The notes under the pieces are model-generated. The model did no database searches, was not told the DNA's origin, and saw nothing but the letters and a program-made list of their open reading frames with translations. The position numbers and the translations under genes were made by a program. DNA of 64,000 nucleotides from Octopus sinensis (lineage: Eukaryota), in assembly GCF_006345805.1 (NCBI RefSeq), contig NC_043006.1:9734001-9798000 (forward strand), given 5' to 3'. Positions 1 to 64,000 of this stretch are shown in pieces (position 1 is the stretch's first letter; the number at the start of each line of letters is the position of its first letter).

Positions 1-127
1 GTTCTTATTTCTCCTTTGACGGGTCTTGTTTTTTTCTTCCTGCACGGTGGCCAGACATTCCTCTCATCACCGAGTAAACTTTGTTGGTTTGCCTGTTCAG
101 TCGTCTGCGACCTGGCCTATCATTACA

Positions 128-214
<87 letters not shown>
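128..214. repeat. (TAC)n microsatellite
   Basis: Pure ACT/TAC run; source of the poly-Y/T/L ORFs at 16-281. Confidence 0.97.
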
Positions 215-633
215 GCTATCGCAATTTCGGCTGATTATGCTTGAGATTGGTCCAATCTCGCCAGCCCCAAGGAAAAACTAAGCTAAGAGCATTAGATTCC
301 TTGGAAAAAAGCAGCAAATGCACACAAAAACAAGGACGGAAAGAACCGACATTGTTACACAAATATAAATATAATAAGAATACAATAAAAATAATAACAG
401 GACATAAAAACAGGTGTCTTTCGACTAAGGACGAATTGAATATATATATATACAAATCATATTTATAAAAGCGATGGCGCTAACAATAACGGCAGTAATA
501 ATAATATTATTAATGACAACGGTGATATTGATAATGGAAATATCTAATCACGGTCGTCCCATGGGGTTCCTCCATTTATAATCAAATATATCTATAGAGC
601 TCTATATTTAAGAGATAAGGAATTATATACAAT

Positions 634-820
634 ATTTACATTATATACAATTGACGGATATTTGTCCTCATATTGTCTGTTGTTAACACAACGTTTCGGC
701 AAATTCCGTAGTGGTTAAGAGCGCAGGCTATAAACCCCAAAATTCCGAGTTCGATTCCAGGCAGTCACATGAATACTACTACTACTACTGCTACTACTAC
801 TACTACTACTACTACTACTG

Positions 821-882
<62 letters not shown>

Positions 883-1026
883 CATCGAAAAATACCTTAG
901 GAATGATTAATTTCCCCAAAACACATGATGAAGGCTGGAGGGTATATCAATCGAAACGTTGTGTTAAAAACAAACAAGATGAGGACAAATATACGTCAAA
1001 ATGTAAATAATGTAAATGATGTAAAT
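634..1026 (+). mobile_element. tRNA-headed SINE-like element with internal (TAC)n/(TAA)n, degenerate hammerhead at its 3' end and an inverted copy of the 3' end at its 5' side
   Basis: A-box-like TAGTGGTTAAGAGC (~709-722), B-box-like GAGTTCGATTCC (747-758); microsatellite 774-878; 634-700 is the reverse complement of ~950-1026; hammerhead-like AACAC-aTGATGA-stemII-GAAACGT-T-GTGTT at 920-965. Confidence 0.75.
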
Positions 1027-1152
1027 ATATCTATCTTTATTAAATTTTAAGAAGAGATGAAGTAGTAACGTATACTAAATTGTACACTAAAGCAAGTAGC
1101 CACATCAACGTGACAGATGAATATTACTACTACTTTAACCCAAGGCAGATTA

Positions 1153-1212
1153 TCCATCAACTGGTTTTCGGTGAAAGCTCGGCAGAACTTGCACCGAAAA
1201 CCAGCTGGTGGA
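1153..1212. other. 60-nt hairpin (21-bp stem, one mismatch, one G-U; 18-nt loop)
   Basis: TCCATCAACTGGTTTTCGGTG pairs with CACCGAAAACCAGCTGGTGGA. Confidence 0.8.
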
Positions 1213-1247
<35 letters not shown>

Positions 1248-2058
1248 GGGGGGATATGTATATACGTATACATGTACAAATATAAATGCATAGATTCACT
1301 CATACATGTATATAAGCTCATGCACAAGACATGCACACACACATACATAAGACAACATTCAATTTAATAGTGTTTCTTTATATTACAGTATAATTAAATT
1401 AATGCTCAGATCAAATTCATTTACGTAAAATGACTTTTACATAAGGTGTAGGTGTATATATGTCACATAACATGCGTGCTAAATATACATTCTTTGTTTA
1501 CATTAGCGATGGATTGAGATCTGCCACAGTACGTCATCATAATTGGTGTCTATAGAAAAATTGCGGAATTCTCACAATACATAATAATTCAGTTCATCTC
1601 AATTAATTAATAAGTATTGTTAATTATTGTTCAAAGTTAATATAATAGGCTTAATATAATGTGTATTATCAGAGAAATTTTCCATGTTATTAAGTTATGT
1701 ATAAATATAGAAAAAGGGTATCATATAGAAATCTGGTACATTACGTCATCATAATCCGTATCTATGACTACGAAGCATATTCGGTGCATAATGATTCAGT
1801 TAATCTCAATAAATTCATGAATAATTGTTATTAATTAGTTTTTAATTTTTTTTTAATTAGGATTTTAATTATTAATGTAAGGTTGAATATAGTATGTATT
1901 ATAAGAGATATAATCTAGGTATAATATTATGTTACGTAGAAGATATATAATAAACAAATTACATTAGCGGAATGGATACAGAAAATTCTTCTAATAAATG
2001 AGTACATATTAATTTTAATATATTATATCAACATGTAAAATGCCCCTAATCTATTATT

Positions 2059-2165
2059 AAATAACACTAATCAATTATATCTAAAGATAAAATAACACTA
2101 ATCAATTATATCTAAAGATAAAATAACACTAATCAATTATAACTAAAGATAAAATAACCCTAATT
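2059..2165. repeat. 31-bp minisatellite, ~3.4 copies
   Basis: AAATAACACTAATCAATTATATCTAAAGATA repeated contiguously at 2059, 2090, 2121, partial at 2152. Confidence 0.9.
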
Positions 2166-2873
2166 TATTTCATCAATAGGTTAAATAACTAATCTATTAT
2201 TTCAGTAAGTGAAATGCCCCCTAAATATTGAAGGATATGAATAGATTAATAGTTTAATATAACCATATGATAATTAAGGTTAGAGAAACTAAATTTTGCT
2301 ATGTGAACAAAAGCCTTTGTTTTCTTTTCTTTGGTTAAGTAAATTATTCCTAAATGTAAGGGTTTTATATGCCTCTTCTGTATACAACTCACATCGTTTG
2401 TTTGAGATTTTATATGAATTAGCATAATTAAAAATGTCCATCTAGGATTTAATTCAATGTTATTATCCTATAATTCCCATAAGAAGTTACTTCATCCTGT
2501 AGAGTCTATTTTAAAGCTTTGTAATTGGTTAGCGACCTTAATCTTTATTTTTTTTTTATGTTGACCCTATATAAAAGAATTTCCTTCCATGAGATTCAAA
2601 TATACATTTGGTAGACTAAGTTATCTTTCTTACATATTTTTAAAAATTTACAATTAGTTTCAACTTTACGGTCACAGGTTTCATTTATGTATGTTTATTG
2701 GAAGAATACTTAAGGAAGGAGTTAATATGTTATTTCCCTTCTGTAATTGAGGTAGATTATGCTGGTGTTGTGATGAATTATTGTAATAAATACTTCTATT
2801 GCTGTAGAAATTATCTAATTTTCGGTTTTTAATAAATCATGAACAGATTGCGAGTTAAAATATAACCGTCCCT

Positions 2874-3029
2874 GAGTGGCTGTGTGGTAAGTAGCTTGCT
2901 AAACAACTACATGGTCCCAGATTCAGTCCCACTGCTTGGCACCTTGGGTAAGTGTCTTCTACTATAACCTCGGGCCGACCAAAGCCTTGTGAATGGATTT
3001 GATAGACGGAAATTGAAAGAAATCCGTCG

Positions 3030-3061
<32 letters not shown>

Positions 3062-3100
3062 CGTGCGTGCGAGTGTGTTTGTGTGTATGTTTGCGTGTGT
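2874..3100 (+). mobile_element. 5' half of tRNA-derived SINE with internal (TA)/(TG) microsatellite (same family as 28473-28905)
   Basis: GAGTGGCTGTGTGGTAAGTAGCTTGC...CAGTCCCACTGC...AAGTGTCTTCTACTATA...GCCTTGTGA matches the reverse complement of 28740-28905. Confidence 0.85.
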
Positions 3101-4127
3101 GACCCCCAAACATCGCTTTTTTTCTTACTAGATCCGTCATATATTTTCTCAGATGGTATAGGTATATCTTTTAAAGATGTATCAATTTCAATTCTCTCCA
3201 TTTTACCAGTGTAGTACTTTTTATTGCTAAATTAATAAATATATGTAAATTATTTAAGTGAATTAGAGGATATATTAGCCTCTTAAAGGGATGATTACAC
3301 TGGTTTATTTAATTTTACTTCATCTTATTCTTTATTTTACTTTATTATATTATATTCAAATTACACCATTATCCCTCAGGCACACACATAAATAAAAAAT
3401 AAAATGATTCCATATATCTAGTCGTTAGGAATGAATAGGTAGGTCAAAATGTAATTCATTAATGGTTAAATTTTCACTGGCGATATTTTCCCCATAACTT
3501 ATAAAGGCAAAGTTAATACATAAGTCTCTAATTTATTGAATGAGTACAAATGAAAACTGCTGTAGGTAGAAATTGTTATCAATATACTAATATAGAAATA
3601 TTAACCACTAACTTTCCATATCCTTCTCATAATTTAATACGAATAATATATTTCATATATATCTACTGATTTAGGGAAATTTTGTTTCCCAAAGACATGA
3701 GATATTGAACCAGTGTTTTCTTGGATCTAATCATCCCTTTAAGACATTAATATATCCTCTAATTAACTTATACATGTGTATCTGTGTGTTTGTGTGCATG
3801 TATGTTTGTATGTGTGCATGTGTGTATGTATGTGTGCATGCATGTATGCATAATATATACGTAATGTGTGTATGTGGATATGTTTGTATGAAGCTATGTG
3901 TATATATAAATATATATATATATATATTAGTTTGATGATATGCATGTGTGTGTGGTACATACATACACATGCACAATCACACGTATACATGTAAATGAAA
4001 GCTTATAAACTTACACGACAAGAAATATAGGGAGAGAAAATTTCAAATTTGAAAGATGTAAAAAAATTCAAAGCATGCGTGCTAGAGGTGGTCACACATT
4101 TTGAGGAGTTGTGAGTGTGTGCACATA

Positions 4128-4191
<64 letters not shown>

Positions 4192-5016
4192 GCCTGTATG
4201 TATGCATACATGTATGTATATACTTTATTCTTTGTAAATCTCTCATCGAGAGACATACAGTAACAGTAACTGAAAGTAAAGATTATTTGCCAATATATAA
4301 ACGACAGATAAAAAAATATATGTATCATACAACGCATGAAAAACCTCACGTCATATATTCTTTCTACCCCTTTGAAGAGAATTTCCCTAATATAATTATT
4401 TTAATAATTGCCATTTAATGTTTTAGGATAAATTCAAACAGCTGTGACTATGTTTGATTTTTGCAGATAGTAAATAAATAAATATCTATTAAATGCTATA
4501 TCTCCATTTACTTACGTTCATTTAGCCTAAAATAATGATTTTTAATAATTGCTATTTAATCTGTTAGGCTTAATTGAAACAGCTGTAAGGGACCAGGTTT
4601 GATTTTTGAAGATAATACATTTTATCAATGCTATATCTTCATTTTCTTAAGTTTGAATTATTATAATCTAAGATATGTGTATGTATGTATATATGCATGT
4701 GTGTATGTATGTATGTATGAGTGTATTTATGCATGTATATATATATATATGCATGGATGTATGTACATAGTAATGTGTGTATGTATGTATTTATGTATGA
4801 AAGTATATATATATATATATATATTAGCTTTGGTAATATCTCTGTGTGCATGGGGTGTGAAGAGCGAGAGACACACCAATGTTTCCGGATTCAGAGATGG
4901 ACATATCACCATCCATCAAGGGAACATGCTAAACTGCTTAATGTCAAGCAATTAAGAAGCAAAAGAACGGTTTGGAGTAGAATGCCTGTTGTAGCCCATC
5001 TTTTATACAAAGTCAA

Positions 5017-5275
5017 AATCTATCTGTCTATCCGCTCAGTCGAAGTCGACTCTCGGTTACTCGATGGATCAGTGTCATCTAGCCAGTTCTATCCTGGGCC
5101 GCTACTTTCAGATTGGCTATGTCCATTCCGGTATCACTCTTGATGGTGTCAAGCCAGCGGGTTCTTGGTCGGCCTCTTCCTCCCTTGCCACTGACCATTC
5201 CGATATTTTCTCCGCATGATATGACCAAAATATGCCAAACTATGCTTAAACACTTCCACTCACTTATGAGCATAA
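5017..5275 (-). mobile_element. RTE-clade LINE, decayed 3' end
   Basis: Minus-strand translation YFGHIMRR / GMVSGKGGRGRPRTRWLDTIKSDTG...AAQDR resembles the C-terminus of RTE ORFs; stop near 5028-5030 followed by short repeat tail. Confidence 0.8.
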
Positions 5276-5305
5276 ACCATAAGAGCTAGCGTCTGGTACG
5301 GCAAT

Positions 5306-5355
<50 letters not shown>

Positions 5356-5572
5356 TATTATTTAGTTTATTTGAACATTAAATGCTGAGTTTCTAGTCGA
5401 ACACGGCGGTAAAGTACAAATACTAGACTCTTGTGTTTATCACAATTCTTCCAACTTTCGTGCTATATGTCATAATTTGTAATAACACTTATTAGTAACC
5501 ACTCTGGAATCAGTCCTGTTAATGATAGACTATATGGTGTTTTAAGATGAACTGTAGTAATTGAATGTCTAA

Positions 5573-5606
<34 letters not shown>

Positions 5607-5749
5607 GAGGGCATTATTACACATAAATGCCGCACGCTACTCTATATAATATAAATAAATATATTCAAGTGGAAAAAATTTACAAGTTTTTTTCTCTTAT
5701 GAGAAAACTACTTGATAATTACTTATGAAGATTTTATCCTATTTCTAAA

Positions 5750-7791
5750 TTATGTCAACAGCAACACACCAACCTGACTGCCATCTCGTCGCTAGAGATT
5801 AAAAAACATAAACTCCAAAACAACATGATGTCTATCATCAATAGTCAGCGAAGAGCTGAAAAGGCCTGGGCCATTGAGAAGATCAAACTCAATCCCAAAG
5901 TGTTATTTTCATTTGCAAAAAAACACAGAGTCACTGGTTCTACTGTTGGTCCTCTGATTGATGAAAATGGTACTCTTCAAGACAATGCCAAAACCATGGG
6001 AGAGATATTGCAGAAACAATATTGCTCTGTTTTCAGCAATCCTGATATGACTGATCTGGGCTGTATCAGTGATGTTACTCCCCAATACACTTTATCGGAC
6101 ATAACATTTGGCGCTCCTGATGCCTTAGCAGCAATAAAGGAAATGAACCGTAATTCAGCAGTAGGTCCCGATAGGTTCCCTGCTTGTGTTCTGAAGATGT
6201 GTCAAAACCAACTTGCACCCCCTCTATCCAATCTGTGGCGGAACTCACTGGATGCTGGATATATACCAGAAGACCTTCTATCCCAGACTGTTGTCCCAGT
6301 TTTCAAAAAAGGAAACAAATCGCTTGCCGTGAATTACCGTCCTATCTCACTCACCTCTCATATCATTAAGGTATTTGAGAGAGTGCTCAGATCGCGTATG
6401 ACACACTTCCTTGAGAGTCATAATATGCTGAACTCCAACCAGCATGGATTCCACAATGGAAGAGATTGCCTGACGCAGCTACTGCATCATTTTGATGACA
6501 TTTTGAGAGCCTTGGGAGAGGGTTCCAACACTGATGTCATCTACCTTGATTTCAGCAAGGCCTTTGACAGGGTTGATTATAAGATCCTTCTGAGAAAGCT
6601 GTCCAATATTGCTGTCACTGGAAAGCTGCTGCAGTGGATCAAGTGCTTCTTGTCTAACAGAACCCAACATGTTGTAGTCGAAGGAGTCAAATCCAGCCCA
6701 GCCAAAGTCAGCAGTGGTGTCCCACAAAGCACTGTGTTGGGCCCACTCCTCTTCATCATCTACATAAATGATATTACTGACACCATCAGACACAGTAACA
6801 TCTGAACCTTCGCTGATGATTCCAAGATCCAGAAGGTCATCAATAGCGTGGATGACCGAATAAGCCTTCAGTCAGACCTACTGGCTGTTGTCCAATGGGC
6901 GGAACAGAATAACATGCTGCTAAACGAAGACAAATTCGAAATGATCCACTTTGGAAGGGAAGACGCTCTGAAACTCCCATACTCCCTTCCTTCTGGAGAA
7001 ATTCTCATGGCGTCCAACAATATCAGAGACTTGGGAGTAACAGTGGAAAACAACATAAGCTGGGCTACACATATAAGCAGCAAAGTTGACATGGCCCGCA
7101 GAATGTGTTCCTGGATTCTCAGAACCTTCCAGTCGAGAAATTCCCACACTATTATCGTTCTCTTCTCCACTTTTGCCCGACCCCATCTTGAATACTGCTG
7201 TCCACTGTGGTCTCCCTACACAAAACAAAATATTATGAGAATTGAAGCTCCCCAAAGGTCAATCACAAAAAAGATAGATGGCATGTCAGACCTTGACTAC
7301 TTGGGTAGACTAGAGAAGCTGAAACTGTATTCACTCCAACGACGCCGTGAACGCTACATTATCTGTATGATGTGGAAAATATTCCATCAGCACTGTCCGA
7401 ATGATGTTGGCATCACCTTCAAAATACATCCAAGACTTGGACCACGTGCCATCCGTCCACAACAAAAATCTAAATCGCATCACATAACGACAATACGGCA
7501 CAACTATTTCACCTCAATTGGACCCGCTCTCTTCAACATTACAGCAGGACACATAAAAAAAGAAACTGACCACACAAAATTCAAGAAGTCTTTGGACAAA
7601 TTACTTCAAACAGTCCCGGACAAACCACCCACAACCGGATATGTCTCCGCAAACAATATCTCTCTGCTCGAATGGGCCTTGGTGCCCAAATCCTGAATTG
7701 AAAGACTTCGCCAGGTGGTGCTATTAAGTTAGACATGGCCTGGGCCAATACTGGCCAAAACCTTTCTAAGTTATTCTAAGTTATATATATA
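5750..7791 (+). mobile_element. 5'-truncated LINE (CR1/L2-type RT), family A copy 1; ORF2 broken by one in-frame stop
   Basis: ORFs 5825-6805 and 6848-7696 are in the same frame, split by TGA 6803-6805 just before TFADD (6806-6820); motifs NYRPISLTS, QHGF, YLDFSKAFDRV, GVPQSTVLGPLLF; 3' tail (TTCTAAGTTA)2 running into (TA)n. Confidence 0.95.
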
Positions 7792-7795
7792 TATA

Positions 7796-7826
<31 letters not shown>

Positions 7827-7829
7827 TAT

Positions 7830-9706
7830 ACTTGATACTTTGATACTTTGATAGGTTTCGGCCATTATTGGCCCAGGCCATGTCTAACTTAATAGCACCA
7901 CCTGGTGAAGTCTTTCAAGTCAGAATTTGGGCACTATGGCCCACTCAAGTAGAGAGTTATTGTTTACAGAGACATATCCGGGTGTAGGGGGTTTATCCGG
8001 GATTTCTTGAAGGAATCTGTCCAAAGACTTCTTGAACCCTATAGGGTCAGTTTCTGTTTTAATGCGTTTTGGTGTAATGTTAAGAGAGCGGGGCCAATTG
8101 AGGTGAAATAATTGTGCCGTATTGTTGTTATGAGATGAGAGTGCGATTTTTGTTTTGGGCGGATGGCACGGGGCCCAAGCCTTGGATGTACCTTAAAGGT
8201 GATGCCAACATCATTTGGGCAATGCTGATGGAATATTTTCCACATCATGCAGATGATGTAGCGCTCACGACGACGTTGGAGAGAATAGAGTTTTAGCTTT
8301 TCTAGTCGACCCCAATAGTCGAGGCCTGTCATGCCATCTATCTTTTTTGTGATTGCCCTTTGAGGTGCTTCGACTTTTATGATACCTTGTATTGTGTGGG
8401 GAGACCACAGTGGACAACAGTATTCAAGGTGGGGTCGGGCAAAAGTGGAGAAGAGAAGGATAATGGTGTGGATATCTCTCGACTGGAAAGTTCTGAGAAT
8501 CCAGGAACACATTCTGCGGGCCATGTCAACTTTGGTGTTTATATGAGTGGCCCAGCTTACGTTGTTGTCCACAATTACTCCCAAGTCTCTGATGTTGTTG
8601 GACGCCGTGAGAGTTTCACCTGAAGGAAGGGAGTATGGGAGTTTCAGGGCATCCTCTTTTCAAAGTGGATTAGCTCAAATTTATCCTCGTTCAGCAGCAT
8701 ATTGTTTTTTTCTGCCCATTGGATAACAGCCAGTAGATCTGACTGAAGGCATGTCCGGTCACTCGCCTCATTTATGACCTTCTGTAGCTTGGAGTCATCT
8801 GCAAAGATTTTTATGTTGCTGTGCTTGATGATGTCATTAATGTCATTAATGTAAATGATGAAAAGAAGTGGGCCCAGCACAGTGCCTTGCGGAACGCCAC
8901 TACTGACTTTGGCTGGGCTTGATTTTACCCCTTCAACTACAACATGTTGAGATCTGTCTGTCAGGAAACACTTAATCCATTTCAGTAACTTTCCAGAGAC
9001 ACCAATGTTGGATAGTTTTTTCAATAGGATCTTGTGATCGACCCTGTCGAAGGCCTTACTGAAATCAAGGTAGATGACATCGGTGTTGGAGCCCTCTCCC
9101 AAAGCTCTCAAAATGTCCTCAAAGTGATGCAGGAGCTGCGTTAGGCAGTCCCTTCCATACGGAACCCATGTTGGTTGGAGATCAGCCGTCTGTTGCTTTC
9201 CAGAAATTGGGTTATTTGAGATCTCACCCCCTCTCAAATACCTTGATGATATGAGAGGTGAGTGAGATCGGACGGTAATTCACTGCAAGGGACTTGTTTC
9301 CCTTTTTGAAAACTGGGACAACAGACTGGGACAGAAGGTTTTTTGGAATATAGCCAGCATCCAGTGAGTTTCTCCACAGATTAGCAAGGGGAGATGCAAG
9401 TTGGTGTCGACACACCTTCAGGACACAAGCAGGGAACCTATCGGGGCCTACTGCTGAATTGTGTTTTATTTCGTTTATCGCCGCTAAGACATCAGGGGCA
9501 CTAAACGTTATGTCCGATATAGTGTGTTGGGGGTTGACATCACTGATACAGCCCAGATCGGCCATATCAGGATTGCTGAAAACAGAGCAGTATTGTTTCT
9601 GCAGTATCTCGGCCATGGATTTGGCATTATCTTGGAGAGTGCCAGTTTCGTCAATTAGAGGGCCTACAGTGGAGACAGTGACCCTGCGTTTCTCGCAAAT
9701 GAAAAT
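7830..9706 (-). mobile_element. 5'-truncated, frameshifted LINE, family A copy 2 (related subfamily)
   Basis: Minus-strand ORFs 9224-9616, 8644-9237, 8039-8584 carry NYRPISLTS, YLDFSKAFDRV, GVPQGTVLGPLLF, IFADD; stop at 7920-7922; tail (ATCAAAGT)n; (TA)n on both sides. Confidence 0.95.
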
Positions 9707-9970
9707 ATATATATATATACATATACATACATATATATATACTTATATATATATATAGATATATACATATATACATATATATATATATACGTATATATAT
9801 ACATATACATATGTATATACATATATATATACATATACATACATATATATATACATATACATTTGTATATACATATATATATATACATATAAATACATAT
9901 ATATATACATATACATACATATATATATATATATACATATATACATATATATATACATATATATATATAT

Positions 9971-10020
<50 letters not shown>

Positions 10021-10118
10021 ATATATATACATATACATTTGTATATACATATATATATATACATATAAATACATATATATATACATATACATACATATAT
10101 ATATATATATACATATAA

Positions 10119-10199
<81 letters not shown>

Positions 10200-10201
10200 C
10201 A
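9705..10201. repeat. ~500-bp compound (TA)n/(TACA)n microsatellite
   Basis: Direct inspection; source of the YI/IY-rich ORFs. Confidence 0.95.
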
Positions 10202-11330
10202 TACGCGAACCTCTCCGTTGGCTATGTTGAAACCCATATATTTTCAAGATTCACCTATCCCACTCCCAAACTATACGGTCGCTATCTCAATGACTGTATC
10301 GATGCGGCCTCACTCTCCCGCGAACAAGTAGAATGCTTCCTCACTTTTGTCCAATCTGTTCACCCTGCCCTCGAATTCTCCTGCACTATTTCCAACACTT
10401 CCTTCGCCTGTTTCCCTCACCTACCACCACTCCACCTTTCCCCTCTAACGCATCATTCTCAAAGCCTTCAGGCGACTCCAGTACGACTCCTCCACTTCGA
10501 ACATCGAACCCAACCTATGCTTTACCTCCTTCAATCGAGCCCACAATTTACGCTCCCGCCTACGCTGATGCACTTTCCCCTAACTCTCCAATACCACTAG
10601 TCCCACAAGCAACCATCATCGTCACTATCATAACACTATCATAAACTTCACTTCTAGCAACGGCATTTTCTTCATCTCCAGCTTTATCTGCACTTCTTTG
10701 TACATCGGTCAAACGGGATGCGGGTTAGCTGACTGGTTTGCGGAGCACCATCGAGACATCAGACTCAGGAGTGACACAACGGCCTCGTGCCATTTGCGCT
10801 CTACCGGCCATTCATAACGGCACGTGTCTGTGTTCGGATTGTCTTAGCACAGGGACCCCGCCTCCGTCGCACGCAGGAATTAATTTTCTTTCTTCGCTCC
10901 TTTGCCCCATATGGGTTCAACTCCCTTCCCCTCCCTACCCATCTCTCCTTTCCTCTCTTGCCCTGACACCAACTTGCTCTCTTCACTTCAACCCACCTTC
11001 TCACATTGATTTTCCTTCTATCCCCACTCCACCCACACACACTTACGCACTTTTACATACACATACGGGCGCGCACCTTCGTTTTGGGTCACCGGTACTT
11101 TATTTTCCCCCCTTCTTCCTACCTCTCGTGTCCAACTACCTTTTTTCTAAACAGACGTCATGATTGACCACTAAATCCCCAAGTTTATTTTATCCTCTCC
11201 CTGTTTAATTACTTGTGTTCCTTTCTGCTGAAGACCGTAGATCCGAAACAAAATATTTCTTCACCTTCCTGAGCGTAAAACTAATACACCTGCTTGTTGT
11301 TTATAACATGTCAGCGTGTTTTCTTTTCCA
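10202..11330 (+). mobile_element. Decayed 5'-truncated Penelope-like element (RT C-terminal part, GIY-YIG endonuclease, 3' pLTR)
   Basis: From 10202: [14 protein letters not shown]...[12 protein letters not shown] (degenerate RYIDD motif)...VHPALEFS; 10701-10760 YIGQTG..LAD.FAEH.RDI; ~10878-10925 ELIFFLRSFAPYGFNS; degenerate hammerhead CTGAAGA 11228-11234 / GAAAC 11245-11249. Confidence 0.88.
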
Positions 11331-11339
11331 GTAGATTTC

Positions 11340-11375
<36 letters not shown>

Positions 11376-12521
11376 ATATTATTATTCCTGAAAGTGTGCA
11401 TAAATATATTTCAGGCTACAGCTGACAAATTAAGTAGTGTAATACTGACAGACACAAATTTAAATATATATCAACTGAGACATCTGATGATTGAAATAGA
11501 AGCCAACTTTTCAATTCGCACCTAAATAATTATCCTTCATTTCTATTGTTTTCAACAAACTTCAATATTGCACTCATACATACAAACACACACACATACA
11601 TAGATACATACATACATATATATGTGTGTTTGTGTGTGTGTGTGTGTGGTGTGTGTGTGTGTGTGTGTGTGTATAAATCGAAATATATATATATATATAT
11701 ATGAGTAACATATATTTATTAGTTCATTCTGTCTTATATTTCATACTAGTCCCCTGCTTCCAGTTATTTTCGACTATATTACCTCTCGGATAATAATCTC
11801 AAAAATCAATAAAAGCGATTTTTTTTTGTTTTTAATTTCAGCTTAGTCTTTGACATCTATGCAATTTTAAAAACTGAACTTTAACTCTTTTACAAATAAC
11901 TTCACGATGAATATATAATAGCATAAGATGTTATAATGCTATTAACTCTTTCTACTCTATATAACATTGTCATATGAGGTAATTTAGGTTTTGAATGTTC
12001 AAGCGAAAAGTACAAAGAACCTGATTTGTTCTTACATATCTTTAAAATGAAGGTGCATGTATTAATACAAAACATACCTTGAGAAGTGGTCTACACGATA
12101 TTCTGTTCTTACTTATGCTCCCTCAAAATAACGTGATTCATTGTGACATACTCCAAATAATATAACTGTCGTATCGCACGTTCGACGTACGATATAACGG
12201 GATAATAAATAACATTCTCGTAAATTATTCAGCTCAAGATCCTCAATGCTTGTAATTATTGTCGACAATACGCAACTCTCGTCTTTACACAGATTTTTTT
12301 TATTATATCCACAAGGGCCCAAAATAGAGGGGGGACAATCAAGAACAGACAGGACACTACGAGGGGACAACACATAGAACGAATATGAATGAGATGATTA
12401 TATAATAATGAGATTATGAATGGTTGCATGCACCCCTCATCACATGCAGTACCATTAATCTTGTTTACAATCAGTTATTATCGGATATTTAAATAACAAT
12501 TAATTAACATGTAACATACCG

Positions 12522-14177
12522 TTGCAAGTCATCGATATAAAGGAAGACGATATAAATTACATCGATATAAAGGAAGACGATGTAATAAAGGCCATATATG
12601 AAATGAAAACAGAATCAGCTATTGGCCCCGATGGATTCCCGGCAATCCTCTTAAAAGTATGTAAGAGAGTCCTAGCAAGACCACTGCAGATCCTCTTTCA
12701 GAGCTTCCTTGCAGCTGGCAAACTTCCAAAAAACCTGAAGGAAGGTAAAATATGCCCTATTCATAAAGGTGGTAGCAGAGCAGAGGCCAAGAACTACAGA
12801 CCTATCTCTCTCACCTCACACATCAGCAAGGTCATGGAACGAATAGTCAGAAGAAAACTAATCACCTTCCATGAAGAAAATGACTTGCTGCCTGACACCC
12901 AACATGGTTTCCGACCAGGAAGAAGCTGTTTAACTCAGCTCCTACAACACTATGACTGGGTGCTGAAACAACTGCTCAACCACTCAAATGTGGAAGTCAT
13001 ATATCTCGACTTTGCAAAGGCCTATGATAAAGTCGATCATGGAATATGTCATAAACTGCGTGATCTTGGCATAGTTGGAAAATTGGGAGAATGGCTTCAT
13101 GAATTTCTGAAGAATAGAAGCCAGGTGGTAGTAGCCAATGGGGCCACTTCCATTAACACGCAAATAGTGAGCGGTGCTCCGCAGGGCACTGTTTTGGGAC
13201 CACTACTGTTCATAATGGCCCTCTCAGACATGCCCTCAGCCACGCAGAGAGCCACGATCACAAGTTATGCAGATGATACAAAAGTTTCACAGGCAATACA
13301 GAACCCTGAAGACACTAAGCACCTGCAATGTGAGCTGGACGAAATATACAAGTGGGCTGAAAAGAATAGCATACAGTTCAATGCTGAAAAGTTTCAAGCT
13401 TTATACTATCAGCATGCAAAACTGAATGCAACACCCAATGAATACTCTGGACCCGGAGGGATTGCAATCCCAGAGGCACAATCAGTGCGTGACCTGGGTA
13501 TTCACATGAGTGATGACGCGACCTTTCATGTACATGTTGCTAAACTGGCAATAAAATGTAGACGGCTGGCTGGATGGATTCTCAGAACCTTTAGAACAAG
13601 AGAACAAGAAACCATGATGGTCCTCTGGAGGACACTTGTCCTAAGCCACTTTCAGTATTGCTCTCAGTTATGGTCACCATCCAGTGTCAAGTTGATCACA
13701 GAGCTCGAGGCGATCCAGCGTAGCTACACGAAGAAGATAGCCTCTATGCAGAATGTAAGCTACTGGGAAAGACTCAAGAGATTAAAACTATATTCCTTGG
13801 AGCGTAGGCGGGAAAGATATGCCATAATATACATCTGGAAGATCCTGGAGGGACGTGTCCCAAACTTTGGCATCGAGAGTTACACAAATGCCAGAACTGG
13901 GCGCCAATGCGTGGTGCCTAGGACTCCAAATTTGCCATCAAGATGTAGGACAAGATACTGTGATAGCCTGGGCTTCCGTGGCCCACAGCTCTTCAATATC
14001 CTCCCGAAGAACCTGAGAGACCTGCATGGGGTGGTTGCAGATGTATTTAAAATGGAACTGGATCTCTTCCTGTCAGGTGTCCCAGATGAACCAACGACAC
14101 GGCAGGAGGTGCAGATGAGGGCAGCTGCATCGAACTCTCTCATGCACCAAATGGCAGTTGCTAAAAAGCTTTCGTGA
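12522..14177 (+). CDS. Uninterrupted 551-codon reverse transcriptase ORF of a 5'-truncated LINE (family B); no genuine start codon
   Basis: NYRPISLTS, QHGFRPGRSC, YLDFAKAYDKV, GAPQGTVLGPLLF, YADD at 13266-13277, LYSLERRRER; no stop or frameshift. Confidence 0.9.
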   Translation: MQVIDIKEDDINYIDIKEDDVIKAIYEMKTESAIGPDGFPAILLKVCKRVLARPLQILFQSFLAAGKLPKNLKEGKICPIHKGGSRAEAKNYRPISLTSHISKVMERIVRRKLITFHEENDLLPDTQHGFRPGRSCLTQLLQHYDWVLKQLLNHSNVEVIYLDFAKAYDKVDHGICHKLRDLGIVGKLGEWLHEFLKNRSQVVVANGATSINTQIVSGAPQGTVLGPLLFIMALSDMPSATQRATITSYADDTKVSQAIQNPEDTKHLQCELDEIYKWAEKNSIQFNAEKFQALYYQHAKLNATPNEYSGPGGIAIPEAQSVRDLGIHMSDDATFHVHVAKLAIKCRRLAGWILRTFRTREQETMMVLWRTLVLSHFQYCSQLWSPSSVKLITELEAIQRSYTKKIASMQNVSYWERLKRLKLYSLERRRERYAIIYIWKILEGRVPNFGIESYTNARTGRQCVVPRTPNLPSRCRTRYCDSLGFRGPQLFNILPKNLRDLHGVVADVFKMELDLFLSGVPDEPTTRQEVQMRAAASNSLMHQMAVAKKLS

Positions 14178-14274
14178 AGTAAAACCAAGTAGCAACACCA
14201 AATGGCGGTGCCCCAGCATGGCCACATCTCATGAGCTGAAACTAGAATCAATCAATCAATCAATCAATCAATCA
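12530..14274 (+). mobile_element. LINE family B copy with short 3' UTR and (ATCA)n tail
   Basis: ORF above, 3' UTR 14178-14246, (ATCA)n 14247-14274, then (TA)n; 22-bp duplication at the 5' junction. Confidence 0.95.
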
Positions 14275-16654
14275 TATATATATATATATACAGATTTAAT
14301 ATAATTGCGTCCATGCAAACACTCATACACACAGGGTAGTATGAAATGACACACATAAACAGACACAAACACAAATGCTGTCCTTCGTACATATATAAGA
14401 ATAGATTGTCTGTCACAAATTCAAACCTTGCAGAGAGCCATTCACTCGTTTCTGACATGAATAGCCAGGGCTAGAGGATGATGTACACACATTTTATAGT
14501 CGCTGTATGATATATCAATATGTAGATAAAAAGGAAACTACGAACATATCGTTCAAGGACGAAATGAATACACAACATAAGATGAAATAAAAATATAACG
14601 AACTTGGAATGTGAAAGCAAAAGAGGCGCATCATATATATATTCAGCATCAAAAGCTGACAAAACCTATGAAGAAATAAGAAGAAACAGCAGCAGCAGCA
14701 GCAGATGTGAAGCAGCAGTTGAGGAGTAGAGGGAGGAACTACAACAACAGCGGCAGGGGGGGGTAGATTTTATCTGCATCTAATGAATTAAATTGACACG
14801 TGCTTTCAAATGATAACCTCTTATTTGCTCTTTTTGTAGAAAACAGTGAATGGAAAAGAGTTAGCTATAAAGTGTTTTAGTGTAATTACCAGAGAGCCTT
14901 TTGGGGAATTATATTTATCAAATAATAATAAAGTATTTTTTAAAATCATACGGAATAAAGGAATGAATGGGTGAAGGACATATTGCGATATTACAACTGG
15001 AAAATTCTCTCACTAAAACTGAAATAAAATGTTGTTATTGATCGTTGAAAGTCGAACAATTTCTATACAAATCTTTTTGTTTCCTTTCTTCGTTTTCTTT
15101 TCCTAACATTATGCTTTTATCATTTTCCTTCATTTTCTTCCTTCCTTTTCTTCCTTTTTCCGCGATTAATAACTGAATGAATTCTCGCTTATTTTATTAT
15201 TTTTTTTTTATAAGTAACTCACTTCTAATGTATTAGACAGAACATGAATAAAAATCTTTGTAATATTCAATACGAATGCAATGTTGACAGAAATGTGGCG
15301 TTAGTCTGAAATAGAGTGCGTCAATGAAATGAGGCATTTACTATAGAAATGAGCTGGTATAAAGAACTTCGATAGCGGAACAAGCAATTGGATTAAGAAT
15401 CCTATTATGTTGGGCAGATTTTTAAAAGAAAGCTATTTATTTGACACAACATGAAAGTATAAACAGACAGATTCTATCTTGTTTAATGGAATCGGCATTA
15501 AGATCAGTTGAAATAATCTGCAATGTTTGTTTCTTATTCGTACAATGATTCGATATAAATGGGAAGCGAATGTTTCCAGCGCAGTATATTTTATCTAAGT
15601 CAGTGATTATGTTTTGTTATGTATTTCTTAATTCAAAGAAAACATCTCTATTTTTAAACAACCTCGTCTTTCATTGCCGTTAGATACACATTGACGCCAT
15701 TATTCAAGGTCTACGGAATGAGTCGAATGTTTTCGTCGTTTTAACCATGTTACTATCACTCATATAATCAGAAACATTAACAAACATAATATCACCATCC
15801 CTAGAATAATGTATGATGATTATTGCCACCAGTATAGCAATAAATACTAATAAAATCAGAGTGTTTTTGAAAATACCTTCCACTCAAAGCCGTTTGGCTT
15901 TGGTAGAATCAGTCGATGTTGTGTCGAAAATATATAACATATATTAATGTATTTCGTGGATGAGATCTAATAAGAGCGAAGCATGTCCATTGCTTCTTCC
16001 GACTTACTAATTCTTTCGTATATATCGATTGACTGATATTTCCGCTAATTTTTCTATTTACATTTTCAAAAACACTAATCACATGGATAATATCATATCA
16101 TTGACACTTTCTCACACTACGTTACAAATATTAGACTCTATGTTTTGTGGATTTAGTGTTACAAAATAGCTTGGGATCAGAAATTATTCTTGCTCTATGG
16201 TTAGCATACACATGTTAATCAGATAATCATACTTGTTCTTGGATATTGCGGTGTGTTGCGTCCTGCTGCACAGTACTTCGTTTCATCTTGCTCCAGGCAA
16301 CTCAGCGGTAAATGAGTACCATCCTTGTAACAGTGTAACTTTCTCTCCTTCAAACTGTCTTACTGAGGATATGCTGCATTTTAAATGATACCAAACCACA
16401 CTAAGTCGCGAGAAAAATCAGGCTCTGGTTTTTAATACAGACAATGGAGAAATAAATTTAACATATGTACATTTGAACTGACCACTACAGTATATCATAT
16501 GTCAGAATTCACTAGTTAAAACAAAAAGAAAGTATTATCATTCCTTACGCGAACATCTATTTAGCAATGAGTTCAGACGTCACCCTTTTGAAAAAGCTAC
16601 GAACATGAGTACAAATATAGACATGCACGTCATTTTAAAACTCTTTTTAATTTA

Positions 16655-16927
16655 TTTACTCATTTACTCCGTTATTTCACTGAGGCCATGCTGGAGCACC
16701 GACTTTAGTCGAGCAAATCGACCCGGGGACTTATTCTTTGTAAGCCTAGTACTTATTCTATCGGACCCATTTGCCGAACCGCTAAGTGACAGGGACATGA
16801 ACACACCAGCATCGGTTGTCAAGCAATGCTAGGGGGACAAACACAGACACACAAACACACATACACACTCGCACACACACATGCACACACACACACACAC
16901 ACACACACACACCACACACACACACAC

Positions 16928-16979
<52 letters not shown>

Positions 16980-17362
16980 ATCGCCATGTTGATTCGCTAG
17001 CTTCTGCACGCATTTTTTTTCTCTCCTTGTTTCTCTCCGTGTTTCTTTTCTGTGTAACTTTCTGTTGGCTCGAAACGTAAAAGACTTGTTTTATTTATAT
17101 TCCTGAGCGCCATACTAATACAATTGTTTGTTTGTACTCCACCTGCCTTCGTCTTTTGTTTATTTTCATAAAGCTTCCCGTTATATATATATATATATAT
17201 ACATATACGACGGGTTTCTTTCAGATTCCCTCTACCAAATCTACTCACAAGGCTTTGGTAGCCTCGAGGCTATAATAGAAGACACTTACCCAAGGTTCTA
17301 CACAGTTGCACTGAACTCAGAACCATGTGGCTGGTAAGCAAGCTACTTACCACACAGCCACT
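16655..17362 (-). mobile_element. tRNA-derived SINE (family of 28473-28905) split in its internal microsatellite by a nested insertion
   Basis: 3' half 16655-~16940 and 5' half ~17200-17362 both match the intact copy at 28473-28905. Confidence 0.88.
16978..17182 (+). mobile_element. Penelope-type pLTR fragment nested in SINE
   Basis: GGCTCGAAACGTAAAAGAC...TTCCTGAGCG...ACTAATACA...TGTTTGT resembles 11240-11310; (TA)n on both sides. Confidence 0.65.
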
Positions 17363-18186
17363 CAAAATAAAATCAGAAAGTTTGCAACATAAAATTACAG
17401 ACAGCTATAATTTCATGCAAGGTAGAATATGGTTATGTATCAGAGCAGAACTAAGACAAACAATAGTATAATGTACATTTTCAGATGAGTTATTAGAAAT
17501 AGGACTAACAATAGGTTGTCGTTAACAGTTCAAAAAATATCCCATTCGTATCAGTTGCATCGTTGTAAAGGAATACAGTTAGAAGTGCTATTAAATACGA
17601 TGTAGTAAAATAATTTAGTGCAAATAATGCGAGTGAAATAAATCAATTTTATCAAAGGTTAAGTATTTTTTTTCTTGAATATGAAACTAGACCATGTGTA
17701 TGTGTGCGAGCGTGTGATTGAGTGTGTGTGTGCGTGTACGTTCGTGTGCCTGTGCGTGTGTGTGCGTATTTGTGTGTGTGTGTGTGCGTGAGTGCGCGCG
17801 TGTGTTTGTGTGTGTGCGTGTATCTATGTGCGTGTATATGTGTGTATGTGTGTGTCTAACAGTTTACATTTAGTGTGTCTGATGTGATATCTCGAAAGAT
17901 TGAGATGCTACAAGGAAAACTATGTTCCTAAACATGGTTAAGCATTGAACCTTAATAAATATTTTGAGTAGATTTAGTTGTTACATCAATATAGAAATAG
18001 CTTGTCTTCTATGAATGCAATTGCTGTTGAAATTGTATATCGCAGAACCACGTATATTGATGCTCTAATTCGTTTGAGAGAAGGTGTTACTAATCTTGGA
18101 ATGTAAGTAACACAAAGTGAGCACACGATAATATACAGACTTGAGAATTTTGTAGATATTAGTGAAATTTGTTGTATTATTGATTC

Positions 18187-18565
18187 GTGGAGGCGCAATG
18201 GCCCAGTGGTTAGGGCAGCGGACTCGCGGTCTTAGGATCGCGGTTTCGATTCCCAGACCGGGCGTTGTGAGTGTTTATTGAGCGAAAACACCTAAAGCTC
18301 CACGAGGCTCCGGCAGGGGATGGTGATGATCCCTGCTGTACTCTTTCACCACAACTTTCTCTTATTTCCTGTTTCTGTTGTACCTGTATTTCAAAGGGCC
18401 GGCCTTGTCACTCTCTGAGTCCCGCTGAATATCCCCGAGAACTGCGTTAAGGGTACACGTGTCTGTGGAGTGCTTAGCCACTTACACGTTAATTTCACGA
18501 GCAGGCTGTTCCGTTGATTCGGATCAACCGGAACCCTCGTCGTCGTAACCGACGGAGTGCTTCCA
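18187..18565 (+). mobile_element. Full-length tRNA(Arg-like)-derived SINE
   Basis: Head GGCGCAATGGCCCAGTGGTTAGGGCAGCGGACTCGCG...GGTTTCGATTCCC; near-identical to 55474-55858 and 62006-62369; candidate 8-bp TSD ATTGATTC (18179-18186, 18573-18580). Confidence 0.92.
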
Positions 18566-18886
18566 TCCCATAATTGATTCAAGACTTATTTGAAAACAAA
18601 GTTAGCGTTATTTTTGTTGTTGTTTTTATTTATGGCACATCGAATCATACAAACAAGTTAAGAAGCCATCCTTAATTTTAAAGCAGACTAAAATGGTAAA
18701 AGGCTGACAGGAAGTATGTGAGCCAAGATATAACTGTTGGGAAAATGGACTCCGATATTAATAACACACGAAAACGATTCTGATGTAAAAGAAGGGAAGG
18801 CGACAAGGAATATTATTGTTGAATTAGGAATGTTGAATCATAGTAAATCAGAACCAGCGACACTTATCTCCATTGAGTGATATATA

Positions 18887-19300
18887 TATATTTCTTTACT
18901 ACCCACAATCGGCTAAACGCTGAGGAGACAAACAAGGACAGACAAATGGATTAAGTTGATTACATCGACCCCAGTGCGTAACTGGTACTTAATTTATCGA
19001 CCCTGAAAGGATGAAAGGCAAAGTCGACCTCGGCGGAATTTGAACTCAGAACGTAACGGCAGACGAAATATATTTCTTTATTACCCACAAGGGGCTAAAC
19101 ATAGAGGAGACAAACGAGGACAGACAAATGGATTAAGTTGATTACATCGACCCCAGTGCGCAACTGGTACTTAATTTATCGACCCCGAAACGATGAAAGG
19201 CAAAGTTGACCTCGGCGGAATTTGAACTCAGAACGTAACGGCAGACGAAATATGGCTACGCATTTCGCCCGGCGTGCTAACGTTTCTGCCAGCTCGCCGC
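18887..19300 (-). mobile_element. SINE (Nin/Deu-like central domain) with head plus two tandem ~190-bp bodies
   Basis: Conserved block GCCTTTCATCCTTTCGGGGTCGATAAATTAAGTACCAG on minus strand twice; 14-bp TSD TTGAGTGATATATA at 18873-18886 and 19305-19318. Domain assignment is from recollection. Confidence 0.88.
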
Positions 19301-20601
19301 AGTTTTGAGTGATATATAAACTTGTAGAGTAAGAATGATTGCACGTATATTAATAATGAAATAACGGTCGTAAAGTGCTGGATGGATGAGTCAGGGATTT
19401 GCTGTATTAGAAAAGTATTTAGATTGTAAGTGTTTTTTTTTCCTATATTACTTGGCGATATCTGTGGTTGAGAGAAAGGTGCAGAACAAGAAGTTTGCGC
19501 AGTGATTGTAGGTATTTCCGATTAAGTGTGTAGATAATTCTGTAGAATTATCAGCAAAAGTGTAACTTAGAAAAAACATTATGTGATAAGAGGCTGCAAA
19601 GGAAATATTCTTTGTTAATCCGATAAAGTATATATAACCGCACTCTAGTAGTTATTTCTGTTAAGCCGACATAGTTGATTGACGTTTGTTGTACTTTGAA
19701 TATGGTAATGCCGGTGATGTACAACTTCAAACACTTTAATAAATTGTATCTACTATCTTTAGATTTGATTCAGGAAAGAAATGCGTCTAAATATAATGAA
19801 ATAATGAGAAGAATAAGAACTGCAGAAATATTTAACTTGTAGTGGTGTATACATCGCTTTTAAGAAAATACTTAAGTATAGAGGCGGAAATCATTAGAGA
19901 TTACTTCAAAAACGATACCAATTGCTGATCATTTTCAACATAATTGCATAAAACATTAATGTAATGAATGCCACTCATAATAATGAAATGAAGCAACGAC
20001 ATTGAACGAACGGAGGAGCTTATTTAGCAGAAAAAATATACTTAATATAAACAATATTCGAAACGAAATTTTATTCTACTGCATAATTCTGTGAAGCAAA
20101 TTAAGTTTGTTAACGATGCTGCATTGTATTGATTAGATATTTTGTTTTAAATTAAACGTTTTCACATTAATTTAAACAATTGCTCTAATTGAAATGAATA
20201 ATAGCTTAAATTGTTTGATAATTAAACTTTTGTGAATTTAATATTTTGATTAATACGGTGGAAATGTTATTCATCAAACAAGTAGGATATTTCTATTTAA
20301 AATTAAGAAGGTATATCTGTATCTCTCAGTCTTTCTCAATGTCTCACGCTTTCTCTGTATACCATATTCTTCCCATCTTTCCCCTCTTCTTCCCCCTCTC
20401 TCACTCCGTATTTATATATACGTGTATGTAACTATGCGTGAATTATAATATAAACACGAACACATGCATCACTCATGTTTATATATGCGTATGTATGTAT
20501 GTATGTATGTATCTATGTATGTATCTATGTATTCGTTGATGTTGATCAGTTAGCTGATCGGCTTAAGCGGGGCAGGGTCGTTGTTTATTTATAATACATT
20601 C

Positions 20602-20649
20602 AGGCCTGCTGATGAGTACGTAAGTATGAAATCACTGTGATACAGGTCT
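20602..20649 (+). ncRNA. Minimal type I hammerhead ribozyme motif with complete core
   Basis: Stem I AGGCCTG/CAGGTCT; CTGATGA 20609-20615; stem II GTAC-GTAA-GTAT; GAAA 20628-20631; palindromic stem III A-TCAC-T-GTGA-T; predicted AUA cleavage after 20642. Confidence 0.8.
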
Positions 20650-20849
20650 ATATTTTTTAAATGTCTTACTTTGAAAAATTGCATTCGGTGGGATTAGTAT
20701 ATTTTTGGTAGAAATGACTAATTGTCCCTCTAGCCTGTGGCATGTATGTATAATGCCTTCTGGCATGGATGTATAATGCCCTCTATATATAAATTATATA
20801 TATTATATATATATATATATATATTATAGATATATATATATATATATAT

Positions 20850-21047
20850 CAAAATAAGCAACAAGGATATCCAAGGTAGAGTAGTACAATCGTTTCATGC
20901 TACTTCCTTTTATTAAACCCTGCAAGTATCACATCAGTTTTAAATTATAATCACCCCATTCGATTTATATGGATAATACCATACAAAATTCTGGTAACTT
21001 TAACTTAAGTACCATATTCATCTGAATCTAAATTTTGATAAACTTAT
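20850..21047. repeat. Dispersed repeat shared with 42244-42440
   Basis: 20850-20944 is the reverse complement of 42244-42337; 20944-21047 is a direct match to 42338-42440. Confidence 0.85.
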
Positions 21048-21108
21048 ATTGATTGATTGATTCTAGTTTCAGCTCATGAGCTGTGGCCATGCTGGGGCAC
21101 CGCCATTT
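21048..21108 (-). mobile_element. 3'-terminal ~60 nt of LINE family B fused downstream of U6
   Basis: AAATGGCGGTGCCCCAGCATGGCCACAGCTCATGAGCTGAAACTAGAATCAATCAATCAAT matches 14200-14260 with one mismatch. Confidence 0.95.
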
Positions 21109-21159
21109 AAAAAATATGGAACGCTTCACGAATTTGCGTGTCATCTTTGCGCAGGGGCC

Positions 21160-21192
<33 letters not shown>

Positions 21193-21210
21193 AATATGTA
21201 CCACCGTAGC
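21109..21210 (-). pseudogene. U6: U6 snRNA retropseudogene (nearly full length, diverged 5' end)
   Basis: Minus strand reads ...TAAAATTGGAACGATACAGAGAAGATTAGCATGGCCCCTGCGCAAAGATGACACGCAAATTCGTGAAGCGTTCCATATTTTTT, the canonical U6 sequence; no upstream promoter context, (TA)n immediately upstream. Confidence 0.95.
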
Positions 21211-21399
21211 TATATATATAATATATTATATATATATATATATAATAATATATATATATATATGAGAAGTTTTGGTATGCAGTAGACCCAAAATGGCAGG
21301 TAAGGCTATATAAGAGCTAAGAAAGGATCATAGTTAGACTACCGGTTCGATAATAGTATGAGTTGGGAGTCTAACGCGGGTCGTATGTGAGCATGTATA

Positions 21400-21700
21400 T
21401 GTTAAATAAAATGAGACAACCAAGTCAAAGAAGTGTGACATTTCTAGGACGTTTCTTAGAGTTGTTTCAGGGATAAGATGTGAGAGACGGAAATAGTAGA
21501 GTTCGATACAAGAAATTTTGGAAAAGAAGTAATACAAGATCTATAAAGCGAAATAAGAGAATAAAAATAAAAATATATGTTGGATGTTACAGTTGTAGAT
21601 CCTCTATCTAAGGGAAGTGCTGTGTAGAATGGCTCGAAATGTTTCTTGACCATGGTATGTAAATTCGATAGAAGTTGATATTTTATTATTATAGAAGTGG
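21400..21700 (-). mobile_element. Penelope-type pLTR/3' region, decayed (family of 59500-60220)
   Basis: Reverse complement matches 22030-22365 and 59900-60215; hammerhead region partly deleted. Confidence 0.75.
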
Positions 21701-21895
21701 GGTGATATGCCTGAAAATCAATAAGGTGGAGAGATAGGTAAAAAAAATATTATAGGGGTATTCTAAAAGTGAGTAGTATACCTCAAAACGAATAATAATA
21801 AGATATAATAGTCATGTTTCTAAACATAGTAGTAAGCATTTATTGGACTAGATAACGTGATAGTGGGAACTGATGTATCAGTGCGAGAAAGTTAA

Positions 21896-21932
<37 letters not shown>

Positions 21933-22029
21933 TACGCACAAGCGCACACAAATACATACACATCTGTATATGCACTAATATTTAAGCCCACATACATGGA
22001 ATCTCCATAATATATATCTTTACTAAGAA

Positions 22030-22365
22030 GATATTAATTCCTATCGGAATTTACATATAATGGACAAGAAGCGTTTCTACCCATTCTACACAGTACTTTC
22101 CTTGGAAAATGGAACTGAAAATATAACATCCAAGAAATATGTCCATTTTTGTTTTCTTGTTTCCCGCTACACTTCCATATCTCTCAGTTTCGAAAATAAC
22201 TTATATTGAACTCTACTATTTTCCTCTATTTAACTCTCTGACATCGCCTCTGATGAAGGAATATCCCTCTTATCCCTCAAACAGCTGTAAGACTACCTTT
22301 CTCTTTATAAATGTCCTAGAAATTTCACACTGCCTTCGATTCGTTGTCTCATTTTATATAACATA
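22030..22365 (+). mobile_element. Penelope-type pLTR with degenerate hammerhead (22246-22293)
   Basis: GCCT-CTGATGA-A...CAAACAGCTGTA-AGAC; GAAA mutated to CAAA; homologous to 59900-60215. Confidence 0.75.
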
Positions 22366-22472
22366 TATACACGCATATACATACATACAAACACACACAC
22401 ACACAACAAACACACATATTATATATATATATATAATATTATATATATATATATATATATACATGCATATAT

Positions 22473-22513
<41 letters not shown>

Positions 22514-23335
22514 CATATGTACATATGTGCGTGTATATATAGATATATACATGTATATATATAGCAATAAAAATCTCTGAACGAGATGTAAACAGTTGTC
22601 GAGCGGTTACTGTATATATTATATATATATATATATATTATATATATATATATTATATATATATATATATATAATACACGTATATATAGAAACACATCCC
22701 CACACACATACACGCGTACACACATGCACTCACACAGGGGTGCTGAAAACTTCCTGGGTTTAAGGATACCGTGAAAGGCCTGGTTAGAGGCTCAACATTC
22801 CAATTTCTGTTGCAAGGCTTAGGCAACTGAAGGTCTTCTGCAATAGAGAGTGTAAATATGTGCAGGGAATTTGTTGAATAAAATCATAATGATCTGATCC
22901 TGCTGAATTCTTTTACTCAAAGGCAGGAACTTTTCAACACCAACCCGTGTATATACATATATAAATACATATATAGGTGTATGTGTGGTGTGTGCATGTG
23001 TGCGTGTGTGTATGTATGTATGGATGCATGAAATTTTCTACAATTAATAATTGAAGTTGATCTACGTTGGAAATTATAGGCTATTTAGATAATGTCCTTA
23101 TATCGGTAGTATAAGTAAAAAATATGTTGTTTCAAACGAAATTGAAACACGGGGATGCAAATGTGTGCAGTCGGTGTATATATGTAAATACGTAACTATA
23201 CATGATTGTGTACATTTCTTTATCTTAGTATCAATCAACAAGCACACGCGCATGCACACACATGTACACACTCACTTATATAAACATTTTTTGTATATAG
23301 ACTTGCCTAACTTGCTTATACTTGCATTTACTCAA

Positions 23336-23374
<39 letters not shown>

Positions 23375-23840
23375 ACGAGAGAGAGAGATGAAGGGAGAGG
23401 GAGAGGGAGAGAGGGGGAATTGATAGATAGATAGATAAACATACACATATATCTAGTATTCTTTCTGCACCTATTACTGCGCACTTTTTGTTGCAGACGT
23501 GCAGTTTGATCAATATTGAACGCATTAAAACCGATGAACATGGAAAACAATTTTAATCACTACACGCAATATATACATGTATGCATAAATAGATACAGAT
23601 GTGCGAGTCGATATTTATATGTTTGAGTGTGTTTGTGGTCGTTATATATTATCAAAAATGTAAACTGAATATGTTCAGCAGCATATTTTTATTCAAAGAG
23701 AAGGACAATGTAATTGGAAGATTTTAGTACAAAGGGTACTAACATTGCTTCATTTAGAGTACTAATTTCTTGTGTAATCTCTGTATATGATATAAGTATG
23801 TGTACAAATGTGTATATATAAGTATCTATCTATCTATCTC

Positions 23841-23933
<93 letters not shown>

Positions 23934-24838
23934 TTCTATATATATATATATATATATCTATATATATATATATATATATATGTTTTATATATATATTATA
24001 TATATATATATATGTATGTAGCTTATCAAGGAGACAGGCATTTGAATAAAGCATTTTAAAGAAGAAAATGATGGAAATGGATAAAAATATACGTACATAT
24101 GTTATTTTATATATATATATATTGATTTTCTGTAGGTAGAATCTGGCAATATGTGGATTCTGTTTGTGTTTCCTTGATAGTATAGAGCGTTTATTTGAGT
24201 AAACATTGATTGACGTAGCAATTTTGGATGGAGTAGGGTGGAGTTTGACATGATATATTTTATTAATCTGTAATATTATTGACAGGTATATGCTCGACGA
24301 ATTGATGTGGCAAGCTGCTCTCTCCTTAATAATTAATCTACAGGGTTCTCACCTATTCACTAGTTTTCTCCGCCATTCGTTTTGGCTCTGGATGTCTATA
24401 TCTTAACTATCATAACGCCATCAATGAACTATTTTGTATCAAACAAGCACAAGCGATGATGTCTGGAACGTGTCTATTTTGTATATACGTGGCAATGTTG
24501 GTTTCTATGGAATACTTGCGTTTAGAAAAAGAAGACACTTTTGGGTTTGTCGTAGCTTAGCCTATACGTTGTTAAATAACTTACTTTTGATATTCTCCCT
24601 GAGGATTATAGTGATTTTGAACATGGAATTTTATTACTGAAATTAAAGTATTGTGTATGGAAACAGCAGTAGATAGAAAAGTTTATGTATGAATTTGAAG
24701 GCTTTTAAATAATAATATCCGTATGTAAAGAGATTGATAGAATAAGTACTAGGCTTCCATAGAATAAGTCCTGAAGCGGATTTCTTCGATTAGCAATCTT
24801 TAAGCGTTAAGACGGTGCACCAGCATGGCCGCAGTAAA

Positions 24839-24906
<68 letters not shown>

Positions 24907-25270
24907 CTAGCAGTATCGCCCGGCGTTGCTCGGGTTTGTTTCGACCTTTTAGAATTGGAATTTTTGAAAAGTAAACATTTGCATTATGTAGCTTGTTATT
25001 CTCTTTAGATGAACCTTTTTCTTGTTCAAATACACCGAGAAAATGCGACACAGCAGTCAAAAAATCGTACAAAATAGGGATTTTCATAGAAAAAATTGCA
25101 CCTTTTTGATGTAAATAATTTTTCGTGTTAACATGGTCCGATTTGCAGTTTTTCTTATACGAAGGACGACCAAGCCTTCTTCTATCATACTCTCAATTTT
25201 GGAGGTAATGTTAGTTGAAGGGTACCAAACCTGCCATACATAGATAACTTCAGCTTTATATATATATACA
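24907..25270 (-). mobile_element. Non-autonomous Helitron
   Basis: Minus strand ends in GC-rich hairpin CCCGAGCAACGCCGGG then CTAG|T; 5' end resembles TC(TA)n; homologous to 40763-41132. Confidence 0.75.
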
Positions 25271-27268
25271 TTTCACTGTCTCTGTGTGTGATTATGTGTG
25301 TATGTATATGTGTACCTTCTCTTTCTGCGGCCAAACTGCTTGAGAAAACTGTACCAAATTTGGTATGAAGGTTTTTCATTACTCTGAGAAGGGTCTAGAT
25401 GGGTCAAATTTTTGTCCTTGCCCATTTAGGAGAAGTAGGCTTCACCCCTATACGACCCTTCCGATTCTATTCTTTTTTTTCTTTGTTTCGGCGGATTCCT
25501 GTTTTCGATAACGGACTTTCCAAATGTGCAAAATAAAACATGTCTTCAAAATTTTAAATTCCGCCCGTACCCTAAATTAAAATTGTTTTACTGTTTTCCA
25601 AATTTTTTGCATGCAACATTGCTGGATCAATCTGTACCAAATTTGGCATGAAGGTTTTTCATTACACTGGTAAGCTTCTGAGGGAAGGGGAGCAAATTTT
25701 GGCCCATGCCCATTTAGGGGACTGTACTCAATACAATATTTTTTTTCAGATCATTCCTATGTTTTCGATGACGAACACTCTTTATTACATTCTCATAAGT
25801 CATCCATTCATTCAGTTCTTTAGGCAATATACACTGTAGAATATATTTAAATTTATACGATAAACTTAATAAATTTTGAGGTTCAATATCTTCTGACATA
25901 AGTTAGAGATATCGACATGAGTTATTCAAATAATGGTCGTTGGATGGACTTAATGAAGTTAGCTAAAGTACACTCGACATTTCATATTTAAATCCAATAT
26001 GACTATTTCTACTGTGACAGGAATTAGAAAATGTTATATCTTGATAAACTTCCAATACATATTTTGGATATTTTTGGAACAACTTGCCTTATATTTGACA
26101 TTTCCCATTAAATTCGATGTGAGTAGTTATTCTTGGAGATAGATTACGAAATATTATACGCTGATAACTTACATTATTTATATTTAATATTCTTGGAGCA
26201 ACTCGACTTATTATCAATGGATATTTCTATTTCAAACCATATGTGAGTAATTATACCTGGATAGAGATTTTAAAATATTGTATACTGATAACTATCATTA
26301 CATACTAGCCGGCAAATGTGTGAAAGGGGGCACGCCTTCCCTCCCAGAGGGGGCTGTGGCCCCTTCTTACCCTTTCCTATAACCTTCTCAATTATACTAG
26401 AGGGTAAACAGGAAAAGGGTTTACAAACCACCCCTTCCAACCTCCTCCTCCCCTCTCCTGACTATTCCCTCTTAACCATCCTGTTACTCACCCTCCATGG
26501 AATTCTATCGTTAACTCGAGAGAAGTGATTGAAAGAGAGAAGAAAGCGATAAGCAGACATTTGCTTTGTAGTGCGAGTAGAAAGTGATAGATGGACGTGT
26601 GTGTGTGAGAGAGAGAGAGAGAATGAGGGAGAGAATGCGTGTTATTATGTATAAGTGGCATTTTCTCTGTCACCCACTCTCTCTCGCTCTCTCAATCTCT
26701 CTCACGCACATGCACACATATGATAAAGATGTATACATATGTATTTATGTATGTACGTGTATATGAACGATAAAGTGGGTATGAGAGTGTTTCACTTACA
26801 CATACATACAAAAATATATTCATACACACACACCTTCACTTTCTCCTCTCACATCAAAGCAAATGTCGCCGTCCAAAGAAAGTAAAGAGATAAAAAGTTT
26901 TTTTACGGAATTCTACGAACAATCATATCCCATATGATCGAGTTTCATAACTGTGCTGCTTGTAGCGAAAGAATACCCCCCCCATAAAGACCCATGTGCA
27001 TATTAGACATTGGAAAGGGTTACATGCGAGGTCATGTACCCTACACGAGCCAAGTTAACTTAATTTCTCTTGCAAAAGAATGGGTGGCAGTTTCTCTCTT
27101 TTTCAGTATTTAATTACAAGAGATAATATATTGTTACCAAAAACGTTAAAACTTTACTAGCTTCAACGATCTGTCACTGAACCAGGATTTTGATTTCATT
27201 TGATACACACTTTGCTATCATTTATATGGAGAATTCCCACTGCAACTCAAGCGTCCCTGTGTGAGATG

Positions 27269-27450
27269 GTACCAACTCTAAATGATCTCAAATTACATGT
27301 GTTCCCAAACATTCACAAAACTTTAGCAACACTTAATGTCTATGTGAGCGAGCCATCTTAGCTCCATGTCGTGACGCTGGTCGCCAAAATAAATTGGGAT
27401 CATTTGCAGCTGTCGCCAGGAGAAGAAACGTTAGCAAGCCCTTCCATACA
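27269..27450 (+). pseudogene. Decayed Helitron (PIF1-like) helicase fragment
   Basis: VPTLNDLKLHVFPNIH, then (frameshift) LCERAILAP at 27340-27366, then KIN...PGE; matches recalled VFPN / ERAILAP / IN / PGE series of Helitron helicases. Confidence 0.65.
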
Positions 27451-27599
27451 TGCCCTCATACATTTATTTTCAATTTCATCCCATCTGGCTTCTAACATTT
27501 CTTTATTTCTTTCTGCAAAGATTGAAGGAAACAATGAATCAAAGTAAGATATAAACAAACAAACAAAGCAAGGAAGGAAAGAAGGAAGGAAATAAGGGT

Positions 27600-28100
27600 C
27601 TTTTCAGGGGTGGTTGAAAGGGCTCTGTATTTAACCCCAGCACTGATTAACATATTCCTCACTATAAAATCAAACTACCAACACTTACAAAGCTCCAAAA
27701 TGAAAAGTCTGATTCATGAAATCTTTATACGAAACAGTAACCGTCAGACAAAAATAATCTTTACAAAAAACATGCCACGAGGGCAAAATTCACATCAGAG
27801 TTTCCGAGAAGGACTGTAGAGATAACAGATGTGGAATGCGTAACAGTAACTTCAGATATTTGTACACCGGTTCCTACATAAAATTTCATTGTGAATTCTC
27901 CTTGCAAGTAAATGTAGATATGAACTGCAAGACACAGAATCTTATACACTGCATTGCCTCCCACAATACAAATAAAATAATATTAGCAAAATCAAAAATT
28001 CCCTTTGCCAAAATGCAAGAATCCGCTGATAACATATCAGACAAAAGGCACCACGCAAGACTGAGCCGAGTAAGAGTCGGTAAATGTGTAGAAAAATAGA
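27600..28100 (+). pseudogene. Decayed Penelope-like GIY-YIG region
   Basis: NSNRQ, TRAKFTS, RCG...Y TGSYIKF...VNVDMNCKTQNLIHCI resemble the linker and first GIY-YIG strand; the YIG motif itself is not preserved; pLTR remnant of the 60105 family follows at 28370-28410. Confidence 0.5.
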
Positions 28101-28472
28101 TTCAAAATATTTCCTTTCAACAAATATTGAAGAGATAACGCATTCGACAGCTGGGTAACTTGACTACTGACTAAAAATACAATACAATTTGAACCAGTCC
28201 TGAAAAAGACAACTTTCTCCTTGTGTTTTTCTTTCCTCCACTCTTTCTTGCTTTTCTCCTTTTATCTCTCTCCCCAAACATGACTCATGATAATCATTAC
28301 TCACACACGCACATACATGGACACATGCATTTTAACACGTACACTCACTCACAGCTGTTTCTGGGGTATCCCATAAACAGCTGTAAGACTGATTTTTTTT
28401 TCAATAATAATAATGTATATAACCTGATATGTTTACCTTGCCTCAACGTTTAAGTGTTCATTAACAAATATA

Positions 28473-28703
28473 TACTCTTTTACTCTTTCTCTTTTACTCT
28501 TTTACTTGTTTCAGTCATTTGACTGTGGCCATGCTGGAGCACCGCCTTTAGTCGAGCAAATCGACCCCGGGACTTATTCTTTGTAAGCCCAGTACTTATT
28601 CTATCGGTCGCTTTTGCCGAACCGCTAAGTGACGGGGACGTAAACACACCAGCATCGGTTGTCAAACAATGCTAGGGGGACAAACACAGACACACAAACA
28701 CAT

Positions 28704-28734
<31 letters not shown>

Positions 28735-28905
28735 CATATATACGACAGGCTTCTTTCAGTTTCCGTCTACCAAATCCACTCACATGGCATTGGTCGGCCC
28801 GGGGCTATAGCAGGAGACACTTGCCCAAGATGCCACGCAGTGGGACTGAACCCGGAACCATGTGGTTGGTTAGCAAGCTACTTACTACACAGCCACTCCT
28901 GCGCC
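28473..28905 (-). mobile_element. Full-length tRNA-derived SINE with internal microsatellite and LINE-like 3' tail
   Basis: Head GGCGCAGGAGTGGCTGTGTAGTAAG; internal (TA)/(TG); 3' GGCGGTGCTCCAGCATGGCCACAGTCAAATGACTGAAAC followed by (AAAAGAGT)n-like tail. Confidence 0.92.
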
Positions 28906-29533
28906 TATATATAATTGTTAGAGTTTCTTTGTTTAAGTTGTTGACTGCTGCCATGATGCCTGCTTTCAGGTCATTTTTGTTGCTTTGTTGATCTCTTGCC
29001 CAACTGCACCCCACACATAATAAAGGGAGTTGCAGTCTGGGGAGTTAGGTAACAGGATGTGTGGCATGTTGTAGAGTCCTATTGCTAGACAGTGTCTTCC
29101 AGCAGCCACCCTCTTGGCCAATGGCAGCGCTAATTCCTCAAGTCACTTGATGTAGGCCTCCGTGTGAGTTTGAGGCCGCGTGGGAGGATGAATAGAGGCA
29201 TAAAATCGTCATCACTATAGTCCCTCCAAACACCATAATGTTGACTGGATGCTTGATTTTTGTCACTCTTTGTACATGTTTTGGGGACTCAGTTAGACAT
29301 TCAACAATCTGAAAAGTTCGAATTTCAGCTACCAGCGCGAATGCAAAGCCGCACAGCATGACTTTTCCAAATTTCTAGCAGAGAAAATTGCGTCATGGTG
29401 ATCTTTTTCTCAACACACAGACGTGCAAAACTGACCCTAATATACTGTGCAGACGACAAAATCTAAAACAAACAATGCGCTATCGCTAAATAAAAAAAAG
29501 GCAAATTGGTGACAATTTACCCTTTGCACCCTG
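28906..29533 (-). mobile_element. Decayed, internally deleted Tc1/mariner element (maT/DD37D-like)
   Basis: KHPVNIMVFG, TEAYIK*LEE...KRVAAGR, PNSPDCNSLYYVWGAV, LKAGIMAA..NLNKET across frames; candidate TIR end CAGGGTGC at 29526-29533. Confidence 0.75.
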
Positions 29534-29565
29534 CACACACACACACACACACACCACACACACAT

Positions 29566-29620
<55 letters not shown>

Positions 29621-29639
29621 ACATATTCAAATATTATTT

Positions 29640-30720
29640 TAATAATAAAGTATAAAATCAATAATAATTTTACGAGGTAGCCAGTGAGGAAATAACAACC
29701 TTATACCTAAATTTTACAAAATATTTTATAATTGTATACATAATTATTACAAGGGGTCGGCTTTATGCCTCACCACGCAACGTAACAAATAGATGCAAAA
29801 GTCTTTTTTACTACCTTAAAATTTCCGAGAATAACACTTTTTATTGTAGGCAAGCAAGACAAAAGTATATATATAAATGAATCAATAAGTCTGGTTAACT
29901 ATGAACGCGTTTCGAACTTGAAGTAAGATAATTTTACTTAATTTTACTCTTCAGCATAGTATCTCATATACGTTCACGAGTATTTCAAAATATGCGTACG
30001 ATCAGCGTCATCGTATGTCCAATATCTATCCACACTCATAAAAATGTACTGCCGAGTATGATTCATATCTTTCTTTTATACCTACGTGTGTGTTAAAATC
30101 TAGACAGCAGTAAATGCAACTGCGATCATGGAGTGAATTTATTAAAATATTATTTTAATAAAAATGATAAAATCAGTAATTTTACCAGGTAACCAGTGCG
30201 GAAATAAAAAAAAAACAACTTATAGCTATATATTACAAAATATTTTATAAATATAGACATAATTTATGACAAGGGGCTGACTTCATGTCTCACTACGCAC
30301 CGTAAAAATAGTCGCTAACACATTTTTACCTTAAAACCTCCGAGAATAATACACTTCATTTTAGGTAAACGTGGGTATAAAAGAAATATATGAATTATAC
30401 TCTGCAATACATTTTAACTAGTGTGGATAGATATCTCAGATACAATGACGCTGATCGCGTGCATATTTTGAAATACTCGTGAATTTATACGAAATAATAT
30501 ACTGAAGAGCAACAGCAAGTAATGCGTCCATAGTTAATCAGCCTTAGGGATTCAAGAGTTTCCTTGTGGTTGCCTAAAATAGAGTGTGTTATTCTCAATG
30601 AGAATAGTAGTAAAAAAGACTTTCGCGTCTATTTCATACGGTGCATGGTGAGGTATAAAGCAGACCCCTTCTTATAATTATGAATATAATTATAAAATAT
30701 TCTGTATATACATATGTGTG
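29640..30720. mobile_element. Three copies of a ~400-bp hammerhead-bearing unit (two minus, one plus)
   Basis: 29640-29880 ~ 30165-30400 (direct); 29890-30050 ~ reverse complement of 30420-30545; 30545-30720 ~ reverse complement of 29715-29860. Confidence 0.75.
29898..29960 (-). ncRNA. Hammerhead-like motif
   Basis: ACTATG-CTGAAGA-(34 nt)-GAAA-CGCG-T-T-CATAGT: perfect 6-bp stem I, palindromic ACGCGT stem III; stem II base poorly paired. Confidence 0.6.
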
Positions 30721-30768
30721 CATGTCTATTTGTGTGTGCGTGTGCATTTGTGTGAATCTCTCTCTCTC

Positions 30769-30844
<76 letters not shown>

Positions 30845-30846
<2 letters not shown>

Positions 30847-31004
30847 CACTTTGATCACTTTGACCGACCAGTCCGTCAGGCGTCCATTTGACACCGCTGA
30901 TCACAGCACGCTGTCCACTCCTCTCTGGATCGCGCCTTTCTCATCCACGTGATCCCAATCGACCTCTTGAAATCGTCAATCCACCGTCATGGAGGTCTTC
31001 CGGG
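30845..31004 (-). mobile_element. RTE-clade LINE 3' tip
   Basis: GRPP*RWIDDFKRSIGITWMRKARSREEW; tail (CAAAGTGAT)2; (TA)n both sides. Confidence 0.75.
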
Positions 31005-31416
31005 TATATATGTGTATATATATATAAATGTATGCGAAAAGTCCTGTACAAGACGAAAAAAAGTATCACACGCAAGATGAGGGAACCTGTAAAAAAACAT
31101 TATATATTATTCTTTTCTGTCCTTATTTCTCTCTCTCTTGTTCCCGTATACTATAATAAGTCTGTATGACCAAACTTTTAGTGATCCACATATTTTATAT
31201 TCTTCGGTTTCCATATCTGGGTATTATCTACACCTATCTTTGAATTTTGTGAGCATTGAATGACTTCACATCTAACTTGAACAATTAATCCTTTAAACAT
31301 ATTTTTTACATCGCAATTTCAAATTGTTAAAATCCCATTCTTCTATATACACTTGACAAACACTTGACAAACAAAATATTCTTGAAACAAATTTGGTATG
31401 TATGTAAATGTATATG

Positions 31417-32416
<1,000 letters not shown>

Positions 32417-32952
32417 TGTGGTCTACTCTAGCCCCTTGTTAGTTGATTGTAATTATGCTACATTTAATTTTGTATGTAGTATCTGTTTCCGTGAAATTTG
32501 GCGCGCCGTGGCAGGGGCACTTGAGTTATAACAGCGAATGCAATCGACTGCTCTGCACGTGTGTTTATCGTTATGGTGAAATCTAGCGTGCTGTCGAGTA
32601 AATTGTATTCTGGACGGGTTCGGCTGAAGAGCTACAGATACATGTTATGTGAGTAAAATTACATAATTTATTAATAGCCAAACAATTGTCCTGAACTAAT
32701 CTGCATTTTTGTTATGTTTATTTGCCCTGTTCGTTTGCGCTAGTAGTCGTGCTAACTTTCATCGGAAACAATTCCTTTGTGGCTGAAACCTAGCAGATCT
32801 ATTTTTAGTGCTAGATTAGACCACATGGTGGTTACTCTCTTATATTTATGTATAAAATTTATCGTAATCCGGGTTTTTTATGCACTAAGCCACTTGCTGT
32901 TAAATGGATGTACTATTAAATTAGTATCCAATTTTCTCACCCTTGTTAGTTG

Positions 32953-33000
<48 letters not shown>

Positions 33001-35411
33001 GGAGACTTGTCGGGAAACGCTAGAACAATGCGATTTATAAAACAAAACAAACTATATTTGTGGTATTAAACTATATTCTGGGGCACGTGGAAAGGCGAAA
33101 TTCGTTGCCCAGGTGTGTTTAAGATCAAGGTGTCTTGCACGGACTGGTGTTGTTATAGTAACTAGTCTTCGTGTAATTGTTCTATTGTTTATGGCTGGTC
33201 TCAGATTGTTGTTAAGGAAGACACGCATGCTTGCCTCTGTTGTAGTGAGTGGCCCTTAAACCGCTCATTGTGGCACTTCTTTAAGATTTTTCGATTAAAA
33301 TGTCTTTGAGTTGAAGGTTCTTTTTTTATATTAACATCCAATTTCTTGGTGGTGTTCACTATGTATAATTTTCTACATTTACTCCAGACTATATCGTATA
33401 TCACATATGTTGTCCACCACAGTCTGAGGCCGTTTTGAGGGCAATTGGATAGTGGATACCGCTCGATGTGGTACTCGTTCAAGACAGTTATTTCCTCAAG
33501 GATGGGCCCATCTGTGGGTCACATGTTGTATAACAGCATTGGTCCCGTCATTGAAATAGAGAAGCTTACGGAAGCACATGTCAGACTTGAGATTATGGAC
33601 TATCGTATGTAGTGTACACATTTTAGCAATTTTGGGCGCAGTTGTTTGGCTAAAATCGGAGGATAGCTGTTGCATCAAGTACTTGAGAATTATATTATAT
33701 TGTGAGAAGAGTGTTTGATACAGATAAATAGGTAGATATAGATATATTGACAAATGGAAAGAGTAAGAGAAGTACTTAATACGCAGTCATAAATACTTAT
33801 ACATACGTGTGTTTGTGAATGTGCATGTGTGTACGCATACAGGCACATATGTATATGTATTCATAATCTTTCAAAGAACCACTCATACCTATATGATTGC
33901 AAAATAATATTCTTTCACTATACTTAATAGAGCAGACCTTTTGTTCGAATAAATATCTTCTGTGTGAAAATGTATTTAGCAAAAGGAATGCAGAAAATTA
34001 TTACAGAAAATCATTTTATGTTTTATTAATTGGACTTTACCTCTAGAAATAATGGGCAGCTCTTTTGAGTCATTGTTCTCAAAAATCTTCGTATTTATAT
34101 GCACATAATCAAGACAAAGTTCTCGCAAAGTAGATTTTATTTGTATATTACCATTTTATTTTCGTTCTTATTCCCCTAGAAAAAGAAGCGAAATTCAGAA
34201 TATTTCATAATTTGTAAACCTCGTTGCCAAATATTCTTAATCCGAATGTTAGAATTTGCTGTTAATATATACATAGTGAAGTGAAATTCTTTTAAGGTTA
34301 TAATTTCGAAACGTAATTATTGCTTACTTCGCTCAAGACAGTTACGCCTCCTCAAACATTTATGCGTTCGAAAATCATAGACAGAAAGATAAAAAAAGGA
34401 GGGAGAGAGAAAGAGAGAAAAGCTATTCAGAATGTTATTTAGGACTGGGCAAAATTAATTTTGTGGCACATATGTGAATGAAAGTTTGGTGGTTCACATG
34501 ATGTCATCCACTACTTTTTCCGAAGTTAATATTTGCTACACAGTGATGAATGATGCTGGTTGGAAATAGATTTTGTTTACACTATATGCTGCTGTGTTAC
34601 GACTGCATTTTAATCTCACTTTCCGTCTGATTAAGCAGTGGTATAATAAAAGGAATTTCATCTCCTGAGTAATTATTCCCCCAATTAACGCGGTGCAGAT
34701 TTGATCCTGAAACGCCCTGATGAGTATCCATGTTAGTATGTTAATCATGTACCAGTCAGATGTGAATGACTGTAAACGTAGAACCAGGACCAATGTGCAT
34801 ATTATTTGGTCTATTCTAAATGGAATAGAAAACAATACCATTCTCTCTATATAAGTATATATAAATGGCTTTTCAACTGTTTTACAACACTTATTTTCGC
34901 GACATTCTTCACTTGCTTTTCCTGCCAAACACAGTCAAAACTTCCCAGATTGATCTTGCAGTATGATTTATAAGGAATCGGTATCTATACAAGAAAAGTT
35001 ACACTAACTTCAAAGATTTCTATATATTTCTTAACACAGAGGTTTTCATAAGTATGACAAGTAATATAGCGTTAATTTCTGTGTTTGATATTTCTTCAGA
35101 AAGAGAGGTCAATAATTATATAACGGAAGCCAAAATTTGAAAGCAATAATCATATAACGGAAGCGAAGGCCTCAGAAAATATACTCGCAAATGTCTACAT
35201 TATGAAGCAGAGCGAAATATACTAGTTTCACTCACTGGACGCTAGCACTGGTGAAACATTGCCTACAGCGGTGTGGTCGCTCATATGAATATTTTAAAGA
35301 ATACAGTGTATAATTCCGATAAATAAATCTGTGTATATACATGTCTGTGACAGTTCCTGAGACTACATCACATACTCTCACTCTTTCTCTCTCACTCTCT
35401 CTCTTTCTCAC

Positions 35412-35463
<52 letters not shown>

Positions 35464-35499
35464 GTGTGTGTGTGTGTGTATGTACACATATATTTATAT

Positions 35500-35670
35500 G
35501 TATTCTTTTATTCTTTTACTTGTTTCAGCCATTTGACTGCGGCCATACTTGAGCACCGCATTCAGTCGAGCAAATCGACCCCTGGACTTATTCTTTGTGA
35601 GCCTGGTACTTATCCAATTGCTCTCTTTGCCGAACTGCTAAGTTTCGGAAACGTAAATACACTATCATAA
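35500..35670 (-). mobile_element. 3' fragment of the 28473-28905 SINE family
   Basis: TTTTACTTGTTTCAGCCATTTGACTGCGGCCATACTTGAGCACCGC...AGCAAATCGACCC...TTTGCCGAAC. Confidence 0.8.
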
Positions 35671-36589
35671 GCTGTCGAGTTTTCTTCGCAAAGATATTGG
35701 GGTGGTTTGCCATTTGGCTTCCTCAAATGTTTGGCAGTTAGTTGGCCCATAAGGAACTCATCTATACTTCGATCGGTTATGTCTGTAGTCTTTTTCAATG
35801 TCCAGGCACCTTTCCTCACAAGCCACTCGAGTAGGGGAGCAGAATTACTTGTCGATCACTCGGACAAGTACCAAAGAGTGTTTGTTTACATGGTTCTGTA
35901 GCGACATCACCGAAACGATTCTATAGTGGCACTAATCCGTCACATTTGGTAAATGCGAATCTGATTTAGATTATCTTTCGAAGAAAACCCAAGCATGTCT
36001 ATGGACTCACACCAATCTTTTGTTACAGACCCATTGTACAAGTGCTAAAATATACAAAAAATATAAATTTGTATATAATGTCTGTACGTTATAACATATT
36101 ACTTCAATAGACGGTCCACATCCAATTTTTAATGAAACATTCATATAGGCTGAGGTTTCTCTCCATAGAATTTTCATGCATTGCGATGAATTATAGCAAT
36201 TTGGAATGTTACACGAGTATTATTTACTTTTAAGATTGTGGATACTGCCAGATACCGAAGTGAGATGTTGTACGTCTTTTAGTACGGCCATCTAATTGCC
36301 CAATATTTTTCAAAGTGTATCAATATTCGCCAGAGAGTTCTGATTGATTTTTCGCCGAATATGTTTGACGATTTCAATGTTTATTTCGCCATCTGTTTAT
36401 GAATATTAGCTGTAACGCAATAGAAGTTGTCATTTCGTATCCAAAAACAGAGGATCTCAGTTTGTGCTAGGAGTTACCCATCAATCTGATCGATTGCAGA
36501 TAACAACAAATCAGTAGAATTATTAGTGGTTCGTCTCTTAGACTTTCTTTCATATAATAGTTTATTGATAGCAGGCGTAACTTTGGTAA

Positions 36590-36960
36590 GAAACTTGCAT
36601 CCAATCTACTTAGTTTTGGATTCAGCCCCATTGCGTAGCACATTGAGCAACCTTATACGTAAATTTTACTACAGCCTCGAATAGACATGGCCTTGTGAGT
36701 GGCTCTGATAGACAGAAACTGATAGAAGCTTGTCAAGTGTCTGTATCAGTGTATGTGTGTGTGTGTATATGTCTGTGTGCGCGTGTGTGTGTATGTTTGT
36801 TTCTCCTGCACCACCGCCTGACAACCAGTTGTGTTGTGTTTACGTCCCCCAAAATAGTGGTTCGGCAAAAGAGACCGATGGAATAACTACCACCCCGATT
36901 AAATAATTAGCAACGGTGTCGATTCTTTCGACCGAAATATATCAACGCGTTGCCCCATCA
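36590..36960 (+). mobile_element. Decayed full-length copy of the 28473-28905 SINE family
   Basis: GCCTTGTGAGTGG...AGACAGAAACTGA, internal (TG)n, GGTTCGGCAAAAGAGACCGATGGAATAA. Confidence 0.65.
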
Positions 36961-39724
36961 CCGTGTGTGTTCAATAATTGAAACAAATACAAGATAAAAT
37001 ATAAAACGCATAGAGCGAGTTCTTTATTATCTTAACCATTTCGTACGTGTGTCGCTGTGTTATTGGTGTCATGATCATTACACGACGATGTTCATGTTTA
37101 TATGTTTCCCAAAAGGTTCCATTATTATGTCTATTTATTCAATGTGAGATTTTGATGTATAGAGGGATGAAAAGCAATTTCTTTTCCCCGACAAACAACA
37201 TCTCTCATAATAGGTTGGTGCTGACAAGCTATGAAGATTCTTTGATGGATAAAAATCTTAGTCTGGATCGTTCGATATAGCCTTTATTCGTGTCATTATA
37301 AAATATTTTTAGACCAAGCTAAAACTTATAAGAGTAGGTGTAAAAATAATATAAATATAAAATAACATACAATGTTTTTATTTACCTTCAAATTCCGATT
37401 GATTTTTCTTTTACACATATTACGAATATTCAACACAGTGTTGTAGTAAAAACAAGTATATTTCTAATTATTTGGGACGTCGCCGAAATATTTTCTATGT
37501 GACCCTGTACTAGTGTTAGAATATCCGTCGCAGGCACTCGGGCAGTGTCTCCAAAGTATAACATCTGCGTAATTGAAAGGTTTTAAATTAATACAAGTAT
37601 AATTCGTTTAAAATTATCTCCGTTTTACGGGTCACCGAGCATGCGTTCTCGAGGTTGTTCGGCCTACCGAGAAATAAACACCGAATTATTCACTAATCAC
37701 TTCCAAGTGTCTTACAAAACGTAGGTCACATGTTTCAGAAAGAAAACGACTGAGGTCTACTACTGGATCAATTTGATATTTAGTGATATTTCATCAGGTT
37801 AAACTACAACATTACAGATAATACGATACGTATTTTACCTCTCATATATCATGTTAGATTCCAATTATTAGATTTCAAGCAACGAATGAGATCATTGAAA
37901 ATATATTTATAATTCGATATCAATTATATGATAAAGTTATATTATATTCTTATCACACTACACAATATGTAGCCAACACGACCTTCCGTATATTTATCAT
38001 TTAAACAATTCCAACAGAAATACATTACCATCTCAGTATGAACTTCAAGCGATTAATATCAATAATAATCCCAGTATCACGAAACATTTTAATTTCAAGG
38101 CGATAAATGTGCATGCGTGTATATGTGTGTGTATGTGTGTGTTTTTGTGTGTTTGTGCGTGTGTACATTATTTTTCATAAAATTCTCTCATACGTTACTT
38201 TAAATTATTAATGTTCCCCAGTTGTGTAGCATGGGAGCTATCTGATTCACTGATTTCAGAGAGATCGGTTTTACGTGGAACATTCTCTGCTTGCCCGTAA
38301 GTATTTTTCTAAAAGTTTTCGACCGACCCATTGTTGTATACTGAACAGTATTACCAAGACGTACATCAATTTCCACTTGATGAGTCACAGCCAAAGCAAC
38401 GAAAAGATAATCTAATTTCACGGCAACGTAGAACATGAAAATGAAGTTTTAATCAGAATATTCCGATTTCTCTCCCGCTGCATTTCTTTCATATAGAAAT
38501 CTGTCAGATGTCACAGTAATTCCTACTTCCTTTCATAGCTTTCTTAGCACTCAGTGGTACAATGGGTAAAAATGTTTCCACTACTACGTCGAAGTAAGAC
38601 AGACTCTCCGAAGTACACCATAATTTTACACACACGCATATACTCATACATGCTTGCACATGCATGAGTGCATATATATACTAGCTGAATAGCCTGTCTT
38701 TGCCAGGCAATTTTTACAATAAATATTTATTCCATACCAGTGCATGCCTTTGTCCAGTAATAGGCTTCTTAACTAGGACAGATTTGTGCAATTTTTCACC
38801 AAAAAACTTCGTTGAGGTTTTTTCCTTTTTTAAATCTCTTACATGTCGTTTCGACCCTTTCACATGACTTCAATCGTTAACACTTCAGAAGTTCTTACAA
38901 CTTTTGTCATCATAAGGATTTGCTTTCGTTTGTTTAATAAAATTTCCTCGTCATGCTTTCATTTCGTGATAGACAGCGATCATGCAGAAAATACCAGCTT
39001 ACAAATCTTGTTTTTTGATTAGGTAAAATTTATTAAACTTTAACCCTTCAGTAGCATTTTTATGCAACATTTCTGGAACAAATAGATATCTAACAACACC
39101 GGATGTAACGTGGAAAATTATTTCAATATACCAAATTTAGAAATGTTAACGTAATTTTAAAATGTCGCAGTATGTGACAGCAACACGAAAGACCCTACAA
39201 AAGAAGAGTAACAGACAGTTATAGGACGTCAAACACATACACAAACACAAACACATACACACATACCCACGCACATTTACAAACGTACATACAGGTAATC
39301 ACGAGTTTAAAATGGCGTATAATAGACATATCCATCTATGTATGTATACATGTATGTATGTGTGTGTTGTATCTATGTATTTACGAAAGTGTGTATGCAG
39401 CGTCATGTGTGTATGACAATTTTACGGACAGCGGTGTCATTCTATTGACGCCGCTGTTATCGCCTTTACTGATATAAGACACCCTCTCTCTCTTACTACC
39501 TTACCTCAAACTAATACTGTTTGCAACCTTTTAATTTTATCATAAAAGTTGCCCAAAGGTCCTGGGCTGGGGCACATTATAGTTTATTATCGATATCCTA
39601 TTAGTCTCTTATTGAACGGAATGTCAATGTATTATCTATTCCAAGTTTCATGAATATTAGTTCGCTGGTTTAGGCACTAAGGTGGTAACAGTTAGACAGA
39701 CAGACAGAAATTGCCATTTATATA

Positions 39725-40473
39725 CAGGCTGGGTGAAAAGTAAGGATGTATTAAAAATTGGTAATAAAATCCATATTTCCTTTACAAATTTAGTGAAACA
39801 AATGATACATGTTCTTATATTGGAAAATGAAAGTAAAACTTCATATTTCAGTACAAGCACCGGTGGCTTCAACCTGTTTCCTCAAACGACAAGGCATGGA
39901 GTGAACAACCTTCTGAAGGACATCGTAAGGGATATCAGAGAGAAACTCCTGAATATGTGTCTCTAAGTCATCCAGTGTGTGAGGCTTTGTCTTGTACATC
40001 ACCTCGTTGCTGTAACTCCACAAATAACAATCACGTGGAATGAGATATGGACTTGTTAGACTAATGGACTTCTGCGGCCACAGTTTTTCAGGTTTTAGCT
40101 CATGCAAGTAATGGAGTTTCCACGGACGAAAATTCAATTCTTTATACGACTCAGTACATATTTTGTGTCTTATTAGTTCACTTTCACGAGCTGCTTCACG
40201 TAATGAATTTTGGGTGGGTGAGATTAAACATTTCCTGCACAGTGCCACGATATCCCCTGATCAGGATGTGGTTGGATGGTCATTTTTTCTTGCGTCGTTC
40301 ACTAAGCCCGTGGCCATCAGCATTACATGACAAATTGTTATTGTCTCTGGACGTGGTCTTTCATGCATACCTTTCCATGCAAGCCACCATCTCTGAAGAA
40401 AAACAATGGAATTTCGCACTTAATAGCGTGCTGCTATCTTAGCTTCCTCCTGAAGAGTCAAGCGACCAGCCAT
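39725..40473 (-). mobile_element. Decayed Tc1/mariner element with central catalytic region deleted
   Basis: ATG at 40471-40473 begins MAGRLTLQEEAKIAARY*; FRPWKLHY joined to LTSPYLIPRDCYLWSY...KPHTLDDLETHI; TA|CAGGCTGGGTG terminus at 39723-39735. Confidence 0.75.
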
Positions 40474-40762
40474 CTAGAAAATAAGAAATCCCCATGAGTG
40501 CTTGTTTAAAAAATGTTTTCGTCATGACTTCACTGATACTAACAATAAGCGACTTCTAATGCTTGGTTACTCTACGTGGATATTCATTATAGTAATACCT
40601 TTGCGTTTGCCTTCATGTGGGTGTATATAAATATCCCGTTTATTTCCTTAAGTATGCATTGCTGACGACGAAATGTTAGTCTAATCCAGAAATTGATCAA
40701 TCACGAATAGATCTACATTATATACTGGCCACTGATAAAATCTTTAACGATTGTATCCTTTA

Positions 40763-41132
40763 CTAGCAGTATCACCCGGCGTTGCTTTAGAATTGGGATT
40801 TTTGAAAAGTAAACATTTTGCATTATGTAGCTTGTTATTCTCTTTAAGTGAACATTTTTCTGGTTGAAATACACGAAAAAAGGCGACAGTCCAAAAATCG
40901 TAAAAAAATAGGGATTTTCATAGAAAAAAGCACCTTTTTGATGTAAATAATTTTTGGTGTTAACATGGTCCGACTTGAATTGTTTCCTCTACGAAAGGAA
41001 GAGCAAGCCTTCTTCTATCATACTCTCAATTTTGGTCAACTTGCGCCGCAGGGTCTCGGAGGAGGTAGTGTTAGTTGAAGGCTACCAAACCTGTCACACA
41101 CACAGAGATACCTTCAGTTTTATATGTATAGA
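40763..41132 (-). mobile_element. Non-autonomous Helitron (same family as 24907-25270)
   Basis: Minus strand A|TCTATACATATAAAA 5' end and CTAG|T 3' end; hairpin partly deleted. Confidence 0.78.
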
Positions 41133-42504
41133 TAATTGGTATGTGTTCACAAAGTCCAAACGATTAATACGAAAAAACCCTCCAGGCTACATCCGGAAAA
41201 TTCATTTCTTTGCCGGACTTCTACAATGTTTACGGCGATTCGTTTTTATATCTTGATTTTTTTTTTATTTTTCATGCAATTTACGCATGCTTGCACGCGT
41301 GGTGAACACAGTTCACGTCAAACAGCTGACTGGGTAAAGTTTACTATTCAATGCATGGGATAAGGCCTAAACAAACACATTATCGATATTTTCACCTGCG
41401 AGATGAATTTCGGAACAGAAATAGCGCAGTTCAATTTTGATTCGCCAAAACATTAAGTGACCCACTTTTGGTGGCCCTACGATTTGTTGGCAAGGAGATG
41501 TGCCGGGAAGTTAAACACACAGACACACACACACACAGATACACACACAGATACACACAAGTCGAGTTTTATATATATAGATATTTATTTTTATAATTCA
41601 ATTATTTCCATTCACTTCAGGACGGTTTAGTTATTTCTCCACTACTTTGGCCAATATACAAATGTTCTTAGGTAGACTACGAAATTCGAAGCGGATGTAT
41701 TTGTGGTATTAGTATGTAATCATAGATTTGTGTCATCTTTTCTGGGGATATGTAAAAAATCTCCTTTATTTCCGTAAGTATGCCTTGCTGATTAAGAAAT
41801 GTTATTAACCTAACCCAGAAGTTGATCAATCCAAGGCTATCTAATTTCTGAATTTCTGCGAGCATACTCCCTCGATTTCTATACTATAAAATTGATAATT
41901 TTAAATGGTTTACCGATTTTGAGTCTACTTTCAGCATAAGCATAGTCTCCTCTATGCATTTAATTATTATTGTATTTTATACTATTGTAAATTACTATAT
42001 ATGAATTCACATTAATATGTCGATATTAAACGCTGGCCACTGATAAAATCTTAACGCCACCAAAATTGAATAAAATTATCGTTAAAGGCATGAAACAGTA
42101 ATTCACAATATGTGAGTTATTCATTCGTTCCTTTGTTGTGCGTTTATACCCTCTTTGTAATGTTGGCAAATGAAATAAGTATAAGAATGTGCATTGTCCG
42201 TTTACCTGAAAAATTCTGTATGTGGCTGAAGATTGCTCGACATTTTAAAGCCGATGTAATACTTACAATGTTTAATAAAATGAAGTAGCATGACACGATT
42301 GTACTACACTACCTTGGATATCCTTGTGCTTATTTTCATTATAATCACACCATTTGATTTATATGGTTAATACCATACAAAATTCTGGTGCCTTTAACTC
42401 AAGTACCATATTCATCTGAATCTACCTTTTGATGAACTTATATATATATACAAACACGCACACACACACATATATATGTATATATACATGTACCTACACA
42501 TACA

Positions 42505-42540
<36 letters not shown>

Positions 42541-42543
<3 letters not shown>

Positions 42544-43750
42544 TAATAAATAAAATATATTATATGCATACATACAAACATATATGTACGTACTGACATC
42601 TACATGTATATATACATGCATATAAAAATATATATATACGTACAGGACACCACAAGAAGACGTAAAAATCAACAGAAACGAAAACGGAAAAGCCATTTGT
42701 TACAACAGAAGGACAGAGACGTGGAACAAGACGAAACGAAAACGGGAAAAACAATTATGTGCAGCAGAAAATCGAAGTACAGGACATGCTGCACAAGGAA
42801 AAATCCCCTTCACCAGCTGTCGCTAGCAGACACGTGTTTCGAAGGCAGAGAAAGATCACGTATGGCCATGCTAGGCCTTCCTACGAGAGAATTAAAATAA
42901 AATAACCTCGTAGAGGGGTGTAAAACGAGCAAGAAATAAATGTAACACAAAAAGGGACGTAACAAAGAACTGCACAAAAAAATACATACAAGAAAAAATA
43001 ATACAAAATTAAAGATACATGTACAAGAAAATACGTAACGAGAATTAAATTACAATACGAGAAATCAAAAATAAACAAGAGAACAAACGAAAAAGACGAA
43101 CAAAGGCCTTTGTTCTGGCGGGGACGAGAAAGTAACTGGCGAGCGCTGGGAAACATGACCTTACGGCGTGAAGGCAACAGGGGAAAGAATTAGCAGTGAC
43201 GAAAGTGAGGAGGAGTGGGAGAGAGAGAGAAAGACAGATAGAGGAAGACACAGGCTAGAGAGAAGGGTGAGACAGAGAGAGCAAGAGAGAGAGAGAGGGG
43301 GGAATGTAAAGCAAAGGGAGAGAGTTTCCGATCATTGTAGTAAACTGTAAAAACGAACGAGGAGGAGAGAGACGGAACGAAGTGAGAATTCGAAAAATCG
43401 AAAATTCAAACGAACCTGACGCGAAGCGCTGTCAGACAATAGTGTAATAAATAAAATATATGCATACATACAAACATATATGTACGTACCGACATCTACA
43501 TGTATATATACATGCATATAAATATATATATATACGTACAGGACACCACAAGAAGACGTAAAAATCAACAGAAATGAAAACGGAAAAGCCATTTGTTACA
43601 ACAGAAGGACATAGACGTGGAACAAGACGAAACAAAAACGGGAAAAACAATTATGTGCAGCAGAAAATCGAAGTACAGGACATGCTGCACAAGGAAAAAT
43701 CCCCTTCATCAGCTGTCGCTAGCAGACACGTGTTTCGAAGGCAGAGACAG
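42541..43750 (-). mobile_element. Non-coding element with ~310-bp direct repeats flanking ~590 bp; hammerhead half-motifs in each repeat
   Basis: 42541-42850 ~ 43442-43748; minus strand CCTTC-GAAAC-ACGT-GTC...CAG-CTGATGA-AGGGG; no ORF. Confidence 0.75.
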
Positions 43751-46700
43751 AAATCAAAAATAATATACATTCATACATATATACATATATACCTACGGGT
43801 ATCTCTTTTGTGTTTGAACGTACACTGTATTCTTCTCTGAATAACGTATAGTCTATTGACTAATTTTTTCTGTCTCGCTAGACCACTGGTAACTAAGAAT
43901 TTTTCTATGAATTTTCTTGCTACCCCAAGATTTTAATACATATATATATATATATATCATGCTAGAGGTAGATGGATATATGGGTAAAGCAACTGATTGG
44001 CATGTTTTGCGGTGTAGCCCTTAGAGGTTATCTGAACTAAGCTCTCATGCCTCTGGCCAAATATATTTCCGATTGCGAAAACCCAGTTCTTTGAAATTTA
44101 ATAGTGAGCTCTATGAAGCACATGCCATTTGTAGACCGGTTGAGCATGGAATGGTTGCCTAGTTATTCATGACCCTATGGTCTGCTGCAGTGTTTATACA
44201 CAATCACAAAAACAGGCAGAGAACACTTAATCACGCAAGTTGTTAAGCACGTGCGTGAAAAGAAATTAGCATAGTGTCAGATATATGTGTATAAAATAAT
44301 GTTTCTAAGGAGTAAACGGTTTATTTTACCCTTTGAATCTACAATTTTACTTCTTATGTTACTTGGATGTAAATTGTATAAACTGGGCGAAAGTGAAAAC
44401 AAAGTAGTATTGAATTACGGCAAGCATCAGATAACAAACATCTTTTGCTTAATGCAATTTTTCTTATCATTGACTATTTTTGGCATTAGTTCGGCAGTAA
44501 TATACAATAGTATATTAAGATAAAACGCTCATTTTCAACCGAGTACTGCATCTATTTCTTTAAGTTAGAAAATTTCCTCGGGTATTTAGCATTGTTTATT
44601 TCCAAAGAAAGAATTAAAACGACAAAAGCAGTGTTCTTATGTATAACATCAGTATTTACGTTAGCTAGTTATAAAAAAAGGTCCGTCTACAGCATTGTTA
44701 GCAAACAATGTGACTGTTACAATGTGAGGTTGAAAGTTCTTGAGGCCATCTTATAACGGTGAGCTGGACCTGTGCCCTGTATTGTGTGAAAATTGGCAAT
44801 TTTCATTTCAAACGAAGCCAGTCTCAATTTAATGCAAAGTACAGACTATTCGATCGATACCTATTGTTTTTCTTTTTTTTCTATAATATATATATATATA
44901 TATATTTGTTCTTTGTAGTTTCTTTTGAATTCTTTTCTTTCCAATGACGTATTGTCTGTGAAAACATTAATCAACAAAAACTTATTGATGTTAGAAACCC
45001 CGGTGATTCAATGATATGAACCTTACACAAGAGAATACTATTTATATCATGGATGATAACAATCTGAAATTAATTCCAGAGAATATTTTCCACTCATCTG
45101 CTACATATGAAATGATTTTATTAACGTATACATTATTTTTGTGTCTTAGTGAAACGTATTGTAAATTGCACATGTCTATTGAAGAAGAAATGCTATGTTC
45201 TCACAAAAATAAATGTATCGATAATGTGCTATCGGTAGGAAATAATTAATACAACCATAGAAGGATAGAAAAATATAATTTTAGTCTCACATAATGTATT
45301 GCACAATAAACAAAGGTGAACGTGAAAAATATCAATATCGTTTCCAAACTAAGCATTCTATCGGTCCAATGGAAATGGATTCTTCTAATAATATGCTATT
45401 GCGTAAATACAATACGTAATAAATCATATATAATTGCAGATCTCACAACAGTAACACACTCACACAAACACACAAACACACAGACAGACAGACATATATA
45501 TATATATATATATATATATGGATAGATAGATAGATAGACATATGCAGATATATATACTTTTGTGCGCTTGTATGGATAGATGTGTAAGTATTCTCACAGT
45601 GAGTGCAAGACGTGTATGTACTTATAAATGTATAATAAAACACATACATTGATATATGTTGATGCATGACTAAACACATACACAAACGCACACACACCTG
45701 CGCTCGCGTGCGCATTCACACACGTAGATATTGATATACACGTTACTTTAAGGAATCTATATATAATTTAGAATTCAACGGTATTTCTCAAAAGTACACC
45801 TATTATTCAATATCTTATAATTAACACAGATATGTTGTTTATCCTTATTTTGTAAAGATTGCTTTATATCTTCATTGCAATAGGAGAGAATAGTAATTGC
45901 AATGTAAAATAGAAAGTAAAAATAATATAAAAAGAATACCAGAAACATATCTGCTTAATTGAATACATAAGTAATTAAATAAAAGAATGTTTATTCAGTA
46001 GTGTGAATTATGAAAGTTATTGTTTGGGTTACAATTCATATTATCGCAAAATTATATTCAGCTTTCAGCTACTTGCCAACGTCTAACCTCTATGAATTTA
46101 TTTCTGTTCGATACAACGAACAATTTTGCCTTTAAAAGAATGAAAACAGCTGTGATGAAAAGCTTAATGCATCCGCCCCACGTATTTTGCTTAGGGTTAG
46201 GATATGGCAACACATTCAACATCTATGCATTTATATGTGAACATAAATGACGTTTACAAAATGAGGTTAATAAAATAGGTTTTCAGACACTGAAAAATGT
46301 CAGCACCTGTGCTACAGAGATGGTCCAAACTTATGTCCAGCGACATTTGAACCAAAGCAATCGTGCATTTTTATTTTAAATATAATGTAGGCTGTAGGGA
46401 GGTTACGTTATTTTCTGGTAACGCATTATTGCTAATACCATCATGAAATTCAATTGAATAACCCGGAAGTAATTATCTAAAGGTTGGATGGAGCAACTTT
46501 TAATATACTGCAATCTAACATGCCCTAAGGAAAGATAGAATATGCTTGATTTCTTAAGCGAGCGCTCAATTATAGAAGACCTCTAATTATAATTAGAATA
46601 TTAATCTAGATGATATGTTTGAAATTAAAATTTCTAGATTCTTAAAATCGCACCATGTCCTCAAGGGTACGAATACCTGAAAACCGAACAAATTACTCTG

Positions 46701-47652
46701 GCGAATCATAACCAGGTGGACTTGTTTATGTATCAAACCCCAAATCCCAAGTTGCAAAAATAATCTCAGTTGGATATCAATGGGGAAAAAGAGGCACCTC
46801 TCTACGTGTTTGTAGTATATATCGAGTGTAGAATGAATTTTAAAAACAATATGGGTTTTAATTATTATATTATTTCAATTATTGTATTGTTTTTCATACT
46901 TCTCTTTTTCATTTTGAAGGTATATGAGTATCACAAATCACAAACCCATTATTAGAATGATTTCTCCAAATTTGAAAGTATTTCACTGTGTAAACATTAC
47001 ATTGCTATAAAGACCAGGTATAAATATATTCCTATGCTGTTTATCTGCATTTATGCATTATTGGAGAAGCACATATACTTATTTTCGTATTTAAAAAAAT
47101 CATTTCTGTAAGTCTATGTTGTGAAAAGTTTCTTTTCGGGAAACTTCTTTTCGATTAACAATAGAAATATAAAATTTCTAAATATCTCAGAGAGATATAA
47201 GCAGTGGTGGAACGATAGAGCAGTTGTATTTTCTATTTTTGGTGATCAGTGAATTTACTTCACAGAAATTATAGATATATATATGTTTATAAGATCTAGA
47301 CAGGTATCTTCAGCCAGCAGGCCATGCTACTCCAGACTGGTAACGAGCAAAGACTCGGAAACATGTTTCTGGCGGGGGGAGGGTTAGCTTGATGGGGGTG
47401 CTTGTCTCCCCTTTGTAAACATAAGGACACACAAAATGTGTCAAGGCCGTCAGGAAGCGTTGGTGTTTCCTAGGACTAAATAGTGGTGGTGTGATTCCCT
47501 TTATTGTGGAGTGTCACGTTCTTTTCGATTGTAATTATTCAATGATAGTGCAGTCGATTTGGCTTCGAAAGCATTGACACACACACATACACACGCACAC
47601 ACAGACCAACACACACATACACACACATACATCCACACATGCATGCACACAC

Positions 47653-47691
<39 letters not shown>

Positions 47692-49518
47692 TATATAAAC
47701 TTACACGCAGACACACGCACCTACATTACATACACGAATATATTAATATATATACTATATATGTAGTATATAAGGATATTAATAGCTACATATATGTGTG
47801 TGTGTGTCTGTCTGTGTGTAAAACATTTTTCACTAACTATCCCTAATTGTCGAAAAGTTTATAATTTATCATAATCCTATGGAAACTTTGTCCACTCCGC
47901 TGTGCTAAAGCGGTTTTCTCTAAATTAAGACCATATATTCAATGAGTATTATGTAAAACTATCTATAGCCCTGATACGATGGTAATAATAACCCTCAACA
48001 ACATATTTTATCTGAATTTCTGTTGATAAGGAAATTATTTTCTTATTTGTTGAACTAGACTAAATATTTAAGATAAATACCGTTTGAAAATGTCCGAAGG
48101 TGTCTATATGTTATTAGTGTTGTATAGTTAATCTCTCTGCTATGATTGTGGACATGAGCTTTAACAAAATGTTTTATATGAATTTCCGTTAATAATGAAA
48201 GTATTTTCTTATCTGTTTAAACTAGACAAAATATTTAAAAGCAATGCCGTTTTCAAAATGTTCTGAGGAATCTATTTATTATTAGAATTGTATAGTTAAT
48301 TCCTCTTCTCAACAAGCATTTCCTTAAGTATCAGAAATATCTCTAGTTGTTCATTAGGCACAAAATATATTCCCACATTTGCAAGGTACAGACGAAATTT
48401 AGTATCAATAAAATAATATTGTCAATCAAGTCAAAAAGGAGATAACGGACATGAGTCCTGTAATTTCATCAATTAAATATTAGATGCTGAGTTGAGAAAA
48501 TATCATTGTATAACTTGACAATGTTTTACTACAAATACCTCGGTGTTATCAATATTCCATATATGAACTGCACGATATCGTCGACTCATTCACTCAGACA
48601 TGGCAAAGACAACACTCCCTAAATTAAACTGGGCATGAAAAGTAGAGTGGCCGCGAATGATTTAAGTAAAACTTTATAAAACACGCGACTATGAAATTAT
48701 GTCGAATTAAATCTCGTCAATGAAAATATGAGATCTAAAATTAGACTCTGGAAAATAATAGGATACGTACCATTCCTTTCTCTTTAACTATTAAAAATAC
48801 CATAAGTAAACAATTTTTCGCATTACTAGATAAGAATTACCAATTAAACTATAAATTCAAGAAGATGAGTGTAAAAACTCATGCATCTGCTGCTCCAATA
48901 TGAAGAATATTATTATTGGCATGCGAAATCAAACACCCGCTCCTAGTTGTAACAATGGAAACATTGAAGCTTACCCGTACAATCAGGCAGACTTGGTTAT
49001 TTCAGTTGTTTATGAACCTGAAGTCAGTTCTCCACAATAATGGAATTCAAATGAAAAGTTGCTGCGGTTTATGTAAAGTTACTTAAAAAACCTGATACGC
49101 AAACAACCTATATTTTCTCCGGCACATGGCGGGGAATAAAGCCACATAATCGAATCTGAAGTGCAACTGCACATCACAATCAAACAAATGGAGCATCGTG
49201 GTGGAAATACACGCCATATGTAAATGAATCAAAAAAGAAAAAAAAAATGTAAGCTATGCGCTACCGAAAGTGCTCACAATAACTCTTAATTCAAGAATTA
49301 CATCACGCTTCTTAATCTCAGATGCGAAATTTTAGTGAATGCAAGCAAATGCACAGTTCGGGTGGTGATTTTCTTTTTCCGTCGAACTGGAGAACATCTT
49401 CCTCTTAAGATTGAGCATGCTGTCTCACAGACTTTGGTCTCTTCCCCGGTAACTTATTCTACGCTTGCTATATTATAATTCTGACTGATCATGCAGATTT
49501 AAATATAGGGTATTTTTT

Positions 49519-49885
49519 ATATATGATTTCACTGCAAATGTCTAACTTACCAATTTAACCAATGAATAGTTTCTCCGTGTTTTGAGACACCCATCATCAT
49601 CATCGTCGGGCGAAATGAGTAGCCGTATTTCGTCTGCCGTTACGTTCTGAGTTCAAATTTCGCCGAGGTCGATTTTGCCTTTCATCCTTTCGGGGTCGAT
49701 AAATAAAGTACTAGTTACGCACTGGGGTCAGTATAATCGACTTAATCCGTTTGTATGTCCTTGTGTGTCCCTTCTGTGTGTATCCCCTTGTGGGTAGTAA
49801 AGAAATAGATATTTCGTCTGCCCCTACGTTCTGAATTCAAATTCCGCCGAGGTCGATTTTGCCTTTCATCCTTTCGGGGTTGATT
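49519..49885. repeat. Local rearranged copy of the 56290-56713 region
   Basis: 49519-49604 = 56629-56713 (direct, 2 mismatches); 49604-49885 = reverse complement of 56290-56571 (about 8 mismatches). Confidence 0.9.
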
Positions 49886-52008
49886 CTTTCTTTTATTTCC
49901 TTTTCCGTTTGTATTTAATCTATATTTTCTCTCTTCGCGTTTTCCACTCCAGTTTTTCCAGTAATGGCTTACTTGCTTTTTCTCGTGTCTCCTCATAGAC
50001 CAGTGTTTTTGTTCTCAGTTTTTTTTTAAATAAGATCACCCTGGTTATGTATTCGAAAGATTGCTTTGAAACACAATACAGGAAATATAAAGCTAATGAA
50101 ATATTGTGTTCACAGTGCACCAATGTATTTGTAGCTCATATCTAAAAACTGTAGATATCAATCTATCAGTTTTGTTTGAAATCACACTTCATCTTCTCAA
50201 ATATTAACATACAGCATAATCGTACTGACACCTACAAACCTCTCAGTTATGTCTCGATCACGAAGTAAATCATGATTGCATACCTACAGCATTTTTACTC
50301 CAATAATTTTGAGTATAAATTTTTTTCTGGATTTATCATGTTATCTGTTGACAAAAGTTTGAATTTCGGAATATTTATGAATAAAATTATTTATGAAAAA
50401 CGATTCGAAAATAAAACATTCAAAAACGAAAAATATTTAAAAATCTTTCGTTAATGCATTCGGAATAAAAATGTTATCTAATTGTCTTAATCTTTAAGAA
50501 AATCTAATCACGACAATGACTTTTAATTTTTTATTTGTTTCTCTTTTTTTTGTTACCATGAATTCTACGTTTCTCACTTTCAGCAACACTTTTAATATTT
50601 CGTTGGTCACTTTAGGCTATTAAAGTTTAGTAATTAAATTAACAAATTACTCTTCGATTTTATTTCTCTTTTTCAAAGATTTAAAATTTATCCTCAGAAA
50701 ATTTTTACGAATAAATTGTAGCAAATATTTTGTGTTATATAATTAGCTGAAACAACGGAATTTAAGCAAACATGGCTGAGATTTTAAGATGTTCGAGTGT
50801 CAATCACATATTTTCGTGTTCGAATCAAAAGAAGTACTGGGGTTGACGATTTACCCAGTCCCAAAAATTGCTGGCTTTGTGCCAGAATCTGAGACCCATA
50901 TATGCCTTGAATTTGAAATGAGGTGTATCAGTACGTAAACGAAAATATTTTTTAATTCGTAGAGAAATGCAATGAGAGGGAAGATACGCTGCACTCTTAT
51001 TAAAAATGTATTCAGTGATTTTCAAAAAGTTTGGTATCAGTTAATTTTGGTATCATTAAATTTATTATCAGTTAATTTTTGGATCGGTTAATGTTCTTGA
51101 TGTACGAATGCACTGGTATGCTTTTTAGACTAATATAGGTCTGCCCAACTATATATTAAATTTAAATGTTAATTTAGTAATAATATCCCTGTACTCAGAA
51201 AATTGTTTCTAACTGCTGGGGGTAAAGAAAATATTAACCTGAAAAAAAAAAACAAAGTAGTTTATCCCAATATTGTCCATCAATAGTACCTATTGATGGA
51301 AACATGTGGTCTACTAACAAAAGTAATATGCACTAAAGTAGTTTACACTTAATTTCATCAGAGACGCAGATACTTTTATTTGGCAGAATCGGTTTTTACA
51401 TAACGCTGAAATACATATAAAATGTATCTGCATACGTATGGAATAGTGAAAAAATAATCTGCTATATTCATTCTCATGTGCTACACATATTCGAGTATGC
51501 TACTGTAAACTTTTTAGTCTTGATCAGTCCGCGCTTCCACAGGTCTTAGAAAAGCCACAACTTTTACAGAAAAGAGTATATAAAGATTACTTCTTTAAAG
51601 ACCGTATAATTGCATATCTCAGAGCATGATTAAGAAATCAAAAACAGAGCCAGTCTCAGTGAAATTACAGATGAAATTAGTTGTCCACTACGTGGTAGAG
51701 AAGTTTGACCAGGTCCAGTATTCGGCTGCGGGGGTATCATATTACTAGTTAATCTAGATACATTTAATTGTATATGAATACAAGACACCTCTTCATTTGT
51801 TGCAACTCTTCCAAAATAATTTGTCTTTAGAAAGACATGTGGCAAACAGATCACCCAAAACAATTGAGTAATGGTGCAATGTAAAAAAGGATGACGCGGT
51901 CATAGACGTATCTACCTTATCGCCAAACTTTCCCTACTACTTCTGTACTTTCTTTTCAAGTATTATTATCCTTGCATTGGAAATACCAATAACATGTCTG
52001 CATATATA

Positions 52009-52230
52009 TATTTCTTTACTAACCACAAGGGGCTAAACATAGAGGGGACAAACAAGGACAGACAAAGGGATTAAGTCGATTACATCGACCCCAGTGCAAA
52101 ACTGGTACTTTATTTAACGACCGCGAAAGGATGAAAGGCAAAGTCGGAATTCGAACTCAGAACGTAACGACAGACGAAATACCGCGAAGCATTTCGCCCT
52201 GCGCGCTAACGTTTCTGCCAGCTCGCCGCC
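52009..52230 (-). mobile_element. Monomeric SINE (family of 18887-19300)
   Basis: Head GGCGGCGAGCTGGCAGAAACGTTAGC; 15-bp TSD ATGTCTGCATATATA at 51994-52008 and 52236-52250. Confidence 0.92.
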
Positions 52231-52760
52231 TTTATATGTCTGCATATATAAACTGGTAAACCACAGCGAAAATTTATTGGATAAGGAAATGCGTTGGGGA
52301 ATATGAATACGATCTTCAAATTAATTAATTACATTTCTTCCTCTATGATGACCGTTTTATCTTTCAATAATACTTCTAGAGTGCTAAGAATTCGCATGCT
52401 CTCATACTTTTTCGAATACTAACTGTATAATGTAATTCTTCTCTTAAATAGTACTTTTTAATATTAATAAAACTGAAAGTAGTGGATTGGCAGAACTGTT
52501 TGAACGTCGGGCAAAATGCTTAAATGTAGTTCGTCTCTTTTTACGTTCACTTGACATGCCGCTGCAATCGACTTTGACTTTCGTCTCTCTGGATCGATAA
52601 AGTAGGTACAGTCAAGCACTGGTATTAGTGTAATCATCTACACTTTTCTCCATATCAAAAACTTCCACGCCTTATAGCTACAGTAGGAAGAAATATTAGT
52701 GAAAAATAAAAACATATGTATGCAGATATGGAAATTGTCGGCAATTTTACTTCCGCTCTA

Positions 52761-53190
52761 AGGTGGCGAGTTGGCCGAAACGTTAGCACACCAGGCGAAA
52801 TTCTTAGCGACATTTCGTCTGCCGTTACATTCTGAGTTCAAATTCCGCCGAGGTAGACTTTGCCTTTCATCCTTCCAGGGTCGATAAATTAAGTACCAGT
52901 TACGCACTGGGATCGATATAATCGACTTAATCCCTTTGTTTGTCCTTTGTTTGTCCCCTCTACGTTTAGCCCATTGTGGACAGTAAAGAAATAAGAAACG
53001 TTAGCACGTCAAGAGAAAGTGCTTACCGTTACTTCGTCTGTCTTTACATTCTGAGTTTAAATTCTGCCGAGGGCGACTTTGCTTTTCATCCTTTCGAAGA
53101 GGATAAATTAAGTACCAATTACGTACTGGGGTCAATCCAATCGACTGACATAGTCCCCCAAAACTTTGGGCCCCGTACCTAGATTAAAAA
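52761..53190 (+). mobile_element. Young SINE joined head-to-tail to an older headless copy of the same family
   Basis: Tail ...AGTAAAGAAATAA followed directly by GAAACGTTAGCAC of a more diverged body. Confidence 0.8.
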
Positions 53191-55473
53191 ATGAATTTTA
53201 CTTCGAATCTAGAATGCCTTAATTTGTTTAAAATCTGAGTGCAGCTTTACACCTGACACACTAGCCTTTCACCTGTAATGTGCTGGTAAATCTGCGTTTA
53301 CTATATGTTCATTCCCCTCAGAAAACTGACCTGTCATCTTGTTAGATGAAACTTACAAAACGAGTAATCAGGTCAGTTTATTGTGATCATAACAGGAATT
53401 ATAATATATTCACAGATCATTTTAATATAGTTTGCATTGAAAGATACCAACGTTCAGATAAGAATATATGGAATACGTAAAGATAGATTAACTGATAAAC
53501 ATAGACTAAAGTTTCTCATTGTTAATTTCAGTAATATGTGAAGCCATAAAATTATTCATTGTATAAACATCCATGGAGAGCGTAAGCGCCAGAAATTGCA
53601 AATACGCCAATGAAAATCGAGTGTCATGATAATAGGCTGCTATCGCTGTTGTCTTGGAACTTAATCTTCTGAACAAGTTTACTTTCCTTTATCGAGAGAC
53701 ACTTGTTTGTATCTGATTAAATCGAATCAACTTTCGAAAATCAGGTAATATAAAATTTTATCTATCACGTTCACTAGCGGAAACTTGATCGATCGACTAG
53801 TGTGATGTTTGCCAGGAACCAATCAGTCAGTTATCAATGAATATTGTTAGCTGTGGTAGAGTTGGAAAATAATTAAAATTCATTGATTGTTTTTGAGGCA
53901 GACGTAAAATTTGTGATTGCCAGAAGTTGTGAGAAATTATCGTTAAAGTTTAGAACAAACTATCTCACTCACGCACTTAAATTTTTCTCTAAACTTAATA
54001 ACAAAATTTTTATGTAAAATAAATATATGTGACGACATTATAATTAAGAAATATCAATTATATTATTGAAGCTTAGTCATAAATTTGCTAAGTTGTCCTT
54101 TTTAATACAAGTATATCAAAGTTATGCACGGTACAATTTATAGTATGACACAGTTTTCTTGAATAATAATATTTTGTGACTGATTAAGATCGAAGGCTGG
54201 AATTAGCAAAATAATTTAGAAAATGTAAGTAGATACACAAACAGGCACGCACACACACACACACATATACATAGGGAGGAAGAAAGAGAGAAAGATAGAG
54301 AGAGAGACAGACAGAGAGAGAATTATACACAGAAAGAGAAAGAAAGGGAGACGAAGTGAGATGCAAATAGACTGATGGATCGATTGTTTGTTGACAGTTG
54401 AATGTTAACATGTGGAGTATGGTGGTGAAATATATCGAGGTATTGTAAATGTTTTTTTTTTTCATAATTATAAGTCCATTAAACATAACGGAGTATTCTT
54501 TTAGAAATGGGGCGCCTGGGGAAATTTTCTTTCATATATAGATTTCTATTTGCACTTATGATTGGATATTAAAAAGAATTATACTTTAAAATCAATCACT
54601 GAAATTTCGCGTTAGGAATTGTATATTGTTTTGTGGGAAAATGGTGTGTCATTTCAGTATTCCGTCGGGGGTAGTAGATGTAGGTTGCTTAAGCAAACAA
54701 CGCCACAAATAAAAGCAGAAAATTGAACGAAATCAGCATTTTCAATATTTTAGTGTGATAGATTTCAAAATGAGATTGATTCGATATATTGGATGAATGG
54801 GCTTAATAGACATCATTAAATGCTTTAGATTAAGTTACTTTCCAAATATTACATGTTAAGTGTCAGGCCAATATCGAATCGTAGTGTAAACTTCTTTGAG
54901 TATCATCGTACTGATATTGTCTACATGAAATGGAACCTCCGTGAAACAAATATTTATGTTTCGGCTTAATGTTAAATTAAACAAGACTGTTTTCATTATA
55001 TCAATGATTCTTCGAGATTGTAAATATTGACAGAATATAAGTTACATGATATATAATTCGAGGTTGTGAAGCTACTGTTTTAAGGCTTGTAGTGGTTTAA
55101 ACCAGTTGCAATACTTATTCTCAAACACAAAGTATTTAATCTACTCACATGTTCTTTTAAGTATTTTGTACCCTTGATTTAATAACGAATTTGATTTAAA
55201 AACAAATGCACAAACAAAATACATAGTTCATACCGTACATGTATTCAAGCGTATAACATTTATCACGTGGATATCTATAGAAGCTGGCAATGTTTGTCCT
55301 ATTTCACAAAATCATGCACACCTATAATAATTCTCAGATACAAACTGAAACACCACCCAGCTAGCACACCCGCACACCCAAATACACATATATAAATCCA
55401 CCAAACACAACTCATCATATATCTATTACGAAGCGCACATACACGCTGACACAGAGACATACATCCCTGCTTA

Positions 55474-55858
55474 GTGGAGGCGCAATGGACCAGTGGTTAG
55501 GGCATCGGACTCGCGGTCATAGGATCGCGGTTTCGATTCCCAGACCGGGCGTTGTGAGTGTTTATTGAGCGAAAACACCTAAAGTTCCACGAGGCTCCGG
55601 CAGGGGATGGTGGTGATCCCTGCTGTACTCTTTCACCACAACTTTCTCTCACTCTTACTTCCTGTTTCTGTTGTACCTGTATTTCAAAGGGCCGGCCTTG
55701 GCACTCTCTGTGTCACGCTGAATATCCCCGAGAACTACGTTAAGGGTACACGTGTCTGTGGAGTGCTCAGTCACTTACACGTTAATTTCACGAGCAGGCT
55801 GTTCCGTTGATTCGGATCAACCGGAACCCTCCTCGTCGTAACCGACGGAGTGCTTCCA
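55474..55858 (+). mobile_element. Full-length tRNA(Arg-like)-derived SINE
   Basis: Near-identical to 18187-18565; 13-bp TSD ACATCCCTGC(T/C)TA at 55461-55473 and 55861-55873. Confidence 0.93.
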
Positions 55859-56039
55859 CCACATCCCTGCCTACACCAACAAGTACTTTTCTGGCTTACT
55901 GACGCGCTTATTTCTCAGTCGCATAATTGAATTTACAATTTGTACTCTTTTGTCTTTCCTAGCAGCGCAGGTTCTATGCTTGCGAATTTCTTTCCCCTCC
56001 TTTTTTCATTTTCTTTTATGAAAAAGTCCAACATCCGAA

Positions 56040-56600
56040 ATATTTTTCTTCTACACTAGGCACAAGGCCCGAAATTTTATGAGGAGTTGGGTGGCTAGTC
56101 GACGGCTACTTAATTCAATTATCCCGAAAGGATGAAAAGGACAGTCGCACTTGAACTCAGAGCGTAGCGGCAGACGAAATACCTATTTCTTTACTCCCCA
56201 CAAGGGGGCTAAACATAGAGGGGACAAACAAGGACAGAAAACGGATTAAGTCGATTAGATCGACCCCAGTGCGTAACTGGTACTTATTTAATCAACCCCG
56301 AAAGGATGAAAGGCAAAATCGACCTCGGCGGAATTTGAATTCAGAACGTAGGGGCAGACGAAATACCTATTTCTTTACTACCCACAAGGGGATACACACA
56401 GAAGGGACAAACAAGGACATACAAACGGATTAAGTCGATTATACCAACCCCAGTGCGTAACTGGTACTTTATTTATCGACCCCGAAAGGATGAAAGGCAA
56501 AGTCGACCTCGTCGAAATTTGAACTCAGTACGTAACGGCAGACGAAATACGGCTACTCATTTCGCCCGACGTGCTAACGTTTCTGCAAGTTCACCGTCTC
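56040..56600 (-). mobile_element. SINE trimer (one head, three bodies)
   Basis: Junction AAAGAAATA-GG-TATTTCGTCTG on minus strand at ~56180 and ~56365; last body older with a different 3' end. Confidence 0.85.
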
Positions 56601-57042
56601 CAACATCTAAAATATTAAACATTTTTTTTATATGATTTCACTGCAAAGGTCTAACTTACCGATTTAACCAATGAATAGTTTCTCCGTGTTTTGAGACACC
56701 CATCATCATCATCAAGATCCCTTAACTGAGGCTGTCAGTCACTCGGGTGTCACGAATATGTACCAAAACTATTATATTTATTGGTGTGTGTGTGTGACGC
56801 CCTCACCTGCTCATATGCATACCAATATCAAGCAATAGCATGGACTCCCGAAACTTGAAGCATTGCGGATCTAAGACGTATATAGAAACTGTTATTAAAT
56901 GTTTGTGTGTGTGTACGTGTGCATGTGTATAGATATATGCATGCACACTCACAAACATATATACATACATATATACAATCATACATACACACACACATAC
57001 ATACATACATACCGGTGGAATGTACCAGTGAACACTTAAATA

Positions 57043-57460
57043 AAATGTAAGCACAACAGACCTGATATAATGATTTGGGATAGAGAAGAGAAGCTGTGTA
57101 CGGTTGTGGAAATTAGCTGCCCAGCAGAAGTTAACATAAAGCTCAAGATCAGTGAAAAACGGAACACTCATGCTGAACTACTGAGAAATCAACAGTTACT
57201 CAATCCCCATTACAGGTTCGGGGTTAACTGCAATTATTGGGGTCCTGGGATATGTAACACGCTGCCTAAATAACGATGTTGAGAAATTAGGCTTCTAAAA
57301 ACCAGAAAGGAGAAAGCTAATAGGAAGGCTACAGAGCCAATCCATCACTGGAACTGTAAACATCTTTAAAACTTTCCAGAAGTTATCATTTAAATATATA
57401 TGAGCATGTCAAGATATGTAACTCTATGCATGATAATACATACATAAATTATACAAATCT
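57043..57460 (+). mobile_element. 3' fragment of an RLE-type non-LTR retrotransposon (R4/Dong-like)
   Basis: KCKHNRPDIMIWDREEKLCTVVEISCPAEVN...EK...IIGVLG...: HNRPD / E-x-x-x-P signature of restriction-like endonucleases; (CATA)n on both sides. Confidence 0.75.
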
Positions 57461-58346
57461 GCACATACATACATACATACATACATACATACATACATAC
57501 ATACATACATACATACATACATACACACATGATGGCTGCCCCCTTATTATCGAGTATGGCCATTGCACGAAGCTTAACTGTTATTGGTGCTGTGATCGAA
57601 TGTGACATTTTAGCCCAGCTAAAGATCTATAATGTCATGTACAGAATTGGAAGCTAAAACTTTTACCGGTAATAGCCGGCTGTAGTTGTAACTGGGCTTC
57701 ATGTTACTTTGGATGTCGTTTAAGTCCTCCTGCCGAATTACACTCTCTTTCACATACCTGACAGATATGATTAGTATGGTGTGTAACACCACCAATAGTG
57801 GCCAGGTTGTCACTCATACATACATACATACATACATACATACTTACATATGCATATACATACATACATACATACATTCATACGTAGATACATATACAAT
57901 ACATACATAACTTCATTCAAACAAACAAAAATACCCTGTTGTTGATGTTGAAATTCTAATAAAGGAATCTTGGATCTAGGGTAGAAACCGGTTCTTTCTC
58001 TATTGGCAAGAAATCTTGAAATAAACTCAATAATGACATACTTACCTACGTACGTACTTACATACACGTAAAAAAGAAAAATGAGCAATCTGACAGGATA
58101 TGATTTTCGGTAAAAATCTTTGCGGCATTTCTTTATGTGTGTGCCGCACAATATTCTCAGTTCACATTTTGGTGAAGTCAACTTTTCTTTCCTGGTCATT
58201 ATGTGATCCCCAACATAAAATACTGGGTTCGACCGTATCGAATAAATCTCTCCTGTCAAAATTACTGGTATTGTGCTTAAGTCAGAAACCATATGTCTAT
58301 GTTTGTGTACTCTTGTGTGTGTGCGTGTGTGAGTGTGTGTGTATAT

Positions 58347-58388
<42 letters not shown>

Positions 58389-59499
58389 TCTGTGCTTTAT
58401 ATTTTACGTTGCTGAATTTTTTTCTCTTCTAACGCAAGTATGTCACAGTTCCTGTAGGCATGATAGCTGAACGACTTTTCAATATATATCATGTGCGTCA
58501 TCACTCTTATCATTCCCTTGTGATATCCTATAAATCATATGAAAATATGTTTATCACTTGCTATTTTTCTCACGAAACTTCTTTAAATCGCCGCGATCAA
58601 TATGTTAACTGGTTGTGACACCAATGTATCAGAATAATTTCATTCGTAGACAGCCGCTGCATATTCTGTATAATCTCTTCATTAATCCCATTCAGCATGA
58701 GATGGACTCTGATATATTCGTAATTCGGTCTTCACGTTAAATTATAAATGGTCTGAAATCTAACGCTTCACTCAGCGATTTTGTGCAGAACGTTTCCGTA
58801 TGATAAATTCTTTTGACTTTGACGAATTATTAATGTAGATATGAATATAACTTATTTGCATTATCTACGCCATTTATAACTTTATTAGAAATACATATAT
58901 CTGGGAAATTACTATCACATACGAAGATAAATCAATTGCTATAGACATATGTCTATATAGTGGGAAAATGATCCAGGTAAGATACGACCTATTTATATTA
59001 TGATTAGATATTTGATACCTTCATTTTACAGAGTGCAGGTAAAACACAGCACTAACGTTAATAAAAGATGATGGGTAGACATTTTTTAGAGAAGAGAATG
59101 TTTAATATGCCTTCAGGAAATAATATTTTTTTATATATATATAATCAATAATAGAGTAGTTTCAAATATGATTGAAAACCAATGTGGTAATGTTTTGGGC
59201 AAAGGCATGTTTTAATTCTTTATGTATATGCTCTGAATTAAAGTTGACCACCTTGCTTTTTATACTTTCCAGTTTCATGAAACGAATATTGCTTCGATAA
59301 AACTTACAAAAATCCCTTGGAATATAATTCAAGTTTCATCGATTTCCAATGGTTGAAATTTCTAATGAAAATGTATTTTGTCTCATTGCGGAAAAAAGTG
59401 GTACTCTACCATTCCCGGTACTCTTATAAGATGTGTTCTAGCTCCTCGTGTAATTAAAAACTAATACACACACACACACACACCTATATATATTCTTTA

Positions 59500-60220
59500 C
59501 CTTACTCTCCACCCTAGTACCTTTCAAACATATTACACCACTTCCCACTTTTTACACATATTCCTTCCTTGCAGCCTTATCTGTTCCTTCTATCCCATCC
59601 CCTATTCTTTTTAACTTGATAGCTCTATTCTCCAATCACTCTCACAATATCTTGACCACCAACTTGCACTCCGTTTTCATTTCATTTTCCACTTAATTTC
59701 TTCTTTCTTCACTTGTACATTTTCAACGATACCTTTCTCCTCCTTCTAACATACATATATATTCTCTTCTCTCTATCTACTTACCCCTACCACTACGTTC
59801 TCAAAATGTCACCACAGGACCATTTTCAATGAATAGCATATGCAATTTGTGTCAACTCTATCCATTTGTAATTAAAAGAAATATGAACTCTTATCGGGAT
59901 TTACATACCATGGACAAGAATCATTTCTACTCATTCTACACGGCACTTTCCTTGGATACTGGTGTTGCAAATCTAACATCCTACATATATTTTTATTTTA
60001 CTCTTATTCTCTTATTTCCTTTGATACTTCCTATATTCATCCTTATCCAAAATAACTCCTTATATTGAAGTCTACTATTTCCATCTATTTCATTCTCCCA
60101 TATCGTCTCTGATGAAGGGATAAGACTAATATCTCAGAAACTGTTGTAAGACTAAATTTCTCTTTATAAATGTCCCAAGAATTCCACGCAGCCTTGGTTT
60201 TATTGTCTCATTTTATTCAA
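59500..60220 (+). mobile_element. Penelope-type 3' region/pLTR
   Basis: Pyrimidine-rich region homologous to 22030-22365 and 21400-21700, carrying a hammerhead motif. Confidence 0.7.
60105..60152 (+). ncRNA. Minimal type I hammerhead-like motif
   Basis: GTCT-CTGATGA-A-GGGATA.AGACTAA.TATCTC-A-GAAAC-TGTT-GTA-AGAC; stem III palindrome (ACAGCTGT in the 22281 copy) is mutated. Confidence 0.6.
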
Positions 60221-60305
60221 TACGCACACACGCAGACGCGCGCACACAAAGACAGACACACATATATATATGAATAAATAAATGAATAAATAAATATATA
60301 TATAC

Positions 60306-60354
<49 letters not shown>

Positions 60355-60357
<3 letters not shown>

Positions 60358-60445
60358 AATAAATAAAATATATGCATACATACATACATATATGTACGTA
60401 CCTACATCTACATGTATATATACATGCATATATGTATATATATAT

Positions 60446-60489
<44 letters not shown>

Positions 60490-60640
60490 TACAGGACTCC
60501 ATAAATAGACGTAGAACTCAACGAGAAACGAAGACATAAACACAAACATGGAAAGGGACTTTTTTAATAAGAAAAAAACAGAGTACAAGACAAATAATAA
60601 GAGGAATATTCCCCTTCATCAGCTATCCCTGGTTCGACTC
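60355..60640 (-). mobile_element. Solo repeat related to the 42541-43750 direct repeats
   Basis: AATAAAATATATGCATACATAC...GTACAGGAC...CCCCTTCATCAGCT shared. Confidence 0.7.
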
Positions 60641-60642
60641 CA

Positions 60643-60858
<216 letters not shown>

Positions 60859-62005
60859 TGACAAAATCATTGAAGGGAATATAATAAATAGTCTACCCAG
60901 GTGTAATGTTACATTTTCAGTTGAGGTAATTGGTGAGTATCCCAATGGTACTGGGTAGAGTAGTCATCTAAGATATGTCAATAAAGGCAAGAATATTAAA
61001 ACAGTCCGGAGAAGGTAAGAGAGTCAAAATATTTATTTCGCAACGAGAAAACGATGGTGAATATAGAGAGAAAAATGAAAGTGCTGTTGAATGAACCAGG
61101 AAAGTATACTCTGGAAAATACAGACAAAATCCATCTAATCCCACGCACGCACACACCCAGAGACACACTCACTCACACAAAGACACAGACGCACACACAT
61201 GCACACACAGATATCTGTGTAAGTATGAATGTAATAGATGTAGGACTAGATAATCATCACACTACTACAAAATTAAAACGTTTCTGGAGTAATTGAATTA
61301 GAAATAATATCATTGATGGATACTTAATTTTGGGGTTCAGTTGAAAACGATACAAAAGAGGATATACAATGAAGCCATATGCTGAAGATTTGCTGAAATA
61401 TCTCGAACGTAAAATTTTAGTATCACAAAAGTTGAATTTGAAATCATATCTGAAGAAGTCCATTAATGCAGAGCACATAGTTTTTCTACAGATTTTAAAT
61501 CAAATTTGCATTATATTACTTCATTCGTTTCGATTAAACCTTTGTCAGAAAAGTTAAAAGTTTGTATAACTAAATTTTCCATGAAATTACCGCTCAAGAT
61601 ATTAATGATATCTAACGCCACCGCCAGTAGGATAAATTCAACAAAACAGATATTCATGGCATGCCGGATATTTCAGAACGAGAATCATGTTTTATGAAAA
61701 TCGTGCCTTAAAAACTTTAAATGAAACAAATAAATATAAATGAATAAAACAACTAACATTTTCCAAAATATTCTCTCATGTACTTATGTTTTCGAAAACT
61801 TCTCCATCAAAAAGCTATATATCATAATATAGAAGCTTATTGCAAGAACAACAGGATTGAGTATAGATATGAAATAACAAAGTTTATTAAAATGAGAGGA
61901 CATGAGAATATTCTACTGCAATCTGATTTACAAATTTAATATACATCTGTACCTCTCTCTCCCTCTCCCTCTCTCTCTCTCTTTCTATATATATATATAT
62001 ATATA

Positions 62006-62369
62006 TGGAAGCACTCCGTCGGTTACGACGACGAGGGTTCCGGTTGAGCCTGCTCGTGAAATTAACGTGCAAGTGGCTGAGCACTCCACAGACACGTGTA
62101 CCCTTAACGTAGTTCTCGGGGATATTCAGCGTGACACAGAGAGTGACAAGGCCGGCCCTTTGAAATACAGGTACAACAGAAACAGGAAGTAAGAGTGGGA
62201 GAAGTTGTGGTGAAAGAGTATAGCAGGGATCACCACCATCCCTGCCGGAGCCTCGTGGAGCTTTAGGTGTTTTCGCTCAATAAACACTCACAACGCCCGG
62301 TCTGGGAATCGAAACCGCGATCCTACGACCGCGAGACCGCTGCCCTAACCACTGGGCCATTGCGCCTCC
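62006..62369 (-). mobile_element. tRNA(Arg-like)-derived SINE with small internal deletion
   Basis: Reverse complement of 18187-18565 lacking the GTTCCGTTGATTCGGAT segment; (TA)n both sides. Confidence 0.93.
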
Positions 62370-62417
62370 TATATATATATATATATTATATATATATATA
62401 TGCACACACACACACAC

Positions 62418-62513
<96 letters not shown>

Positions 62514-62934
62514 TGCATGTATGTACGTATGAATATATGTATGTATAGGAATATATATCTACGTGTTTATATGAGGATATACAAGTGAAGCCATATGCTA
62601 AAGCTTTGCTGAAATGTCTCGAATGTAAGCTTTTAGCATCACGAGAGTGATAAAGTATACTTAGTGATATTTCGTCTACTGTGACGCTCTAAGTTGAAAT
62701 TCGGCCGCGATCGACTTTCCCTTTCATCCTTTGATGATGCTCTGATTGAGTACAAATATTGTATATAAATGTACCATGCACACAAGGGAAGAAATCTGAT
62801 TCATTTAAGAACCGTTATTGTAACCATGTTGCTAGCTTTAAGACATTCAATAAGAGACATTTTACATCTTTATAAGATTTGGTATGGCGATTGGAGAGGG
62901 ATAAAACTAAATGCAGAATTATATATTCTATAGT

Positions 62935-63276
62935 AAGGACATACTCTACGGAGAGCTTGCTAGGAGCACTATAGGTCTGTGGGAAGACCGTTCTTACGAT
63001 ACAAGGATGTTTGCAAAAGACATGAAGGCCTACGGCATCAATATTGGAAACTGGCAAGTAGTTGCTAGCAACCGTGGAATTTGGCGACGTACCGTAAGAG
63101 GGAACACAAAGGAGTGACATAGAGAGAGAGGAGAAATGGAAAGACAAGAAAAGACGTCAACAATAAACCATGACATTTCAAACAGCCAGGCAAAGTCTTC
63201 GCTACATTTGCGGCAGGGGGAGTGTTTGTCCAGGATAGGACTACACAGCCACAGCAGGAGATGTATTAGGACATGA
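62935..63276 (+). mobile_element. RTE-clade LINE, decayed C-terminal fragment
   Basis: KDILYGEL, DMKAYGINIGNWQVVASNRGIWRRTVRG, SRIGLHSHSRRC (terminal zinc-finger-like motif). Confidence 0.8.
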
Positions 63277-64000
63277 AATGTAAAAACCGGACTAGAGGTT
63301 ACAGGCAAAATGTAATCCATAGATAGAGTGGCAAACAAAATGCAATAACAATCGAAATAGAAAATACATAAAGAAGCAGACAAAAGAAAAGAAAATAGGT
63401 GTAGGTTTCCGTAAATTTCTATTCAACCTTAATGGTCAGATTATAAGGAAAAGTTCTAAGCAAACTGAAGAATAAAACAAAGCATTTAAAGAAAGTAAAG
63501 TAATAAATTGGTTAAGACTGACCTTTTCCGTACTTATCAATTGTCTCTTTTAATTACCTCAATTAACCTCTGTCTCCCGTTACAGTACTGGCCAAACTGA
63601 CATAAATTTCACACCTCTAGATTTTATAAGCTATTTGAAACAATTATGAAAAAGTAATTAGTAGGCATCCTTACACCAGCTCCACCCCGTATATTCTTCC
63701 AATGTCCACTTACGAGTTCGTGTGTTTGTGCGTGTGTGTGGACATATGCACCTTACTAAGATTCTTATTATCTTTTCCGGTTATATCAATAATGTATGAT
63801 GGATTGAAAACTCTAATCCACATACAACGTAATGAGTATATTTTTAAATATATGAATATGTATCTATATACAGATATGTGTATATAAAAAAAACACCCAT
63901 GCATTCATCTATATATGCTCATATCAGTATATAAACAGCATTAGCTACTTTGGTGCTAGAGTATCGCAATCCAGGAATGATGTAAGGCGTTAGCGAAAAC

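Follow-up and report, generated by a model that had tools for sequence, protein, structure and literature searches.

U6 snRNA/LINE chimeras in the genome of Octopus sinensis: probable by-products of template jumping at a two-hairpin LINE module

A U6 snRNA copy joined to the 3' end of a LINE raises the question of how the two parts came together: in a single retroposition event that left a dead copy, as a member of a small replicating family with a U6 head, or by two insertions that happen to be neighbors. Such a unit lies on the minus strand of the 64,000-nt stretch of Octopus sinensis DNA analyzed here (hereafter, the window). We consider it a dead chimeric retrocopy made in one event, with a probability of about 0.75, in which the reverse transcriptase (RT) of a family-B LINE would have copied the tail module of its own RNA and then U6 by a template jump.

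The U6 copy and its LINE tail

The U6 snRNA retrocopy occupies positions 21109..21213 (-), as delimited by Rfam, by the sequence and by alignment to a gene of the tandem U6 array described below. Its match to RF00026 (21110-21213, 103.2 bits, E 9.5e-26, model positions 1-105 of 105) is the sole one at the gathering threshold in the whole window. In the alignment to the array gene the first ~4 bases are missing. Like the genes of the tandem array, the head is of variant A, with two substitutions of its own (ACGGTGG and CAAAGATG). It closes with the natural terminus, CCATA followed by a run of six T (21114-21109), and to this oligo-T end the 3' part of the LINE and its priming tail are fused directly and in the same orientation. 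Without any gap, AAAT (21108-21105) begins the 46-47 nt family-B 3' module (21062..21108, minus strand), which continues from GGCGGTGCCCC to GAAACTAGA (21104-21062) and differs by 1 nt from the LINE module at window positions 14200-14246. Fold and covariation place a hairpin H1 at 21105-21084 and a hairpin H2 at 21083-21070, the latter followed by AAACTAGA. The unit ends in an (ATCA)3.5 microsatellite (21048..21061), the same repeat that terminates the LINE at 14247-14274 and many other family-B LINE copies. A near full-length U6 on the minus strand, fused to the 3' end of this LINE, is what the original prediction had described, and the description holds.

The family-B LINE of the window is a 5'-incomplete copy on the plus strand. 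It contains a 551 aa RT ORF (12522..14177; from the ORF list, Pfam RVT_1, E 1e-28), the 3' module found by pattern match (14200-14246) and an (ATCA)n end (14247-14274), and judging from its sequence this element (12522-14274) is of the kind that would have supplied the tail of the chimera. The donor pool is large, with 6004 perfect genome copies of a 27-mer from the family-B tail. The tail of the window chimera shows the LINE-type variants AAAT, a CATGAG loop, CTAGA and ATCA repeats; the SINE with the same tail has CAAT, CAAGAG, CTGGA and A-rich repeats, which are absent from the chimera. The tail had indeed been called LINE-type rather than SINE-type from the beginning, and comparison of the tails also confirmed that U6 is joined where the resemblance between LINE and SINE tails begins. 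The family-B tail is common to the LINE and its partner SINE, the body of which runs into the module in 6/60 sampled tails, and SINE1 has a sister module. Copies of the common tRNA-derived SINE are found in the window at 28480-28900 (-), 16650-16880 (-) and 24720-24850 (+), the third being a fragment. They have internal (TA)n/(TG)n and the sister tail module, from AAAGGCGGTGCTCC to GTCAAATGACTGAAAC, followed by (AAGAGT)n-like repeats.

The target DNA adjoining the 5' end of U6 is (TA)n-rich (21214..21275) and the 3' flank begins with ATATAAG, just a few ambiguous bases matching between both sides as a possible target site duplication (TSD). Because the (TA)n of the 5' flank hides any TSD, the insertion of the window copy as one unit rests on recurrence across the genome and not on the locus itself. 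In other chimeras, read by eye, TSDs are likewise tiny or absent, and many of these chimeras have (TA)n on both flanks. TSDs of small size are what a LINE of this type would be expected to leave (PMC4476161).

Retroposons downstream of U6 ends

A DNA search of the 2.7-Gb Octopus sinensis genome, with the 166-nt chimera unit as query, gave at least 40 scored places that cross the U6/tail junction at 89-97% identity among 1114 first-look candidates. A tail-unbiased search, with the 34 terminal nt of U6 as its only query and no more than 2 mismatches allowed, located intact U6 3' ends at 387 places in the genome (0 in the reversed control). The first 100 listed ends are all perfect; 28 of them lie in a tandem array, and the other 72 are dispersed and were sampled blind to what lies downstream. 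Class counts in these 72 copies, and in a sample of 60 tails presented below, combine regular-expression calls with reading by eye.

The tandem array is located on contig 1 at 141.83-141.96 Mb (G000:C1, L009-L028) and comprises at least 30 genes with spacing alternating between ~1.1 and ~1.4 kb, preceded at ~30 nt by a TATA element and not followed by any retroposon. A TATA element near -30 is also seen, as in the array, at the U6 loci L001 and L006. The working U6 genes are likely to be those of the array plus a few loci preceded by TATA elements.

Among the dispersed ends, the T-run is followed by a tail-only module in 28/72 cases, representing five tail families that each begin at the homologous point. 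Complete SINEs starting from their own 5' ends account for 23/72, namely the common tRNA-derived SINE in 17 and other tRNA-like SINEs in six (four of one kind and two others). Internal SINE or LINE points follow in 8/72, another repeat in 4/72, and nothing recognizable in the remaining 9/72. Overall, ~63 of the 72 dispersed ends (~87%) are fused to retroposon sequence. Within SINE sequence the U6 junctions are bimodal, falling either at the SINE 5' end or at the module boundary, with few elsewhere. The exact pattern of a U6 end, up to 20 nt and a tail start occurs at 57 places in the genome (reversed control, 0), and we estimate that, roughly, some 300 independently made U6/retroposon chimeras exist in it. 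These counts support the suggestion that in a mollusc a LINE other than L1 takes part in a process like that behind U6-L1 chimeras, and they show it to be very frequent. In terms of annotation, most of the dispersed "U6 genes" of this genome are dead chimeras.

Some chimeras appear duplicated together with their flanks, in tandem, inverted or on an unplaced contig (L042/L043, L052/L053, L029/L030, and L072/L073). These pairs are the result of DNA-level duplication, not of retroposition, and would inflate naive copy counts. Three other loci show an inverted partial U6 upstream of the U6 copy (L076, L080, and L110, where the palindrome reaches into the flanks); they are fold-back or inverted-duplication structures and not chimeras. 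Matches to U1 and U5 correspond mostly to clustered gene arrays with few dispersed copies, and our impression is that chimera formation is specific to U6 among the snRNAs. The U1 genes are clustered on contig 15 (28.98-29.18 Mb) and the U5 genes on contig 25 (19.09-19.41 Mb).

The LINE-side boundary and the two-hairpin module

The 60 family-B tails were sampled blind to their context. Besides the six that continue into the SINE body, 31 continue upstream into the LINE and 23 are tail-only insertions, which start at (A)A(A)T/GGCGG, have unrelated DNA upstream and often show (TA)n on both flanks. Truncation elsewhere in the last 110 nt was found in only three of the 31 LINE-attached copies. By extrapolation, insertions consisting of just the ~46-nt module and a microsatellite would amount to ~2,000 of the 6004 perfect 27-mers. 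Tail-only loci on contig 1 are L122, L123, L126, L130, L131, L137, L139, L141, L149, L151, L153-L155, L157, L161, L163, L166, L167, L171, L173, and L179.

The module folds into two adjacent hairpins (MFE -18 kcal/mol, z -2.6). In a comparison of 10 tails from five families, three pairs in H1 and H2 show double compensatory changes: the closing pair of H1 is UA, CG, GU or UG depending on the tail, and the stem of H2 is CAGCU/AGCUG, CAGUC/GACUG or CAGCC/GGCUG. Such conservation and covariation suggest that the module is what the LINE enzyme recognizes. The U6 junctions are found 0-5 nt to the 5' side of the H1 base, and this near-constant position on the LINE side is explained because the module boundary is a general hotspot for 5' ends even when U6 is not involved. 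The original prediction expected independent chimeras to have variable LINE lengths. In the genome-wide junction table, junction strings and U6 5' ends do vary, but LINE lengths are near-constant; length is a misleading guide in this case because the LINE-side boundary is fixed independently of U6.

It seems, then, that copying reaches its limit at the edge of the recognized structure, where either the enzyme stops or the template runs out. The hotspot could correspond to a real RNA 5' end, either processed or protected as bound RNA, or to release of the enzyme after copying the structure to which it is bound. A search of window positions 14120-14300 against Rfam (E up to 10) for a known self-cleaving ribozyme or any other RNA family in the LINE tail gave only noise. 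At L144 and L177 the complete module comes after two or three partial re-copies, in tandem, of its first ~19 nt (AAATGGCGGTGC.CCAGCA), as if the enzyme had jumped back within H1. A tentative extension, which we regard as rather doubtful at present, is that the module is itself a discrete retroposed unit of ~46 nt plus microsatellite, whose 5' end, at the H1 base, would be determined precisely by processing of the RNA or by enzyme release. If this were true, the genome would contain thousands of tail-only micro-retroposons, and ready-made units of head and tail would arise whenever the enzyme continued on another RNA. The first step of SINE birth would then be happening continuously in this genome, U6 being the commonest and yet a sterile head.

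Independent events and known systems

The original prediction had also proposed that the window unit might be a U6-headed proto-SINE or part of a small family of this kind. A master copy of U6 plus tail would be mobilized by the family-B LINE after being transcribed, for example by read-through or from a TATA-like (TA)n on its 5' side. The architecture of head and tail is that of a simple SINE, the junction is crossed at the 40 or more places mentioned above, many copies have (TA)n just upstream, and ACGGTGG together with CAAAGATG is shared by the window copy, L035 and one more place, the only three in the genome with this combination. Against it, at least three of the U6 gene variants present in the genome today are represented among the heads (A, the array type, B, and C), each paired with several tail families and SINEs, and the U6 5' ends are variable: of the 72 dispersed copies, 26 start at position 6 or before, 24 between 7 and 30, and 22 past 30. 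Nearly all junction strings are distinct, with 19 different ones among 20 clear family-B junctions, from T3 to ~T19 and with fillers such as CT, AT or an extra A. L035 and the window copy share two substitutions and a near-identical junction (T7 vs. T6), but their tails end in different microsatellites. The CAAAGATG change itself, a G-to-A at window position 21143 (-) that turns CAAGGATG into CAAAGATG (CAAAG), recurs in no fewer than nine retrocopies, which differ in partner and include heads of types A and C (the window copy, L035, L088, and L181-L186); it may reflect a minor U6 gene variant or a hotspot of reverse-transcription error. Human U6 has a modified G beside this position. In a pattern search of the genome the variants of the window copy occur with the exact family-B tail in the window copy only, and a genome-wide search for shared variants found no expanded group carrying them. 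What is shared with L035 leaves room for a very small lineage or, again, a minor U6 gene variant.

Transcription is a further obstacle. Metazoan U6 promoters are external, and a run of six T is a Pol III terminator. In the window copy such a run sits between the U6 head and the LINE tail, and other copies have T-runs of 3-19. The window copy should be unable to propagate, as the U6 genes of this genome have their TATA box upstream and T6 would end a Pol III transcript ahead of the tail; a transcript started from the head would therefore be devoid of the tail recognized by the LINE. With an external promoter and a terminator before the tail, a U6 head would found no SINE. The large number of LINE-type tails that could act as donors points in the same direction. 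According to Kojima (2015; PMC4494074), a sum of chimeras predicts many LINE copies with a common 3' terminus, and this is what we observe, with 6004 perfect 27-mers and 31 of 60 sampled tails running into the LINE. The proposal of a U6-headed SINE is thus largely refuted by the lack of shared master mutations, the heterogeneous junctions and the terminator ahead of the tail, and we consider it very unlikely. Even less credit, practically none, can be given to two independent insertions, with a short LINE tail landing by chance beside an older U6 pseudogene. It is true that the window locus has no clear TSD and that tail-only insertions are common, but the 57 exact matches and at least 28/72 sampled U6 ends have the module 0-11 nt from the T-run and always in the same orientation (control, 0), and by a rough estimate the chance adjacencies expected in a 2.7-Gb genome are well below one case. 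We conclude that the U6/tail chimeras are independent by-products of LINE copying and not a replicating U6-headed family, because head variants, 5' ends and junctions differ, a terminator intervenes and the donor pool is large.

As to how the two templates were joined, the family-B RT would start at a nick in TA-rich target DNA by priming on the (ATCA)n terminus of an RNA that comes from the LINE, copy the two-hairpin recognition module, leave the LINE template 0-5 nt beyond the base of H1, continue on the 3' oligo-U end of U6 snRNA and stop, in the window copy, ~4 nt before the U6 5' end. If it finished instead at the edge of the module, a tail-only copy would result. Template jumping is probably the simplest reading and matches the proposal for platypus and lizard (PMC4476161). 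RNA ligation beforehand would give the same DNA: mature U6, with its 2',3'-cyclic phosphate, would be ligated by an RtcB-type enzyme to the 5'-OH of a LINE RNA cut at the base of H1, and both parts would be reverse transcribed in one pass. This route has been shown for U6/L1 chimeras (Moldovan et al., 2019; PMC6789731). If LINE RNA had a defined 5' end where the module begins, the tail-only insertions and the fixed junction would both be accounted for, and U6 always supplies its natural 3' end. On the other hand, extra bases separate T-run and module in about a third of the junctions, perhaps in part as donor sequence (CTAAA), the U6 ends are heterogeneous, with one copy reaching ~19 T, and the tail matches no known self-cleaving ribozyme family. 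We therefore favor template jumping and regard prior ligation as improbable, although less so than either of the two alternatives discussed above.

The bases found between T-run and module are C, CT or CTA(A) (e.g., L032, L046, L047, L072, L081, L084, and L113). They may be partly donor sequence, as the SINE reads GACTAAAGGCGG. The copy with ~19 T at the junction (L044, G000:C1:12165647-12165813) is a U6-tail chimera that would fit a U6 with a long oligo-uridylated 3' end at the time of copying.

Under the template-jumping reading, chimeras and tail-only insertions together show, to the nucleotide, where the LINE RT would leave its template, i.e., the 5' edge of the two-hairpin module, and this exit point would mark the minimal recognized RNA. 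For the study of template jumping by a LINE other than L1, and in a host that is not a vertebrate, they form a natural data set. A literature search on octopus, U6 and SINE found no relevant paper on such chimeras in cephalopods.

U6 chimeras of LINEs, among them stringent LINEs and their SINEs, are already known from vertebrates, and the octopus chimeras are of the same type. Doucet et al. (2015; PMC4476161) described U6-L2 and U6-Mon-1 chimeras in platypus, mostly with a 5'-truncated U6 before a short L2 piece and TSDs of 1-9 bp, as well as Anolis U6 chimeras with L1, L2, RTE and AnolisSINE2, and concluded that they are a general property of non-LTR elements. As in those genomes, the octopus chimeras have the natural U6 3' end followed by a short LINE 3' piece with a microsatellite tail, or by a partner SINE; many U6 copies are truncated at the 5' end, TSDs, if any, are tiny, and poly(A) forms are absent. 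They differ in the mollusc host, in affecting ~87% of the sampled dispersed U6 ends, and in a junction concentrated at the base of the recognition hairpin in five tail families, the same point at which thousands of U6-free insertions start.

In the mammalian U6/L1 chimeras (Buzdin, 2002 and Garcia-Perez, 2007, as cited in PMC4494074 and PMC4476161; Moldovan et al., 2019, PMC6789731), U6 is also placed 5' and the LINE 3' in one event, and U6 is also the favored small-RNA partner. Mammalian L1 is relaxed and poly(A)-dependent, the place in L1 at which the junction falls varies, and a full-length U6 is the usual case, whereas the octopus LINE is of the hairpin-plus-microsatellite type, with a near-fixed junction and an often truncated U6. 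The SINEU elements of crocodilians (Kojima, 2015; PMC4494074) similarly have an snRNA-derived head before a retroposon tail, and template switching was invoked for their origin. However, their heads come from U1 or U2, shared internal deletions and extensions reveal master copies, and there is no matching LINE pool; the U6 plus tail units of the octopus show none of these marks of a family and have an abundant pool of LINE donors. A conserved 3' UTR stem-loop with short tandem repeats, common to a LINE and its SINEs, relates our module to the stringent-type UnaL2/UnaSINE1 (Kajikawa and Okada, 2002, as cited in PMC4476161), from which it differs in having two adjacent hairpins and in that recognition is deduced here from conservation and covariation. 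What the octopus adds to these systems is a mollusc host, a high frequency, and a link at the nucleotide level between the junction, a covarying two-hairpin module and the class of tail-only insertions.
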